Shown: in pieces, positions 1 to 64,000 of the stretch
Layout of the letters: each line of letters starts with the position of its first letter
Position numbering within the stretch: the first letter of the stretch is position 1
Assembly: GCA_027452245.1 (NCBI GenBank)
Contig: DAIDGW010000017.1
Span: 18,483 to 82,482, forward strand
DNA length: 64,000 nucleotides
Direction of reading: 5' to 3'
Source of the DNA: Acidobacteriaceae bacterium
Lineage (GTDB): Bacteria > Acidobacteriota > Terriglobia > Terriglobales > Acidobacteriaceae
The notes under the pieces: model-generated
Told to the model about the DNA's origin: nothing
What the model saw: the letters and a program-made list of their open reading frames with translations, nothing else
The model's database searches: none
Made by a program: the position numbers and the translations under genes

Positions 1-15
1 TCGACGATTCAGGAC

Positions 16-1209
16 ATGGGCTACTATCCTTTTGGCAAACAGTTCTTCAGCAATCTCACGCATTACGTTCGAACGGGAGATTTTATTGCGTGCCTGTTCC
101 GCAATGCTCGAACGATGGATGAATATGCCTTTGCAATCGGCGCCCTGTCTCATTACTTGGGTGATTCGATCGGACATTCAGTTGCGGTTAATCCCGCAAC
201 TGCCGTCGAGTTTCCAAAACTGAAGCGGAAATACGGGCGCAGCGTCACCTACGATGAAAGCCCCCACGGACATATCCGGACAGAATTTGCATTTGATATT
301 GATGAATTGACGGATGCCGCGTTTGCTCCTCCGAACTACCTGGAAGCGATCGGGTTCAAGGTGCCAAGGAAGTTCTTGGAACAAGCGTTTGCTGATACCT
401 ACGGATTTGATATTCACGAAGTACTCGGACGTGCCCGTCCGGCGTTGCACAGTTACAAGACTTCAGCGCGCCGCTTTATCCCCGCGTTTGCGGAAGCAGA
501 AGTCGTGCTGCACCGGCACCAGTTTCCTCCGCACCCTGATGATGAAACATACAGAATCTTTAAAAACCGAGTCGCACAAACGAATTATGAACGACATTGG
601 AAGCATCCATACCACGGACCAGGAATCAAAGCACACCTTCTTGCCATCGTGGTGTTCTTGGTGCCGAAAGTTCGAGGGCTTTCCGACTTGGCGATCAAAG
701 TCCCTGACGCGCAGACCGAAGAGTGGTATTTGCGTAGCGTGAATCACACGCTGGACTCGTTTAAAGATCGGCTCAACCGGCTGGAGAAAGGTCCCCCAAT
801 ACTGGCAAACATCGATTTGGATACGGGAGAACGTGTGAAGAGAGGCGATTACCAACTTGCCGACGAAACTTATGCCCACTTGCTTCAGCGAATCACGTCC
901 AAACCAGATCGGCCCATTCCCGCCGATTTAAAGGAAAATCTGATGACCTATTACAGAAACTCGGGAACGGTGGGCGACCCTCAACCAGTCGTAGCCCGGG
1001 AATTAGCGATCTTGAAAAATATGAAGACAAAACCGCAGGAGGCTAGAAATAACTCCTGCTTGCCTTCTGAACGGTTGATCTTAGGCTACCGTGGAACGGA
1101 CGCGTTTCCGCAGGCTGTCCACAACTCGGGTTCCCATTTCTTCGGTGGAAACGCTGATTTGTCCATGCCCTGCGATATCGGCTGTTCTGACCCCCTGCTG
1201 CAAGACTGA
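16..1209 (+). CDS. zinc-dependent phospholipase C-like family protein (tentative; possibly 5'-partial)
   Basis: 397-aa ORF. His/Asp-rich motifs 'LSHYLGDSIGHS' and 'SPHGHIRTEFAFD' resemble the metal site of PLC-zinc-fold proteins. The frame is open from nt 1 to the ATG at 16, so the true start may lie outside the window. The last 129 nt overlap the convergent leuB 3' end. Confidence 0.45.
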   Translation: MGYYPFGKQFFSNLTHYVRTGDFIACLFRNARTMDEYAFAIGALSHYLGDSIGHSVAVNPATAVEFPKLKRKYGRSVTYDESPHGHIRTEFAFDIDELTDAAFAPPNYLEAIGFKVPRKFLEQAFADTYGFDIHEVLGRARPALHSYKTSARRFIPAFAEAEVVLHRHQFPPHPDDETYRIFKNRVAQTNYERHWKHPYHGPGIKAHLLAIVVFLVPKVRGLSDLAIKVPDAQTEEWYLRSVNHTLDSFKDRLNRLEKGPPILANIDLDTGERVKRGDYQLADETYAHLLQRITSKPDRPIPADLKENLMTYYRNSGTVGDPQPVVARELAILKNMKTKPQEARNNSCLPSERLILGYRGTDAFPQAVHNSGSHFFGGNADLSMPCDIGCSDPLLQD

Positions 1210-2175
1210 GGCGACAGCAGTCTCGACTGCTGCAGCTTCTGCTGCCAAACTGAATGAATGGCGGAGTAGCAGCGCGACAGACAAAATCGCTCCAAGAGGA
1301 TTCGCAATTCCCTTCCCTGCAATATTGGGCGCCGAACCGTGCACTGGCTCGTAAAGGCCGACCGGGCCTCCAATGCTGGCCGAAGCCAATAATCCCAGCG
1401 AACCCACCACTCCTCCCGCCTGATCAGAAAGAATGTCTCCAAACATGTTCTCTGTTAGCACGACGTCAAATTGTGCAGGATGTTGAACAAGCGACATCGC
1501 GGCAGAGTCCACATACTGGTGAGCCAAAGTGATCTGCGGATAATCTTTGCTGGTGCGGGTTACCACTTCGCGCCACAATCGGGAGCACTCAAGAACGTTG
1601 GCCTTGTCTACTGACAGCACATTCTTCTTACGCTTCATCGCGAGATCAAACGCAACTCTCGCGATCCGTTGGATTTCCGCTTCGCTGTAACGCATCGTGT
1701 TGGTTGCAACTCGCGATCCGGTGGGGCCTTCAATGGATCGAGGCTCACCGAAATAGGCTCCTCCCAGCAATTCGCGGACGATGAGGATGTCTGTACCGCG
1801 TGCGATCTCCGGCCGCAAGGGAGAACAGTCTTCCAGTGCGGGGAAAAGTACCGCAGGGCGCAGATTGGCGAATGCTCCAAGCTCGCGGCGAATGCGCAAC
1901 AGTCCTGCTTCGGGGCGAAGATGACCGGGATTATGATCGAATGCCGGAGATCCTACCGCACCCAAAAGCACCGCCGATGACGATACACATGCCTCGATCG
2001 TGTCGGTGGGCAGAGGATCGTTTACAGCCTCCAGTGCCGCTCCGCCAATCTTTTTAGTCTGTAGTTTGAGCGCGTGTCCGTGGGCGTCGGCAACTGCCCG
2101 CAGCACTTCAACCGCTTGCGCGGTAACTTCCGGACCAATACCGTCTCCGGGAAGAATCGTCAGATCAAGGAGCAT
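1081..2175 (-). CDS. leuB: 3-isopropylmalate dehydrogenase
   Basis: 364 aa. N-terminal 'ILPGDGIGPEV' and 'ENMFGDILSDQAG' motifs are typical of the isopropylmalate/isocitrate dehydrogenase family. Length and adjacency to leuA fit LeuB. Confidence 0.95.
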   Translation of the reverse strand: MLLDLTILPGDGIGPEVTAQAVEVLRAVADAHGHALKLQTKKIGGAALEAVNDPLPTDTIEACVSSSAVLLGAVGSPAFDHNPGHLRPEAGLLRIRRELGAFANLRPAVLFPALEDCSPLRPEIARGTDILIVRELLGGAYFGEPRSIEGPTGSRVATNTMRYSEAEIQRIARVAFDLAMKRKKNVLSVDKANVLECSRLWREVVTRTSKDYPQITLAHQYVDSAAMSLVQHPAQFDVVLTENMFGDILSDQAGGVVGSLGLLASASIGGPVGLYEPVHGSAPNIAGKGIANPLGAILSVALLLRHSFSLAAEAAAVETAVASVLQQGVRTADIAGHGQISVSTEEMGTRVVDSLRKRVRSTVA

Positions 2176-2275
2176 GGAAGGATCTTGTGCGACGAAAATG
2201 AAGCACTCAGTAATTTAACGCAAATCGACACTGAGGGACAGAACGGTCTCGGATTGCTCGCTGGGTGATCTCGCC

Positions 2276-3607
2276 TTAGACACCCCAAAGATAGTCGTCT
2301 TGCTCATGGTGGTGCTCTGAAGCTACCGGCATGGGCACACCAAATGGATTCGTATCCACAGCCACTTGAAAAGCTGGTGAGCGCTCGGCGCGCCGCGAGG
2401 CCAGGATCGCCGGAAGCGCGTCCGCAGCAGCAGCGGCAGACGCTGCAGGTTTGTGAGTTTCGCGGATCAGTTCCAACAGGTGATGATCCTCGACGTGCTT
2501 GATCTTATCGGCCAAGTGCACGAAACGACGATAGACGTCGTCGAGGGCACGCCGATCAAACTGATACCCTAACTGCTCGCAACGCATCGCGAGCGCATGC
2601 CGTCCAGAATGTTTCCCTAAAACCAGTTTGGAATCCGGAACACCCACAGAAATGGGCGTCATAATCTCGTAGGTCAGAGGATTTTTCAGTACACCATCCT
2701 GGTGGATACCGGCTTCGTGAGCGAAAGCGTTTCGTCCCGTGATGGCCTTATTCGGCTGGACCGGAACACCGGTAATTTCACTAAGCATCTGACTCGCGGG
2801 AAAGAGTTGTTGGCTGGCGATTCCTGTTTCATACGGATACCGGTCAGGGCGCACACGCATGGTCATCACGATCTCTTCAAGAGAGGCATTACCCGCCCGC
2901 TCGCCGATGCCGTTGATCGTGCACTCAATTTGCCGTGCTCCCGCCCCGACCGCAGCCAGAGCATTCGCTACTGCCAAGCCAAGGTCATTGTGGCAATGGG
3001 CCGAAATCGTCACATTCTCGATTCCACGGACATTTTTGCGGATAGTGGTAATGAGTTCGGCGAATTCTGAAGGAACGGTAAAACCGACCGTGTCGGGTAT
3101 GTTGAGCGTAGTCGCTCCGGCCTCAACCACGGCTTCGAGCACTTGGCATAAGAATCCGACATCGGTCCGAGTCGCATCTTCGGGCGAGAACTCAACATCC
3201 TCGCAGAACGATTTGGCCAAACGAACCGCATCGCGCGCTTGTGCGAGGCACTGCTCGCGCGTCATGCGCAATTTGTATTGCAAGTGAATATCAGAAGTGG
3301 CAAGAAAAACATGTATCCGGGGACGCGCTGCAGGCTTCAACGCCTCCCATGCACGCTCAATATCGGTCCGGCAGGCGCGTGCCAGGCCAGCAATGATTGG
3401 CCGCCGAATCACGGTGGCGATCTCCTGCACCGCTTCACAATCACCGTCAGACGCTATGGGAAAGCCGGCCTCAATTACATCCACTCCAAGCCGATCGAGT
3501 TGCTGGGCCAGGCGAAGTTTCTCCTGCTGGTTCATGCTGCACCCCGGCGACTGCTCGCCATCGCGGAGTGTTGTATCGAAAATCGTGATTCGTCCATCCT
3601 CCATCAT
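2276..3607 (-). CDS. leuA: 2-isopropylmalate synthase family enzyme (short form without recognisable C-terminal regulatory domain)
   Basis: 443 aa. Carries the '[16 protein letters not shown]' HMGL-like barrel signature and the '[17 protein letters not shown]' metal-site motif. It lies 100 nt upstream of leuB. The C-terminal 59 aa are Ala-rich/low-complexity rather than a LeuA-dimer domain. Confidence 0.85.
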
Positions 3608-3700
3608 GAGTGGCCTCGATATCCCAAGAATAGGAAAATAGTAGGCGCTTTCAATTAAGAAGCAAATCTTATATTTTTTATAATTTAGTACCAGTATTCT

Positions 3701-3724
3701 TATATAATAAGTTATTGTTATATA
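3701..3724. promoter_or_regulatory. inverted repeat TATATAA-N10-TTATATA in the AT-rich leuA/LysR divergent spacer (candidate LysR-type operator)
   Basis: Perfect 7-nt arms at 3701-3707 and 3718-3724. They sit inside a strikingly AT-rich 146-nt spacer (3608-3753) between divergent genes. LysR regulators classically bind AT-rich dyads (T-N11-A type) in such spacers. Confidence 0.3.
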
Positions 3725-3753
3725 TAGTCGTATTTACTTTAGAATCAAGGTTT

Positions 3754-4671
3754 ATGGAACTTTCGCAGCTTGAGGTGTTTCTGACAGTAGCGCGGGAGCG
3801 GCGTTTCTCCCGTGCGGCAGAAAAGCTATTTCGAACACAGTCGGCTGTCAGCCAGACCATCCATAAGCTGGAACAAGAACTCGGCGAAACGCTGTTTGAT
3901 CGCTCGTCACGCGAGGGGGTGCTGACCGACGCGGGGAAGGTTCTCTACGAATATGCGGAGAAGCTACTCAACCTGCGAAGTGAAGCGACAGAATCGCTTT
4001 CGGAATTGCGGGAGCTCCAAAAGGGGAAGTTGGTTATTGCCGCAAACGAGTTCACCGCTTTGTATCTGCTTTCCCCCCTGGCGGAGTTCCGGCGTCTGCA
4101 CCCAATGATCAAAATCACTGTGCAACGTTCACTTGGAAGCCATATCCCTGACGATGTTATGAACTATAGCGCAGAGGTGGGGATACTCTCATATGAGCCG
4201 CAGGAACCAAGGTTGCAATCCATTGTCGTATATCAGGATGAACTGGTCTTCGTGGTACCGCCAAATCATCCGCTTGCCTCGGCGCAGCAGGTCAACATCC
4301 ACCAGCTTGGCGCCGAGTCTTTCGTGGCTCACATTGTGTCTTCACCATATCGGGAGAAGGTCTTACAACTTTTTAAGACGCAAAAAACTCCGCTTCACAT
4401 GGATCTCGAGTTACCCACGTTGCAGGCGATCAAGCAGTTTGTAGCGATGGGGAACGGGGTGGCCTTGATTCCAGAAATCAGTGTAGAAACGGAGCTTTCG
4501 CGTGGTGAATTAATCGCCGTCCCGGTTGAAGAGTTGCAACTGAAGCGAAAACTTCGCTTGGTGTACCGTAAGGATGCCAGCCTTTCGCATGCGGCTAGGG
4601 CTTTCTTGAAGGTAGCAGAGGCTATGGCTGCTGACCACAGGGGACGCTACCTGTTCCAGCGAGAACGCTGA
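3754..4671 (+). CDS. LysR family transcriptional regulator
   Basis: N-terminal HTH 'LEVFLTVARERRFSRAAEKLFRTQSAVSQTIHKLE' followed by a LysR substrate-binding-type domain. Start placed at ATG 3754 (MELSQLEVF); the ORF-track start at 3715 lies in the AT-rich spacer. Confidence 0.9.
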   Translation: MELSQLEVFLTVARERRFSRAAEKLFRTQSAVSQTIHKLEQELGETLFDRSSREGVLTDAGKVLYEYAEKLLNLRSEATESLSELRELQKGKLVIAANEFTALYLLSPLAEFRRLHPMIKITVQRSLGSHIPDDVMNYSAEVGILSYEPQEPRLQSIVVYQDELVFVVPPNHPLASAQQVNIHQLGAESFVAHIVSSPYREKVLQLFKTQKTPLHMDLELPTLQAIKQFVAMGNGVALIPEISVETELSRGELIAVPVEELQLKRKLRLVYRKDASLSHAARAFLKVAEAMAADHRGRYLFQRER

Positions 4672-4690
4672 TCCGCAACGTTGCCTGTAA

Positions 4691-5137
4691 TCAGCAGTTA
4701 GCGCACACAGAATGCTCCTCGAACACCGCGAGAGCGGCTTCGAGGGAAGCGTGCATCTCCAGTACCGAATCCAAGTTAGTGAGATTCAGCAGGCACCGGA
4801 CCACTGAATTCGCTCCCGCGCACTTCAGGTTCGCATCTTTGTCACGGGCTAGCCGATGAGCCAGCACCAATTCCCCAAGCCCGGCGCTGTCAATCGACTC
4901 GACTCCGCTGAGATCCAGAATCACTTTGCGCTCGTGTTCAAGCACTTCTGCCAGCAGACTCGACAATGCGGACGCCTCATCGCGGTACACAATGCGGCCG
5001 CGGCAGTGGATAACCACTACATTGCCCTGACTGCGTGTTTCCAAAGAGAGTTTCAACTTCGACTCCGGGAATGTCCTGAGGGCCGCCAAAAGAGCCGGCC
5101 GTGACCATGATTGCCAATCTGTTTCCATAAATTGCAT
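4691..5137 (-). CDS. STAS-domain protein (anti-sigma-factor antagonist family)
   Basis: 148 aa. 'VVIHCRGRIVY...VILDLSGVESIDSAGLGELV' matches the SpoIIAA/STAS pattern. Confidence 0.75.
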   Translation of the reverse strand: MQFMETDWQSWSRPALLAALRTFPESKLKLSLETRSQGNVVVIHCRGRIVYRDEASALSSLLAEVLEHERKVILDLSGVESIDSAGLGELVLAHRLARDKDANLKCAGANSVVRCLLNLTNLDSVLEMHASLEAALAVFEEHSVCANC

Positions 5138-5338
5138 CCTAGGACATAGACGCTAACAGGATGGTTTCGGAAGCATAAAAAACGGGTAAATTTTTGTCAT
5201 CATTTGCGACAAATAGGCCACTACGCCGGAAGCTCAAATTTTGTCAGCCACACATCGAGAGCATCCGGTACACTGCATCTAACCGATTTCATCGATTAAA
5301 CTTCTTTGCTGGCGCAAATCGCCGGGGAGGACTGATTC

Positions 5339-5863
5339 GTGTCGAAAACTGCCGCTGCTCTGGTGGCTTTCTTTTGTCTAACGCTGTTTGCTCTGCCAAT
5401 GTCGGCGCAGCTACTGCCCAACGGAGGCAACGTATATGCCGGCGCGCTTTACGGAAAGGCGGACTATATAACCAATTACTACGGCTTTCATGGATGGGCA
5501 GCATCCGTGGAAGGACTGCCTTTCAAAAACCCCCATGTCGGGATTACCGTGGACACCAGCGGCATGTATCGCCCCGGGGTTACCGAATACAACATCTTGC
5601 TGGGGCCGCGGCTTTCTATCGAGTACGGCAAATGGCGTCCCTTCGCTCAATTAATGGGCGGCGTAGTGCGATTGAAATCGGGTGGCATTTCCTACCTGCC
5701 CGTTGCCTGGGACATCGGCGGCGGTGTCGACTATCGCCTTGGAAAATTCCTTTTTCTGCACCAGTTGGCGTGGCGCATCCAAGCGGACTATACCCATAGC
5801 CGGGTATTAAGCGCGTCACAAAAGGACTTCCGTGCATCGACCGGATTCGTTTGGCGCTTTTGA
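5339..5863 (+). CDS. small outer-membrane beta-barrel protein
   Basis: GTG start 7 nt after 'GGGGAGGA'. Signal peptide 'AAALVAFFCLTLFALPMSAQ', alternating aromatic/Gly beta-strand pattern, and a C-terminal 'GFVWRF' with terminal Phe typical of OMPs. Confidence 0.7.
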   Translation: MSKTAAALVAFFCLTLFALPMSAQLLPNGGNVYAGALYGKADYITNYYGFHGWAASVEGLPFKNPHVGITVDTSGMYRPGVTEYNILLGPRLSIEYGKWRPFAQLMGGVVRLKSGGISYLPVAWDIGGGVDYRLGKFLFLHQLAWRIQADYTHSRVLSASQKDFRASTGFVWRF

Positions 5864-5982
5864 TGGTTCTGTCCAAAGTACCTTCTTCTCAATGGGATGA
5901 CGAGTTGCGGTAGCCGCTTTGGGATTCCGTGCATCCAAGCCTATAAAGTCCCGTTCAAACAGAAGAAGGGAGAAGTAAGAAT

Positions 5983-6537
5983 ATGCGTAGAGTGATCGCA
6001 TTTCTTGTAGGGAGCTTGCTTTGCTCTGCCGCGGCTAATGCTCAAGTTCCTTCTGGAAACGCCTTCTTTGGATATTCGTTCTACAGCACCAGCCTTTCTT
6101 CTATCGACCGGGCGAACACCAACGGATGGGAAGCAACCTTGGAAGGCAAAGTGCTTCCCTTTATCGGTCTAGTAGCGGATGTGGATAGCCATTACGGGTC
6201 GCAAGGATTTCCAGGCGTTTGCTCGGGGAATGGTACACCTACTGCCTGTGCTGTCAGTGGAAATGTGACGGAACACAACTACCTCTTTGGTCCTCGCGCA
6301 GCGATTTCCTTGGGAAAATTGCGCCCCTTCGCGGAAGCAATGGTCGGAGCGTCTCACGTCAACGTGAGTGGAATTTCTTCCGGCACGTGTCTGGGCACGG
6401 CTGTCGGGGGAGGACTCGACTACAAGCTCTTCACAGCGTTGGCTTGGCGCGTCCAAGGCGATTACGTACATACCCATTTTTTCAACAACCCGCAAAACAA
6501 TGTCCGGATCTCAACCGGCATAGTCTTCCGGTTCTAG
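5983..6537 (+). CDS. small outer-membrane beta-barrel protein (paralogue of 5339-5863)
   Basis: Signal peptide 'IAFLVGSLLCSAAANAQ'. Same architecture as the upstream gene and the same C-terminal motif ('RISTGIVFRF' versus 'RASTGFVWRF'). Confidence 0.7.
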   Translation: MRRVIAFLVGSLLCSAAANAQVPSGNAFFGYSFYSTSLSSIDRANTNGWEATLEGKVLPFIGLVADVDSHYGSQGFPGVCSGNGTPTACAVSGNVTEHNYLFGPRAAISLGKLRPFAEAMVGASHVNVSGISSGTCLGTAVGGGLDYKLFTALAWRVQGDYVHTHFFNNPQNNVRISTGIVFRF

Positions 6538-6622
6538 TCTGCAAACAAAAACAGGATCCAGTTGTTTGACAGAATCCCGTTTTCTTGGTGGCCACGGCAA
6601 AAACGTTCACGGATAGAGTCTG

Positions 6623-7354
6623 TTATGTCTGCCAGTACTTGTGATCGCGCAAGAAGTAATTCTCATTCCAGTAATTGGCTGCAGTCTTCAGGAACAGGCG
6701 CGCTACCTTGAAATAACCCATCCTTTGGAAGCGCCGATTAGTTGTCCAAACACCACCGCGAACGATGCCGAAACGGCTTCGCTCCACCTGCTTGCTGAGT
6801 TGATAATCTTCAGCGAACAGGATTCGCTCATCGAAACCTCCGAGTTCGCGGAACTTATTCGTCTCGAACAGCATGAACATGCCCGTAGCAAAAGGATGGT
6901 GCAAACGCGACAGATGCTGACAAAAATCATTGCTGGCGTAGAGCAACTTGTCGAGCCAATTGCCATCGCGGCACAGAATGTTTGTAGTGACGCAATGAAG
7001 TCGCTTGCGGGCAGCAAGTTCCACAGCTCGACGTGCTACGGAAGGATGGGCCAGTTCGATGTCCGCGTCAAGAAAAAGGACATACTTCGAATCTGCCAAC
7101 GCAGCACCGTGGTTCCTTCCAACGGAGGGCATACCGCCCGGGATTACCGAAACATTCAAACGCGGCTGAAAGCTGAGAACAATATCCGGCGTTCCGTCGG
7201 TCGAGTTGGCATCAGCGACCAACACTCTCGTATTCGACATTTTCGAGTAGTCCTGAATCGTCAGCGAGGTCAGCAAACGCGGAATGAGTTTCGCCTCGTT
7301 TTTCGCCGGAATTACGATCGTCAGTTCTTGATTCGTCGTGCTGCTCGTATTCAT
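6623..7354 (-). CDS. family 2 glycosyltransferase
   Basis: 'LTIVIPAKNE' N-terminal GT2 motif and 'LFLDADIEL' DXD motif. Start set at ATG 7354 (MNTSS), which sits 9 nt after AAGGAG (7369-7364). The ORF-track start is 7375. Confidence 0.8.
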   Translation of the reverse strand: MNTSSTTNQELTIVIPAKNEAKLIPRLLTSLTIQDYSKMSNTRVLVADANSTDGTPDIVLSFQPRLNVSVIPGGMPSVGRNHGAALADSKYVLFLDADIELAHPSVARRAVELAARKRLHCVTTNILCRDGNWLDKLLYASNDFCQHLSRLHHPFATGMFMLFETNKFRELGGFDERILFAEDYQLSKQVERSRFGIVRGGVWTTNRRFQRMGYFKVARLFLKTAANYWNENYFLRDHKYWQT

Positions 7355-8033
7355 GGATGCGCACTCCTTGTTCATCGACGGTTAGATACGTCAGCCGAGT
7401 GTCAACCCAGCCTCCCGTATTGAAATAATGGATCCCGTTCCGCTCCCGGCACGTAGCTTCATGCGTGTGGCCGCAAAAAATGCGATCGGCGCCATGCTGT
7501 TCGGCGAAGCGCAAGGCCCCTTCGGCAACTTTGGAAGACATTCTCATCCAGCGCGTATTCAGGCGGTCAATCAGACGCGCAATCGGCTTTCGCTTGAAGT
7601 CAACTTTCTGTAGCAGCAGATAAAGCGAGGTCCCGACACTGCTCAATCGCACATTGTTAACCTGGAATCCATCGAATTGGTGTCCATGGACAGCAATGTG
7701 GCGAAAGCCACCGAAGTCCCACAGGTATTTCTGATATACGCGAACTCCTACCAAGTGCGACATTATGTCCGTAAGCCCGTGATCGTGGTTCCCTTCCACC
7801 CACACAACTTCAATATGCCGCTTGGGATTCGAAAGTTTGCGAATGAAGCCCAGAAATTTCCAGTGCTCCTTGGTCAGGCGGCCAAAATTGAGATCGGCGA
7901 AGATGTCGCCAAGAAGAATGAGACGTTCAAAACGAGTCTGCTTCAGAACCTGGGTCGCTTCCCATGCACGGCTGGTCGCCGCCCCCAAGTGCAGGTCTGA
8001 CAGGATCAGCGTGTTGTAGAAAGGCTGGTCCAC
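7212..8033 (-). CDS. metallophosphoesterase (LpxH / UDP-2,3-diacylglucosamine diphosphatase-like)
   Basis: Calcineurin-like motifs 'ILSDLHLG', 'LLGDIFA', 'VEGNHDH', 'VHGHQFD' and 'CGHTHE'. The C-terminal ~47 aa overlap the start of the downstream GT2 gene in another frame. Confidence 0.8.
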   Translation of the reverse strand: MDQPFYNTLILSDLHLGAATSRAWEATQVLKQTRFERLILLGDIFADLNFGRLTKEHWKFLGFIRKLSNPKRHIEVVWVEGNHDHGLTDIMSHLVGVRVYQKYLWDFGGFRHIAVHGHQFDGFQVNNVRLSSVGTSLYLLLQKVDFKRKPIARLIDRLNTRWMRMSSKVAEGALRFAEQHGADRIFCGHTHEATCRERNGIHYFNTGGWVDTRLTYLTVDEQGVRIHEYEQHDESRTDDRNSGEKRGETHSAFADLADDSGLLENVEYESVGR

Positions 8034-8191
8034 ATCCGATTAGTATCAGGCCAGTGTTAACAGGCGATGAAATATGCACTGAAAATGGTGCGAGGTAACT
8101 TTGGAAGTACCCATGTCTGCGGAGACCGGTGATTGTTGCAAGAATGTGAAGAGACCTCGACGCAACACTCACGGATGGCGTATTCAGTACA

Positions 8192-8464
8192 TCAACGTGT
8201 AGGCGGAACATACTCTTTCGGTACAGCCGATCCCTCGCCAAAAAAGTACATGTCCATCTGCTTGACGATCACTTCCTGATCTTCGCGCCGAGCCGGATTT
8301 AGACGGTACTCATTGAGCAGCATCTTGCAGTGCTCCATCCACATTCGCCAGGCTTCCTGGGAGACGTTGTTGTAAATTTTCGCCCCGAGTTCGGTGTCGA
8401 ATGGAGGCTCTTCCAGCCCCGGCAGATCCTTGTTTAACTTCACGCAATGAACGATGTGCGCCAT
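8192..8464 (-). CDS. yggX: Fe(2+)-trafficking / oxidative-damage protection protein
   Basis: 90 aa. 'VHCVKLNKDLPGLEEPPF...GAKIYNNVSQEAWRMWMEHCKMLLNEYRLN' is the characteristic YggX sequence pattern. Confidence 0.9.
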   Translation of the reverse strand: MAHIVHCVKLNKDLPGLEEPPFDTELGAKIYNNVSQEAWRMWMEHCKMLLNEYRLNPARREDQEVIVKQMDMYFFGEGSAVPKEYVPPTR

Positions 8465-8610
8465 GATTTCTCCACGAAATTAGATTACCAATATCTTACA
8501 CGGCCCTTGAGAATGAGTTATGCACGAGATCCACGTGAGCCACCCGATTGCAGATGCGGGGCCGTCTGATACTGACTCAAGTAGCTTCATTGCCTTATTC
8601 TAGTAATGGA

Positions 8611-9309
8611 ATGATTCGCACTATTCACCCGATTAATCCTCAAACAATCAAACTGGTCATCTTCGATCTGGACGGTACGCTGATCGATTCTCGGCTTGAT
8701 CTCGTACACTCCGTAAATGCAGCTCTGCGGCACATCGGGCGTCCGGAACTTCCAGCCGATACGATCGCAAGCTACGTAGGCGACGGTGCTCCCATCCTCA
8801 TTCAGCGAGCACTCGGAATTGAAGCATCCGATGAAGCTTTGGTGCGAAAGGGACTGGAGTTTTTCCTGAGCTACTACCGCGAACACAAACTCGATCACAC
8901 AACAATCTATCCGGGAATAAAGGAAGCCTTGGCAGCTATCAGTCGCTCCTCCAACAGCAATGGGGCATCCCGGAAAATGGCCGTTCTGACGAATAAGCCC
9001 GTGATCCCGTCGCGAGCGATTGTCGATGCACTAGGCATTGGCACCTTCTTCCCGCGGGTCTATGGCGGCAACAGTTTCCCCACCAAGAAGCCCGATCCGC
9101 AAGGTGCGCTGCAACTTCTTCAGGAAACCGGGACGCGGCCGGAACAAAGTGTAATTGTCGGCGATTCGCATGTAGATGTCCAAACGGGACGTAATGCCGG
9201 GATGTGGACGATCGGCGTAACGTATGGCTTTTCGGCCCATACCTTTGCTGAGCATCCGCCCGACATCCTGGTTGACACTACGGGCGAACTTGCTGAGGTC
9301 TTGAAGTAG
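8611..9309 (+). CDS. HAD-superfamily hydrolase, phosphoglycolate phosphatase-like
   Basis: HAD motifs 'VIFDLDGTLIDS' (I), 'LTNK' (II) and 'VGDSHVDVQTGRNAG' (III/IV). Start moved to ATG 8611 (MIRTIHP), just before motif I. Confidence 0.8.
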   Translation: MIRTIHPINPQTIKLVIFDLDGTLIDSRLDLVHSVNAALRHIGRPELPADTIASYVGDGAPILIQRALGIEASDEALVRKGLEFFLSYYREHKLDHTTIYPGIKEALAAISRSSNSNGASRKMAVLTNKPVIPSRAIVDALGIGTFFPRVYGGNSFPTKKPDPQGALQLLQETGTRPEQSVIVGDSHVDVQTGRNAGMWTIGVTYGFSAHTFAEHPPDILVDTTGELAEVLK

Positions 9310-9388
9310 ACGGTGCCATCTTTTGGCTTGAACCGACTCATCGGATTTTTGTGCGATACTGCCTATTCTCCAGCGAGGCCCAGCACAA

Positions 9389-10033
9389 TTGCGAGGAAAC
9401 AAGAACGAAGCCACTGGATTTACCCCCTCCGAACTCCGGAAATTGCAGAGCATGGGTAATCCACATGGAATTCAGATGTTTCTGGATTCCATTCCCTATC
9501 ACCTTCAAGACACCGCTTGGTCTCCCCGGCGGGTTCTGACGGAACAGACGGCTCATTGTCTGGAGGGAGCAATTTTTGCCGCTGCTGCGCTGAGAGCCAA
9601 CGGATATCCTCCCCTGCTGCTTGATTTCGAGGCCGATCACGATACCGATCACGTCATCGCAGTCTTCCGCGAAAATGGCTGCTGGGGCGCGGTGGCCAAA
9701 TCAAACTATACGGGCTGCCGCTGGCGTGAACCCGTGTACCGCAACCTCCGCGAACTGGCGCTGAGCTACTTCAACAATTATTTCAATCTTCGCCGCGAGC
9801 GAACGCTTCGCCGCTTTTCCCTCCCCGTTAACCTGAAGCGCTTTGATCGTCAGAACTGGATGACCACCGACCAGCCCGTTTGGTTTATCGTCTACCACTT
9901 GCTGGAGATCAAACATTACCCACTGCTCTCAGCCCAGCAGGTGAAAGCCCTGCATCGGGTCGACGAACGTCTCTTCCAGGCGGAGTGCCTGGGCAAGGCA
10001 TACAAGAGCATGCCTTCGACAGCCCGGGATTAA
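9389..10033 (+). CDS. conserved hypothetical protein with transglutaminase-like Cys/His arrangement (tentative)
   Basis: 214 aa with protein-like composition. 'HCLEGAIFAAAALRANGYPPLLL...DHVIAVFRENGCWGAV' resembles the Cys...His...(Asp) core pattern of transglutaminase-like/papain-fold proteins. Confidence 0.5.
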   Translation: MRGNKNEATGFTPSELRKLQSMGNPHGIQMFLDSIPYHLQDTAWSPRRVLTEQTAHCLEGAIFAAAALRANGYPPLLLDFEADHDTDHVIAVFRENGCWGAVAKSNYTGCRWREPVYRNLRELALSYFNNYFNLRRERTLRRFSLPVNLKRFDRQNWMTTDQPVWFIVYHLLEIKHYPLLSAQQVKALHRVDERLFQAECLGKAYKSMPSTARD

Positions 10034-10121
10034 TCTCGAAATCATTCACACCCCTTCCCTCCAGTCCATGCAGTCCAAATGACCTCTCTTTGGGGTAAGC
10101 TGTGAATGTTGGTTCCGGAAT

Positions 10122-10808
10122 ATGAACCTTCTTTTGCTCGGCCACGGAAAAACCGGCTCTCTCGTTGCAGAGGTTGCTCAGCAACGAAAGCATCATGTCC
10201 GAGTTGTGAAGTCGTCGGAGAATGTGAACTGCTCTGCGCTGATTCCCGAAAAGCTGCGTGACATTGATGCGGTAATCGATTTCACTACTCCTCATTGCAT
10301 ACGGGCCCACATTGAAGCTTGCGTTCGCGCCGGCAAGAGTATGGTTGTCGGCACCACGGGCTGGTATGCAGAAATTCCCCATGTCAAAAACGTGGTTCAG
10401 AATTCGGGCATAGGTTTTGTCTATGCCCCGAATTTTTCGGTCGGCGTCAATCTATTCTTCGACATCGTTCGCACGGCAGCCGCAGCCTTGCGACACGAAT
10501 ACACAGGACAGATCTTCGAACGTCACCATGTTCACAAGAAGGATGCGCCGTCGGGAACGGCAATCGCAGTTCAACGAGCGCTTCAGGAATCAGGCCATAC
10601 CGACGAAATCGTGGAGATCACCTCATTCCGCGAGGGCGAAGTAATCGGCCTGCATGAGCTCGTTCTAGAATCGGCTGCCGATCGGATTTATCTCTGCCAT
10701 GATGCCAAATCCCGCCGCGGTTTCGCAGAAGGCGCTGTACGCGCGGCCGAGTGGCTTATAGGGAAAAAGGGATTTTACGAATTTAAAGATATTTGGCGAG
10801 AACTGTAA
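10122..10808 (+). CDS. dapB: 4-hydroxy-tetrahydrodipicolinate reductase
   Basis: Motifs 'AVIDFTTP', 'MVVGTTGW', 'APNFSVGVNLF' and 'ERHHVHKKDAPSGTA' are diagnostic DapB motifs. Confidence 0.9.
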   Translation: MNLLLLGHGKTGSLVAEVAQQRKHHVRVVKSSENVNCSALIPEKLRDIDAVIDFTTPHCIRAHIEACVRAGKSMVVGTTGWYAEIPHVKNVVQNSGIGFVYAPNFSVGVNLFFDIVRTAAAALRHEYTGQIFERHHVHKKDAPSGTAIAVQRALQESGHTDEIVEITSFREGEVIGLHELVLESAADRIYLCHDAKSRRGFAEGAVRAAEWLIGKKGFYEFKDIWREL

Positions 10809-10918
10809 ATTCACTTGTCCTGCATTCTGTAACCTGCACGCTTGCTGGACGAGCAGTTGATCCGCCGACTGCTTCCATTCATTTCTCACCGCTGCTCCAT
10901 TCGCGCTATCTTATAGCT

Positions 10919-12049
10919 ATGCAACTTCGTGGATGCGGTACGGCTCTGGTCACTCCTTTTCATCAAGACGGTTCGATCGACGATGTGGCATTCCGTGTTC
11001 TCGTCGCGTGGCAAATCGAATCCGGAATCGACTTCCTTGTTCCGTGCGGCACCACCGGCGAAACTCCCACGCTTACGCACGATGAGTGGCTTTACGTCGT
11101 GGATACGACGATTGAAGTCACGGCGGGACGCGTTCCCATCGTGGCTGGCGCAACTTCGAACTCTACGCACGATGCCGTCGCCAAGGCGAAAGAACTTGCG
11201 GCCCGTCCCGGCGTGAATTTTATCCTTACCGCTTCACCGTATTACAACAAGCCCACACAGGAAGGCCAGTATCGGCACTTCCGTGCAATTGCAGAAGCCG
11301 TTGCCGAGAAACCGATCATCCTCTACAACGTCCCTGGACGCACTGCCGCCAACATCGAACCTGCCACTCTGGCGAGGTTGGCGGAAATTCCCAACATCAT
11401 TGGGGTAAAAGAAGCCAGCGGCAACATGACCCAGATTGCGGAAGTGATCAGCCTTCTTCCGGAATCATTCCTTGTCTTCTCAGGCGATGACGCCATCACG
11501 CTTCCGGTAATTGCATTGGGAGGAGTTGGGATCATCTCGGTGGCTTCGAATGAAGTTCCAAGCGAAATGGCAACGATGACGCGCGCAGCCCTAGAGAACG
11601 ATTGGACAACTGCTCGTTCGTTGTGCCGCAAATATCTGGCTCTGATGCAAGCCAACTTCATCGAATCCAGCCCGCTGCCGGTAAAGGCTGTGTTGGCAAT
11701 GATGGGCAAAATCGAAGAGGTATATCGACTTCCGCTCGTCCCGATGCGCCGCGACACACGTTCACGGCTGCAGAAGATTGCCACAGAACTTGGGCTCGTG
11801 GCCAAGACTTCCGGAACTTCCGCTGACTCCACGGAATTTTTTATCTACGAAAACTGGGCCGCCGGCCCCCACAAGATTGTTCTGCACCGCGCTTCCTGCG
11901 GGCAGTGCAGCCATGGCAAGGGACGCCCCGCCGGTCACGACGCTAACCACGCCCGCTGGCACGGCCCGTACTCCAGCCTGTCACTAGCCCGAGAGTCTGC
12001 CCATGCCATGACGGGCATTCTGATTCGCAGCGAATGCAAGTGTGTGTGA
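10919..12049 (+). CDS. dapA: 4-hydroxy-tetrahydrodipicolinate synthase with an 82-aa Cys/His-rich C-terminal extension
   Basis: Start at ATG 10919 (MQLRGCGTALVTPF). 'GTTGE', 'YNVPGRT' and 'IIGVKEASG' are DapA motifs. The canonical end (~'IATELGLV') is followed in frame by 82 extra residues containing CxxC and CxC. Confidence 0.9.
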   Translation: MQLRGCGTALVTPFHQDGSIDDVAFRVLVAWQIESGIDFLVPCGTTGETPTLTHDEWLYVVDTTIEVTAGRVPIVAGATSNSTHDAVAKAKELAARPGVNFILTASPYYNKPTQEGQYRHFRAIAEAVAEKPIILYNVPGRTAANIEPATLARLAEIPNIIGVKEASGNMTQIAEVISLLPESFLVFSGDDAITLPVIALGGVGIISVASNEVPSEMATMTRAALENDWTTARSLCRKYLALMQANFIESSPLPVKAVLAMMGKIEEVYRLPLVPMRRDTRSRLQKIATELGLVAKTSGTSADSTEFFIYENWAAGPHKIVLHRASCGQCSHGKGRPAGHDANHARWHGPYSSLSLARESAHAMTGILIRSECKCV

Positions 12050-12100
12050 AATATCTTCCCTGGCGCTCGCGGACAGCTCAATCCTTTATACTTCTTCCGC

Positions 12101-12928
12101 ATGTCTTCCCTGAGAGCTGCGATTGAGCGCTTCGCCACACATGGCGAGATCGAACATAATCACGAGGCACGGGCAGCTTTTCTCGAATTTCGCGGGGAAC
12201 TGACACGCGGCTCGATTCGTGCTGCTGAGAAAATCGACGGCCGCTGGGTCGTGAATACCTGGATCAAACAAGGAATTCTTCTCGGGTTTCGGCTGGGACA
12301 ACTCGCGGAATTGAGCGCCGGCTTGTCATTTGTGGACAAGGACACGTTCCCCGCACGCCAGTTCTCGGTGGCAGATCGCATTCGTGTCGTCCCGGGTGGT
12401 TCTTCCGTGCGTACGGGTGCCTACATAGCGCCCTCCGTCATTTGCATGCCTCCGATGTTCATCAATGTGGGAGCCTATGTCGATGAAGGCACGATGATCG
12501 ACTCGCATGCGCTGGTCGGATCCTGTGCCCAGATTGGGAAGCGCGTGCATCTGAGTGCCGCAGCACAAATCGGAGGCGTCCTCGAGCCGATCAATGCGGC
12601 ACCGGTCATCATTGAAGACGACGTGCTTATCGGCGGGAATTGCGGAGTTTACGAAGGTACTCTCGTCCGCGCCCGTGCGGTCCTCGGCGCGGGCACAATT
12701 CTTACCCGCTCCACTCCCGTTTACGATCTGCCGCGTAATCAGGTATATCGCGCCAGTCCTGAATCGCCCCTTGAGGTGCCGGAAAATGCGGTGGTCGTTC
12801 CGGGCTCCCGTGCCGTCACTAAAAATTCCGCGGGGCATTGGGGAATCTCGCTATACACCCCCGTTATCGTAAAGTATCGCGACGACAAGACCGATCGCGG
12901 GATTGAACTGGAAGAATGGCTCAGATAA
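12101..12928 (+). CDS. dapD: 2,3,4,5-tetrahydropyridine-2,6-dicarboxylate N-succinyltransferase
   Basis: 275 aa. Left-handed beta-helix hexapeptide repeats ('IGKRVHLSAAAQIGGVLEP...VIIEDDVLIGGNCGVYEG'). Completes a dapB-dapA-dapD cluster. Confidence 0.9.
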   Translation: MSSLRAAIERFATHGEIEHNHEARAAFLEFRGELTRGSIRAAEKIDGRWVVNTWIKQGILLGFRLGQLAELSAGLSFVDKDTFPARQFSVADRIRVVPGGSSVRTGAYIAPSVICMPPMFINVGAYVDEGTMIDSHALVGSCAQIGKRVHLSAAAQIGGVLEPINAAPVIIEDDVLIGGNCGVYEGTLVRARAVLGAGTILTRSTPVYDLPRNQVYRASPESPLEVPENAVVVPGSRAVTKNSAGHWGISLYTPVIVKYRDDKTDRGIELEEWLR

Positions 12929-12973
12929 CCCGAAACGCCTGGCGGATCAGCCGCCGCTGGGGCAATATCGAAG

Positions 12974-13708
12974 TCATGGGATTGCATCCGTCCGCAATTG
13001 CAGATGACGCCCCCGAAAATGAGCTTTAGCCCGCTCTCCCCACGCTCTCAGAAACCAGTAATTCAACGCTGCACCAATGGCGGAACTAGCCAACGGGATC
13101 GTACGCCCAGCCCATTTTTCCACCACGTCCTTGCTGGCCTGCGCGGCAATCCGTTCAATCACCCGCGGTACAAACCGGTTGAGCAGTTCTTTCTCAAGTA
13201 AATCGCGGCTGATATCCACTCCCGCAGCGCTTGCTGCGGCAATCCATAATTCTGCGATCTCCTCGTCAGTATTGAATTCAAAGCCATAAACTAAACTAAG
13301 CTTCTGAATGGTCCGCATCGTGATTGCCGATAGAACGCCCATGTCGGGAACGATAGTGATTAGTCCACCGAGGCCGAATCCCGCCCCTTCTACGGCGGCC
13401 AGTTTCACTCCACCGCGGATAATATCGTCTGCGACCGCATCGACTTCTCCGATCGGCAATGAGTGGACGCCGTGATATCCGCTGATCGGCAAGCGATATG
13501 CCGCGCGCAACTGAAGCAGGAATTTTGCCGGATTCACCTGCACGGTCGAGTAGGCGCGCGTCAATCCCTTGATCAGCGCTTTCTCGACCCGCGTTCTCAA
13601 CCAGGATTTGCGCTCTTCGCTCATCGATTCATCGCGCTCTAGCGAGTTAGACGCTGGAACCGGCGCGGGAGTCGCTCCGCAATCCTCGTGCGAGAGAAAA
13701 CTCGTCAT
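12974..13708 (-). CDS. EcsC family protein
   Basis: 244 aa. 'LAAVEGAGFGLGGLITIVPDMGVLSAITMRTIQKLSLVYGF' and 'PLASSAIGAALNYWF' match the EcsC family pattern as I recall it. Confidence 0.65.
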   Translation of the reverse strand: MTSFLSHEDCGATPAPVPASNSLERDESMSEERKSWLRTRVEKALIKGLTRAYSTVQVNPAKFLLQLRAAYRLPISGYHGVHSLPIGEVDAVADDIIRGGVKLAAVEGAGFGLGGLITIVPDMGVLSAITMRTIQKLSLVYGFEFNTDEEIAELWIAAASAAGVDISRDLLEKELLNRFVPRVIERIAAQASKDVVEKWAGRTIPLASSAIGAALNYWFLRAWGERAKAHFRGRHLQLRTDAIP

Positions 13709-13756
13709 CGTTAGGCCTGTGCGCCTGTGCTAGCATCGACTTTACTCCTTCTTCTC

Positions 13757-15421
13757 ATGGCAACCGGAAAACTGCAAATCGTTCCATTAGGCGGACTGGG
13801 CGAGTTCGGCATGAACTGTATGGCCGTCCGCTGGGGAGACGACATCATCGTCATCGATGCCGGCCTGATGTTTCCTGAAGCAGAACTCCTCGGCGTTGAC
13901 ATTGTTGTTCCTGATATCTCGTATCTAATCGAGAACCGGCAGCGCATTCGCGCAATCATTCTTACCCACGGCCACGAAGATCACATCGGAGCACTGCCGT
14001 GGTTTCTCAGTGAGCTCAAGATTCCCGTTTATGGAACTGAGTTCACCCTCGCCTACGTTGAGGACAAACTCGATGAGCATGGTCTTCTGGATGACGCCGA
14101 TCTTCGCGAAATTCGAGCCAATGAGCGCTTCAGGGCAGGCATTTTCACAATCCATCCGATTCAAGTCACGCATAGCTTGGTCGATTGCGTAGCGCTTGCT
14201 ATTCATACGCCGCTCGGGGTCATTATTCACACGGGCGATTTCAAGGTGGACCCAACTCCGACGGACAACAAACTATTCGATCTGCATACCTTCGCAGAAT
14301 ATGGCAAAGAAGGCGTCCTGGCTCTTTTTCAGGACTCTACCAACGTCGAACGCAAGGGATATACCCCAAGTGAACGTGCCGTTCGCCGCAAGTTTGATGA
14401 AGTCTTCGCCCACACGAAACGCAGGTTGTTCATTTCGTGCTTTTCCTCCTCCATTCACCGCATTAACTTGGCAGTGGAACTTGCGTATCAGCATGGCCGA
14501 AAGGTTGCCTTCATCGGACGATCGATGAACAACTCGGCCGAGATTGCCGAGGACCTCGGCTACATTGAGATTCCCGAAGGCCTGATCGTCAATCCTGGCG
14601 AGATGAAGAATGTTCCGCCCGAAAAACTCTGCGTTATCATCAGCGGCACCCAAGGCGAACCGATGTCCGCACTTTCTCGTGCTGCGGTCGACAATCACAA
14701 GCACGCGAAGATCGAAAAGGGTGACACGGTAATGCTTTCGTCCCGCATTATCCCTGGCAACGAGAAGACAATCTATCGCATGATTGATCACCTCTTCCGC
14801 CGGGAAGCCCACGTTATCTACGAAGATGGGACTTCTCCACCGGTTCACGTCAGCGGCCACGCCAGCCAGGAAGAACTCAAACTGCTCATCAATCTGGTGA
14901 AGCCCCGTTACTTCATTCCGATTCATGGCGAATACCGGCAACTCAAGCTTCATGCTGAAATGGCCGCCGCCATGCGAAGTTCGGTGGGAAAGGTCATGCT
15001 GATCGAAAGCGGAGAGATTCTTGAGTTCGACGAACTCGGTGCTCGCAAATCGGGACGCATCAATGTCGGCCGGGTTTGCATCGATTCCGGCAATCGTACC
15101 GATGTCGTCGAGGATCTGATCATCAAAGATCGACGCCACCTCAGCGAGGACGGCATTGTGCTGCCCATTATCGCCATCAACAAGCTCAGCGGGCGCGTAG
15201 AGACTTCTCCCGAGATCGTAACTCGGGGCTTCAACGCCGGAGAAAATGGGTTCATGGACGGCGCCCGGCAGATCGTTATGGATACACTCGAGCAATCGAG
15301 CGAAGAAGAGAAAACTGACTATGGTGTAATCAAAGAGAAGATCCGGGCCGACCTGAAGCGATATATTTCCAAGCAGTCCCAGCGTCGGCCCCTGATCATG
15401 CCCGTGATTCTGGAAATTTGA
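13757..15421 (+). CDS. rnj: ribonuclease J
   Basis: Metallo-beta-lactamase motif 'ILTHGHEDHIGALP', a beta-CASP region, 'HVSGHASQEEL' and 'PIHGEYR'. Start set at ATG 13757 (MATGKLQIVPLGG). Confidence 0.9.
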   Translation: MATGKLQIVPLGGLGEFGMNCMAVRWGDDIIVIDAGLMFPEAELLGVDIVVPDISYLIENRQRIRAIILTHGHEDHIGALPWFLSELKIPVYGTEFTLAYVEDKLDEHGLLDDADLREIRANERFRAGIFTIHPIQVTHSLVDCVALAIHTPLGVIIHTGDFKVDPTPTDNKLFDLHTFAEYGKEGVLALFQDSTNVERKGYTPSERAVRRKFDEVFAHTKRRLFISCFSSSIHRINLAVELAYQHGRKVAFIGRSMNNSAEIAEDLGYIEIPEGLIVNPGEMKNVPPEKLCVIISGTQGEPMSALSRAAVDNHKHAKIEKGDTVMLSSRIIPGNEKTIYRMIDHLFRREAHVIYEDGTSPPVHVSGHASQEELKLLINLVKPRYFIPIHGEYRQLKLHAEMAAAMRSSVGKVMLIESGEILEFDELGARKSGRINVGRVCIDSGNRTDVVEDLIIKDRRHLSEDGIVLPIIAINKLSGRVETSPEIVTRGFNAGENGFMDGARQIVMDTLEQSSEEEKTDYGVIKEKIRADLKRYISKQSQRRPLIMPVILEI

Positions 15422-15449
15422 TTGACCGCCTTTCCCGCATTAGTAGCTG

Positions 15450-16442
15450 ATGATCACTCTTGCCGACATTCACTCCGCTAGAACTCGCTTGAATAGTGTT
15501 GTGGTCCGCACCCGGTTGGTTCCATTCGAACATGCGGTGCCCCGCGTCTCGCGAGATTTGCGAGATATGGGAATTTCAACGGCCGGTCTGTTCCTCAAGC
15601 CGGAAAACCAGCAACCCATCGGGGCTTTTAAGCTCCGTGGCGCCTACAACAAGATCGCTGCACTCTCACCGGATGATCGAAATCGGGGGGTAATCTCTTA
15701 CTCCAGCGGCAACCACGCACAGGGAGTCGCTTACGCCGCCCGGGCGCTTGGCGTGAAGTCAGTGATCGTCATGCCTGGCAACGCACCGCACATCAAGCAG
15801 GAAGCGACGGCCAAACTGGGAGCGGAAATCGTCCTGGTCGGCCCAGGCAGTGATGAACGCAAACGTAAGGCGGAAGACCTGGCGGCACAATATGGATACA
15901 TCGTCGTTCCTCCCTACAATGACGAACACATCATCGCCGGGCAGGGAACAATCGGACTGGAAATCCTCGAAGATCTGCCCGATGTAGAACTCGTGCTGGC
16001 ACCCGTCGGCGGCGGTGGTCTGATCAGCGGAGTAGCAACGGCTATCAAGCTGACCAAGCCGTGGATCAAGATTGTCGGAGTAGAACCGGACCTTGCTGCT
16101 GACGCCCAGGCCAGCTTCCGTTCCGGGAAAATAGTGCAATTCCCAGCAGAGCTGGTTTCTAGAACTGTGGCCGATGGTCTGCGCACTCAAAGCATTGGCC
16201 CAATCAACTTCGAACACATCCGGAATTACGTCGACGACATCATCACCGTTAAGGAAGATGAAATTCAACAGACAATGAAACTGCTAGCGCAGAATGATCA
16301 GACAATCGCAGAACCCAGCGGTGCTGTCGCCACAGCGGGATTTCTTTTCCACTGTGCTGAACTTCTCAAAACGAAGATGTCTGTAGCAATCATCTCCGGA
16401 GGCAACATCGAACCAGCACTGTTCGCGGAGCTTCGCGACTAA
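15450..16442 (+). CDS. PLP-dependent threonine/serine dehydratase (short form, no ACT-like regulatory domain)
   Basis: PLP-lysine motif 'QPIGAFKLRGAYNK', 'YSSGNHAQGVAYAA' and Gly loop 'PVGGGGLISG'. At 330 aa it is too short for a two-domain biosynthetic IlvA. Confidence 0.8.
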   Translation: MITLADIHSARTRLNSVVVRTRLVPFEHAVPRVSRDLRDMGISTAGLFLKPENQQPIGAFKLRGAYNKIAALSPDDRNRGVISYSSGNHAQGVAYAARALGVKSVIVMPGNAPHIKQEATAKLGAEIVLVGPGSDERKRKAEDLAAQYGYIVVPPYNDEHIIAGQGTIGLEILEDLPDVELVLAPVGGGGLISGVATAIKLTKPWIKIVGVEPDLAADAQASFRSGKIVQFPAELVSRTVADGLRTQSIGPINFEHIRNYVDDIITVKEDEIQQTMKLLAQNDQTIAEPSGAVATAGFLFHCAELLKTKMSVAIISGGNIEPALFAELRD

Positions 16443-16658
16443 ACCCCAGTTCACCGAGATGGCCGCCACACATTACTTCAGTTTTGAAAGCCATGTTACC
16501 AATAGCTTGCGATCACCTGTCTGCAACCCAGATGATTTCCAGCACTTGTACAGTATTGTTCTCGCCAGATTTGGGATGAACTCTGAACGAATGAGAAGTA
16601 CTGTAGATTCTAGGATTTACCCAACCATTCACAAGGATCTTTGCGCCCCTGATGGCCA

Positions 16659-18554
16659 TTGCCATGCAATCTCCAACGCGGAATCGCAAGAGGAGTGCCG
16701 AGCAGCACGGGGGCAGGAATGGACGCAACACCCAGAGCAAAAATATCTGGCGAACAGTTGCAGAGCAACAGCATCCAGGATCGATTGCGTGTTACGGAGC
16801 GGCGCGACTGGTGGCTGTGGCTCTGCGCGGTCATCATCACCCTGCTGCTGACCGGGACCATTGTTACTTTCGGATTTCCAGCATTCCACTTGCATTGGCA
16901 GGAGTTCGACGCCGCCCCTCTTGACGACACTGTGCTCGGCCTTGTCGGGATGGTCCTTCTGTTTGACATCTACACCGTTTATCAACACTTCCAGATTCAG
17001 GGCGTGCGCAAGCAATTGGTCGAACGCGAAGAGATCTTTCGACTCATCACTGAGAACGCAGCAGACATGATCGCGGTTGTAGATACGAATGGTAAACGGT
17101 TCTATAACAGCCCGTCATACTACAACATTCTTGGCTACAGACCAGAAGAACTGGGCGCGAGCCACGCCTTCGATCAGATCCATCCTGAAGATCTGGAGAA
17201 GGTCAGGAAGGCTGCGCTTGAAGCACAACAGACTGGAATTGGTCGCAGCGTTGAATATCGGATGCGACACAAGGATGGTAGCTGGCGAACGCTGGAATCC
17301 CAAGCCAGTACGATCTCAAAAAATGGCAGCGTTGAAAAGCTCGTAATCGTTAATCGTGACATCACCGAACGCAAGCACCTGGAAGAACAATTCCGGCAGG
17401 CACAAAAGATGGAAGCGGTGGGACGGCTTTCCGGAGGCGTCGCTCACGATTTCAATAACCTGCTCGGCGTAATGATCGGCTACGGAGAAGTCCTGCAAGA
17501 TGGAACACCTGAAAGTAGTCCGTTGCGTCCCTGTGTCGACGAAGTTTTGAAGGCAGGACATCGCGCCGCCTCACTCACTCGACAACTTCTCACCTTCAGC
17601 CGACAGCAGGTTCTTGATCCAAAGGTTCTGGATCTCAATTCGATAGTCCGCGATATGGAAAAGCTGTTGCGTCGACTGATTGGTGAAGATATAAAGCTCG
17701 TAACTGAGCTTGAACCCTCAATCGTGCAGGTCCGCGCCGACCACGGGCAGGTTGAGCAGGTCATCATGAACCTGGCTGTCAATGCGCGGGACGCCATGCC
17801 ACAGGGTGGACAACTCAAAATCACCACCTCCAACTTCCACATGGATGAGAGCTTCGTTCGACATTATCCGTATCCAGTCTCGACAGGAGACTACCTCTTA
17901 CTCACCGTTTCCGATACCGGCATCGGCATGGATGCCTCGACTCGCGCCCGAGTTTTTGAACCCTTCTTTACTACAAAGGAAAAAGGTAAGGGGACTGGAC
18001 TGGGACTCTCCACGGTGTATGGCGTCGTGAAACAGAGTGGAGGATATATCGACATTGCGAGCGAACCTGGGGCTGGGGCATCCTTCATGATTTACCTCCC
18101 TAAAGTTGAAGGTACATCTGAGAAAGTAAAACAGCCCCCGGAATCTCAGGGATCATGGAAGGGAACGGAAACAATTCTCTTGGTGGAGGACGAATCATCG
18201 CTGCGTACTCTAAGCCGTAATCTTCTGGAAAGTTGTGGATATGCGGTGCTGGAAGCAGGTTGCGGCGAAGACGCTTTGCACTTATCTGAAAAGCATGAAG
18301 GAAAGATCGATCTACTGCTCACTGACGTGGTGATGCCCGGAATTAGCGGTCGTGTGCTGGCGGACGAGTTGCTTCGAAAGCGCCCCGAAACGCGAGTTCT
18401 CTACACTTCCGGCTATACAGGCCAGACGATTGGCGCGCATGGTGTGTTGGCCGAAGGGTCTTTCTTCTTACCCAAGCCTTTCACGCGCGAGGCCTTGGCC
18501 AAGAAAGTTCGAGAGACTCTCGATGTCGCTGCGGTCGCAGCAACAGCCGTTTGA
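16659..18554 (+). CDS. hybrid sensor histidine kinase (TM - PAS - HisKA - HATPase - REC)
   Basis: Two hydrophobic helices, PAS ('FRLITENAADMIAVVD'), H-box 'GGVAHDFNNLL', ATPase boxes 'NLAVNARDAM', 'DTGIGM' and 'GTGLGLS', and a C-terminal receiver 'ILLVEDE...DLLLTDVVMPG'. The ORF-track start is TTG; the exact start is uncertain. Confidence 0.85.
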   Translation: MPCNLQRGIARGVPSSTGAGMDATPRAKISGEQLQSNSIQDRLRVTERRDWWLWLCAVIITLLLTGTIVTFGFPAFHLHWQEFDAAPLDDTVLGLVGMVLLFDIYTVYQHFQIQGVRKQLVEREEIFRLITENAADMIAVVDTNGKRFYNSPSYYNILGYRPEELGASHAFDQIHPEDLEKVRKAALEAQQTGIGRSVEYRMRHKDGSWRTLESQASTISKNGSVEKLVIVNRDITERKHLEEQFRQAQKMEAVGRLSGGVAHDFNNLLGVMIGYGEVLQDGTPESSPLRPCVDEVLKAGHRAASLTRQLLTFSRQQVLDPKVLDLNSIVRDMEKLLRRLIGEDIKLVTELEPSIVQVRADHGQVEQVIMNLAVNARDAMPQGGQLKITTSNFHMDESFVRHYPYPVSTGDYLLLTVSDTGIGMDASTRARVFEPFFTTKEKGKGTGLGLSTVYGVVKQSGGYIDIASEPGAGASFMIYLPKVEGTSEKVKQPPESQGSWKGTETILLVEDESSLRTLSRNLLESCGYAVLEAGCGEDALHLSEKHEGKIDLLLTDVVMPGISGRVLADELLRKRPETRVLYTSGYTGQTIGAHGVLAEGSFFLPKPFTREALAKKVRETLDVAAVAATAV

Positions 18555-18596
18555 AAGAATCTGAAAGGTGTGCAGGTTCGAAGAGAAAGGATAACT

Positions 18597-19268
18597 ATGC
18601 AGAAGATCTTGATTGTCGACGATGATGATGCCATGCGCGGAATGGTAAAAATGCGCCTTGCTGATACTTACCAGACAATAGATACCGGTAACCCCGTACA
18701 GGCCTTGGAACTGGCGCTGGAGCACAAACCGGCGGCGATCCTGCTCGATCTGATGATGCCTAATTGTTCCGGATTCGAGCTTTGCCAGAGCTTTCACAAT
18801 CTCAGCTATACGGCACGGATTCCCATCTTTGTCGTCAGTGGCGAGTCTGCCGGGAAATACCGCGAGTACATGAGCAACCTCGGGGCAGCCGGATACTTTG
18901 AGAAGCCGATTAACTTTGCCGAACTCAAGACCCGCCTAGCGCAGGAAATCAAAGCAAGCCGTGCTGAGCGTCGGACCTCTGTTCGAGTTCGGATGAAGAT
19001 GGTTTTAAAGCTGAAGGGAACCGATCAGTCAGGCCGTTCGTTTGAGCAGCTTACGACCACCGAAAACGTGAGTGCGGGCGGCTTTCTCTCACCTCTGCCC
19101 ATCGCTTTACCTGAGAATGCAACCCTACAGGTCTTCCTCTCAGGAGCCGGTGGCGATCGCTATGCCGGAAAGGTGCACGTCGTACGCCGAGAGGCGCCGG
19201 ACACACCGTGGCAGAAATATGCGTTTCGCTTTACGGAGCGTACAGCCGAGTGGATCTTGCAAGGCTGA
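18597..19268 (+). CDS. response regulator with C-terminal PilZ (c-di-GMP-binding type) domain
   Basis: REC 'ILIVDDDDAM...AILLDLMMPNCSG...FEKP', then 'RRTSVRVRM...TENVSAGGF', which matches the PilZ RxxxR / (D/N)xSxxG pattern. Start at ATG 18597. Confidence 0.8.
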   Translation: MQKILIVDDDDAMRGMVKMRLADTYQTIDTGNPVQALELALEHKPAAILLDLMMPNCSGFELCQSFHNLSYTARIPIFVVSGESAGKYREYMSNLGAAGYFEKPINFAELKTRLAQEIKASRAERRTSVRVRMKMVLKLKGTDQSGRSFEQLTTTENVSAGGFLSPLPIALPENATLQVFLSGAGGDRYAGKVHVVRREAPDTPWQKYAFRFTERTAEWILQG

Positions 19269-19707
19269 GGAACTTGAGATTGCAAATCACCTCCCCCTCC
19301 CTCGTGTTCGCGATTCGTAACAAGCGCGCATACAGGCGGCTATCCCGTCTCACTCAGTCCCGAACCTGACAGGCCCAATTCGGGGTGCCGTATGTGAGCA
19401 AGCTCGGCTTCGGCAATCCCGACCCTTACTGCGGATTCGTACCGCCGCATCGTTATTCTGACAAAGCATTTACAAGATGCCGACTGGCAGTCCAACACTA
19501 CTCTCCAATTGTCCCTGCATCGCCGCTCTCGGCCCGCGCTATTCTCCATCTATACCGCCGCCTTAGCCTGTTCGGATTTCGTAAATCATCCACGTGAATC
19601 AATAGCTTTGACTAGCGGTCTATACTATGCTCATCGTTCGAAAATTTCGTATCGGTCCCGATTCTGGGATCGCCATTTGAAACTATGCTGTCCGGACGAT
19701 TCACAGC

Positions 19708-21210
19708 TTGGGGTTGAATAGGACTCAACGGCTGCGACTATTCTCCTGGCATTCATTCCGATCTTTTGGCGAACTCGGTATTGGTTGTGATCTGGTATAT
19801 CGGAATTCGCCTCGATCTTGTGGAGAGCCCTTGAGTTCTTCTAACCATCTGAAACTACTCGCGATTGATGACCGGCAAGAGAATCTGGATCTCATTCGGG
19901 CGGCTCTCGAACGCGAAGAGATCGATATCTTCACGGAAACCGACGCCGAAGCGGGGTTCTCGACATTCCTGCGGATTCGTCCACGGGTCGTGCTAGTGGA
20001 CTTGGTCATGCCCAAAATCGGCGGCATGGAACTTCTGGAGCGCATGATTGCAGTCGACCCTGGCGTGGATGTAATCCTCATCACTGCACATTACTCCGCT
20101 GCATCCGCAGTAGAAGCGATTCAAAAGGGCGCTTGCGATTACCTCACCAAACCTTTAGAGCTCAACAAGTTAAGAGCACGGATCGATGGTCTCGTAGCCG
20201 ATGCTGAGCTTCGACAAAAGACCCTCAAACTCGATCAGGAACTGGTCGACGCCTGCCAGTTTGAGGGTATGGTCGGCCGGAGCCCGTTAATGCTTGATCT
20301 CTTTGCAAAAATCCGCAGAATTGCTCCACATTTTCGCACCGTGCTGGTAACCGGAGCGACTGGCACCGGAAAGGAGCTCGTTGCGCAAGCTTTACACCGG
20401 CTGAGTCCCGCCGTTCGAGGCCGGTTTGTAGTGTGTAATTGTTCGGCGCTGGTAGAGAACCTGGCCGAAAGCGAGCTCTTCGGACATGTGCGCGGCGCCT
20501 TCACGGGCGCCGAACAGGACAAACCCGGACTATTCGAGCATGCCGACGGAGGCACGATTTTCCTGGATGAAATCGGCGAACTTACGCCGGCCATGCAGGC
20601 CAAGTTACTCCGCGTGCTGCAAAACCGGCAAACGCAAAGAGTCGGATCCTTGACCCCCAAAAACATCGATGTTCGGGTTATCGCGGCAACGCACCGCAAC
20701 CTTAAAGAGATGTCTCGCGAGGGACAATTTCGCGAGGATCTTTACTACCGACTCTCGGTAGTCGAACTCGGCGTCCCTTCGCTGGCCAATCGGCGCGAAG
20801 ATCTGCCGTTGCTGCAGCGGTTTTTCGTACAGAAGTTTTCGGCCGAGTACAAGAAACCCATCTCCGGACTGGTCCGGCGTGCACAAACCCGACTTGCAAC
20901 CTATGGATGGCCGGGCAATGTGCGCGAGTTGGAGAACGTGATCGGCAACGCGTGCATGATGACTGAGGCTAATCTCATTGATATTCAGGATCTTCCGGAA
21001 CGACTGCGGGAAGGTACAGCAGATGTCAGTTCATCAGACGAATTATTTCTGCCCCTGGAAGAGGTACAGCGTCGTCATGTGCTGCGGGTTCTGGAAGCTG
21101 TCGGAGGAAATAAGGCGCGGGCCGCCGAAGTACTAGGCATTGGCCGGGCCACCATCTATCAACTGCTCTCGCGCATGAAGGATAACGTAGGAAAGGATGA
21201 GACTGCCTGA
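19708..21210 (+). CDS. sigma-54-dependent response regulator (NtrC family)
   Basis: REC 'LLAIDDRQ...VLVDLVMPKIGG'. AAA+ domain with Walker A 'GATGTGKE', 'ESELFGH' and the 'GAFTGA' sigma-54 contact loop. Fis-type HTH 'GNKARAAEVLGIGRATIYQLL'. There is no in-frame ATG before REC; candidate starts are TTG 19708 or TTG 19831. Confidence 0.9.
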   Translation: MGLNRTQRLRLFSWHSFRSFGELGIGCDLVYRNSPRSCGEPLSSSNHLKLLAIDDRQENLDLIRAALEREEIDIFTETDAEAGFSTFLRIRPRVVLVDLVMPKIGGMELLERMIAVDPGVDVILITAHYSAASAVEAIQKGACDYLTKPLELNKLRARIDGLVADAELRQKTLKLDQELVDACQFEGMVGRSPLMLDLFAKIRRIAPHFRTVLVTGATGTGKELVAQALHRLSPAVRGRFVVCNCSALVENLAESELFGHVRGAFTGAEQDKPGLFEHADGGTIFLDEIGELTPAMQAKLLRVLQNRQTQRVGSLTPKNIDVRVIAATHRNLKEMSREGQFREDLYYRLSVVELGVPSLANRREDLPLLQRFFVQKFSAEYKKPISGLVRRAQTRLATYGWPGNVRELENVIGNACMMTEANLIDIQDLPERLREGTADVSSSDELFLPLEEVQRRHVLRVLEAVGGNKARAAEVLGIGRATIYQLLSRMKDNVGKDETA

Positions 21211-21216
21211 TCGCCA

Positions 21217-22791
21217 TTATGCTTGTGCGCGCGATACCTGTGGAGGTTGTTTTAATATTTCGCGTATGACCCGTGCCAGAGCCCGCATGGCAAACGGCTT
21301 GAGAACCACGTGCGCGCGGCCCTTTGCGACCTGCTCGTGAACAAAGGGGCTGTCGGCCGTAGCCGTCATATAGACAACCCTCGTTCTCGGTCTTTCCATC
21401 AGCAACTGTTCCGCTAGGGCTTTCCCACCGAGCTTGGGCATTTTCAAGTCCGTCACAAGCAGGTGAATTTCCTCCGAGCACGAGCGTGCAGCCGCCAGCG
21501 CTTCCTCTCCGTTTGCCGCCCGCAACACGTGGTACCCCAGACACTTCAGGTACTCGCGTGTGGTCTCCCGAAGAACCGGCTCATCTTCCGCCAGGAGAAT
21601 GGTACCGGTGCCCGACAAATCTTCGGAGCTCTCTGCCTGGCTGTAATCTGCCGTGGCATCCTCAGCCATAGGGGGAAAGTACAGTCGAAACGTCATCTCG
21701 GATTGTCCCGGAGAATCCACCCACAAAAACCCTTCACAGGCGCGAACACTGGCATACACTCCGGGAAGCCTGAGTTCCGTTCCGATCGGCCTCCTAGAGT
21801 TGTGCTTCTCCGACGCCTTCGACGCTTCGCCAGAGTCGGCCTTCGCATGCACAGAAAGCATTACGTACTCTCCAGCCGGAACTCGAAATTGGGCGTTGTT
21901 CACATTCGAGGGTAACGAGATTGCGGAGCTCTCAATCGTGATCGAGCCCGATTCGGAAATCACTTCTTTTGCATTCGATATCAAGGTCAACAAGATGCGC
22001 CCAAGCTGTACGCGGTCCGCTTTAATTTTGGGCAGTGCGGCCTGGGATCGCTGCACCTCCAATCGAATCGTCGGTCCCACCACGTTTCTCAACGTCTCTT
22101 TAAGTCCGAAGGTGATGGAGTTCAAATCGAGTAGTTCAGGCGTCAGCGGTCGTTGACCGCCGTACGCAGATAACTGCGAAGCCATGACCGCAGCCTGTTT
22201 TGTGGCAGCAAGTATGCTATCAGTATGACGTTGCACACTGTAATTGCCCCCAACCTCGTGGATGAGAAGCTCGGTGTGGCCACAGATTACGTTCAGTAAA
22301 TTCGTAAAATCATGTGCGATTCCAGCCGCAAGGCGTGCCAGGGATTCATGCTTTTCTGCTTGGACCACTTCCTTCTCGAGCAGGTATTCATCAGTGATAT
22401 CCCGATAAATCGCGAGGTGACGCCCAGGCAATACATTGGGGGTTAGCGACGTCTCAACAAAGCAGCGGCTGCCATCGCCGCGCAGTAACCACCGCCGATT
22501 TCGTTTGGTTGTCTCCGTCTTAAGTTGGCTCACCCATGAACTAAGATCGAAACCGTCTTCCATGCTTGAGCAGACATTGCGCCCAAGCAATTGAGCCCTA
22601 TCCAGGCCAAAGAGCTTGCAAGCTGCGTCATTTGCATCGATAAAACGAGCGTTACTATCGAACACGACCATCGCATCAAGTGCATTCTCAAAAAGCCGCC
22701 CGAAGTCGATTGCATCGTTTGACGGCGGTACCGTACAGTCGGTGGTCACCATCGAAAGTGCCAACCCGGGTTGTCTTGATGCCAACTTCAT
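21217..22791 (-). CDS. hybrid sensor histidine kinase (PAS - HisKA - HATPase - REC)
   Basis: PAS 'FENALDAMVVFD', H-box 'AAGIAHDFTNLLN' and C-terminal receiver 'ILLAEDEP...LLVTDLKMPKLGG'. Convergent with the sigma-54 regulator (6-nt gap). Confidence 0.85.
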   Translation of the reverse strand: MKLASRQPGLALSMVTTDCTVPPSNDAIDFGRLFENALDAMVVFDSNARFIDANDAACKLFGLDRAQLLGRNVCSSMEDGFDLSSWVSQLKTETTKRNRRWLLRGDGSRCFVETSLTPNVLPGRHLAIYRDITDEYLLEKEVVQAEKHESLARLAAGIAHDFTNLLNVICGHTELLIHEVGGNYSVQRHTDSILAATKQAAVMASQLSAYGGQRPLTPELLDLNSITFGLKETLRNVVGPTIRLEVQRSQAALPKIKADRVQLGRILLTLISNAKEVISESGSITIESSAISLPSNVNNAQFRVPAGEYVMLSVHAKADSGEASKASEKHNSRRPIGTELRLPGVYASVRACEGFLWVDSPGQSEMTFRLYFPPMAEDATADYSQAESSEDLSGTGTILLAEDEPVLRETTREYLKCLGYHVLRAANGEEALAAARSCSEEIHLLVTDLKMPKLGGKALAEQLLMERPRTRVVYMTATADSPFVHEQVAKGRAHVVLKPFAMRALARVIREILKQPPQVSRAQA

Positions 22792-23324
22792 AGCCCACCC
22801 TGAATACGCTCACGACTTACTTTCTTAATTAAACGGCCCGAAAGCCAATCTGGACGCCCTTTTCAGCTGCACGGCGGAAGCCAAACTATGTCTCCTAGGT
22901 CTCGAACGCTCCTAACCTCGATGGTTGTTGTACTTACGCCGGGGTCGCCAAGGCTGTGCAGCGCTCCCCCTATATTTCAGGCCGTTCTGCAGATGGAAAG
23001 CTGTCTTTTCCACGGACTGCCATGGAATTAAACATCCCGCGCGTCCAGTGCACAGACAGCAGTCTGTATCACGGACGCTTCCGAAAGTAAGCTCCAGCCG
23101 CATTACCGTGTGATTACCAGCCGCTAAGTAGTGCACTCAACTGCAGTTGCGCGATTCGCACGATTTCGATCCGTTCGGCCACTTCCATGCAATGTACATG
23201 CGCAGATCAGCCCTCCCCCAAATGGGCCAAGCATTAGAGCAAGAGCTTCCCCCGTTCTGCTCGGAATCACCAGATCTGCGGATCAAGATTCATGCAGGCG
23301 ATATCTGGTGAAGGAGATAAGGCA

Positions 23325-26300
23325 ATGCGACGGAATTTTTGCACGTTCACATTGGCGCTGGCAGTTTCGTTGTGTGCTTCCATGACGCACACTACAGCAC
23401 AAACGATTTCGCCGAATTCCACTAACAACAGAGTTTACGGAAAGCTTCCCATCATTTTTGAAGCCAACCAGGGACAGACGAATTTGCAAGTCAAATTTGT
23501 ATCCCGTGGGCCTGGTTACACGGCCTTTCTGACTGGTGATGGGATGGTGCTTTCCTTACGTCCGGCTCAGGCAGCAACGACCGCCCCGATGGCGGGCACA
23601 GCTGCCACGGGAACTTCGCGGCAAACGAGTGCGACCACTCTGGAGTTTCGTCTCGTAGGTGCCACCAAGAATCCCGTGGTCGTGGGAGAGAAGCCACAGC
23701 CTGGCCGGGCGAATTATTTCATCGGCAACAACCCCGCTAAGTGGCATCGCAACGTCCCAACCTATGGACAGATTCGCTACAAAAATGTCTACCCCGGAAT
23801 CGATCTCATTTACTACGGCAACCAGCAGCAGATGGAGTACGACTTTGCGGTCGCGCCGGGGGCAGATGCCAGCCGAATTCAGTTTGAAGTGAAAGGTGCA
23901 AACAGCATCGGCACCGATGAAAATGGCAACCTTCTGCTCCAGACCAAGAACGGCAATCTGCGCTTCCAACTACCGGCGATCTACCAGGAATCAAGTGGCC
24001 AGCGCAGCCCGGTGGCGGGATCCTACAATCTGATGGATGCCACTCACTTCGGATTCCAGCTGAACAAGTACGATTCCTCAAAACCGGTCGTAATCGATCC
24101 TGTGCTCCTCTACTCGACTTATTTGGGCGGCAGCGGCACGGAACAACCCTACGGCATTGCCGTGGATTCCACCGGAAGCACATACATTACTGGCTACACC
24201 GATTCAGTCGATTTTCCTCTCGCGAACCTGGGCTCGCTGCCGGCTGGCAATGATCACGTGTTTGTGGCGAAGTTGGACCCGACCGGCTCGACTCTTGTCT
24301 ATGCCGACTACCTCGGTGGCAGCGGCTACGATTACGGCTACGGACTCGCTCTCGACTCTTCAAACAACGTTTACGTCACAGGAAGCACTGAGTCGAGTGA
24401 CTTCCCTGTCGTCAATGCCCTGATGGGGACCGAACCTGGTTTCTACAGCGGCTTCGTTACCAAGATCTCGGCCGACGGCTCTTCCGTGCTGTACTCCACA
24501 TATCTCGGCGGCAACTCCTGGGATCAGCCTTCAGCGATTGCAGTTGACGGCCTGGGGCAGATCTACGTCGCTGGATCTACCGCTTCGACAAATTTTCCCA
24601 CCGCCAATGCCTATCAGTCTTCGATGTCGGCGAATCAGGGTGGTGTTTACGGATATTACGGCTTCGTCAGCAAGATCACGGCGGATGGCTCTTCGTTTGT
24701 CTATTCCACGTATTTCGGCGGTAATTCAAACGTTCAGCAAAACTGCGGCAGCCCTTGCTGGCCACAGCCTTACAACGCGGTTATGGGACTCGCCATTGAT
24801 GCCAGCGGAAACGCTTACGTAGACGGCAATACAAACACCTACAATTTTCCGACTACCCAAGGCAGCTATTTAGCTACGAACACCACACCTCAGGATGCAA
24901 CCATCGGTTTCGTTAGCAAGTTCACCAGTTCCGGAAGCCTGGGCTATTCCACCTACTTCTACGAATCGAGCGGCAATCAAACCAACCTCACTGCAATCGC
25001 TGTAGACGGTAACGGGTCAGCCTACGTAACCGGCGGTGCGCCCAGCGATGGCACGTTCCCAATAACCTCGACTTCGATCTGTGACCCTTCGGTCTACGCG
25101 ACCGGCTGCGGGCCTGCGTTTGTAACCAAGTTCGACCCGACCGCTTCGACTCTGCTTTATTCAACCTTCCTTGGACCGTACAACAATGCCAGTCCACAGT
25201 CGATTGCGGTCGATGCAAACAATAACGCGTATGTCCTGTCGAGTGCTTCCAGCACCTGGCAGGGGCAGTTCGGCATAGTGAATGGTATTCAGCCCTACAG
25301 CAACGGGAATGATCTTCTCCTGGTAGAAATCGACGCAGCCGCTTCGTCCGAACTCTTCGCCACGTACTTCGGCGGAAGCACCGACGAGTTTGCCTCCGGC
25401 CTGGCGATCGACGGTTCCGGAAACATGTATGTGTCAGGATCGACTGACAGCACCGACTTGCCCATCACCACGGGAGCGTTTCAGAGCGTGTTAGGAGGCA
25501 ACACCGACGCCCTGATTGCGAAGATCAGCCCCAGCCAGGCAGCATCTGTCTTGCTGAGCCAAACCTCGCTGCAATTCTCCGCCCTGGCTGTGGGAACGAC
25601 AAGCACGGCTCAGTCCGTCGTACTACGGAATATGGGCAGTGCAGCGCTGACATTGAAAATCACAACTACAGGAGACTTCGCGGAATCTGATAACTGCGGA
25701 ACCACCGTGGCTGGTGCCGGCAGTTGCACGTTATCGGTGACCTTCACGCCGACAGCAGCTGGCGCAAGATCGGGGTCGGTAAGCCTCCAGGACGACGCTG
25801 CCTCTTCACCCCAGGTCATTTCACTCAGCGGTATCGGCAACGGGCCGAGTGCCACTCTCTCCGTCTCAAGCTTGAACTTCGGCGCATCCTCGCTGCAAGT
25901 GTCAACCCCCGCGCAGTCCGTCACGCTCAGCAACACCGGAAATGCAGCTCTGAACATCAGCGGAATCTCAATCAGCGGGGCCTTCCAGCAGACGAACAAT
26001 TGTCCATCCGCCCTGCAGCCTTCCTCCAGTTGTGTGGCGAACGTAACGTTCAAGCCAACCACGCTCGGTACCAGCACGGGGACGCTGACATTCAGTACCA
26101 ATGCAGGCGGAACTCCGGAAACCGTAACCCTGACCGGGACCGGTCCTGATTTCGCGCTTACCGCCAATGCTCCCAACGCCACGGTCACGGCAGGCTCGAA
26201 AGCTACGTATACGATTAAAGTTGCTTCTGTCGGCGCAAGCTTCACCAATGCAGTGACTTTGGCTTGCACTGGAGCTCCGGCAAATTCTACGTGTTCGGTT

Positions 26301-26693
26301 TCGCCTTCTTCGGTGACTCCGGGTAGCACTCCGCAGACAGTCACGGTCAAAGTCAGCACGAACGCAACCGTTGCCGATGCTACACCGAACACATCGAATC
26401 CGAATCACATGTTCTATGCGATGTGGACTCAGTTCCAGGTATTTGGCCTGCTGGGCATAGTTGTCGGCGGATCCAAGAGGCGCTCACGGACAATCCGCGC
26501 GGTTGCCCTGATGCTGATCCTGATTGGAGCGATGGCTTTCGTAGGATGCGCCGGAGGTACGGGTATCGGTCCGCAGTCCCCTAACCCGAATCCTTCGTCT
26601 CCGGGAACTGCCAGTGGCACTTACACGCTGGTCATCACGGGAACATCTGGTTCTGTGCAGCACTCAGTCAACCTCACTCTTACTGTTCAGTAA
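23325..26693 (+). CDS. giant secreted SBBP-type beta-propeller / Ig-like repeat protein with C-terminal hydrophobic-hairpin module
   Basis: ATG 23325 lies 8 nt after AAGGAG. Signal peptide 'FTLALAVSLCASMTHTTAQ'. Seven repeats of the 'YSTYLGG...(A/I)(A/V)D..G..YV.G.T.S.(D/N)FP' type (about nt 24105-25490). Three or more Ig-like modules ('SLQFSALAVGTTS...LRNMGSAAL...CTLSVTFTP'). C-terminal module at 26403-26690. Confidence 0.8.
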   Translation: MRRNFCTFTLALAVSLCASMTHTTAQTISPNSTNNRVYGKLPIIFEANQGQTNLQVKFVSRGPGYTAFLTGDGMVLSLRPAQAATTAPMAGTAATGTSRQTSATTLEFRLVGATKNPVVVGEKPQPGRANYFIGNNPAKWHRNVPTYGQIRYKNVYPGIDLIYYGNQQQMEYDFAVAPGADASRIQFEVKGANSIGTDENGNLLLQTKNGNLRFQLPAIYQESSGQRSPVAGSYNLMDATHFGFQLNKYDSSKPVVIDPVLLYSTYLGGSGTEQPYGIAVDSTGSTYITGYTDSVDFPLANLGSLPAGNDHVFVAKLDPTGSTLVYADYLGGSGYDYGYGLALDSSNNVYVTGSTESSDFPVVNALMGTEPGFYSGFVTKISADGSSVLYSTYLGGNSWDQPSAIAVDGLGQIYVAGSTASTNFPTANAYQSSMSANQGGVYGYYGFVSKITADGSSFVYSTYFGGNSNVQQNCGSPCWPQPYNAVMGLAIDASGNAYVDGNTNTYNFPTTQGSYLATNTTPQDATIGFVSKFTSSGSLGYSTYFYESSGNQTNLTAIAVDGNGSAYVTGGAPSDGTFPITSTSICDPSVYATGCGPAFVTKFDPTASTLLYSTFLGPYNNASPQSIAVDANNNAYVLSSASSTWQGQFGIVNGIQPYSNGNDLLLVEIDAAASSELFATYFGGSTDEFASGLAIDGSGNMYVSGSTDSTDLPITTGAFQSVLGGNTDALIAKISPSQAASVLLSQTSLQFSALAVGTTSTAQSVVLRNMGSAALTLKITTTGDFAESDNCGTTVAGAGSCTLSVTFTPTAAGARSGSVSLQDDAASSPQVISLSGIGNGPSATLSVSSLNFGASSLQVSTPAQSVTLSNTGNAALNISGISISGAFQQTNNCPSALQPSSSCVANVTFKPTTLGTSTGTLTFSTNAGGTPETVTLTGTGPDFALTANAPNATVTAGSKATYTIKVASVGASFTNAVTLACTGAPANSTCSVSPSSVTPGSTPQTVTVKVSTNATVADATPNTSNPNHMFYAMWTQFQVFGLLGIVVGGSKRRSRTIRAVALMLILIGAMAFVGCAGGTGIGPQSPNPNPSSPGTASGTYTLVITGTSGSVQHSVNLTLTVQ

Positions 26694-26839
26694 AGAAAGT
26701 CGTCGGTTCCGTCGCCCAAGCTCCCAGGTTCTTTTTGCGGTCGTGAGTCCGGCAACTCAGCCCTCCCTCTGGCTAAGTTGCTGGGCTCCATAAAAGGAGC
26801 GATTCGGCTAAGAATGTGCCAGGACAAGAAGGAGCCACC

Positions 26840-27259
26840 TTGAAGACCTCTATGGAAAACAACAATTCCGTCCTATGTATTTGTGACACTTCTCTGGACC
26901 CGAGATATCGCAAACCGCTGGAAGCAGCTGGCTGCTCGATTGCGGATGTGATTGACAAGCGGGCCGCCATCGAAGCCGTAAGAACAGCATCTCCGAAACT
27001 GATCGTGCTCCACACAAGTTCGCCCGATGATTCTGGCCTGCAACTGCTTCGCTGCCTGAACTCCGTTCCTGAAACGGCAGAAGTTCCCGTCTTCGTCGTC
27101 AGCAATTTCTCGGAACAAAAATGTGCCAAATTATTGGATTCCGGCGCGATTGGGTTCTGCCATCGCGACCATTTCACCCGCGAAGTCTTACAGTCAGCCC
27201 TTAAAAAAGTTGAGCGGCGGTATGTTCCGCTCTCGCCACTAGCTCAATCCGCCATGTGA
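26840..27259 (+). CDS. receiver-like (pseudo-receiver) domain protein
   Basis: CheY-like alternation ('VLCICDTS', 'LIVLHTSSPDDSG', 'VFVVSNF'), but His replaces the phospho-acceptor Asp. The start is ambiguous: TTG 26840 lies 5 nt after GAAGGAG, and ATGs occur at 26816 and 26852. Confidence 0.5.
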   Translation: MKTSMENNNSVLCICDTSLDPRYRKPLEAAGCSIADVIDKRAAIEAVRTASPKLIVLHTSSPDDSGLQLLRCLNSVPETAEVPVFVVSNFSEQKCAKLLDSGAIGFCHRDHFTREVLQSALKKVERRYVPLSPLAQSAM

Positions 27260-27418
27260 TCCAACCCGCTGATCATCAACGTGAGGCGAAACTGGAACAG
27301 TCAAGGTCGCAAATGCAACCAGCTTGCTGAATACTGGGTTTCCGACCTGCTCCTTCTGTTGCTTTTCCGCCTAAGTCGACGAGCATTTTGATCCGTGCCC
27401 CGCGATCCTGGCGGAGTG

Positions 27419-29722
27419 CTACTGCGGGGAAGAACCCTGAGTTTGTGCACGCCGGCGGCCTTGCTGCTCCAGATCAGCACGGCCTTGTGCGCGGTACAAC
27501 TCCGCCAGCGTATTCCACAGGTTGCTATCCGCAGGCGACATTTCGAGCGCCTCCTGCTCAAAACCGACCGCCCGGGTCAGATTGCCGAGACTTGCCCACG
27601 CCCGCGCGCGTCCTGCGGCTACGCTGGTTTCGATCTCGATTTTCGCATCAGGTGAAGAATACTCGGAGGCCCCGGTGGCGGCATCGAAAGCGTTCAACGC
27701 ATCCAGAGGCTGGCCGGCAGCCAGGCGCAGCATGCCGAGTGAAACATAGTATCCGCTCGGCCGATCAGACAACTCTGCCGCGTTCTCCAAGGCACGAATC
27801 GCCTCCGGGTAGAGATGCTCTGAAGAGTACAACCGGCCCAAGGAATACCAGTTTGCATCCGTGGGGCTCAGTCGGGCGGAGGTCAGATACTCACGTTCCG
27901 CATCTCCGATTCGATTCGTGACCTCATAGAGTTGCCCCATAGTGTGGTGAAGAAAAGGCTCTTCGGGGAACATCTGCAGTGCGCGAGTCAGCATGCGTTC
28001 GGCTTCGGTGTAACGCGAAAGCTTGAAAAGAACGGAGCCCACATTCGCATAATAATTGAACATCTCTGCCCGCCCACGAGGAAAACCGCTGGCTGCTACC
28101 CTGTCCGCATTCCCCAAGGGAGCAGTAGCACAATCGATTCCGAGACGTCTGATAATCCCGGCATTGTCGGCAGTGTTGCGCACGAAGACGACAGAAACCT
28201 CGTCCAGGTAGACCGGCTTCCAGTTCTGGCTCGCACAGAAACTCGCCAGCGGAGCTGTTCCCAAGCCCCAGTAGCGCGCAAGCCCGAACACTGCGGTGTT
28301 AATCCCGCGCAGCGCAGCCTCTTGCTCCCAGTCCAACGAGTCGGGTGCGGCCTTCAACAGTTTCCGCTGCTGGAAAATAATATCTGCAAATGGGAGTGCG
28401 CGCCCGTCTATATAGTCCGGGTAGTGATTCCCCAGACGGAAGAGCCAATAACCGCCCAGGTTGTAGTCATGAAAGATGTTGCCAGGAAGCCGTTCTCGAA
28501 TGATGAAATCTGCGGCCCGTTCGGGATACCAACTGGAGAGTCCTGTTCCAAAAAGGGCAACGTCCCCGGCTGAGATATACGCTCGTTGTGAGAGCAAATC
28601 GAACATCCGAATGCCGGTCAACCCGATCGCCAGGCCGAGGATCAAAATGGTGCACGCAGATGCCAGTCTCTGGCGCCGCAGTTCGGCCAAACGCCGTCTC
28701 GCGGAAGTTACTACGGGTTTCCAGGATGGAAGCAGGTTTTCGAGAAATGGTGTAGCAACGACGATCACGACAATCGCAAACAGCGCCTGGAAACGCAGAT
28801 TCCGTGTGGAAAGATAGGCTGATCCCAGCAGCAGCATGGCCGGGCCCAAGGCTTTCTGTTTCAGCGCGATCAGCGCAGCTACACTAACCGCCACCAGCAA
28901 CCACCATTGACTGCTATGAGGGTTGCGCCATTGTAGGGCCTGCGACAAAGCGCTCCACGTAATTGGAATATGTCTCCACTCGGCGATAAGGTTTTCATGA
29001 ACCCCCAATTGGTGTTCTTGCTGCAATAATGCCTGGTAAATTCTCCAGCCCCACGGATTTGATAGTGTCGCCGGAACGCACGCCAGGAACCAAGGAACTG
29101 CACGGCGCAGCCGAAGCATCGCCCCTTCCCGCCTGTCCGGGAAAGCAGCATTCAGCCACTCCGCAGCCATGCAGACGGCGATTAGTGCCAGCCCGGATAC
29201 AAATCCCAGATGAGTATTCGCCCAAAACAAAAAAATAATGGGCATCAGCCAGAGTGGTGCGGGCCGGCCGCGAAAATGTTTCCACAATAATGCCAGCAGT
29301 ACAGCAAAGAGCAATGAAGTAAACAGATCGGCGCGGGGAGCAGTACGCGAGGCAATCTGTGGAACTCCAAAAACTGCCAGAATGGCAGCGGTAGTTCCAC
29401 CCTCGCCCCACAGCGCAATGCCGACAACTCCCGAGCAGGCCAAAGCGTTCAGTAATGACAATCCAGCGAATCCGCCGAGAAGATAAATCCCGTACAGGAA
29501 TATCTCCGCCAGCGGAGGATAGATCCAGGGACGGCCGCGTGCCGTATAAGAGAAAACGTCTGTCGACGGGATCTGCCGGTGCTCCAGAAGATATCGCCCG
29601 CTCGCCAATTGCCACCCTGTGTCGGGATCAGTGACCGTGTGCAGACCTGCGACGAACGCGTAAGCCAGCACCATGATCACAATCGTTCGTCGTAAGAGGC
29701 GGACTTGTAATTCGAGATTCAT
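27419..29722 (-). CDS. polytopic membrane protein with C-terminal TPR repeats (GT-C / ArnT-PMT-like N-domain, tentative)
   Basis: 767 aa. The N-terminal ~480 aa have ≥10 hydrophobic helices. The C-terminal ~250 aa are TPR-like ('AERMLTRALQMFPEEPFLHHTMGQLY', 'AIRALENAAELSDRPSGYYVSLGML'). Confidence 0.65.
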   Translation of the reverse strand: MNLELQVRLLRRTIVIMVLAYAFVAGLHTVTDPDTGWQLASGRYLLEHRQIPSTDVFSYTARGRPWIYPPLAEIFLYGIYLLGGFAGLSLLNALACSGVVGIALWGEGGTTAAILAVFGVPQIASRTAPRADLFTSLLFAVLLALLWKHFRGRPAPLWLMPIIFLFWANTHLGFVSGLALIAVCMAAEWLNAAFPDRREGAMLRLRRAVPWFLACVPATLSNPWGWRIYQALLQQEHQLGVHENLIAEWRHIPITWSALSQALQWRNPHSSQWWLLVAVSVAALIALKQKALGPAMLLLGSAYLSTRNLRFQALFAIVVIVVATPFLENLLPSWKPVVTSARRRLAELRRQRLASACTILILGLAIGLTGIRMFDLLSQRAYISAGDVALFGTGLSSWYPERAADFIIRERLPGNIFHDYNLGGYWLFRLGNHYPDYIDGRALPFADIIFQQRKLLKAAPDSLDWEQEAALRGINTAVFGLARYWGLGTAPLASFCASQNWKPVYLDEVSVVFVRNTADNAGIIRRLGIDCATAPLGNADRVAASGFPRGRAEMFNYYANVGSVLFKLSRYTEAERMLTRALQMFPEEPFLHHTMGQLYEVTNRIGDAEREYLTSARLSPTDANWYSLGRLYSSEHLYPEAIRALENAAELSDRPSGYYVSLGMLRLAAGQPLDALNAFDAATGASEYSSPDAKIEIETSVAAGRARAWASLGNLTRAVGFEQEALEMSPADSNLWNTLAELYRAQGRADLEQQGRRRAQTQGSSPQ

Positions 29723-29881
29723 GGCAACCTGGCCGTATCACAAATAGGCAAGCATACCTGCGCTCGCCTGAAGGAGCACTTAACTTACTCGATTAGTTAT
29801 TTTCGGTAACTTGTTTTTCCTCCCAGCAGGGAGTTAAATGCAGCGCACGCTAGTCAGGAAGCACATCCGGAGGAAATCGCC

Positions 29882-30136
29882 ATGCCCGACGGAGAGCAGG
29901 ATTGGATCATGAAATACAGAGCGGCACTGGATGCCCATCCAATTGCGCAACCTCATTCCCTTCTTCAGTCGTTGACCGATCTCGCGACAGCCTTCGCTCA
30001 CCGACTCCGTTGGATCAAGAAGGCCCAAATCGGCGAGGCAAACATACCCGTGGCCATGAAAATAGCGGCAATCCGCAAAGAGCACGGCGCGGCTGCGGAT
30101 GGCTCTACGCTAAACCTTGCAAAAAAAGCAGGTTAG
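29882..30136 (+). CDS. hypothetical small protein
   Basis: 84-aa ORF. GGAGGA lies 7 nt upstream of the ATG. No recognisable motifs. Confidence 0.3.
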   Translation: MPDGEQDWIMKYRAALDAHPIAQPHSLLQSLTDLATAFAHRLRWIKKAQIGEANIPVAMKIAAIRKEHGAAADGSTLNLAKKAG

Positions 30137-30169
30137 CTGACTTAAGAACTCCATTACTTCTAAAAAGCG

Positions 30170-30187
30170 AGTTAGTTTCGACTAACT
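30170..30187. promoter_or_regulatory. perfect 18-bp palindrome AGTTAGT-TTCG-ACTAACT upstream of the LuxR-family gene (candidate operator)
   Basis: Read directly from the sequence. The right arm runs into the 12-mer TAACTATTTTGA (30183-30194), which recurs exactly at 32923-32934 upstream of the FG-GAP gene. A related copy (TAGTTATTTTCGG) is at 29794-29806. Confidence 0.35.
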
Positions 30188-30367
30188 ATTTTGACTAGCT
30201 CGAAATATGAACCCCCTCTAAAAACTTGACATCTGCCACGGAGAAGGCTAAGAATATCTCGCGCTTCCTAGTGAACTCCTCCCCCCTTTTAGCGAACGTG
30301 TAAGATCCGTCTCGCCGTTGACCCCGGGGATTCACACTTTAAACTTTTTAGATTGCGGGGTTTGAGA

Positions 30368-30892
30368 ATGTTCATCGGAACAGCCCAGCGCGGTGTCATC
30401 GTGACCGACGCTTCCCTGAAGTTACATGCGTTCAACACCGACGCGGTGCAGATCCTGAGCTTTCCCCACTCTTTGCAGAAGATCGCCGACGCCCACTCTT
30501 GGCTCAGCGGTCGCATCCGTTCCCGATTGTTTGAATCTTCCAGCCTCGTCAACTCTGTAAAGTCCGGTCGACGCACATATCTTTGCAAATCCATCCCAAT
30601 CCGGCTGGACGCAGCCGGCCACAAAGCCGACCGTCCCGGATTACTGCTGCTGCTCGAAAGGCAATCCAATGGCGTAGTTGGCATTGAGCGAATCTGCGAG
30701 CGCTTTGCCTTGACCGAACGAGAATGCGAAACCGTGCGCCTGCTGTTTGAAGGCTTAAGCAGCAAGGAAATTGCCAATCGAATGAAGATCAGCCACCACA
30801 CCGTGAACGCCTTCGTACGATTAGTAATGGTCAAGATGGGTGTCTCCAGCCGTTCTGGCATCGTCGGCAAAATCGCCAAGACCGAGATGTAG
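30368..30892 (+). CDS. LuxR-family transcriptional regulator (N-terminal PAS-like sensor + C-terminal HTH)
   Basis: C-terminal 'LTERECETVRLLFEGLSSKEIANRMKISHHTVNAFVRLVMVKMGV' is a GerE/LuxR-type HTH. ATG at 30368; the ORF-track start at 30353 is TTG. Confidence 0.85.
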   Translation: MFIGTAQRGVIVTDASLKLHAFNTDAVQILSFPHSLQKIADAHSWLSGRIRSRLFESSSLVNSVKSGRRTYLCKSIPIRLDAAGHKADRPGLLLLLERQSNGVVGIERICERFALTERECETVRLLFEGLSSKEIANRMKISHHTVNAFVRLVMVKMGVSSRSGIVGKIAKTEM

Positions 30893-31074
30893 AACCTCTG
30901 AGAGGCCCTCACTCCCGGCGTAGCGAAATTAGCTAGATCAAATGTCTTAACAGCCCAGCGTAGTTAATCCACGGAATTGAAATCTTTCCGCTGCGGCGTA
31001 GATTCAGGGCGCGCCACTGATCGGCAGTGATTCCCCTCCCCCCAAGCCGAAAGCGCAATTTAGGAGGAGAAAAA

Positions 31075-31674
31075 ATGCCCCGAGGAAAATTGTTGACAGC
31101 ATGTAGTCTCGTAGCGCTGCTTCTTTTCGCAGCGGCAGCGTGGGCCCAGGCGCCCACACCACCCACCGACACTCTGAAAGTGGATTACTTCTCAAACGCC
31201 AACACCGCCTCTGCTCCGGATGGAACTGTACGCATCACCAATCCGGGAACGTCGGGCGGCAATCTCTGCGCCGACATCTATGTATTCGATGCCAACGAAG
31301 AGATGTCAGAGTGCTGCAGTTGCATGGTCACTCCTGACGGGCTGCTTACGCTGTCGGTCAATACTGACCTGACCGGTAATCCGCTGACCGGCGTGGTTCT
31401 CACCACCGGCGTGATTAAGGTTGTCTCGGCTGCTCCAAGGAGCGGTACCTGCCCGCTGCCAACCTCGATTGCCCCTGTGCCAGCGCTGAGATCGTGGACC
31501 ACTCACATTCAGGACAGCACCTACGCCATTACCGAAGGCGTGTCCCCGGACGCGACCTTCAGCTCTGGCGAGCAGACTGCCCTCCAGAGTGGTTGCTCTT
31601 CCATCAAGAGAGTCGGCAGTGGCAAGGGTATTTGCGGCAACAGCGCAGCTCTGGCCTCGATCTGCAATACGTAG
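31075..31674 (+). CDS. exported Cys-rich hypothetical protein
   Basis: AGGAGGA lies 6 nt before ATG 31075. Signal peptide 'LLTACSLVALLLFAAAAWAQA'. Eight Cys in the mature part, including 'SECCSCM'. No family recognised. Confidence 0.6.
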   Translation: MPRGKLLTACSLVALLLFAAAAWAQAPTPPTDTLKVDYFSNANTASAPDGTVRITNPGTSGGNLCADIYVFDANEEMSECCSCMVTPDGLLTLSVNTDLTGNPLTGVVLTTGVIKVVSAAPRSGTCPLPTSIAPVPALRSWTTHIQDSTYAITEGVSPDATFSSGEQTALQSGCSSIKRVGSGKGICGNSAALASICNT

Positions 31675-31803
31675 TCGCCGGCCGGATGTGCAGCGTCTAA
31701 CCATCGAGGTGGGCCCATTCTCCCCCAGCCTCGGATCGCCAGGTGAAGCGGCCCATTCGCCTGGCGACTTTTCATTCATCCAAAAATAAAAGGGGCAAAG
31801 CAT

Positions 31804-32835
31804 ATGTCCATTTCGCAAAAAGTTTCCTGGCTGCTCGTAATGACGAGCTTGATTGTGATCGCACCCGGGACCCTCCTGGCGCAAAAAGACTCAGAAGTCC
31901 TGGCCGAGGTCGGTGGCACAACCCTGACCGCAACCGATCTTCAACGAGAAGAAGCCTCCAAGCTCTTACAGGCACGTTACGAGTATTTCCAGGCAGAAAG
32001 CAAAGCCTTGGAGGACTTGATCGACAAGACGTTGCTGGAGCAGAAGGCCAAGGAAGAGAACCTGACGGTAGACCAGTTGATGGACCGCGAAATTAAGTCT
32101 CAGGTCAAAGATCCCACCGAGGATCAAATGAAGGTCTATTACGAAGGGCTCGAAACTACTCAGCCATACGACGCGGTGCGCGGCAAAATTCTGGATAAAA
32201 TTCGTCAGATACGTACCGACAAAGCTCGCGCTGCCTTTTTGAAGTCCTTACGTGAGCAGGCCGCTGTCCGTATCGCGCTCGCCGGACCCAGCGCTGATGT
32301 TGATCTGAAGAATGCTACTTGGTCTGGTTCCAAGAATGCTCCAGTTCAGCTCGTTGAATTTGCTGATTACGAATGTCCATATTGTCAGCGGGTCGCTCCC
32401 GACGTTAAAAAAATCGTCGATAACTTTGGGCCGAAAGTCGCTTTTGCCTACAAGGATTTTCCCTTGCCGATGCACCCGCATGCAGAAAAGGCAGCGGAGG
32501 CGGCGCGTTGTGCTGGAAAACAAGGAAAGTTCTGGCAGTTTCATGACCAGCTTTTTCAGAGCAGAGAGTTGGATGTCGACCAGTTGAAGGCGCAGGCACA
32601 CTCCCTTGGATTGGATTCCTCGGAATTTGACAAATGCCTCGACAGTGGAACTGAGGCTGCGGATGTCGGGCGAGACCGGGCCGAGGGTGTCAGCTTGGGA
32701 TTGAGCGGGACCCCGAGCTTTTTCATCAATGGCCACTATTACAGTGGAGCGCTCGATTTTGATACTTTGCACCAGTTGATTGATCAGCAGTTGGCGGCAC
32801 CGGCCCAAACTCCGGAGATGACGGCACGCAGGTAG
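31804..32835 (+). CDS. DsbA-family thiol:disulfide oxidoreductase with N-terminal SurA-N-like helical domain
   Basis: Signal/anchor 'VSWLLVMTSLIVIAPGTLLAQ'. Thioredoxin-fold active site 'FADYECPYCQRV' (CxxC), plus 'FPLPMHPHA' and 'GTPSFFING'. Confidence 0.8.
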   Translation: MSISQKVSWLLVMTSLIVIAPGTLLAQKDSEVLAEVGGTTLTATDLQREEASKLLQARYEYFQAESKALEDLIDKTLLEQKAKEENLTVDQLMDREIKSQVKDPTEDQMKVYYEGLETTQPYDAVRGKILDKIRQIRTDKARAAFLKSLREQAAVRIALAGPSADVDLKNATWSGSKNAPVQLVEFADYECPYCQRVAPDVKKIVDNFGPKVAFAYKDFPLPMHPHAEKAAEAARCAGKQGKFWQFHDQLFQSRELDVDQLKAQAHSLGLDSSEFDKCLDSGTEAADVGRDRAEGVSLGLSGTPSFFINGHYYSGALDFDTLHQLIDQQLAAPAQTPEMTARR

Positions 32836-33141
32836 TTCGAATCCCTGCTCTGCCACCCGAGGCTCAAGCTCAAGGGTTTGAGCCTCACCCTATCCTCGGA
32901 GGTTCGGACTCTGTTCTCGCCTTAACTATTTTGATTACTTCAAAGAGACGATTGCCCGCCTTTCAGCAATCAACTAATGTTGCGTCCCGCGAAAGCATCA
33001 TGATCCGAAAACGGACCTTCGGATCGTTAGTTCCGCCCTCTCCCACGCCCTCTGTTCGGTTCTCGCTCGCCGCGCCCAATCCATTCGTGGCGCTGCGATT
33101 TTGTTGCCGCACATTGCGAACTCGAACTGCCCAAGGAAGCT

Positions 33142-36100
33142 ATGCGGAAACAAATCTCAATAAGCTCGGTTGTCTTTTGTTTGTTCCTCTGTGGAACCCG
33201 CTTAGCCTTCTCTCAATTTCAGCAGGGGATCCAGTTCCCAACAGGGAGTAACCCCGGAGCGCTCGCGGCAGGAGACTTCAACGGAGACGGCAAAAACGAT
33301 CTGGCCGTAGTGAACTCCGCCAGCAACACCGTCAGCGTATTGTTGGCGACTGGAAACGGCAATTTTCAGGCAAAGGTCGATTACGCCAGCGGAACCTCAC
33401 CGCAGCAGATAGCGGTCGCCGATTTCAATGGAGATGGAAAACTGGATCTGGCGGTCACGAATCGGACGTCCAACACCGTCAGCGTGCTTCTCGGCAATGG
33501 GGATGGAACCTTTCAATCCAAAATCGATTACCCAACCGGGCACCAGCCAACCGGTTTGGCATCGCAGGACGTGAACGGAGACGGCAAGCTGGACCTGGTT
33601 GTGACGAACTCTTTGGATGGCACGGTTAGCGTGCTTCTGGGGATCGGCGACGGTACTTTCCGGGTCCATGTCGACTACAACGTGGGATTAAATCCGACGT
33701 CCGTGGCGATCGGGGACTTCAACGGCGATCAACATCCAGACCTCGTAGTTGCCATGACCAATGACAGCAACACGATCAGTATTCTTCTCGGCAACGGAGA
33801 TGGCACCTTTCAGAATCCCCTCGCGTACCCTACCGGGCGTGCACCGTCCTGGGTTGCCGCTGCTGACCTAAATGGCGATGGCGTGCTTGATTTGGCGGTC
33901 GCCGACGAACTCGGCAACACCGTCAGCGTACTGCTGGGCAAAGGAGACGGCTCCTTCCCCCTGCATGTCGAGTATCCCACCGGCATCTTCCCCACCTCGG
34001 TGGCAGTTGCAGATCTCAACCAGGACGGGAAATTGGATCTCGCAGTCACAAATGCGAACAGCAATTCCGTGAGTATCCTGCTGGGCAATGGGGATGGGAC
34101 CTTCCAGTCACAGTTGGGCTACGGTGTCGGCAGCGCACCCTTAATGGCGATACTCGCGGATATGAACGGAGATAGCACTCTCGACATGGTGGCAGCGAAT
34201 AGCGGAGGAAATAGCATTAGCGTCGTCTTCGGGAATAGCGACGGGACATTTCAGACACGCGTGGACTACCCGTCAGGCGTGGATTCATCCGCCCTGACAA
34301 TCGCAGACTTTAGGAACAACGGTATAGCTGATATGGCGGTAGCAAATTCCGCCAGCAACAACATTGCCGCGCTGTTGGGTAATGGCAACGGCAGCTTCCA
34401 GGAGGCCGCTGACTATTCCACTGGCCCCAATAGCGGTTCTTCCGCTGTCGCGGAGGCCGACTTTAACAGCGACGGAAACGCCGATTTGGCCGTAGCCAAT
34501 TACGACAGCAACAGCGTTGGCGTTTTGTTGGGTAATGGAGATGGAACGTTTCAGACGGCAATCGAATTTCCCACGGGAACCAGTCCTGTTGCAATTGCAA
34601 CAGGAGATTTCAACCGCGACGGCAAAATTGATGTGGTATTGGCGGATTTCAATTCAAACAGCCTGAGCGTGCTTCTCGGCAACGGGGATGGCTCGTTGGC
34701 ACCGCAGGTCGAATATGCGGTCGGAAATAAACCTGTTTCGGTGGTAGTCGTGGACTTCAATCGTGACGGCAATCCCGATTTGGCGGTGGCCAATCAAGGC
34801 GACGGCGATCTCACCGTGCTCCTCGGGAATGGAGATGGTACGTTCGCGACTCCGCTTTCCTACGCGATCGGCACTTACGGGAACCCCAGTGGGGTTGTAT
34901 CGGCCGATTTCAATGGCGATGGCATCCCGGATCTGGCAGTCTCCGATCTCGACGCCCAGGCCGTCAGCATCCTCCTCGGCAACGGAGATGGCACGTTTGG
35001 CACGCCTTTGACATATCCGGTGGGGACCAGCCCCTATTCAATTGTCACCGCAGACATCAACGGAGATGGCAATCTCGACCTGGTCTTTTCCAGTTCGACG
35101 GATGCCCTGGTCACGGTGCTCTTAGGCAACGGCGATGGCACATTCTCCTCGCCCGCTCTTTTCGCTGCCGCTCCACAATCTCAATGGGTACAGATCGGAG
35201 ACTTCAATGGCGACGGTGCACCCGATCTGGCGGTTGCCGATGGGCTCAATAACACGGTTAGTATCTTCCTTAATGGCCGCGGCACAATGGCCGGCGTTAC
35301 GGCATCAAGCAACCCGTCTTCCTTTGGTGAACCCATTGAGTTCACCGCTACAATTTCAGCCAGTCTGCGAGGCTCAGGAACACCAACTGGAGTCGTCAAT
35401 CTTCTTGACGGCACGAGTCTTCTGGGCAGTTCGAATCTCAACGCAGGCGGACAGGCGGTCTTCTCTTTCAGTCAGCTTAGTGTAGGTGTCCACAGCATCA
35501 CAGCCCAATACCGCGGAGATCCTAACTTCAATCCCAATCGCTCAAGCGTCTTAAACCAGACTGTGGTCAAGGCACAGACCACCACTGGGCTGAGTTCATC
35601 TCCGAATCCATCGACAGCAAATCAGCCGATCGACTTCACCGCTACCGTCAATTCCGTTTCCGGAGTCCCAACGGGCACGGTCAGTTTCTGGGACGGGACA
35701 ACCCTCCTCGGCAATGCGGCCGTGAACCAAAGTGGCGTGGCGCTGCTTCCGCTCGCGGCACTCACCGCGGGAACACACATTGTGACCGCCTCCTACAGCG
35801 GAGATCCACATTTCAATCCCAGCAGTTCACCCCAGTTGAGCCAAAACGTCCTGAAAACCGCTAGCGGTATAACTCTGACCTCGTCTGTCAATCCTTCCGC
35901 CCTCAAACAGGCGGTGACCTTCAGCGTCGTGGTCACCCCTTCAACAACCGGCAACGTAAGCTTCTTTGACAATGCGACTCTGCTAGGCAGCGTTTCGCTT
36001 AACGCTGACTCTCTAGCTGAATTCACAATTGCCAATCTCGCTTCCGGCAGCCACTCTATCATTGCTAATTACAATGGCAACGCCACCGTCAACCCCAGTA

Positions 36101-36657
36101 CTTCGGCAGTGCTCGTGCAGAGTGTCTTCGGTCCGGCAGGCTTTCGCCTGAGCACATCTCCGAGCAGCGCCAGCATTCAACCGGGTGCAGCAGCCAACTT
36201 CACCATCCTGGCCACAGCGAAAAACGGATTCCAAGGCAAAGTCCAACTCGCCTGCGCCGGACTGCCGGCAATGGCAGAGTGTCAATTCACTCCCAGTTCA
36301 ATCTCACCGGGCGCCAGCGGCGCAACTTCAGCGCTGGTCATCAGCACCAACTCCACCGCCATGCTGACGCGTCCGATACTGAGAAGTGAAGGCGTACCCA
36401 GCTTCGCTCTGTGGATGACTCCGATCATGTTGCTGGGCATCTTCGCAGTTGGCGGCTCGAATCGCAGGTGGTTCTTCCCTCGACTCATGCTTTTCCTGGC
36501 GCTCATAGTCGCTTCTTTCCTGGTGGCCTGCGGCGGAGGCGGCACGGGCACTGCCGCAAGTCCGGGTGGCACTCCGGCAGGAAGCTATGCGATTACCATA
36601 TCCGGGACGGCTGGCAACGCGCAGAGTACCACGTCGCTCACGCTGACCGTGCAATAA
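33142..36657 (+). CDS. giant secreted FG-GAP/VCBS-repeat protein (14 blades) with Ig-like domains and C-terminal hydrophobic-hairpin module
   Basis: Signal peptide 'ISSVVFCLFLCGTRLAFSQ'. 14 tandem repeats of the 'DFNGDGK.DLAV.N..SNTVSVLLGNGDGTFQ' type. Three 'Big_3_5'-like modules ('P..F.ATV....PTG.V.F.DG...LG...........L..G.H.I.A.Y.GD..F..S'). C-terminal module at 36400-36654. Confidence 0.9.
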   Translation: MRKQISISSVVFCLFLCGTRLAFSQFQQGIQFPTGSNPGALAAGDFNGDGKNDLAVVNSASNTVSVLLATGNGNFQAKVDYASGTSPQQIAVADFNGDGKLDLAVTNRTSNTVSVLLGNGDGTFQSKIDYPTGHQPTGLASQDVNGDGKLDLVVTNSLDGTVSVLLGIGDGTFRVHVDYNVGLNPTSVAIGDFNGDQHPDLVVAMTNDSNTISILLGNGDGTFQNPLAYPTGRAPSWVAAADLNGDGVLDLAVADELGNTVSVLLGKGDGSFPLHVEYPTGIFPTSVAVADLNQDGKLDLAVTNANSNSVSILLGNGDGTFQSQLGYGVGSAPLMAILADMNGDSTLDMVAANSGGNSISVVFGNSDGTFQTRVDYPSGVDSSALTIADFRNNGIADMAVANSASNNIAALLGNGNGSFQEAADYSTGPNSGSSAVAEADFNSDGNADLAVANYDSNSVGVLLGNGDGTFQTAIEFPTGTSPVAIATGDFNRDGKIDVVLADFNSNSLSVLLGNGDGSLAPQVEYAVGNKPVSVVVVDFNRDGNPDLAVANQGDGDLTVLLGNGDGTFATPLSYAIGTYGNPSGVVSADFNGDGIPDLAVSDLDAQAVSILLGNGDGTFGTPLTYPVGTSPYSIVTADINGDGNLDLVFSSSTDALVTVLLGNGDGTFSSPALFAAAPQSQWVQIGDFNGDGAPDLAVADGLNNTVSIFLNGRGTMAGVTASSNPSSFGEPIEFTATISASLRGSGTPTGVVNLLDGTSLLGSSNLNAGGQAVFSFSQLSVGVHSITAQYRGDPNFNPNRSSVLNQTVVKAQTTTGLSSSPNPSTANQPIDFTATVNSVSGVPTGTVSFWDGTTLLGNAAVNQSGVALLPLAALTAGTHIVTASYSGDPHFNPSSSPQLSQNVLKTASGITLTSSVNPSALKQAVTFSVVVTPSTTGNVSFFDNATLLGSVSLNADSLAEFTIANLASGSHSIIANYNGNATVNPSTSAVLVQSVFGPAGFRLSTSPSSASIQPGAAANFTILATAKNGFQGKVQLACAGLPAMAECQFTPSSISPGASGATSALVISTNSTAMLTRPILRSEGVPSFALWMTPIMLLGIFAVGGSNRRWFFPRLMLFLALIVASFLVACGGGGTGTAASPGGTPAGSYAITISGTAGNAQSTTSLTLTVQ
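33229..35283 (+). repeat. 14 tandem in-frame ~49-aa FG-GAP repeats (coding repeat array)
   Basis: I counted 14 consecutive units by eye, each with a D-x-N-x-D-G-x-x-D Ca-binding-like loop followed by 'VLLGNGDGTF'. 685 aa over 14 units gives about 49 aa per unit, consistent with two 7-bladed propellers. Confidence 0.85.
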
Positions 36658-36760
36658 GCGCAGGCGTGGAACAGTGACTGAATTTTCAACTTGCTCGCGA
36701 TTCCCTCTGTCGCAGGGAGGAACCCAATGATGCAAGGTTACTTCATATAGTGCGGTCTGC

Positions 36761-36790
36761 TTGACATGTTCCGATTTCAGGACGTATAAA
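36761..36790 (+). promoter_or_regulatory. sigma-70-like promoter (TTGACA-18 nt-TATAAA) immediately upstream of small ORF 36802
   Basis: TTGACA at 36761-36766 and TATAAA at 36785-36790. The predicted start site would leave only a few nt before ATG 36802 (near-leaderless). Confidence 0.3.
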
Positions 36791-36801
36791 ATTCATCATC
36801 C

Positions 36802-37056
36802 ATGGGACACGCAATTAGGGCAGGTCTTGCGATTGCCGTTATCCTCTCGGTCGCGGCCATTTTGATTACTCCTACTTGTTCGGACGATGTCGATGCGGTT
36901 CTCCATCATCAATTTCAGATCCTCCATCCTGCCTTCACGGCCGGGGCTCACATTGGCGATTCGCTGGCTAACCTGTTATTGTGGGTAGGCAATCTCGATT
37001 CTCCCCATCTCCATTTCACTCACTTGGTGGACCTTCTGTGTGCTCGCCTCTGCTAG
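36802..37056 (+). CDS. hypothetical small membrane protein
   Basis: 84-aa ORF with an N-terminal hydrophobic helix 'AGLAIAVILSVAAILITP'. A consensus-like promoter lies directly upstream. There is no SD sequence. Confidence 0.35.
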   Translation: MGHAIRAGLAIAVILSVAAILITPTCSDDVDAVLHHQFQILHPAFTAGAHIGDSLANLLLWVGNLDSPHLHFTHLVDLLCARLC

Positions 37057-37187
37057 CAACTTCCTGCTCGCCACGCTGAGATTCCTGGGCCCGTCCTAGC
37101 GCCTCATTTTCATTTTTGCATGCGAGTAGTGCTCTCGGGTTCCGCGGCAGTGAACTACTCTCCACATGAAGGAGGTAACCGTTTCAA

Positions 37188-37388
37188 ATGGGCCGATCCG
37201 CAATGCTGATCAAGCAGATTCAGGAGAGAATCAATGCGATTGAAACTGAGGCCGCGCGACTGATGGTATTCGCGAATATTACTTCCGACGAAGCTCTCGG
37301 GGGCCGTCTTAAGAAAAGCGCTCGTTCAATTGCCAAGAATACCGCCGCAATTCAGAGGCGTCTGGCAACGCTCGATAAATCTACGTAA
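37188..37388 (+). CDS. hypothetical small helical protein
   Basis: 66-aa ORF. GAAGGAGG lies 12 nt upstream of the ATG. Heptad-like charged sequence. Confidence 0.35.
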   Translation: MGRSAMLIKQIQERINAIETEAARLMVFANITSDEALGGRLKKSARSIAKNTAAIQRRLATLDKST

Positions 37389-37404
37389 GATCTCAACTTC
37401 TTCT

Positions 37405-38814
37405 TTACCCACCTCGAGCGCGATCTTCTAGGCGGGCGATGGAATGTTTTGTCACTTTGTATCCCATGTCACTGCGCGACAGCCCCAGCATCCGCGCTGC
37501 TTCTGCCTGTACGCCATTCGCTTGCTCCAATGCTCTCTCGATCAGGGCTTTTTCGAAAGATGTCAGCAATTCGCGAAGTTGCACTACCGGTGGAAGGCTG
37601 CGAATCCATTGGCGCATTTCTAGCTTCTTTGTGGAGGGCACAGTTGAATCCGCAGAACTCAATGGCAGTTCCTCCGGGAAAATGGCTTCTCCCGGCCCTA
37701 AAATGTGTGCCCGCTCCAGAAGGTTACGCAGTTCTCGTATGTTCCCGGGAAATGCATACTCCATGATCTTCTGTAGACCCTCCGGGCTCATGTGCTTCGG
37801 CCGGATTTTCAAATCCTTGGCGATCTGCGTAGAGAGTACCTCGCATAAACCCGGAATATCTTCTTTTCGTTCGCGTAATGCGGGAATATGAATCGGGACG
37901 ACCGCCAGCCGATAATAGAGATCCTGGCGAAACAGTCCTTGCTGCACCCGTTCCTCGAGATTGCGATGTGTGGCAACCAGGACCCGTACATCTACAGTGC
38001 GGGCCTGCGTTGATCCTACCCGCACTACCTGACCATCCACCAGAACCCGAAGCAACTTGGCTTGGGCCGCAAGGGACATCTCTCCGGCTTCGTCTAGAAA
38101 AAGAGTGCCACCGTGCGCTGCCTCGAACAAACCTTGCCGGGCCCGATCTGCTCCGGTGAAAGCTCCGCGTTCGTGTCCGAAGAGCTCACTCTCAAGAAGA
38201 GTTTCCGTGAATGCAGCACAATTTACCGCGATCAGGGGCTTGTTGGCCCTCCGGCTGTTCCGATGAATAGCCCGTGCCACTAATTCTTTCCCTGTACCCG
38301 TTTCTCCTACGATGAGGACGGTTGCCTCGGTAGGGGCTACGCGCGCGATCTGTTCGCGTACAGCCTTTATCTCTGGACTATTCCCGAAGATGGTGTCAGT
38401 ACCGAACAGGCTGCCAACGGTTGATTTAAGTAATTGATTTTCGCGGAGTAGACTTGTCCGTTCACAGGCGCGCCGTACAGTTGCTCTTACGACTTCCGGG
38501 TTGAACGGCTTCGCAATAAAATCGAAAGCTCCTTGCCGCATACTCTCGACTGCAAGCTCAATGGTAGGCACGGCGGTAAGGAAGATTACCGCCACTGATT
38601 GGTCGCTCTCGTGGGCAATCGATAGGATTTTCAGCCCGTCTCCATCCGGCATTTTCTGGTCGGTGACCACGACGTCGTAATCGCGCTGGTTCAAAAGGGG
38701 GATCGCCGCTGTAACTCCGTCCGCTTCCTCGACCAGATGTCCGTCCAGCCGAAGATCCGAACTTAGAACGCGCCGTAGGTTAGGTTCGTCGTCGACGATC
38801 AGCAGTCTACCCAT
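37405..38814 (-). CDS. sigma-54-dependent response regulator (NtrC/AtoC family)
   Basis: REC 'LLIVDDEPNL...VVVTDQKMPDGDG'. AAA+ domain with 'GETGTGKE', 'ESELFGH' and 'GAFTGA'. Fis HTH 'NGVQAEAARMLGLSRSDMGYKV'. Its start overlaps the upstream kinase gene by 8 nt. Confidence 0.9.
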   Translation of the reverse strand: MGRLLIVDDEPNLRRVLSSDLRLDGHLVEEADGVTAAIPLLNQRDYDVVVTDQKMPDGDGLKILSIAHESDQSVAVIFLTAVPTIELAVESMRQGAFDFIAKPFNPEVVRATVRRACERTSLLRENQLLKSTVGSLFGTDTIFGNSPEIKAVREQIARVAPTEATVLIVGETGTGKELVARAIHRNSRRANKPLIAVNCAAFTETLLESELFGHERGAFTGADRARQGLFEAAHGGTLFLDEAGEMSLAAQAKLLRVLVDGQVVRVGSTQARTVDVRVLVATHRNLEERVQQGLFRQDLYYRLAVVPIHIPALRERKEDIPGLCEVLSTQIAKDLKIRPKHMSPEGLQKIMEYAFPGNIRELRNLLERAHILGPGEAIFPEELPLSSADSTVPSTKKLEMRQWIRSLPPVVQLRELLTSFEKALIERALEQANGVQAEAARMLGLSRSDMGYKVTKHSIARLEDRARGG

Positions 38815-40141
38815 GGTTGCTTGCTCCCTTATCGACGCGATTAGTGTCGGAAACCGTCATTGAAAAACAAACATGCCCGAGTTCATTGCGAGCCACCACA
38901 AGATCACCGCCATGTGCCCGTGCGATATTTCTCGAAATTGCCAGTCCCAGACCGGTGCCGTGCGGTTTTGTCGTGTAAAACGGTTCGAATATTCTGGACA
39001 GAGCCTCGCTTGAGATAGGAATGCCGGTATTTTCCACTTGAATTTCCACATTGTTATCTGAAAGACGGTGGCTCCTGATCGCGACCCTCCCGCCCGGGGG
39101 CGTAGCATCAAGAGCGTTCAGCAGCAGATTAAGCAAGGCACTTTGGATCTGCCCCCGATCCACATCGGCGCATTGGCCGTTTTCACTTTCGATGTCGATC
39201 CTTATGCCTCTGTTCACCCCTTGGACGTTCCCGATCTCTGCAACGTAACCCAGGATTTCAGAAAGGTCGATCCGGCTCCGCGCAGGATGATTTGGTCGAG
39301 CGTAGGAAAGGAAATCTGTCGTGAGCTTCTCCAGTCGCGCGGCCTCGCTCCGTGCGATGGAATACATTTCCCTCCTGTGTTGTTCCCCCGCTTCCGGACG
39401 ATCTGCTGTTACCAGCGAACTTGCAATGATGGCCACGGGATTCCTGATTTCGTGAGCTACCGCGCTGGATAGACGTCCGACTGCCGCGAGCCTTTCCTCG
39501 ACCACCAGCCTTTCTTTTGTGCTCTCCAATTCGTCAAGACTATGCACCAGCCGCTGCTGATCCCTGCGGAGTTGATTGACAAGCAACCAGACCAAAAGCC
39601 CCATAAGTGCATACACAAGAGAGATGACTCCCGCCTCAAGGTACTCGACCGCATAGGTTGCAGGGTGAAATTGCGCAAAATGCCACACCCAGAAAAAGGT
39701 CATGGAATCCGACACAATAATTACACCGATGCAGGTAGGAAGCCGAAACCGATAAGCGGCCTGCAAGACAGGCAATGCCAGAAGAACAAAGTATGGACTG
39801 TCCCCACGATCCGTCAGAAAAGCTAATAAGATGGCCAAACCAATATTTAGTGAGAGCGAACTCCAAACCAGCGCGTCTGCCAGGGATTCGCTAAGTGAGC
39901 GCACCACAGTCCAGAGCCATAGCAATTCGAGCATCTTTAACAAAAATGCAATGCCGAGCGTCAACAGTAAGGCAGGTGAGGGTTCGCCGAGCAGGGATGC
40001 GAACAAAGCGTGAAGCACTAGCAGCGCGCCCAAAACGAAAAGGTTCAGAGTCGCAAAAGCTATCTGCTGGTCTCTAAATGACTCGAAGTCGAACCGTGCT
40101 AACCCGGGAATCTCTTTCGATTGTGGTTTATCCGGCGTCAC
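38807..40141 (-). CDS. membrane sensor histidine kinase
   Basis: N-terminal ~190 aa with about 6 hydrophobic helices. H-box 'SSAVAHEIRNPV' and ATPase boxes 'LLNLLLNALDAT', 'ENTGIPI' and 'GTGLGLAIS'. Confidence 0.85.
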   Translation of the reverse strand: MTPDKPQSKEIPGLARFDFESFRDQQIAFATLNLFVLGALLVLHALFASLLGEPSPALLLTLGIAFLLKMLELLWLWTVVRSLSESLADALVWSSLSLNIGLAILLAFLTDRGDSPYFVLLALPVLQAAYRFRLPTCIGVIIVSDSMTFFWVWHFAQFHPATYAVEYLEAGVISLVYALMGLLVWLLVNQLRRDQQRLVHSLDELESTKERLVVEERLAAVGRLSSAVAHEIRNPVAIIASSLVTADRPEAGEQHRREMYSIARSEAARLEKLTTDFLSYARPNHPARSRIDLSEILGYVAEIGNVQGVNRGIRIDIESENGQCADVDRGQIQSALLNLLLNALDATPPGGRVAIRSHRLSDNNVEIQVENTGIPISSEALSRIFEPFYTTKPHGTGLGLAISRNIARAHGGDLVVARNELGHVCFSMTVSDTNRVDKGASNHG

Positions 40142-40235
40142 TGACGATTACAGTACTCCTTCGCCATCGAGTCAAGCCAAACAAGACTGTTACAAAAATG
40201 GCGGTCACTGGGCGTGGCCGCCAAATCGCACCATA

Positions 40236-41030
40236 TTAGCCGATTCTTACCTTTGACTGAACCATCCTTACCCCCGCCCCAATCGCCACGAACAGAAAGC
40301 CCAGCGCTCCCGACAAGGGCACGAGACTCGCAGTCTTGGGCAGTTCTGGTAAAGTCGGCTCCTGAACGGCAGCGGTAATGGTCGGAACCTCCTTTTTCTC
40401 TTCATAGAGCATAGGTCCTTCAAACGCGACATCTGGCCGAGGCGGCGCTTGGCCAGTTATCACCGTGTGCATCGTGGCCGATTGCACGGGCTCAATCGTC
40501 AATACAGTTGCTGAAACGTTCATTCCTTTTTTCAGCTCGAATACTGTTTTGTCTTCACCTCCGATGTGGAACACTGTCCCATCCGGTACGGTATATGACT
40601 TGTTCTTACCTCCAGGAAAGGCCAAGATCACATGCGGTCCATTGACGTGCCATACCTTTCCATTCACCGTTCTGAGCGTACGGACCTCTTTGGGGGTAGT
40701 AACCGTGTGTATCTCCTGGGACAGCCTGGTACCCGGTGTCAACTCATGCGCTGTCAAATCCTTCCCATCAACCTGGAACCTGGCATCCTCGCCCAAATTC
40801 AATAGCTCGAATTTGCCGCTTTCCAATTCCACGACGATCTCATGCCCCGACACGTGGATGACTTCCGCATTCTGAACGTGAGTTGGTTGAACTGCATGCG
40901 CCGGCTCTCCCAGTATCTTTGTGGTCGGCGGATGGCTTATATCCTGTGCGGCAGCGATCCCAGTCATGGCGCAAAAAAATGCCAATGTGACAAACGCCAA
41001 GCCGATTGTTTGTTGCCTGCTCTGCTTCAT
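40236..41030 (-). CDS. exported sortase-substrate candidate (C-terminal LPKTA sorting signal)
   Basis: ATG 41030 follows an AGGAGG and overlaps the sortase stop (ATGA). Signal peptide 'IGLAFVTLAFFCAMTGIAAAQ'. The C-terminus is 'LPELPKTAS-LVPLSGALGFLFVAIGAGV-RMVQSKVRIG', i.e. motif + hydrophobic helix + basic tail. The ORF-track start at 41153 lies inside the sortase gene. Confidence 0.75.
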   Translation of the reverse strand: MKQSRQQTIGLAFVTLAFFCAMTGIAAAQDISHPPTTKILGEPAHAVQPTHVQNAEVIHVSGHEIVVELESGKFELLNLGEDARFQVDGKDLTAHELTPGTRLSQEIHTVTTPKEVRTLRTVNGKVWHVNGPHVILAFPGGKNKSYTVPDGTVFHIGGEDKTVFELKKGMNVSATVLTIEPVQSATMHTVITGQAPPRPDVAFEGPMLYEEKKEVPTITAAVQEPTLPELPKTASLVPLSGALGFLFVAIGAGVRMVQSKVRIG

Positions 41031-41764
41031 TGTGTCCTCCTTCCTTGTGAGAATGATTTCGTCAGTGCCTCTTCCTGGGCGATCTCTTCCTGCAGAGAGG
41101 CTTCGACGATGTAACGCTTCGGCGCTGGCCCAACAAAATAGAACGGATAACACGTCACCAGCGTGAGCGACGGCTCCGACCTGGGCCGCAATATGCTGAC
41201 GTCCCCCGGGTCCACGATTCGGATACGCTCCACGGCATAAACAGTTTTTTCCGAAATCGTAATCAATTCAATCGGGTCTCCTGCGCGAATATCTCTCAGG
41301 GGACGAAAAAATCCGTCGCGGTGCCCCGCGATCCCGATATTGCCGCTCTGCCCGGGACGTGCCGTTCCGAGAATCCTTCCGACTCCACGGTTTAGCGTGA
41401 ATTCGTCGGTACCCTCCAGCACGGGAGCTTCCAAGTTCAGCCTAGGGATGCGCAATACGGCAAGAGTTCCAGAAAGCTTGCTGGACTTGGCTAGGCCCGA
41501 ATTACGGCTTTGCCCTGACGAGGAGGAGTGGTTTGCTTTCGGAATCTGATAGACGTTAGCGGAATAATTCTCCTCCTCGTACACCTCTTCACCTTCGCTC
41601 ATGTTCGCGGCAGACCTCAGGACATCACCGTGAATGCTCCTCAGCGCTGCCCGGGACATTACGAACCGATGAACATGGGCCAATGCAAATATCATCAGCA
41701 TCAGCAAGCCTGCCGTGAGCAGTCCACGTTCTACGACTCGTAATCCATTGCCCTTCGCTTTCAT
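41027..41764 (-). CDS. sortase-family transpeptidase
   Basis: N-terminal membrane anchor 'GLLTAGLLMLMIFALAHV'. Catalytic-type motifs 'IGIAGHRDGFF' (His), 'LTLVTCYP' (TLxTC Cys) and 'KRYIVEA' (Arg). Confidence 0.85.
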   Translation of the reverse strand: MKAKGNGLRVVERGLLTAGLLMLMIFALAHVHRFVMSRAALRSIHGDVLRSAANMSEGEEVYEEENYSANVYQIPKANHSSSSGQSRNSGLAKSSKLSGTLAVLRIPRLNLEAPVLEGTDEFTLNRGVGRILGTARPGQSGNIGIAGHRDGFFRPLRDIRAGDPIELITISEKTVYAVERIRIVDPGDVSILRPRSEPSLTLVTCYPFYFVGPAPKRYIVEASLQEEIAQEEALTKSFSQGRRTQ

Positions 41765-41769
41765 ATGCC

Positions 41770-42321
41770 TTAGTCCCTGTCGCGCTCTTTCTCGGCCGGC
41801 AAGGATGCATTGGCATCAACCGGCGTCGGCGCTACCATCGCCCGAACACCGAACTCATGTACGAGACGGCCTCCGTGGTGCGCGGTATTGACCAGCAGTA
41901 GAATGCCAACGCTGTACAACACCAGAAACGCCAGAGGCAAGATGGTCGTGGTGAGCCGAGTGTCCGCCCTTTTGGCTAACCACGGAGTCCCCACTAGCGC
42001 CACAAATATGACGGACAGCACGCTGAACACGATACGAGTACGCTCCGCCAGCGATTCGTGGTGCTCGAGCACCTGTTCCATGCCAGGTGCTCTCTCCGCC
42101 AGTCTGCCGGCGGCCTCGCCAGTTTCCACCGCAACCAACGTTGCCGCCGTCCCCGCAAGCAACAAAACCATCGCCGCGATCAGGTACGATCGGCCTTTCT
42201 CTGGCGACATCGCTGCTCCAACTGCTATGAAGACCGGAACAGTCAATAGGAGTGCGATCGGGAAGTGAATGATCAGAGGATGCAGAGCATCCCAAGTCGG
42301 AATTGGTGGAAACTCAAGCAT
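41770..42321 (-). CDS. DUF2231-like integral membrane protein
   Basis: 183 aa with 4 predicted helices. The N-terminal 'ALHPLIIHFPIALLL' matches the DUF2231 signature as I recall it. It lies 5 nt upstream of the sortase gene. Confidence 0.6.
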   Translation of the reverse strand: MLEFPPIPTWDALHPLIIHFPIALLLTVPVFIAVGAAMSPEKGRSYLIAAMVLLLAGTAATLVAVETGEAAGRLAERAPGMEQVLEHHESLAERTRIVFSVLSVIFVALVGTPWLAKRADTRLTTTILPLAFLVLYSVGILLLVNTAHHGGRLVHEFGVRAMVAPTPVDANASLPAEKERDRD

Positions 42322-42372
42322 ACGGGCTCCTCACTGCGAAGCAAGGCCGCCTTTAAATGGCGGCCTCGATCG

Positions 42373-42987
42373 CTAGCTCACTTTTTGGTATTTCTCTTTA
42401 TCATTGAAACACGACGGACATTTTGAAAAATCAATGCGCGCGGTCGTGTATCCGCAAATTGAACAGACGTAATAATCCTTCGCTTTTGATCCTTGGCTTT
42501 GTGCGAGATTGTTCAGCGCCTCGGAATACAGCTTCGCGTGCTCGGCCTCTGCCGTCTTTGCGTAGTTGAATGTCTGAACCGCATCCCGATTTCCCTCCGC
42601 GCGAGCTTGCTTAAGGAATTCTGGATACATGGTATCGCGCTCGTAAGACTCTCCTTTGATGGCGGCTTCAAGGTTGTCTTTCGTCGAACCGACGACCGCG
42701 GGCTCCATCTTCGCTTCGGGAGTTCCTCCCAGCTTCTTGATTACCACTGCGTGGTTTGCGGCATGAACCTCTTCCGCTTTGGCGGCCGCGCGAAACAAGC
42801 TCGCGACCTCACCATAGCCTTCGGTATCGGCCTTTTCCGCGAATGCAAGGTAGCGCGCATGAGCGTTGCTTTCGCCATTGAAGGCGGCCTGTAGATTTTC
42901 CAGGCTCGTCTGGGCTGCGTTAGCAACGCTTGTCAGGGCTGCCAGAGCGAGTACAACTACGATTACACCAGCGGCAACTTTCTTCAT
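42373..42987 (-). CDS. rubrerythrin with N-terminal signal-peptide-like segment
   Basis: ATG 42987 lies 8 nt after GGAGAG. 'MKKVAAGVIVVVLALAALTSVANA|AQ' looks like a Sec signal. Ferritin-like di-iron motifs 'ESNAHARYLAFA' and 'EAEHAKLY'. C-terminal rubredoxin-like 'CSICGY...CPSC'. The ORF-track start at 43146 adds 53 unlikely residues. Confidence 0.85.
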   Translation of the reverse strand: MKKVAAGVIVVVLALAALTSVANAAQTSLENLQAAFNGESNAHARYLAFAEKADTEGYGEVASLFRAAAKAEEVHAANHAVVIKKLGGTPEAKMEPAVVGSTKDNLEAAIKGESYERDTMYPEFLKQARAEGNRDAVQTFNYAKTAEAEHAKLYSEALNNLAQSQGSKAKDYYVCSICGYTTARIDFSKCPSCFNDKEKYQKVS

Positions 42988-43219
42988 ATCGAACACTCTC
43001 CAGTTTCGGTGAATGGCGGCCCCTAGGTACTGGGCGCCATCTTCAGTGTGATCTGCGCACGAAGCCTGCCAGCCTTCCCTCCTCCTATGTTGCAGATAAT
43101 AATGGCCGCTGCTCCGTGCTTCACGAAGACCGCCAGCATATGTCAAAGACCTCGGACAATGGCGTCAAAGGCTTGCGACGGACATGGCTACCGTCCATGA
43201 CCGCCTGCGACATCACATA

Positions 43220-46072
43220 TCAGAATGAGAATCGAACTTGGAAGTCTAGGGTACGATTGGCGGACGCGCTGCCGTGGCCGTTGCCATGGAGAGACGTGGA
43301 CTGGCCGAATAGCGGAGAGCTGAGATTGCCAACTGGCGTGTCGAGATTGACGCGATTAAGCAAGTTGCGAGCCGCCACAGAAAGCGTGAACGTATATTTT
43401 TGATCGCTCGTCCCTGCATCATGCTCGTGATGTCCGCTATGTCCTGGACCATGACCGGCCTGGAGATCCTGCCCGTTTGCTTTGGAGCCGGCAATATGAG
43501 CCCCGAAACCAAATGACTTGGACACGCGAAGGTTTACAGCGAACATTCCTGGACTCGATCCAAAATTTCGCGGAACGATGATTTGCCCCGCTTCGGGATG
43601 CCTGTCGAAAGCTCCCCACCTGGTTCGAATTACGGTTGGGCGGTTCAGATCCCGGGCCCACGCCGGCCGATCACTAAAGATGGAGTCGCCATTCAAATCC
43701 TCGCCAGTTGTGATATTGAACGGCGCACCGGAGTGGGCAACCATGAATGGACTGAATGTGAACCCGAATGGCGCAATAATCGTACCGCTGATAAAGGTGC
43801 GATGCCCGACATCGAATCCCGCACGGCTGAACTCTAAACTTGAATCGTAGGGATTTCCCGGGAAGGTCTCAGGACCATCCGTATCGCTCATCGCACTTCC
43901 CCACGCATAATATCCTTGCAATATAAACCTCTTGCTCATCCGCGCGTTCACATTTGCGATCAACTGATTCTGCAGAAACCGACCGTTCGATTGATAGGCG
44001 TAGATATTCCCGCCTGGGAAAGGCCTGACTCCACTGCCAGGCCGCGCCGGGTCATAAGTCCCCGGCAGAAAGGCGTTGATATTTTGAGATCGTAGGCTGC
44101 CTACTCCCACCGAGTTGGTATAAGTGCCGCTTAGCGTCAGCCGGTCGAAGAACTGCCGTTCCAACGTGAGAGCAAGCTGACGAGTGTAGGGCGCCCGCAG
44201 CTCGGTTCCAAGTATTCTCAGTGCCTGTTGCTGCGCGAAGCCCGACAGTTCGCCTATGTTCGGAACCGTGGGATAGAAATCTGGACTGGAAATGACAAAC
44301 TCCTGCTGCGATACACCGTTTAGGCGCTTCGTATCCAGCACCAGCGCTTCGCGAATTCGATCATAGAAGAGCCCGAACCCGGCACGGACAATCATGATTG
44401 GTTGTTGCGCCCCGGTGGTTCGCGGGGCCCAGGCAATTCCCAGGCGCGGCGCCCAACTGCGCCAGTCATTAATATTGTTTTGTATTTCGAAGCGAAGGCC
44501 GGCGCTCAGAGTTAGATCGTTCCGCCAACGCCAGTCATCTTGCACGAACCATCCAGTATCTACCTGGGTAATTTCTGCTACAGGATTGCCGGAAGCCAAT
44601 CGGAATTGGCTGGCTCCTCCACCGGTAGCCCGGATCTGGGCCGGACAGAGGCCGCTGCGTAGACCGGCTTCCGTAATGCGGTAGGCATCAAGAGTCGTGA
44701 ATCTGTAAACCCCGTTGTAGTTCTCCATCGAGCGGCTACTCTCACCGATAATTCGGAGGCGTGCACCCATCTTCAAACTGTGCCGCCCTCGAATGAGGGT
44801 CAGGGCATCGTGAAGTTCAAACCGGTTTTCGGTCAGGCCCGATAACCCCATCGTTGAACCCCCTGCCACGAATGCCTCGGAGACCTCCACCGTAGGAGCC
44901 GAATTCAATCCATGCAGCACATCGTGGCTGCGCCTGTACTGGAAGCGGATTTCGTGAAGAACACTTGGGCTAAGAATGGCAGCTTCGGTGACCTGCAACA
45001 GATGCTCTCGTTCATCGCTGTTGTAGGCATTCGAAGGCAGAGAAAAAGAATCGAGGCCGGCGTTCGTCTCTGTGTGCTTCTCCCATTCGTAACGTCCTGT
45101 GAATGTATGGTTCTGGTTCAGTTGGTAGTCAACGCGAGCGCTAATCTCGCTGTTGGCAGTGGGATTAAGGATGGAATCCCGGTAGGTCACTGGGTTAAGG
45201 TTCGAGTCCAACATGAGTGCATTGATCACAGCAGTTTGTCCGATATTCCGCTGCTCGAATTGAAGCGTGAACGATGAATTGCGGGTTAACGGACCCGTCA
45301 CTGTTCCTTCAAAAACGCGACGCTGAAAGTCCGGCTTCTCCACAGCAAAAGGATTCTGCGCATAGAACATAGAATCCCCAAAGTTGAATCTCCCTTCGCC
45401 GTGAAGCGCTGCGGCTCCGGGCTTGGTCAGAATTTCGATGCGGCCGAACCCGATCCGATCGTATTCGGCAGAGAATGGATTCTGGTTGACACGAATCTCA
45501 CGAATTGACGACTTAGGCGGAAGTTTGCCCCCAGAAAATCCATCCACATACAGTTCTCCTCCATCTGGACCGGCAGAGGGCCCCGCCAGTGCCATCAGAT
45601 CATCCGTCAAATCCTCAGGGTCGTCGGCGAGACTCTCCAGACTTGAGCCACTGAGCGTGATCGCACTGGCATTTGTCGTTGGTTCTGTATCCGGCGCCGA
45701 CCTTTCACTAACACGTACTTGCTCGGCTACGACTTCCATTTCAAGCCGGAAATCGCGTCTCAAAGTTCGTTCGGAGACAACTCGCAGCGTGGGCTCCGCG
45801 GAGTTTTGAAATCCCACAGCGCTCACTTCAACCCGATATTCGCCTGGAACGAGGATGAGGATGTAGATGCCAGCCGCATCTGAAATTGAAATTCTCACCA
45901 CACCAGTGGAATCGATTGCTGAGACCTTGGCATTGGGGATAACCGCCCCCGTGGGATCGGAAACCACACCTGATATTGTCCCCGCTTTCTCTTCGCCAGC
46001 CAGCCGTGGCAACACAAATGAGGATAAAAGAAGGGCCAACGCGAGGAAGCAAATACGAGGGAGATGCATCAT
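43220..46072 (-). CDS. TonB-dependent receptor with N-terminal carboxypeptidase-regulatory-like domain
   Basis: 950 aa. Signal peptide, CarboxypepD_reg-type 'ISGVVSDPTGAVIPNAKVSA...AGIYILILVPGEYRVEVSAVGF', a plug/barrel-length body, and a C-terminal 'LDFQVRFSF' with terminal Phe. Confidence 0.9.
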   Translation of the reverse strand: MMHLPRICFLALALLLSSFVLPRLAGEEKAGTISGVVSDPTGAVIPNAKVSAIDSTGVVRISISDAAGIYILILVPGEYRVEVSAVGFQNSAEPTLRVVSERTLRRDFRLEMEVVAEQVRVSERSAPDTEPTTNASAITLSGSSLESLADDPEDLTDDLMALAGPSAGPDGGELYVDGFSGGKLPPKSSIREIRVNQNPFSAEYDRIGFGRIEILTKPGAAALHGEGRFNFGDSMFYAQNPFAVEKPDFQRRVFEGTVTGPLTRNSSFTLQFEQRNIGQTAVINALMLDSNLNPVTYRDSILNPTANSEISARVDYQLNQNHTFTGRYEWEKHTETNAGLDSFSLPSNAYNSDEREHLLQVTEAAILSPSVLHEIRFQYRRSHDVLHGLNSAPTVEVSEAFVAGGSTMGLSGLTENRFELHDALTLIRGRHSLKMGARLRIIGESSRSMENYNGVYRFTTLDAYRITEAGLRSGLCPAQIRATGGGASQFRLASGNPVAEITQVDTGWFVQDDWRWRNDLTLSAGLRFEIQNNINDWRSWAPRLGIAWAPRTTGAQQPIMIVRAGFGLFYDRIREALVLDTKRLNGVSQQEFVISSPDFYPTVPNIGELSGFAQQQALRILGTELRAPYTRQLALTLERQFFDRLTLSGTYTNSVGVGSLRSQNINAFLPGTYDPARPGSGVRPFPGGNIYAYQSNGRFLQNQLIANVNARMSKRFILQGYYAWGSAMSDTDGPETFPGNPYDSSLEFSRAGFDVGHRTFISGTIIAPFGFTFSPFMVAHSGAPFNITTGEDLNGDSIFSDRPAWARDLNRPTVIRTRWGAFDRHPEAGQIIVPRNFGSSPGMFAVNLRVSKSFGFGAHIAGSKANGQDLQAGHGPGHSGHHEHDAGTSDQKYTFTLSVAARNLLNRVNLDTPVGNLSSPLFGQSTSLHGNGHGSASANRTLDFQVRFSF

Positions 46073-46329
46073 GAGCGCCTCACGGCCGAATCAATTTCTG
46101 GCTCACCTGCTGTCCCGATTCTGCAGAGAAGTCGCAGGTGGCAAGAAGCCGCGTCCATCTGTAGTCGCTCCGCGCTGTCCAGGACGCGCCCATACCACAG
46201 TTCTCGAGCGCGACGCCGGATAGCCTGCTGGGCCCGGCTAACGCGCTTACGCACTTTCTCAGGGTCCCGTTCAAGAATGGCCTCGCGATACAACGTCAGC
46301 CATTTCGTGTTCTCGTCGCCGTCCACCAC
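46069..46329 (-). CDS. small conserved-looking helical protein translationally coupled to the TonB-dependent receptor
   Basis: GTG 46329 lies 8 nt after GGAGGAG (46344-46338). 86 aa, 'LYREAILERDPEKVRKRVSRAQQAIRRRAREL...'. The stop TGA (46071-46069) overlaps the receptor ATG (46072-46070). The ORF-track start at 46482 has no SD. Confidence 0.5.
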   Translation of the reverse strand: MVDGDENTKWLTLYREAILERDPEKVRKRVSRAQQAIRRRARELWYGRVLDSAERLQMDAASCHLRLLCRIGTAGEPEIDSAVRRS

Positions 46330-46778
46330 TTTCGACGCTCCTCCACCTCGGCAACCCAGGCTGAGCCTCCTGCCTGACGAGATTGATTCTCTCGACCCCT
46401 GACACAAGAAAGATAGATTCTTGGGTGGAACGCTCTCCTTCCGCACGACAGGTGCCAACTCGGGGATGCACCACCTTCCCAAAAATCAACTGCATCACCG
46501 ATTAGCTCAGCAAGTGATCTGAGGCACGTCAAAGGAATCGGACTGCAATGTCCAAACCATCGGACACTTGAGACGCATCAACTGCTCTCCGACATGAACT
46601 CATAAAGCTGGATTGGACCACGTCCTGAAACCGCCCGCTGCTTTGTTGTCTGTCAATTACCGCGTGTTTCGTGAGCGACACTCCGCCGGCCTGGTAACGA
46701 TCTGCCACCGCTCCCCTCTTGTTGTATGCGGCAATGAACCTGCAACGAAGTTCACGGAAGAGAGCTGACTCCATAGCT

Positions 46779-47198
46779 ATGGAGCCCGTCGAGATCATCG
46801 TCATGAATACGCGTCGCAGAAAACTTCTGGTTGCTGATTGCCATGGTGACACTCTTGTCGTCTTGGAGAAGTTGCTTGAGGACGCCGGTTTCGACACGAC
46901 CACCGTGTGGACAGCGAAAGACGCGCTCAGTCTCCTGGACTCTGGCACTTTTGATCTTTTGCTCCTCAACCAATATCTACCGGATGCGCGATGCGAAGAG
47001 TTTCTGAAAGAACTGGGTAAGAGACGTGAACCCCTTGCTTGTATCGTCATACTGCCAAGCGAACCGGAAATGGCTGACTTCACGCACCTTGAAACGCTGG
47101 GCGCGCGCGACGTTGTTTGCAAGCGCGCTTACCGACAAGTCGTTGCAGCTGTCAGAGAATGTCTCGCTTGCAACCAGAACTCAATTCCAGCCGCCTGA
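46779..47198 (+). CDS. receiver-like (pseudo-receiver) domain protein
   Basis: CheY-like pattern 'KLLVADCHGD', 'FDLLLLNQYLPD', 'CIVILPS' and 'VVCKRA'. Asn replaces the phospho-acceptor Asp. The start is uncertain (ATGs at 46719, 46779 and 46803). Confidence 0.5.
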   Translation: MEPVEIIVMNTRRRKLLVADCHGDTLVVLEKLLEDAGFDTTTVWTAKDALSLLDSGTFDLLLLNQYLPDARCEEFLKELGKRREPLACIVILPSEPEMADFTHLETLGARDVVCKRAYRQVVAAVRECLACNQNSIPAA

Positions 47199-47249
47199 CT
47201 CGTGACGGCGGCCAGAACGACCGGGCCTCAGGAAATGGAGGGATCGAAT

Positions 47250-47606
47250 ATGGAAGCCGATTACATCATCGCCTGCGGCATCGTTTGGCGGAAGACAGCC
47301 GATCTCGAGGCTGGGTGGGAACTGCTTGTGGGCCTGCAGTCCGAGGACAAGGAAATTAGGTTTCTTGCGCAAACGGTCCTCGCTGAATCCGGGGAAGCGG
47401 CAATGGATCTCGTTGAAACTGCGCTCGCAGGTGGGATCTTAACTCCCGAGCGCGCTGGCTCCTGCATGGAAGCAATTCTGCGCTCCCAAAACTGCATCGA
47501 GGACTGGGTCACTGGCCACCAGAAGGCCGAGACGCTTTCGCCCTCATACCTGGTTCAGAGCGAACAAGCTTCAGACACAAAAGGAGTCAGAGGAGTTCGA
47601 AACTAA
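47250..47606 (+). CDS. hypothetical protein (helical, HEAT-like)
   Basis: 118 aa from ATG 47250, which lies 6 nt after GGAGGGA. 'LQSEDKEIRFLAQTVLAESGEAAMDLVETAL' resembles a HEAT/armadillo-type helix pair. Confidence 0.4.
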   Translation: MEADYIIACGIVWRKTADLEAGWELLVGLQSEDKEIRFLAQTVLAESGEAAMDLVETALAGGILTPERAGSCMEAILRSQNCIEDWVTGHQKAETLSPSYLVQSEQASDTKGVRGVRN

Positions 47607-47657
47607 ATGGGAACTTGCCTGACCCTGAATTCATTTGAGTTTGCGGAGGGTACTAAC

Positions 47658-48146
47658 ATGAAATACAAAAACCTGTTACTGGTTTCACTGGGAACGCTGC
47701 TGATCGCATCCCCAGCACTTCGGGCCGATACCGGCTACACCGATGAAGAACCCGCTGTTGCGCAGGACGTAGCCAACCACTTGTCTGAGCTTGAAGCACA
47801 GGCCTCGAAGGTCGGACGACATGCTGAGAGTCTATGGATGATCTCGCGGAGCCATCACACAGCTCGAGACAGTCACGCCTACTATATGAACAACCTTATG
47901 CGCGACATCAATAGCATGGGGCAACTTCTCGCCGAACTGGAGCAAATGAAGCCACAGGCCACGGAGTCGCAGAAAATGGCCATCGACAACGCTCGTTTAC
48001 ACTTGGTGACCCTGGCCGACAAAACCACCGAAGCTCGCGATTTGCTTCGGGCTGGAGGGGAAAACGTCAAACAGACTCAGTACAAAGAAACAGTTGCCGA
48101 ACTGTCCAGGCAAGCGGACATTTTCCATCAAGAGTTAGCAAGATAG
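47658..48146 (+). CDS. exported hypothetical helical protein
   Basis: ATG 47658 lies 7 nt after GGAGGG. Signal peptide 'LLLVSLGTLLIASPALRA'. The rest is predicted helical. Confidence 0.55.
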   Translation: MKYKNLLLVSLGTLLIASPALRADTGYTDEEPAVAQDVANHLSELEAQASKVGRHAESLWMISRSHHTARDSHAYYMNNLMRDINSMGQLLAELEQMKPQATESQKMAIDNARLHLVTLADKTTEARDLLRAGGENVKQTQYKETVAELSRQADIFHQELAR

Positions 48147-48208
48147 TGAATCATCATGGGAGATGAAGGCCAAATCGGATTTTTCTGTGCTTGTAACGGC
48201 CAGAATGC

Positions 48209-48478
48209 GTGACTGTCATGTGGGAAACCATTGCAATCATCCTGAGCCTTGGCGGACTGGAATTCACGCTGTGGTTCCTGGATCAGCGTGCTGCAAAACG
48301 GGACCATGAAATGCAAACCAAACAATTGGAGATCCTCGATGGAATCCTGACAGAACTGGCGATTCAGAATGCGGAAGATATCAATCGGGTTTTACCGCCG
48401 CAGTCAGAGGGGGTGCAAATTGAAAACTCTAGCGTCGGAACGGCAAATCGGACTGAAATACATTCTGTTTGCCACTGA
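48209..48478 (+). CDS. hypothetical small membrane protein (weak)
   Basis: 89-aa ORF with the hydrophobic segment 'WETIAIILSLGGLEFTLWFL'. No clear SD. Its 3' end overlaps the USP gene. Confidence 0.25.
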   Translation: MTVMWETIAIILSLGGLEFTLWFLDQRAAKRDHEMQTKQLEILDGILTELAIQNAEDINRVLPPQSEGVQIENSSVGTANRTEIHSVCH

Positions 48479-49355
48479 TTTCGAGGTTTCGGCCAGTCGA
48501 GCTTTTCCATTTGCCCTCGCGATTGCAAAACGATACAGCGCCAGGCTCGACGCCCTCCACGTGATCCCGACCAAAGCTCTTGCGCTTGCTTCTCCTCAAT
48601 CAATTCATCGGGTATTAGCTCAAGCTGAAGATTTTGCTCGATATGGCTTGAATCAACTACTCGGCCCATTCCGCCATCATGGGCTTTCATGCCGGGCGTT
48701 AATCGGGGAAGGGAACGTAACCGATGTGATTGAGGAATTTGTGAAGCAAAGCGCCACCGATCTGCTTGTTGTTGGGACGAGCTCTCGCATGGGACTGAGC
48801 AAAGTATTTCTGGGTTCAGTCGCGGAAGAATTGATCCGAGACTCGCCCTGCCCGGTACTGGCGGTCGGACCCAACGTCACAACACTGGCTTCGGACGGCA
48901 TCCATAGTATCGTTTGTCCCATCGATTTCTCTGACGCATCGGCAAAAGCAACACAATTTGCAATCGCCCTCGCCAGCGAATACCAGGCACATCTCACATT
49001 CGTACACGTTCTGCCACACATTCCCAAAGGTCCTTTGCAGATGGCAGCCGAACTGATCGAGCGGCGAGTGTTCGACGCAATGCCCGAGGAACCCGAATTT
49101 CCCTACCCGCCGGAGGTAATCGTCGAGACCGGCCCTGTAGCAGACTGCATTCTGAACCTTACCACTGATTTGTACGCCGACCTCGTCGTGATGGGTGCAC
49201 ACGGGACTGGATCTTTCGCTGAGATGGCCAGTCACTTCGGCTCGATTGCGCATAGGGTCGTGTCTCTTGCGACCTGTCCCGTACTAACGGTCGGCGACGT
49301 GCAAGTCTCCCAAACGGCAGTAGAGAACGGAGGTGCCTTATGGATGCGGCAATGA
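48420..49355 (+). CDS. tandem universal stress protein (2 x UspA domain)
   Basis: Two Usp modules end in 'LLVVGTSSRMGLSKVFLGSVAEELIRDSPCPVLAV' and 'LVVMGAHGTGSFAEMASHFGSIAHRVVSLATCPVLTV'. TTG 48420 lies 6 nt after AGGGGG; the ORF-track ATG is at 48369. Confidence 0.8.
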   Translation: MKTLASERQIGLKYILFATDFEVSASRAFPFALAIAKRYSARLDALHVIPTKALALASPQSIHRVLAQAEDFARYGLNQLLGPFRHHGLSCRALIGEGNVTDVIEEFVKQSATDLLVVGTSSRMGLSKVFLGSVAEELIRDSPCPVLAVGPNVTTLASDGIHSIVCPIDFSDASAKATQFAIALASEYQAHLTFVHVLPHIPKGPLQMAAELIERRVFDAMPEEPEFPYPPEVIVETGPVADCILNLTTDLYADLVVMGAHGTGSFAEMASHFGSIAHRVVSLATCPVLTVGDVQVSQTAVENGGALWMRQ

Positions 49356-49537
49356 TTTTGGTATTGGTTCTGATCGCATGTGTCATCGCTCTGCTCGCAT
49401 GGTTCGAGATCAATTCCCGCCGAAATGAAGCGAAGATGGAATTGAAGTCAACTCTCGCTGAATCGGGACTTGAATCCATGAAGAGAAATACCAAAAAAGA
49501 GGATGAGCCCAAGACGCCGAAAGCGAAAGCCGCTTAG
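49340..49537 (+). CDS. hypothetical small membrane protein
   Basis: 65 aa. GGAGGT lies 5 nt before the ATG. One TM helix 'MILVLVLIACVIALLAWF' followed by a Lys/Glu-rich tail. It overlaps the USP stop by 16 nt. Confidence 0.4.
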   Translation: MDAAMILVLVLIACVIALLAWFEINSRRNEAKMELKSTLAESGLESMKRNTKKEDEPKTPKAKAA

Positions 49538-49571
49538 TTCCCCCTCGGTCCAGGAACCATAGGAGTTCACC

Positions 49572-50054
49572 ATGCAAGATCGTCCCGTGATTATTACTGA
49601 CGCCGACATGGACAGACTGACTCGAGTAGTTCGGGCCTTTCGGCACTCCCTGTTTCGAGATCAACAGCAGCTTGAGTTGCTCGATCAGAAGCTGGCTAGC
49701 GCTGAAGTTCGGAGTTCCGGGCGTGTCCCGCCAACCTTGATCAGGATGAGGTCCTGTGTTCGCGTGTTCGATTTCGATACGCGGAAAAGAGGCCTATATA
49801 CTTTGGTATTTCCCGATGAGACCAACGTTTCCACGGGCATGATCTCAATCCTTGCACCGTTGGGGATTGCGCTGCTGGGTCGGAGAAAGGGAGACGTCAT
49901 CGAGGCACGAGTGCCGGGAGGAGTCAGAAAACTGAAGGTAGAGGACGTTCGGAAGCAGCAGCAAGCGGCTCGCAAAACGAAGCCGGCCGAAATTAAATCG
50001 TCTCATCGCTCATCGCGGTCTCATCGAACCGAGGAAACCATTCTGGCTGCCTGA
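49572..50054 (+). CDS. rnk: GreA/GreB-family protein, Rnk-like (regulator of nucleoside diphosphate kinase)
   Basis: 160 aa. Short N-terminal coiled region plus a GreA/B C-terminal-type domain 'ISILAPLGIALLGRRKGDVIEARVPGG'. Confidence 0.75.
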   Translation: MQDRPVIITDADMDRLTRVVRAFRHSLFRDQQQLELLDQKLASAEVRSSGRVPPTLIRMRSCVRVFDFDTRKRGLYTLVFPDETNVSTGMISILAPLGIALLGRRKGDVIEARVPGGVRKLKVEDVRKQQQAARKTKPAEIKSSHRSSRSHRTEETILAA

Positions 50055-50545
50055 CAGTACTGTTTTCCTGGGGACGAATCGCACCCAACTCCCTGAGAAA
50101 ACTGCCCTCATTCAGCTTGCGAAATCACATATTCGCACGAAATTCTAGAACTCTTCAATTGGGACGTGCGAAGTCCCGTATGGGCCGCACTGATCCGATG
50201 GTCACGATTTGGTCACACGCGCCCGACATCCAGCATCTGATTCGTGTTCGGCGGCTGCATAACGTGCCTACTGTAACTCATCGCAGCCTTTGAACAAGCC
50301 GTTGCGGCCCTCTTGGAATCTACAGCAAAACGCGGATGGACGCGGGTCCATTCAGTCCGTATTCCCCCAACAACCTATGCGAATCGACAGCATTTGAATG
50401 GCGCGCTCGACTCCCCGTCAAAGGTGATAAGCCGAGCCGCCAGCGAGCTTGGAACTTGATCGGCATCGGAAAATCATATAAGCGAACTTACGAAAAAGAA
50501 GCAGAAGCAAAGTAAGGTGAGCGGGCAGCAAAGCAGCAGCATTCT

Positions 50546-50686
50546 GCGCTGCTTCTGCCTGTACGCCATTCGCTTGCTCCAATGCGCTCTCGATCAAGCT
50601 CTTTTCACGAACGCCGGCAATTCGCGCAGTTGTCCTACCGGGAAAAGACCGCGGGTCCATTCGTGCATTTCTAGCTTCTTTGAGGA
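50546..50686 (-). pseudogene. decayed 3'-end fragment of an NtrC-family (sigma-54 activator) gene, paralogous to 37494-37634
   Basis: Direct nucleotide comparison. The first 51 nt (gcgctgcttctgcctgtacgccattcgcttgctccaatgc...) differ at one position from 37494-37544. Similarity continues to 'catttctagcttctttg' with one 1-nt deletion (137 versus 138 nt), which breaks the frame. It encodes '(S)LIESALEQANGVQAEAA' versus 'ALIERALEQANGVQAEAA'. No upstream AAA+ part is present. Confidence 0.6.
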
Positions 50687-50691
50687 TTGCG

Positions 50692-53373
50692 TCAGTGAAT
50701 TGGGACACGGTACAAGTTTCTTTGTACGATGCGCCGGGCGAAGGTGTATAGCGAGCCGTTTACGGCGTAGTCTGGGCGATCGTCAATTACTTGCAGGCGC
50801 TCTGAGTTGGGGATTGCGGATGCAGTCCTTATTCCATCAGGAGGGAACGGCGGCAGCATCTTGGACTTCTTAAGAGGAATGACAAAGGTTTTGGCGCCGC
50901 TGGGGCTCTCCATGGAACGAAAGCTCAAGAATGCCGTACTGCCGTCGTAAGACCAGTCAAACTCGCAGTCGTCATAGCAGATTCGTATAGCCGGGCCACC
51001 CCGCAACGGAATAGCTTCATGTGCGACGGAGTAAGTTTCATCCTTGATCGGGCGAAGCACTTCGGCAAATTGCTCATCGGGTGAGATCATCAACAGATAG
51101 ACGATGGGATCTGGGAACACCTTATCAGGACTGCTTCCATCGCCGTTCATGCGGTACAAGTAATTCACATTGTTCTCTGTTTTGACGAAGTAAATCATGC
51201 CAGAACGCCCGTACTGTGGCTCTGTCGCATCGTCCATCAGTTTACGCGGACTCGATCGGTGATCAAGCGCCGCCGTCCATATCGACGGCTCTCCGCTTTT
51301 CTCGGCCGTCGCGAATGCGACCGATCTTCCATCCGCTGCCAGCGAAAAGGTTCGGACGGCAAAATCCGGCAGCACATTCTCCAAGGCTCCGCTTTGAAGA
51401 TCAATGGACCACAACTGTGCTTTTCCACGATCCAGGGCCGACAAACTCTGAGGACCGACTCTGTAAAAAATCTTTGAGTGGTCCGGGGAAATGACCGGGC
51501 TTACGGCATATCCGCTTGAGGATATCTGGCGGTCACCATTCTGGTCGTGCAACCAGACGGTGCTTTGGGAATTCCCGACCGAGGTAATAAACGATTGCCC
51601 GTCTGGAGCGACGGCAATTCCTTCCTGTTCGGTGGGACCCGACGTGATCTGTTCCGGCTGGCCAGTAGGAAAGGCCTGTCGCCAGATGTGAAATCCGTTC
51701 CCGCCAGCATTCGAACTGAAATACATCCACTTGCCATCGGGGCTCCAAGCCCCAGAGTCACAGCCGCCGTCCAGCGGACCCACAGATTTTGCAACTGGCG
51801 GACCCGCAAACGGTACTAGCCGGCAGGGATACCAGCCGCCGAGCTTCATCTCGGCGATTAGAACCCATTGACGATCGGGTGAGATCCAGGAGTAATGCGC
51901 CATATCGGTATTTTTGGTCGGAACATAAATGTCGCGTTCCTCAGCGCGGCTTTCCGTCGACGTGACCACAGCAAAATGCCACCCTTCTTTCACTTCGCTG
52001 AACATCACATGTTGCGAATCGATCCACGTCAGTCCGGTTGCGTTCGAGAGAAAGGGCTGAGCGGATCCCCCTAGCACGGGGATCACCATAGACTGCCACT
52101 TCGCATAGGTGCTGTAAGCGATTTTTGATCCGTCTGGGAAAAATGCGGGCGCGAGTTTCAAAGTACCGTCATTGGTCAGGCGTACGGGATCTCCATCGGG
52201 CAGGATTTTCACATAGATTTCGCCCGGAGCTGCGAAAGAGAACCGGGGCCCGCGCACGAAGGCCAGCAGGCGCCCGTCAGGAGAGAGCGCCGGATACCCG
52301 GCAGAATCAGTGAAGTTCGTGATCTGCTGCCACTCGATCGCGTTCGAAGCAGCGGGTTTCCGGCTACTGCGGAGATAGAATACCCCCAGCCCCCCCACCG
52401 TCAGTACCACCGCTACTCCCACCAACATTGCAAGCCATCTTCGTTGCTGCGCCGTGGGCGGCGGATTATTTGCGGCCACAATGCGACCCGAACTCTCCAC
52501 TGCGGCTTTCCCGGATTGTGTGTCTCGCTTCAGCCGCTTCAGGTCACCCCGCAACTCGGCCGCGGTTTGATAGCGCAGATCGCGATCTTTTTCCAGCGAT
52601 TTCGTGATGATTTCTTCCAGCTTCGCCGGAATGTCCGCATTCAGCGATGTTGGCCGCGGTGGCTCCTTGTCCAGAATTGCCGCGAACATCACAGCGGTGG
52701 TTTTTCCGTCAAACGGGCGGCCGCCCGTGGACATTTCGTATAGAACCGTACCGAATGCGAACAGGTCACTGCGCACATCAAGCTCTTCTCCGCGAGCTTG
52801 TTCCGGCGACATGTAGGCAACGGTTCCCACGGCGGTGCCGGGACTGGTGAGTCGGGCATCCAGGCCTGCGCTATCTGCGATCGTTTGTGCGGAGGAGGAA
52901 TGTAGGCTGGTCGTTGCTAAACCGAAGTCGAGAACCTTGATGCGCCCGCGCTTGGTCACGAAAATATTGGCGGGCTTGATGTCGCGATGCACGATGCCAC
53001 GTTGGTGCGCAGCATCGAGAGCATCTGAGATCTGGATGCCGAAGTCCAGCACGGTCTCGATCTTCAAGCAACCCCCGCGGAGCTTGGTCTCGAGTGTGAA
53101 ACCTTCCAGCAACTCCAGGGCGATGAAGTGGCGGCCGGCGTGCTCGCCGATCTCGTAGATCGTGCAAATGTTCTCGTGATTCAGGGAAGACGCTGCCCTT
53201 GCCTCGCGTTGCAACCGCTCCAGCGCAGCGGCATCATTTTCCAATTCAGCAGGAAGAAATTTGAGCGCGACCCTGCGGCCCAGAGTGAGGTCCTGCGCTT
53301 CGTACACAACCCCCATGCCCCCTCTGCCGAGAGGCTGCACGATACGGTAATGCGAAATCGTTTCCCCAATCAT
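50692..53373 (-). CDS. Ser/Thr protein kinase fused to TM segment and TolB/PD40-like beta-propeller
   Basis: Hanks motifs 'LGRGGMGVVYEA', 'VALKFL', 'HRDIKPANI', 'DFGLA' and 'GTVAYMSPEQ'. TM 'WLAMLVGVAVVLTVGGLGVFYL'. The C-terminal ~540 aa have 'SPDG'-type PD40 repeats. Confidence 0.9.
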   Translation of the reverse strand: MIGETISHYRIVQPLGRGGMGVVYEAQDLTLGRRVALKFLPAELENDAAALERLQREARAASSLNHENICTIYEIGEHAGRHFIALELLEGFTLETKLRGGCLKIETVLDFGIQISDALDAAHQRGIVHRDIKPANIFVTKRGRIKVLDFGLATTSLHSSSAQTIADSAGLDARLTSPGTAVGTVAYMSPEQARGEELDVRSDLFAFGTVLYEMSTGGRPFDGKTTAVMFAAILDKEPPRPTSLNADIPAKLEEIITKSLEKDRDLRYQTAAELRGDLKRLKRDTQSGKAAVESSGRIVAANNPPPTAQQRRWLAMLVGVAVVLTVGGLGVFYLRSSRKPAASNAIEWQQITNFTDSAGYPALSPDGRLLAFVRGPRFSFAAPGEIYVKILPDGDPVRLTNDGTLKLAPAFFPDGSKIAYSTYAKWQSMVIPVLGGSAQPFLSNATGLTWIDSQHVMFSEVKEGWHFAVVTSTESRAEERDIYVPTKNTDMAHYSWISPDRQWVLIAEMKLGGWYPCRLVPFAGPPVAKSVGPLDGGCDSGAWSPDGKWMYFSSNAGGNGFHIWRQAFPTGQPEQITSGPTEQEGIAVAPDGQSFITSVGNSQSTVWLHDQNGDRQISSSGYAVSPVISPDHSKIFYRVGPQSLSALDRGKAQLWSIDLQSGALENVLPDFAVRTFSLAADGRSVAFATAEKSGEPSIWTAALDHRSSPRKLMDDATEPQYGRSGMIYFVKTENNVNYLYRMNGDGSSPDKVFPDPIVYLLMISPDEQFAEVLRPIKDETYSVAHEAIPLRGGPAIRICYDDCEFDWSYDGSTAFLSFRSMESPSGAKTFVIPLKKSKMLPPFPPDGIRTASAIPNSERLQVIDDRPDYAVNGSLYTFARRIVQRNLYRVPIH

Positions 53374-53519
53374 CAGCTTGCACGGGAAGAGATTGAACGA
53401 TGTTAGGGACGTTTGCAGGACAAGTCAACATAAGCTCGGCGGTCCGGTTGCACTTGTGCATCCACGGCTCAGAACTCCAACTCTCGATTGTCGAGTACTT
53501 CTGCATCAGCGAATTAAGC

Positions 53520-53607
53520 TGGTGCCGGGAACAGGAATCGAACCTGCAAGGTACCAAGTACCGGCGGATTTTGAGTCCGCTGCGTCTGCCAGTTCCGCCA
53601 TCCCGGC
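53520..53607 (-). tRNA. tRNA-Leu (anticodon CAA), type II with long variable arm, CCA encoded
   Basis: Folded by hand. Acceptor GCCGGGA/TCCCGGC, D-arm GCG/CGC, anticodon stem GCGGA/TCCGC with loop CTCAAAA. Variable arm with stem GGTAC/GTACC, T-arm GCAGG-TTCGATT-CCTGT, discriminator A, then CCA. Confidence 0.9.
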
Positions 53608-53706
53608 ACGGATGGTGCCTTCAGTATCGCACACAAAATGCTTACCTAGGCTTCCATCTACCTGTACGTTTTCTTGAAAGATCTGGCTGCAGGCTGCAGC
53701 AGTGAA

Positions 53707-55125
53707 TCACACGGCGGCCACACTCGGAACCGGCACGCTGGTCAGTGGAAGGGTAATTCGGAATGTCGCTCCAGTGCCCGGCTGGCTCTCCACCCCGATT
53801 GTGCCCTGGTGTTGCTGCACGATCCATTCCGCGATCGAGAGCCCAAGACCGGCTCCGCTCGATTCGCGGCTCCGCGCCTTGTCCACGCGATAAAACCGTT
53901 CAAAGACTTTCTTCTGCTCGTCCTTTGGTATACCAATACCGGTATCGCGAACGGCCACAATCGCATGATCCCCCTCCCGCGCCAGGCATAATTCCACCGT
54001 CCCATCCGCTCCGGTGAACTTAAAGGCATTTTCCAGGAGGATATTCACCAGCCGGTGTAGCGCAGTCTCGTCTCCTAATACGAACGAAGACTCATTTTCA
54101 AAGCTCGTATAGAACCTTATCTTCCGAATCACTGCGCTCTGCTTCCATCGATCGGCGATGCCTTGCAGCATGCTGTTCAAATCGATGGCATGGAAGGTCA
54201 GTACTTCGCGTCCGGAATCGGTTCTGGCCAGTGCAAGCAGTTCCTCTACGAGTGTGGTGGTGCGTTCGGCCTCCGCAAGAATGTGCCGCAACGCCTCCCG
54301 ATATTCTGCCTCACCTCGCGATTTGCGCAGCGCCACTTCCGCCTCTGTCCTGACCAGGGATATCGGCGTCCGGAGTTCATGCGAAGCGTCTGCGGTAAAT
54401 TGCGTCACACGCCGGAACGATTGTTCGATACGCTCCAGCATCTCATTCAGCGTGTCCGATAGCCGCTGCAGTTCATCTCCGGTCTGCAGCGTTTCCAGGC
54501 GCCGCTGCAGGTTCGTTCCACTGATCTCACGCGCACTCTTCACAATGGCGTCCACCGGTGCCAGAGCTTTTCGGCTGACCCAATAACCGCCGGCGGCCGC
54601 GGTCAAGAACAATAAAGGTGCAATCATGAACAGGTAGCCGCGAAACGAACTCAGCGTGTCGGCCACGTCATCCACGTTGATCGCCGTCTGCACGACATAT
54701 CGGTGGCCATGGACCGATAGCGGTTCCGTCGCAAAGCGCAGCGGAAGCCCTTTATAAAACTGGTCTTTGTGGAATCCTCTTTTTAGCAGGCCGGGCTCGG
54801 GAGCCCGAACTTCGTGATCTTTCATGAAGGGCGACCGAAATACCCACTGGCCGTCGCCGGCATAGATCTGCAGGTAGTCGCCCGCGTGCTCCCGTGAATA
54901 AAAATCGTTCACTGCCGCCTGCAGATTTGCCAGAGACGCATCAGCCGGTTGCGCATTAATAAAATGTGTCAAATCCTCCACCTGATTCTCCAGGTCGTCA
55001 TCGGCCATATCGTAGAGGTGATAGCGCAGCAACAGCCACATCCCCATTCCGAATACCACCTGGGCAATCGCGAAGATCGCCAGATACCAGACCGCCAGGC
55101 GCACGCCGATGGAGAATTTTTTCAC
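53707..55125 (-). CDS. two-component sensor histidine kinase (TM - HAMP - HisKA - HATPase; CusS/heavy-metal-sensor-like architecture)
   Basis: Two TM helices flank a ~140-aa periplasmic loop. H-box 'ADASHELRTPIS' and ATPase boxes 'LLENAFKFT', 'DTGIGIP' and 'GAGLGLSIA'. Confidence 0.85.
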   Translation of the reverse strand: MKKFSIGVRLAVWYLAIFAIAQVVFGMGMWLLLRYHLYDMADDDLENQVEDLTHFINAQPADASLANLQAAVNDFYSREHAGDYLQIYAGDGQWVFRSPFMKDHEVRAPEPGLLKRGFHKDQFYKGLPLRFATEPLSVHGHRYVVQTAINVDDVADTLSSFRGYLFMIAPLLFLTAAAGGYWVSRKALAPVDAIVKSAREISGTNLQRRLETLQTGDELQRLSDTLNEMLERIEQSFRRVTQFTADASHELRTPISLVRTEAEVALRKSRGEAEYREALRHILAEAERTTTLVEELLALARTDSGREVLTFHAIDLNSMLQGIADRWKQSAVIRKIRFYTSFENESSFVLGDETALHRLVNILLENAFKFTGADGTVELCLAREGDHAIVAVRDTGIGIPKDEQKKVFERFYRVDKARSRESSGAGLGLSIAEWIVQQHQGTIGVESQPGTGATFRITLPLTSVPVPSVAAV

Positions 55126-55802
55126 GCCTGCCCTTCCGGCCTGATCATGTACCCCACACCACGCACCGTATGTATGAGCTTCACCCGTCCAGGCAGGTTC
55201 ACCTTGTTCCGCAACAGGTGCATAAATGCATCCAGCGTATTCTCCTCAATCTCCCGGTCGAATCCCCAGACCGACTCGATCAAGCCTTGCCGCGAGACCA
55301 CTTTCCCTGCCCGATACATCAGACGCTCCAGCAGGTTGTATTCGGTCCGCGTCAGCGAGATCCGCACATCGCCGCGCGTCACCTCCCTGCTCGCAGGATC
55401 GAGCACCAGATCGCCGACCCTCAACTGCAACTCCTGCTGCGGCATGGTCCGCCGCTTCACCGCACGCAAACGCGCCACCAGTTCGTCGAAAGAGAAAGGC
55501 TTGGTCATGTAATCGTCTGCCCCGATATCCAATCCCCGAACGATGTCGGGAACCGTATCTTTCGCGGTTAGCATCAATACCGGCGTCTGAATCTTTTCCG
55601 CGCGCAGCCGCTTCGCCAGGTCATACCCATTCATCTTCGGCATCATGACGTCCAGAATAATCACGTCAAACTCGTACTGTTTCGCCAATTCCAGGCCCTC
55701 GGCTCCGTCGAGGGCGCACATTACCGTATGGCCCTCCTCCGTCAGGCCTTTGCGGAGCAGTTCCGTCATTCGGACCTCGTCTTCCACGATCAGCAACTTC
55801 AT
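55122..55802 (-). CDS. OmpR-family response regulator
   Basis: REC 'KLLIVEDE...VIILDVMMPKMNG' and winged helix 'LTRTEYNLLERLM...IHTVRGVGYMI'. 4-nt overlap with the downstream kinase gene. Confidence 0.9.
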   Translation of the reverse strand: MKLLIVEDEVRMTELLRKGLTEEGHTVMCALDGAEGLELAKQYEFDVIILDVMMPKMNGYDLAKRLRAEKIQTPVLMLTAKDTVPDIVRGLDIGADDYMTKPFSFDELVARLRAVKRRTMPQQELQLRVGDLVLDPASREVTRGDVRISLTRTEYNLLERLMYRAGKVVSRQGLIESVWGFDREIEENTLDAFMHLLRNKVNLPGRVKLIHTVRGVGYMIRPEGQA

Positions 55803-56009
55803 AACAAGCAGTGTTGCCTAATTGTGCACGCCCTTGCAAGTTTGCACCCAGCATCTCTGCACCACCGCTTAGACACGCCGCTTCAATGTCAGAATAATGT
55901 ACGCACCTGAAGAAAGCGTGAAGGCGGGATGAACGGACAGTCGGCTGGAAGATGAACGCTTTTGCACCAGACGGGCATCTGGCCTTAATTCTTGATCGGA
56001 TCCCCACTA

Positions 56010-56354
56010 TCAGTGCTTTTGCTTGCCGCTCCCCGAGCTTTGCCCAACCCATTCGGGAACCACATCGGAAGGCATTCCCGGCTCCTGCGGCCAGGCGACC
56101 CCAAGCGCGTGCAATATCAGGCGGTCTGTCAGCGTAAGCCGATTTGCATCGAGGAGCACGTCATATGCGTATTGCACGGAGACGTTCCGTGTAATGCACC
56201 ACTTCTCATGACGGATCACGCCTCCGCAGTGCTCGCATGCTGCCCGGGCATCATACTTGTTTGTGTGATACCAGCCTGACGATGGGTTTCTGAGCACCGC
56301 TGCCCCCTCATCGAATGGACTGAGACCTACACCTTCGGATCGTCGGCCCATCAA
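56010..56354 (-). CDS. hypothetical protein (weak)
   Basis: 114-aa ORF containing 'CEHCGGVIRHEKWC'. No convincing SD and no family recognised. Confidence 0.3.
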   Translation of the reverse strand: MMGRRSEGVGLSPFDEGAAVLRNPSSGWYHTNKYDARAACEHCGGVIRHEKWCITRNVSVQYAYDVLLDANRLTLTDRLILHALGVAWPQEPGMPSDVVPEWVGQSSGSGKQKH

Positions 56355-56567
56355 TTTTAGTCTTGAGCTGAGAATAGGAAAGACGGCAGCATCTCACTAG
56401 CAAGCGCATCACTTCGCGACGTGATGCGGATCACAGTAAGGTGTCAGTAATGCTTTCCAAGTAGCAATTGCACCCTGAGACTATTTTGGCTGGGTGTGCC
56501 CGACGTGCCCGGTGGAATCGAATTTTGCTGTTTGTGTCGTAGACTCTGTTTTTAGAGAGGAATTAGA

Positions 56568-57986
56568 ATGCGCCATCCGATCCCGGTTCCATTATTCTTT
56601 GCATCCTTTATCATCGCGGCTCTTACCGCCCCGGCACAGCAGACCACCTCCGGTTCTTCTACCGCCGAACTTCCTGAACCGCCCCACGCGCAGGTCTTCA
56701 CCGTCACTCCCCAACCGGGTTTTCACAATGAGCCTTCGATTGCCATCAATCCCCGAAATCCCTCGCAGGCATTTGCGGCCTACCAGATGCCGGCTGGCGT
56801 TGTCTTCTCACAGGACGGAGGCATCTCCTGGAAGCCGACGCCCGGCACGAAATCGACTGATTACAAGATTTCGGGCGATGTGGGCACCGTTTACGATAAG
56901 AACGGAACCGCGATTCTTTGCTACATCGCCTTCGATAAGCTCGGAACCGAAAACTATTGGGCGCACGGAGCCACAAGGAATGGAATCTTCGTTCGTCGCT
57001 CACAGGATGGTGGCGCGACCTGGGAAAAGCAGGACCACGCCGTCATCTCTCATCCAACCGCGCCCGACATTCCCTTCGAAGACAAACCCGGCATCGCCGC
57101 CGACACCACCGCTAGCAAGTACGCGGGAAATCTCTACGTCGGCTGGACCGAATTCCGCATCAACGAGAGCGTGATCCTGTTCTCCCGCTCTACCGACGGA
57201 GGGCTGTCCTGGTCCTCGCCGATTGAAATCAGCACTCATCATGGTCTTCCCCGCGATGACAACGGCGCCGTCGAAGGGTTCTCCGCGGCGATCGGCGCCG
57301 ATGGCACCATCTACTCCGTCTGGGCTGACGGCGACAGCATTGTCTTTACCTCATCGAAAGATGGCGGCAGCAGTTTTGTCAGGAGCCGCAGCGTCATCAA
57401 AACCGCGCCCCTCTATTTCGCCGCCGAAGCGCTGGACCGCGCCAATGGCTTTCCTCAAATCGCCATTGACCCTCACCGCGGGAAGAAAGGACGCCTGTAC
57501 GTAACCTGGAGCGACTATCGCTCGGGCGATATCAACGTTTACTGCTCCACCTCCGATGATGGTGGCAAGTCGTGGAGCAACGCTGTTCGTGTGAATTCCA
57601 ACCCCGCTCACGATGGAACCGATCAGTTCTTCCAGTGGCTGGCCGTGGATCCCTCGACCGGCGACGCCAACATTATTTTCTACGACCGGCGCATCGATCC
57701 GTCCGACCGCAAGACCGCCGTCACTCTCGCACGATCCACCGATGGCGGCGAGAACTTTACCAACTATGCCTGGACACGTACTCCTTTCCTGCCAACGCGA
57801 GAAGAATTCCTGGGGGACTATATCGGGGTGGCCGCTTTCAATAACAAAGTTCTGGGAGTCTGGGCCGAGATCGCACCAGTCCAGCCGGTACCTGTAGACC
57901 AAACCTCCGACGGGGAAAAATCTTCCGTCAGTCGCTATCACACCATCGTCAAGGTCGGGTTCGCCGATTTTTCAACTGGGAAATAG
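56568..57986 (+). CDS. BNR/Asp-box repeat glycoside hydrolase (exo-alpha-sialidase-like)
   Basis: Signal peptide 'PVPLFFASFIIAALTAPAQ'. Six Asp-box (SxDxGxxW/F) motifs: 'SQDGGISW', 'SQDGGATW', 'STDGGLSW', 'SKDGGSSF', 'SDDGGKSW' and 'STDGGENF'. Confidence 0.8.
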   Translation: MRHPIPVPLFFASFIIAALTAPAQQTTSGSSTAELPEPPHAQVFTVTPQPGFHNEPSIAINPRNPSQAFAAYQMPAGVVFSQDGGISWKPTPGTKSTDYKISGDVGTVYDKNGTAILCYIAFDKLGTENYWAHGATRNGIFVRRSQDGGATWEKQDHAVISHPTAPDIPFEDKPGIAADTTASKYAGNLYVGWTEFRINESVILFSRSTDGGLSWSSPIEISTHHGLPRDDNGAVEGFSAAIGADGTIYSVWADGDSIVFTSSKDGGSSFVRSRSVIKTAPLYFAAEALDRANGFPQIAIDPHRGKKGRLYVTWSDYRSGDINVYCSTSDDGGKSWSNAVRVNSNPAHDGTDQFFQWLAVDPSTGDANIIFYDRRIDPSDRKTAVTLARSTDGGENFTNYAWTRTPFLPTREEFLGDYIGVAAFNNKVLGVWAEIAPVQPVPVDQTSDGEKSSVSRYHTIVKVGFADFSTGK

Positions 57987-58063
57987 CCTCGGGCGTCACT
58001 CATCCTCGCGATCCATCCGCCCAGACGGGTCTTTCGCTGCACAGAGGACGATCATCCGCAAGA

Positions 58064-59206
58064 TCACTGCTGCTGATTTTGCGGCTCTGGTTCCGGCGCC
58101 GGAACAATGGCTGGCTCCTGCACTACGCTATCATCCCGCCGGCGCAACACGACTGGCGGATGCTCGCGGCGCAGCACTTCCTGCTGTCGCGCCACTCGCG
58201 CTTCCACCTTCGAGGCATTGTCGGCTGCGATCTGCGCGATCCGTTGCCCTTCCACATTGCCGCGTGTGGCCAGCCCGGCCTTCTGCAACGAGTTCATGGC
58301 GGTCGTCGCGCTGTTATAGAAAAATTGCGCCGTCTCGCGGTCTCCCTCGATCTCCGCCACGTATCCAATATTATTTCGCGCGAACGCGTTCGTCGGATCG
58401 AGCGCATACGCCTTGCGAAAATCCAGATCCGCAGTCTGAGGATCGTTCCGGTTCATCGCCGAAACGCCCCGTAGATTCAATTGCGCCACCCGCGCCTGCA
58501 GCGTGTTCTCTTTCGCCATCCGCGCCCGCAGAAACTTCGCGTTTTCCGCCGCCATCTCCGCCACCGGCTTGCCCCGCCACGAACGCGAAAGTGTCACCAC
58601 CGCGGTCGCATCCTGCGGCCCCGCCGCCGCCTCCGCGTAATATTTCAGGGCATCATCGCTTTCGCCTTCCATCTCTTTCGCCACGCCCATGTTATTCAGC
58701 GTGTAGATGTTGTGCGGATTGCTCTTCAGCGTGTGTTGCAACAGAAGATCCGCTTCCGGCGCTCGCCCCTGCGACAGCAACCGCACCGCCTCCACGTTAT
58801 CGTGATTGATCTGCATGGGCAGTTCCGGAACTTCGAGTGCTGCACTCACGCTCTTCCCCTGCAATTTCTCGTTGCTGGTTACGGCGATCACCGCGTCAGT
58901 GGGAAGTTGTCCCGCAAGCTGGTAAAAGTGATGCGCCCGCTCCACCTGCCCCTGCAGCTCCGCGATGTAGCCCAGATTGTTCAGCGTGAATGGATTGTCG
59001 GGATCCAGCAGGTACGCTTTATAAAATAGCGCCTCCGCCTTCTCGTACTTATGCTTTTGCACTTCCTTGACGCCGCTCCGGTTCAACTTCTGTACCGGAG
59101 TCAACCGCCCGGTCTCGGGAATCGTGATCTTCAAATCTCCGGCAAACGCAGGGAGTGCGCTCACAATTCCGACCAGTAAAATTATCGCCCACCTTTTCAT
59201 CTGCAT
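58064..59206 (-). CDS. exported tetratricopeptide-repeat protein
   Basis: Signal peptide 'WAIILLVGIVSALPAFA'. Repeated 'A..(F/Y)(Y/R)KAY.LDP.N.F..NN(L/I)GY(I/V)AE' TPR-like units. Confidence 0.8.
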   Translation of the reverse strand: MQMKRWAIILLVGIVSALPAFAGDLKITIPETGRLTPVQKLNRSGVKEVQKHKYEKAEALFYKAYLLDPDNPFTLNNLGYIAELQGQVERAHHFYQLAGQLPTDAVIAVTSNEKLQGKSVSAALEVPELPMQINHDNVEAVRLLSQGRAPEADLLLQHTLKSNPHNIYTLNNMGVAKEMEGESDDALKYYAEAAAGPQDATAVVTLSRSWRGKPVAEMAAENAKFLRARMAKENTLQARVAQLNLRGVSAMNRNDPQTADLDFRKAYALDPTNAFARNNIGYVAEIEGDRETAQFFYNSATTAMNSLQKAGLATRGNVEGQRIAQIAADNASKVEARVARQQEVLRREHPPVVLRRRDDSVVQEPAIVPAPEPEPQNQQQ

Positions 59207-59385
59207 TTCTTTATTCCCTCTCGACTCAGCCCGGTAATCGACACGATCCCGGAATCGCTTTGGATGCCAAAATCGTCCGCTTTGTTGATCCCTAAATAAG
59301 GGATCCGCCGACCTCCCCGGCTACCTTTCCCCCTCCACCCGCATCCAACCCACGCGTCGAAAATTGCTTGATTTGAAGGGGACCC

Positions 59386-60345
59386 ATGAGACGTCTTCTG
59401 CCACTGCTCCTGCTGGGAATCGCAACCGCCTCAATGGCTTACGCCCAAACCTCTCCCGCTCAATCCGTTGTTTCGTCACCACCCTCGGCCAAGTCCAATG
59501 CCACACCGGCCCCCGATACCTCGCCCAATGACGATGCTGCTGATAGCGCTGACGTCCCTTCCAACGACGTCTCGGTCGATCCGGCCAGCCTCATCCCCGA
59601 TCCGCCGCCACTTCCCAAAGAGAATGCCACGCTCATCGGAGGCACCATCCAGCATCTCGACCGCGTGCGCGACGTGTTGACCCTCCATGCCTTCGGCGGC
59701 GGGTCGATGAAAATTGAATTCGATCCCCGCACCGAGATCTACCTGAACGGAAATCCGGGCGGCACCGCCGACCTGCATCAGGGAGACCGCATCTACGCCG
59801 ACACCATCCTCAACGGCGACCGCATATTCGCCCGTGCCATTCATCTGCGCAACACCAGCACTGGCGGAGAAAGCCAGGGCACCATCGTGGCCTATCATCC
59901 CAACCGGAATGAACTGCTGCTCCGCGACCGCCTTTCGCCCCGCACCATTCGAGTTCGCCTCGATTCCTCCACCCGCATCGTGAACCGGGGCCGTACCGTG
60001 AGCGCTTCCGATCTTGTTCCCGGCACGCTGGTCAACATCAACTTCGGCTCGCAGCAGGATGGCGGCGACCTCGCGCACGACATTTCCATTCTCGCCACGC
60101 CCGGCGCCGGCTTCACCTTCGTCGGACAGGTCATCGGCGTCGATCTTCACGCCGGGGTCATGTCACTCCTCTCCAGCATCGATAACAAGAATTACGATCT
60201 CTATATCGATCCCGACAACGTCAACGTGGGATACGATCTGCGCCCCGGGGCCCAAGTCACGGTGCTGACCCGCTTCGATGGCAAACACTACGTGGTGCGC
60301 AGCGTAACCTTCAACTCCGCCGCCAATGCACAGCCCAAACCGTAA
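59386..60345 (+). CDS. exported hypothetical protein with repeated beta-rich modules
   Basis: Signal peptide 'LLPLLLLGIATASMAYAQ', a Pro/Ser/Asp-rich linker, then three similar modules ('L..GD.I.......G..I.A..I.L' type). Confidence 0.6.
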   Translation: MRRLLPLLLLGIATASMAYAQTSPAQSVVSSPPSAKSNATPAPDTSPNDDAADSADVPSNDVSVDPASLIPDPPPLPKENATLIGGTIQHLDRVRDVLTLHAFGGGSMKIEFDPRTEIYLNGNPGGTADLHQGDRIYADTILNGDRIFARAIHLRNTSTGGESQGTIVAYHPNRNELLLRDRLSPRTIRVRLDSSTRIVNRGRTVSASDLVPGTLVNINFGSQQDGGDLAHDISILATPGAGFTFVGQVIGVDLHAGVMSLLSSIDNKNYDLYIDPDNVNVGYDLRPGAQVTVLTRFDGKHYVVRSVTFNSAANAQPKP

Positions 60346-60565
60346 GCCGACTCACCTGCTGTCAACAGTCGGTACCCGTGGGGCAGGGTGATCGAATTCC
60401 CGAATGGATAGGGGAGAGTTCAGGGAGCCGCGGCAAACTTTGTCAAGCCCCCAGAACGCTCGGAAATCCGCCAAGCTATTCAGCCCACGGGAAATATAAA
60501 TTTCCAATTCGTGTCCACTTTGCCTATCGCAAATTGCTAAACTAGAATTAGAGAGTAAGAAAACG

Positions 60566-60593
60566 AAGCGCGGCCCGCCAGCCGCGCTTTTTG
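60566..60593 (+). terminator. GC-rich hairpin with U-tract (intrinsic terminator; possibly bidirectional)
   Basis: AAGCGCGGC-ccgcca-GCCGCGCTT followed by TTTTTG on the + strand. The complementary strand gives the same stem followed by CGTTTTC. It lies 220 nt after the + strand gene and 200 nt after acnA (- strand). Confidence 0.5.
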
Positions 60594-60792
60594 TATTTGA
60601 GAAGCCAAGGTTTGGCTACCTGGGTTCCAGCCGGTGTTGCCAGAAGTGGGTTTTTGGTTCTAGTTCTGATTCGGGAACTACATCTCCCTGCGCGACTCGG
60701 AATCCCAGACCAGCATGATTTCATGCCTCTACTCCGCGTTCATGCCATGGGACCCGAAACGCTTTGAGGGCGCCCGATACTTTCCGTAGACT

Positions 60793-63630
60793 TTACGCGT
60801 GCACGGGTTCGGCGCTGGGCTTCGTGCTCAGCAACTGCCGCAGCACGTACTGCAGAATTCCGCCGTTCGCGTAGTAGAGCGCTTCCTGCGGAGTGTCGAT
60901 GCGCACCAGCGCTTCAAACTCTACCGGCTTGTCGCCGCGCTTGCCTTTGGCACGGACTTTCACTTTGCGTCCCGGCTCGTAGTGATCGACCAGTTCGCGG
61001 ATGCCGCCGATCTCAAACGTCTCTTCGCCCGAGAGTCCAAGCGATTCGGCATTCTGTCCGGAGGGGAATTGCAGCGGCAGGACCCCCATGCCGACCAGGT
61101 TCGAGCGGTGAATGCGCTCGTAGCTTTCGGCGATCACGGCCGCGACCCCGAGCAGGCGCGGGCCTTTGGCCGCCCAGTCGCGCGACGACCCTGATCCGTA
61201 CTCTTTCCCCGCGAGGATGATCAGGGGCGTGCCTTCGGCGCGGTATTTCTCCGACGCGTCGAAGATCGACATCTCGGTGTCCGTGGGCAGGTGGCGGGTG
61301 AATCCGCCTTCGGTCGCGACCAGCTTGTTGCGCAGGCGGACATTGGCGAACGTGCCGCGCACCATCACTTCGTGATTGCCGCGGCGCGATCCGTAGGAGT
61401 TGAAATCGACTGGCTGCACGCCGTGCTGCTGCAGGTATTTTCCAGCAGGGCTGTCTTTCTTGATCGATCCCGCGGGAGAGATATGATCGGTGGTCACGCT
61501 GTCGCCGAGCACGGCGAGCACGCGGGCGCCCTTGATGTCCTCGACCGGCGAGGGCTTCACCGCCATCTCGTCGAAGTACGGCGCCTGGCGGATGTACGTG
61601 GAATCTTTTTCCCAGACGTAAGTCTGGCCTTTGGGAATGGAGAGACCGCGCCAGCGCTCGTCGCCTTCGAAGACTTCGCCGTAGCTCTTCGAAAACATCT
61701 CCGACGAAATCGACTGCTGGATGGCTTCTTCGATTTCGCGCTGCGCCGGCCAGATGTCGGCCAGATACACGGGTTGCCCGTCGCGCCCTTTGCCGAGAGG
61801 ATCTTTGCGGAGATCGAGGTCGATGCGTCCAGCCAGCGCAAAAGCCACAACCAGCGGCGGCGACATCAGATAGTTGGCCCGCACTTCGGAGTTGATGCGG
61901 CCTTCGAAGTTGCGATTGCCCGAGAGCACGGAGGCGACGACCAGGTCTTTCTCGTCGATCGCTTGGGACACTTCCGCAGGCAGCGGCCCCGAATTGCCGA
62001 TGCAGGTCGTGCATCCGTAGCCGACAAGATTGAATTTCAGTTTCTCGAGGTACGGCATCAATCCGGCTTTTTCGAGATAGTCGCGGACCACTTTCGATCC
62101 GGGGGCGAGCGAGGTTTTCACCCACGCGGGAACAGTAAGGCCCTTCTCGACGGCTTTCTTGGCGAGCAGGCCCGCGCCGATGAGCACCGAGGGATTGGAG
62201 GTGTTGGTGCAGGATGTGATCGCGGCGATAACCACGCTGCCGTGTTGCAGCGATGCTTTCACGCTGGCAGGAACGTGTTCGTGGTCGCGTGGATCTTCGA
62301 CGCCAACCGCCGTGGGGCTGCCGCCTTCGGTTTCCCATGTCTTCATGTTGCTGGTCGGGCCGTTCCCAGGTTTGGCTACTGCAGCGGCCCCGGTGGCGCC
62401 CGCAGTTTTCGCCGCCGATTTCGGCTTGATCAGCGAAGGCAGCGCTTTCTGGAAAGACTCGCCAGCTTGCGAAAGCACGACGCGGTCCTGCGGACGCTTC
62501 GGCCCTGCGAGGCTCGGTTCGACCGTGGCCAGATCGAGAGCCAGCAGTTCGGAATATTCCGCTTCCGGAGTTTTTTCGTCATGAAACAAGCCTTGCTCAC
62601 GGCAATAAGCCTCAACCAAAGCGATCTGTTCTTCTCTGCGCCCGGTCAGGCGGAGATAACGCAGGCTCTCTTTATCGACGGGAAAGATTCCACAGGTCGC
62701 GCCATACTCGGGAGACATGTTGGCAATCGTGGCGCGATCGGCCAACTGAAGCTCGCGCAATCCGGGACCGAAGTATTCGACGAATTTTCCGACCACGCCG
62801 TGCTTGCGCAGCATTTCGGTGATGGTCAGGACGAGATCGGTCGCGGTCGCACCTTCCCGCAGGCGTCCGGTCAACTTCACGCCCACGACGCGCGGGATGA
62901 GCATGGAGACGGGCTGTCCGAGCATCGCGGCCTCGGCTTCAATGCCGCCGACGCCCCATCCCAGCACTCCCAAACCATTCACCATCGTCGTGTGACTGTC
63001 TGTTCCCACCAACGTGTCGGGGTAGGCGACGCGCTTGCCGGGGCTTTCCTGCACGAAAACAACACGGGCGAGGTATTCGAGGTTGACCTGGTGGACGATG
63101 CCCGTATCCGGCGGAACGATGGCCAGATTGCGGAAGCCGGTCTGTCCCCAGCGCAGGAAGGAATAGCGCTCCTTGTTGCGCTGGAATTCGAGCAGCGCGT
63201 TGACGTTGAGAGCGTCGGCGGTGCCGAATTCGTCGACTTGTACGGAGTGATCGATAACGAGTTCGACCGGCTGCAGGGGATTGATCAGCGCGGGATCGCC
63301 GCCCAACTGCTTCATGGCATCACGCATCGCGGCCAAATCCACCACGCAGGGAACGCCGGTGAAATCCTGCAGAAGTACGCGGCTGGGAGTAAACGCAATT
63401 TCCTTTTCTGCCGTGGCCTTGCTGTTCCATGCGGCAAGCGCGCGGATTTCTTCCTTGGTGACGTTGCGTCCGTCTTCGGTGCGCAGAAGATTTTCGAGCA
63501 GGATGCGCAGCGAATACGGCAGATGCCGGGTTGAAATGCCTTGCTGGTCGAGCGCGGAGATGCGATAGATTTCGTGTTCTTTGTTGCCGACTTTCAGAGT
63601 AGAGCGGGAGTTGAAGCTGTTGACTGACAT
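60793..63630 (-). CDS. acnA: aconitate hydratase A
   Basis: 945 aa. '[14 protein letters not shown]', 'VDLAAMRDA', 'TDSHTTM', Fe-S ligand regions '[12 protein letters not shown]' and '[11 protein letters not shown]', and a C-terminal swivel domain '[16 protein letters not shown]'. Confidence 0.95.
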
Positions 63631-63813
63631 GATGGCGTCCTCGAATCGTGCAGAAATTATTAGTGTAATGCGGCGGGGCGCGCCTTGTCTTGCGTGGCGG
63701 GAATCGGTAGCGTCCTAACACTATTGGGACACTACCCAGAATCGGGCCGCGGTGCGCAGCCTGAAAAGCCATCGCTGGTAGGCCCGGGCGGCGTGGGCAT
63801 ACAATATTCTTTT

Positions 63814-64000
63814 ATGTCTCCCATTCCTGACGACCTTTCCTCCACAAAAGACGACATGATTGCCTTCATTGAAGGCCATGGCATGCGGCGCTTCTACGGA
63901 TTCGTCGACTACGAAGAAGTGCAGTCGATCATGTGGGAGAGTGGCGCCAATCCCGACGCCTGGAAGGACTTTGTCGAGCTGGCGAAGGCCTCCGGCGCTC
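63814..64000 (+). CDS. hypothetical protein, 3'-truncated by window end
   Basis: My own translation from ATG 63814 gives 62 codons without a stop (MSPIPDDLSSTKDDMIAFIEGHGMRRFYGFVDYEEVQSIMWESGANPDAWKDFVELAKASGA). 'TACAAT' lies 14 nt upstream. Divergent from acnA. Confidence 0.4.
   Translation, partial: MSPIPDDLSSTKDDMIAFIEGHGMRRFYGFVDYEEVQSIMWESGANPDAWKDFVELAKASGA

Follow-up and report, generated by a model that had tools for sequence, protein, structure and literature searches.

The window analysed here, a 64-kb stretch of DNA, carries four minus-strand genes encoding an exported rubrerythrin, a DUF2231 membrane protein, a sortase and the putative sortase substrate, followed by a histidine kinase and a sigma-54 activator (Table 1). 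The four genes are separated by 51, 5 and -4 nt, where the last value reflects an ATGA overlap of sortase and substrate (41030-41027); 94 nt then separate the substrate and kinase genes, and the kinase and activator genes overlap by 8 nt. The open reading frames and junctions described in an earlier sequence-only reading were reproduced without change. The same reading had placed the locus in an outer-membrane-bearing host, and the upstream neighbor agrees with this, as it encodes an outer-membrane barrel resembling TonB-dependent receptors.

Table 1. Features of the locus, in order of position.
Feature	Coordinates	Strand	Evidence or remark
NtrC-family sigma-54 activator: REC, AAA+ with GAFTGA, HTH_8	37405..38814	-	Sigma54_activat E 4e-72, Response_reg, HTH_8
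Membrane histidine kinase	38807..40141	-	HisKA + HATPase_c
GC-rich palindrome/hairpin (GGCGGCC...GACCGCC), then ATTTTTGT in the window	40192..40222	-	Terminator-like operon boundary
Putative cognate sortase substrate: signal peptide, tandem small beta-barrels, Pro/Ala-rich linker, LPKTAS, TM helix, basic tail	40236..41030	-	
Class-D-like sortase, N-terminal membrane anchor	41027..41764	-	PF04203 E 7e-30
DUF2231 membrane protein, four TM-helix bundle	41770..42321	-	PF09990 E 4e-13
GC-rich hairpin between rubrerythrin and DUF2231	42343..42367	-	Free energy -31 kcal/mol, z-score -3.7
Exported rubrerythrin: Sec signal peptide, di-iron four-helix bundle, C-terminal CxxC...CxxC	42373..42987	-	PF02915 E 3e-27
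5′ UTR stem-loop ATGGCG ... CGCCAT	43013..43040	-	Read from alignment
Sigma-54-type -24/-12 element TGGCAGGCTTCGTGC, GG-N10-GC spacing	43057..43071	-	
Third conserved A/T-rich block CATTATTATCTGCAACATAGG (TTTGTTyTGTGCAACTTG in relatives)	43084..43104, approximate	-	Alignment of 18 promoter copies
Tandem upstream activator sites: GTCGCAAGCCTTTGAC, 7 nt, GTCCGAGGTCTTTGAC	43142..43179	-	Candidate activator binding sites
Outer-membrane beta-barrel, CarboxypepD_reg + OMP_b-brl_4	43220..46072	-	Between second promoter and rubrerythrin operon
Small ORF, ~86 aa, '...NTKWLTLYREAILERDPEKV...', start codon uncertain	46069..46329	-	Downstream of second promoter
Second composite promoter: GTCCGATGGTTTGGAC, 6 nt, GTCCGATTCCTTTGAC, 70 nt, TGGCACCTGTCGTGC	46443..46565	-	

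Several features together give the four genes the structure of an operon: the 5 nt gap, the ATGA overlap, a hairpin after the rubrerythrin gene that lacks a U-tract, and a palindrome with a U-tract after the substrate gene. The first hairpin has counterparts of differing sequence at the same position in 7 relatives. The stem sequence of the palindrome is kept in 10 loci with little covariation, and its U-tract, present in the window, is not conserved among relatives. Moreover, the substrate ATG has an AGGAGG 5 nt ahead of it, within the 3′ end of the sortase gene, and a GGAGAG precedes the rubrerythrin ATG. As the sequence-only reading had proposed, these junctions make co-transcription of the four genes probable and indicate that sortase and substrate are probably also translationally coupled.

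The arrangement recurs in relatives. All six genes, including the kinase and activator, are kept together in 10 distinct species-level genomes (L002-L010, with L001 on the same contig as L007) and in one metagenome locus (L024), which bears out the synteny that was to be checked; the flanking genes vary among these loci, so the arrangement is not due to chance. Many of these loci are fairly close relatives, with substrates 64-75% identical to that of the window.

Profile searches confirmed the family names given earlier to the sortase, DUF2231 and rubrerythrin proteins, and equally those of the kinase and the activator (Table 1). Rubrerythrin and nigerythrin are cytoplasmic peroxidases of anaerobes. 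The window protein shares with them the di-iron ligand motifs of the four-helix bundle (GESNAH, EEVHA, GESYE and EAEHA; that is, E, ExxH, E, ExxH), a rubredoxin-like C-terminal CxxC...CxxC, and a match to the Pfam Rubrerythrin model (96 bits, gathering 22.8), while falling below the cut-offs of the NCBIfam equivalog models for rubrerythrin/nigerythrin (106.7 bits against 200 and 147 against 340). It differs from them by a Sec-type N-terminus (MKKVAAGVIVVVLALAALTSVANA, followed by AQ) that is kept in orthologues, and it is hence predicted to be periplasmic; the phrase 'periplasmic rubrerythrin' was not found in the literature searched. The DUF2231 protein has seven invariant residues (H14, H19, E66, E69, H88, H148 and H155), all at helix ends that are predicted, from the positive-inside rule, to face the periplasm. 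Its AF2 model consists of four long helices (pLDDT 76), with no match in a PDB fold search.

The sortase and its substrate

The sortase matches PF04203 with 103.8 bits (gathering score 26.6), and its top two PDB sequence matches are both of the solved class D enzymes: B. anthracis SrtC, also called 'SrtD' (2LN7; E 7.6e-22; 36% identity over 127 residues), and C. perfringens SrtD (4D70; E 1.4e-13). The sequence-only reading had noted a membrane anchor and catalytic His, Cys and Arg motifs, and these stand: GIAGHRDG, TLVTCYPF and KRYIVEA align to SGHRD, TLTTCYPF and DRYIIEA of 2LN7, the motifs align with 4D70 as well, and GHRD, TLVTCYPF and RYIVEA are invariant in 7 diverse relatives. NCBIfam models place the enzyme at the edge of the class; it scores 129.9 bits with the class_D_sortase subfamily model (NF033746), below the cut-off of 165, and 140.2 bits at a cut-off of 140 with the LPxTATN-specific class D model (NF058671), a marginal match for an enzyme whose neighboring motif is LPKTASL, not LPxTATN. 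Two other identities were rejected: class GN (TIGR03784), at 83.9 bits against a cut-off of 158.25, and class C, at 78 bits against 160. Overall, these comparisons describe a class-D-like sortase with a full His/Cys/Arg apparatus and a type-II membrane anchor, which is predicted to be catalytic.

The ORF after the sortase had been read as ending in a complete sorting signal, and it does: LPKTAS is followed by a hydrophobic helix (LVPLSGALGFLFVAIGAGV) and the basic tail RMVQSKVRIG, and the protein begins with a signal peptide. This is the sole sorting signal within the 64-kb window. The substrate has no Pfam or NCBIfam match in profile searches; 477 clusters at 50% identity match it. The general sorting-signal models TIGR01167 and PF00746 do not match the window protein at E 0.01, and at E up to 0.05 they match 17 and 11, respectively, of 44 aligned family members (the five TIGR01167 matches inspected score 16.7-21.9 bits, cut-off 15.9). 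TIGR03788 matches two of the 44 weakly (E 0.0027), in the tail region, and the window substrate not at all. Across the alignment, the motif never varies at its L, P and T positions; LPKTA is the most frequent form, followed by LPKTG and then LPRTA, LPNTA and LPQTA, with LPQTG also found, and Ser is mostly the next residue. The AF2 model predicts an elongated rod of beta-structure (pLDDT ~95 over residues 50-200) and a helix at residues 237-262; a PDB fold search with it gave no match. His makes up 4.2-5.6% of the substrates of the window clade, whereas the other family members average 1.9%. The columns conserved in the 44 sequences hold mainly Gly, Leu and Val, and none is a His, Cys, Asp or Glu.

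The class D sortases of Firmicutes are thus the closest solved relatives by sequence, sharing the same motifs (including TLxTCYPF...AP.RYI), and each of them serves few dedicated substrates. The signals known for the two solved enzymes are LPNTA(S) and LPQTGS (PMC4498605), a type (LPxTA(S)/LPxTGS) that LPKTAS fits. In contrast, the host here is a diderm acidobacterium rather than a sporulating Gram-positive, neither BasH nor BasI is related to the substrate family, and expression would be under a predicted sigma-54/two-component system.

Distribution of the cassette

A scan of soil metagenomes with a sortase profile gave more than 583 matches, from which 80 loci were kept; those with at least 400 nt of room were counted as informative. 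In 54 of the 65 informative loci, the sortase gene is immediately followed by an ORF of the substrate family. Elsewhere this ORF lies upstream (2 metagenome loci) or 2 kb away (1 locus), and in at least one locus (L041) it appears to be fused with the sortase. Nearly all loci have a single substrate gene per cassette; L014 has a second paralogue of the family nearby. The adjacency also occurs in unrelated contexts (L101-L104), while family members that lack LPxT[AG] and end in a plain C-terminal helix have no neighboring sortase. Consequently, sortase and substrate form a widespread and autonomous two-gene cassette. Some LPKTAS-bearing family members have no sortase within ~1.2 kb (L018-L020).

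The proposed fixed pairing with rubrerythrin and DUF2231 does not hold outside the Terriglobia clade of the window. Among the 80 metagenome loci, these two genes occur only in the closest relatives (L021-L024), and they are missing in L011 and L012, although the sortase and substrate there are as window-like as in some six-gene loci.

Promoters and regulators

Upstream of the rubrerythrin gene lies a composite promoter with two GTC-N10-GAC pairs, 92 and 70 nt 5′ of a sigma-54-type -24 element. The pattern TGGC-N7-GTGC occurs just 4 times in the 64-kb window, and TGGC and CGTGC are conserved columns of the intergenic alignment; the -12 element reads GTGC rather than the canonical TTGC. The A/T-rich block that follows the upstream sites, ahead of the -24 element, may be a bending site of the IHF type. 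The stem-loop in the 5′ UTR has counterparts at the same position in relatives (GCGAUC/GGUCGC or GCGACC/GGTCGC).

The sequence-only reading had suggested that the kinase and activator may control the unit, and the distribution of the promoter strengthens this. It is found 5′ of rubrerythrin in all six-gene loci whose upstream region is covered (about 11-12), with the proximal upstream site 70-74 nt away from the -24 element in every copy, and in no locus that lacks the kinase and activator; the pair therefore very probably controls the four-gene unit. Part of the promoter's conservation possibly reflects shared ancestry, as many six-gene loci are fairly close relatives, yet the window and L005 copies have clearly diverged outside the motifs.

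The N-terminal half of the kinase is hydrophobic (~200 residues), and Pfam recognises no sensor domain in it; among NCBIfam models it comes closest to AtoS and ZraS, with all scores below cut-off. The locus resembles the ZraPSR-type sigma-54 envelope stress systems in that a membrane kinase and an NtrC-family activator, with ZraS and ZraR among the best NCBIfam matches, lie beside a sigma-54 operon for periplasmic proteins. However, the resemblance is one of architecture only: the scores fall well short of the equivalog cut-offs (146 against 479 and 364 against 760), the window locus has no ZraP homologue, and the kinase has no Pfam-recognised periplasmic sensor domain.

A second composite promoter of the same design precedes a small ORF and the outer-membrane barrel gene, with the small ORF's stop overlapping the barrel gene's start (ATGA); the same regulators would most likely activate it. 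Copies are also present in about 7 distinct related loci (L001/L007, which are one contig, L002, L003, L005, L006 and L009). Homologous small ORFs follow it in L005, L006 and L009, and a DUF2934 protein takes that place in L001 and L003. Judged by locus position, the barrel gene is also 5′ of rubrerythrin in L005.

Proposed wall anchoring and its alternatives

Overall, the locus is best explained as an envelope regulon of about 9 kb, all on one strand, in a diderm of the Terriglobia (Acidobacteriota), built around the two-gene sortase/substrate cassette, an explanation that we consider probable as a whole. The substrate would be exported via Sec and kept in the inner membrane by its C-terminal helix, until the sortase cuts LPKTA between Thr and Ala and hands the protein over to a nucleophilic amine. 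The Gram-positive class D enzymes suggest by analogy that peptidoglycan is the most likely acceptor, through the diaminopimelate side chain of lipid II or of the peptidoglycan itself, so that the two-barrel domain would end tethered to the periplasmic wall via its spacer. In the window clade only, the cassette is joined to the exported rubrerythrin and DUF2231 protein behind one sigma-54-type promoter with two upstream activator sites, which the kinase and NtrC-type activator most likely switch on upon a signal at the envelope, our best guess being oxidative or metal stress. A bolder version is speculative and, in our estimate, has a minority chance of being correct: a class-D-like sortase of Terriglobia covalently links a His-rich periplasmic protein with two barrels to the thin peptidoglycan of these bacteria, and in one lineage does so within a sigma-54 envelope-stress regulon that also includes a Sec-exported rubrerythrin, which DUF2231 supplies with electrons or iron from across the inner membrane. 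If true, Gram-positive-style wall anchoring would be at work inside a diderm periplasm.

A closer functional union of the four genes would be a redox/metal module, which the sequence-only reading had suggested for the periplasm. In it the wall- or membrane-tethered His-rich protein would act with rubrerythrin and DUF2231, perhaps as an iron/metal chaperone or docking scaffold, and DUF2231 would serve the periplasmic peroxidase as a route for electrons or metal through the inner membrane. Four genes behind one promoter in about 12 loci with differing flanks, the His-rich substrates of the clade and the His/Glu residues at predicted periplasmic helix ends of DUF2231 are all consistent with it; further, an exported rubrerythrin needs a periplasmic electron donor and a means of acquiring iron. 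It is nonetheless unlikely, as ~76 of the 80 metagenome loci have the sortase/substrate pair but neither rubrerythrin nor DUF2231, and the same is true of L011 and L012, whose substrates are equally His-rich, while the substrate family conserves no potential ligand residue (His, Cys, Asp or Glu) and neither the substrate nor the DUF2231 model has a fold match that points to cofactor binding.

Two further alternatives concern the reaction itself. Sortases can hydrolyse their substrates if a nucleophile is missing, and here the enzyme could be a processing enzyme only, which hydrolyses LPKTA and frees the two-barrel protein in a soluble periplasmic or secreted form without wall attachment. No acceptor was identified, and the motif-less homologues anchored by a plain C-terminal helix indicate that the domain works on a flexible tether, making the sortase-linked version a potentially releasable variant. 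However, the enzyme retains the catalytic Arg together with the entire class D architecture of the active site, a conserved Pro/Ala-rich spacer typical of tethered proteins precedes the motif, and release would be cheaper with a signal peptide alone; we regard pure processing as improbable. Still less credible, to the point of being a marginal option, is that the sortase polymerises the substrate or ligates it to another protein in a pilus-like manner, instead of to peptidoglycan. Polymerisation is a known activity of class C sortases, the substrate model is rod-like, and L014 has its second paralogue; against these stand the lack of a conserved Lys or pilin-like motif in the 44-sequence alignment, the single substrate gene of nearly every cassette and the low class C model score.

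As a kind, a one-sortase/one-substrate pair in a diderm is not new: dedicated sortases exclusive to Gram-negatives (TIGR03784), encoded next to their LPXTG target, have been described (PMC3237569). Dedicated sortase/target cassettes are therefore known in Gram-negatives, and it is the present version that is undescribed. The marine proteobacterial class GN system (TIGR03784 with TIGR03788) likewise sets a Gram-negative sortase beside a single cognate LPXTG-type target, with the motif type LP[QK]T[AS]. It differs in sortase class and phylum; moreover, the window target, ~260 residues long, has two barrels and lacks a von Willebrand A domain, and a regulatory promoter is defined for the window system. 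Such sortase/single-target pairs are common in related soil bacteria, and in the lineage of the window the pair is set in one regulated operon with an exported, predicted peroxide-detoxifying protein.

Gene order in and around the cassette

The four minus-strand ORFs of the window, their spacings and the regulator pair that follows them were read again by coordinate and match exactly the sequence-only reading, and Pfam confirms the rubrerythrin, DUF2231 and sortase domains that it had named. The host is a diderm, as had also been claimed, because the upstream neighbour of the rubrerythrin gene encodes an outer-membrane barrel. The protein search and the genome scan place relatives in Terriglobia, 'Candidatus Sulfotelmatobacter' and Acidobacteriaceae MAGs; neither the sortase nor the substrate sequence of the window had an exact match in the contig index.

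Genes and predicted promoter elements of the sortase locus
Feature	Position	Strand	Domain match or method	Remarks
Second composite promoter copy	46565-46443	-		Tandem sites 46565-46528, 70 nt, -24/-12 at 46457-46443
Small ORF, ~86 aa	46329-46069	-	No Pfam match	'NWLxLYREAxLExD' type; downstream of second promoter
Outer-membrane barrel, 950 aa	46072-43220	-	CarboxypepD_reg / OMP_b-brl_4	Next gene upstream of rubrerythrin
Upstream sites, first copy	43179-43142	-	Alignment and pattern scan	
-24/-12 element, first copy	43071-43057	-	Alignment and pattern scan	
Rubrerythrin	42987-42373	-	Pfam Rubrerythrin, 3e-27	51-nt gap after
DUF2231	42321-41770	-	Pfam DUF2231, 4e-13	5-nt gap after
Sortase	41764-41027	-	Pfam Sortase, 7e-30	ATGA overlap with substrate gene
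Substrate	41030-40236	-	No Pfam/NCBIfam match	94-nt gap after
Histidine kinase	40141-38807	-	Pfam HisKA, HATPase_c	8-nt overlap with activator gene
Sigma-54 activator	38814-37405	-	Pfam Response_reg, Sigma54_activat, HTH_8	

A genome scan with the substrate found 14 loci, to which the six window proteins were then compared by tblastn. All six genes occur in order in L002-L010 (L001, obtained by exact look-up, is the same contig as L007), while L011, L012 and L014 have sortase and substrate only and the sortase of L013 lies 5 kb away. The metagenome scan was run with a 7-sequence sortase alignment, the 44-sequence substrate alignment being too diverse, and gave more than 583 matches, from which 80 loci with 41-58% identity were kept. 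In 54 of the 65 metagenome loci with room for it, the ORF directly downstream of the sortase belongs to the substrate family; such an ORF lies upstream in two loci and 2 kb away in one, and in at least one (L041) the sortase frame continues into a substrate-like C-terminus.

As far as the contigs reach, rubrerythrin, DUF2231, kinase and REC-containing activator genes accompany the cassette only in the closest metagenome relatives (L021-L024), with all four found only in L024 and the other three being short contigs. Other loci have an ECF sigma factor (five loci), a receiver-less sigma-54 activator (six), an unannotated secreted protein of ~340 residues (nine) or a HisKA_3/GerE two-component system. 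Further, the substrate-family members inspected that end in a plain C-terminal helix without an LPxT[AG] motif have no sortase nearby, and motif-bearing members in unrelated contexts do have one. Overall, the adjacency of the two genes, their differing neighbours and the motif-less members without a sortase imply that the functional unit is the two-gene cassette. The proposed fixed pairing with rubrerythrin and DUF2231 does not hold, as L011 and L012 carry the cassette alone and only L021-L024 show the pairing among metagenome loci; neighbourhood conservation is found for the six-gene order of L002-L010, but among the loci compared rubrerythrin and DUF2231 join the cassette in the window's clade only. 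These gene orders indicate that their link to the cassette is a clade-specific operon fusion.

Several MAGs with the cassette or the six genes have non-acidobacterial labels (L014, Acidimicrobiia; L010, Gammaproteobacteria; family proteins P0078 and P0307, Dormibacteraeota), which seem to reflect mistakes in binning or classification and not a broader taxonomic spread. An AsmA/YhdP-family protein, a diderm feature, is encoded 1 kb from the L014 cassette. Such genes adjoin substrate-family genes in two unrelated loci only (L105 1776-3359 and L014 9699-11168), one with and one without the sortase motif, and this proximity may be coincidence.

Sortase class and substrate family

In a PDB sequence search, the two closest solved relatives of the sortase, SrtC of B. 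anthracis (2LN7; 36% identity across 127 residues, E 7.6e-22) and SrtD of C. perfringens (4D70), both belong to class D, and the GHRD, TLVTCYPF and RYIVEA segments of the window's enzyme align to their catalytic motifs, in agreement with the His, Cys and Arg positions assigned earlier. NCBIfam models place the enzyme at the edge of class D, with 140.2 bits against NF058671 (cut-off 140), 129.9 bits against the class D subfamily model (cut-off 165) and 83.9 bits against the Gram-negative 'marine' class (cut-off 158). Class D enzymes reportedly prefer LPNTA(S) or LPQTGS (PMC4498605), and the substrate's LPKTAS fits these signals.

The substrate is ~260 residues long, and its family is large (488 clusters at 90% identity, 477 at 50%) and unannotated, a domain family absent from both Pfam and NCBIfam. 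In the 44-sequence alignment, the signal peptide ends in A-Q and is followed by two repeats, each of ~70 residues, and by a variable spacer rich in Pro and Ala. The C-terminal signal comes last, with an invariant L-P-x-T, then [AG][ST]xxPLxGLxG and a hydrophobic helix that leads into a basic tail; the sorting-signal models PF00746 and TIGR01167 match 11 and 17 of the 44 members, respectively. In the AlphaFold2 model, residues 50-200 (pLDDT ~95) fold into a pair of small beta-barrels that long strands connect. No PDB structure reached an E below 1e-3 in a Foldseek search, and the likeness to the regulatory domain of MalK, the N-domain of PAN and EF-P is only local, of the OB/TOBE/SH3-like barrel kind. 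The alignment has no conserved His, Cys or acidic residue, which is evidence against an enzymatic role or a fixed site for metal, and pilus polymerisation is rejected because no Lys is conserved in the family. The Geobacter ExtJ model has sub-threshold matches in 15 of 44 members (17.6 bits against a cut-off of 52.5 in the one inspected), a weak similarity that is a lead and not a finding.

Substrates of the window's sub-clade, which includes L011 and L012 (both without rubrerythrin), have 9-12 His per ~200 mature residues (4.2-5.6%), compared to an average of 1.9% in the rest of the family. The enrichment may be a metal-binding specialisation or a mere clade trait; its p-value ignores phylogeny and is not used as functional evidence.

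Clade-specific operon partners and putative sigma-54-type promoters

The rubrerythrin retains every di-iron and CxxC motif and has a conserved Sec signal peptide, by which it is predicted to be periplasmic; it scores under the NCBIfam cut-offs of the rubrerythrin and nigerythrin equivalogs. In its structure model, the DUF2231 protein is a four-helix transmembrane bundle, and its invariant residues (H14, H19, E66, E69, H88, H148 and H155) would all lie at periplasm-facing helix ends according to the positive-inside rule. Foldseek of this model against the PDB found nothing with E below 1e-3, only generic four-helix bundles, and tblastn of the protein against 72,556 plasmids gave no match. A protein search recovered close orthologues only (68-84% identity), so that the view of its pairing with rubrerythrin covers this clade alone. 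It is an attractive, if speculative, idea that DUF2231 supplies electrons or metal to the exported rubrerythrin, and the pairing with a predicted periplasmic rubrerythrin may point to the function of the domain. Literature searches on DUF2231, 'periplasmic rubrerythrin' and sortase with Acidobacteria gave nothing relevant.

Phylogenetic footprints upstream of the rubrerythrin gene (alignment of 10 loci) and a pattern scan define a composite element, in which GTCCGA-N4-TyGGAC, 6-7 nt, GTCCGATTCyTyTGAC and 70-74 nt precede TGGCmC-N5-CGTGC, the last having GG-N10-GC spacing. It precedes rubrerythrin in all 11 six-gene loci with upstream sequence available and is absent, by pattern scan, from all loci without the kinase and activator; TGGC-N7-GTGC occurs only four times in the 64 kb. 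A second copy lies before a small ORF, the stop codon of which shares an ATGA with the start codon of the barrel gene; seven related, distinct loci likewise have a second copy, upstream of a similar small ORF or a DUF2934 protein. With these genes, the putative regulon extends ~3.5 kb beyond the coordinates first reported. The activator carries GAFTGA and a Fis-type HTH, and we conclude from such sequence features that the downstream kinase/activator pair probably drives both promoters. Sites for bending proteins often lie between upstream activator sites and the -24 element, and a third conserved, A/T-rich block found there is a candidate for one.

A main caveat to this conclusion is that the -12 part of the element departs from the canonical TTGC. 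When the regions upstream of the sortase genes in the other 76 loci were searched with a strict canonical consensus for sigma-54, neither strand had a match, and a mismatch search for TGGCAC-N5-TTGCW across the whole window performed no better than shuffles; the reading of sigma-54 control is limited to the window's clade. A TGTC-N10-GACA at 48103-48120 was dropped as a further promoter site, having no -24/-12 partner. The cleanly defined architecture could serve to map the acidobacterial two-component regulon in genomes.

Within the operon, a strong hairpin without a U-tract (-31 kcal/mol, z-score -3.7) lies between the rubrerythrin and DUF2231 genes, at the same position in relatives with differing sequences. 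It may serve to attenuate read-through or to stabilise the message upstream of it. A GC-rich palindrome 3' of the substrate gene, followed in the window by ATTTTTGT, is conserved in sequence with little covariation and may act as a terminator or bind a protein. Rfam gave no family at E up to 1 across 37000-47000.

Between this palindrome and the kinase's GTG start (40190-40142, minus strand), a block that reads TTGACT-N17-T(G/C)TAAT, then CG(TC/AA)A-GTG, sits just ahead of the GTG and is kept in every six-gene locus. The block may contain a sigma-70-like promoter, from which the kinase/activator transcript would be nearly leaderless; alternatively, its internal GGAG may be a distant ribosome-binding site. 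A Crp/Fnr-type gene (cNMP_binding and HTH_Crp_2) sits between rubrerythrin and DUF2231 in L002 (5818-6558), where its first ~23 codons duplicate the DUF2231 5' end (MLQFPAIP...HPLI) and the sortase is apparently frameshifted, and in L024 (6550-7290).

Proposed reaction and further observations

The substrate would be exported and then, most likely, be kept by its C-terminal helix until the adjacent sortase cleaves it at LPKT|A and transfers it to an amine. The analogy with class D enzymes suggests that this amine is probably a diaminopimelate, in lipid II or peptidoglycan, and the two-barrel domain would then be left to hang in the periplasm on its spacer. In the window's lineage, a sigma-54 two-component system sensing a presumed stimulus would co-induce this reaction with a periplasmic peroxidase. 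To our knowledge, a role for sortases in outer-membrane bacteria has never been experimentally established. The cassette is abundant in soil Acidobacteriota, judging by the metagenome matches and the 50%-identity substrate clusters, and small, with one enzyme and one substrate; the likeness of its signal to those of biochemically studied class D enzymes makes an in-vitro test of cleavage and of the diaminopimelate acceptor straightforward. The kind of system is not new, since dedicated Gram-negative sortase/target cassettes have been described (PMC3237569), whose sortase class and phylum differ from the window's. What is new is the sortase class, the target family, the phylum and the defined regulation.

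A sortase N-half and a substrate C-half share single ORFs in L041 (7929-9521, ending LPETGS), L029 (1389-2681) and protein P0123 (530, 430 and 534 aa, respectively). These could be real fusions, which would have an awkward topology, or ORFs whose separating stop codons were lost through errors of assembly. The secreted protein without a Pfam match (~340-375 aa) is encoded near the sortase in L013, L027, L029, L041, L057, L072, L078, L079 and L093, directly downstream of it in L013, and has no LPxTG tail. In the window, 33142-36657 (plus strand) encodes an exported protein of 1171 aa with 15 FG-GAP/VCBS repeats and three Big_3_5 Ig-like domains, whose hydrophobic segment near the C-terminus is followed by a Gly-rich region and is unrelated to the sortase signal.
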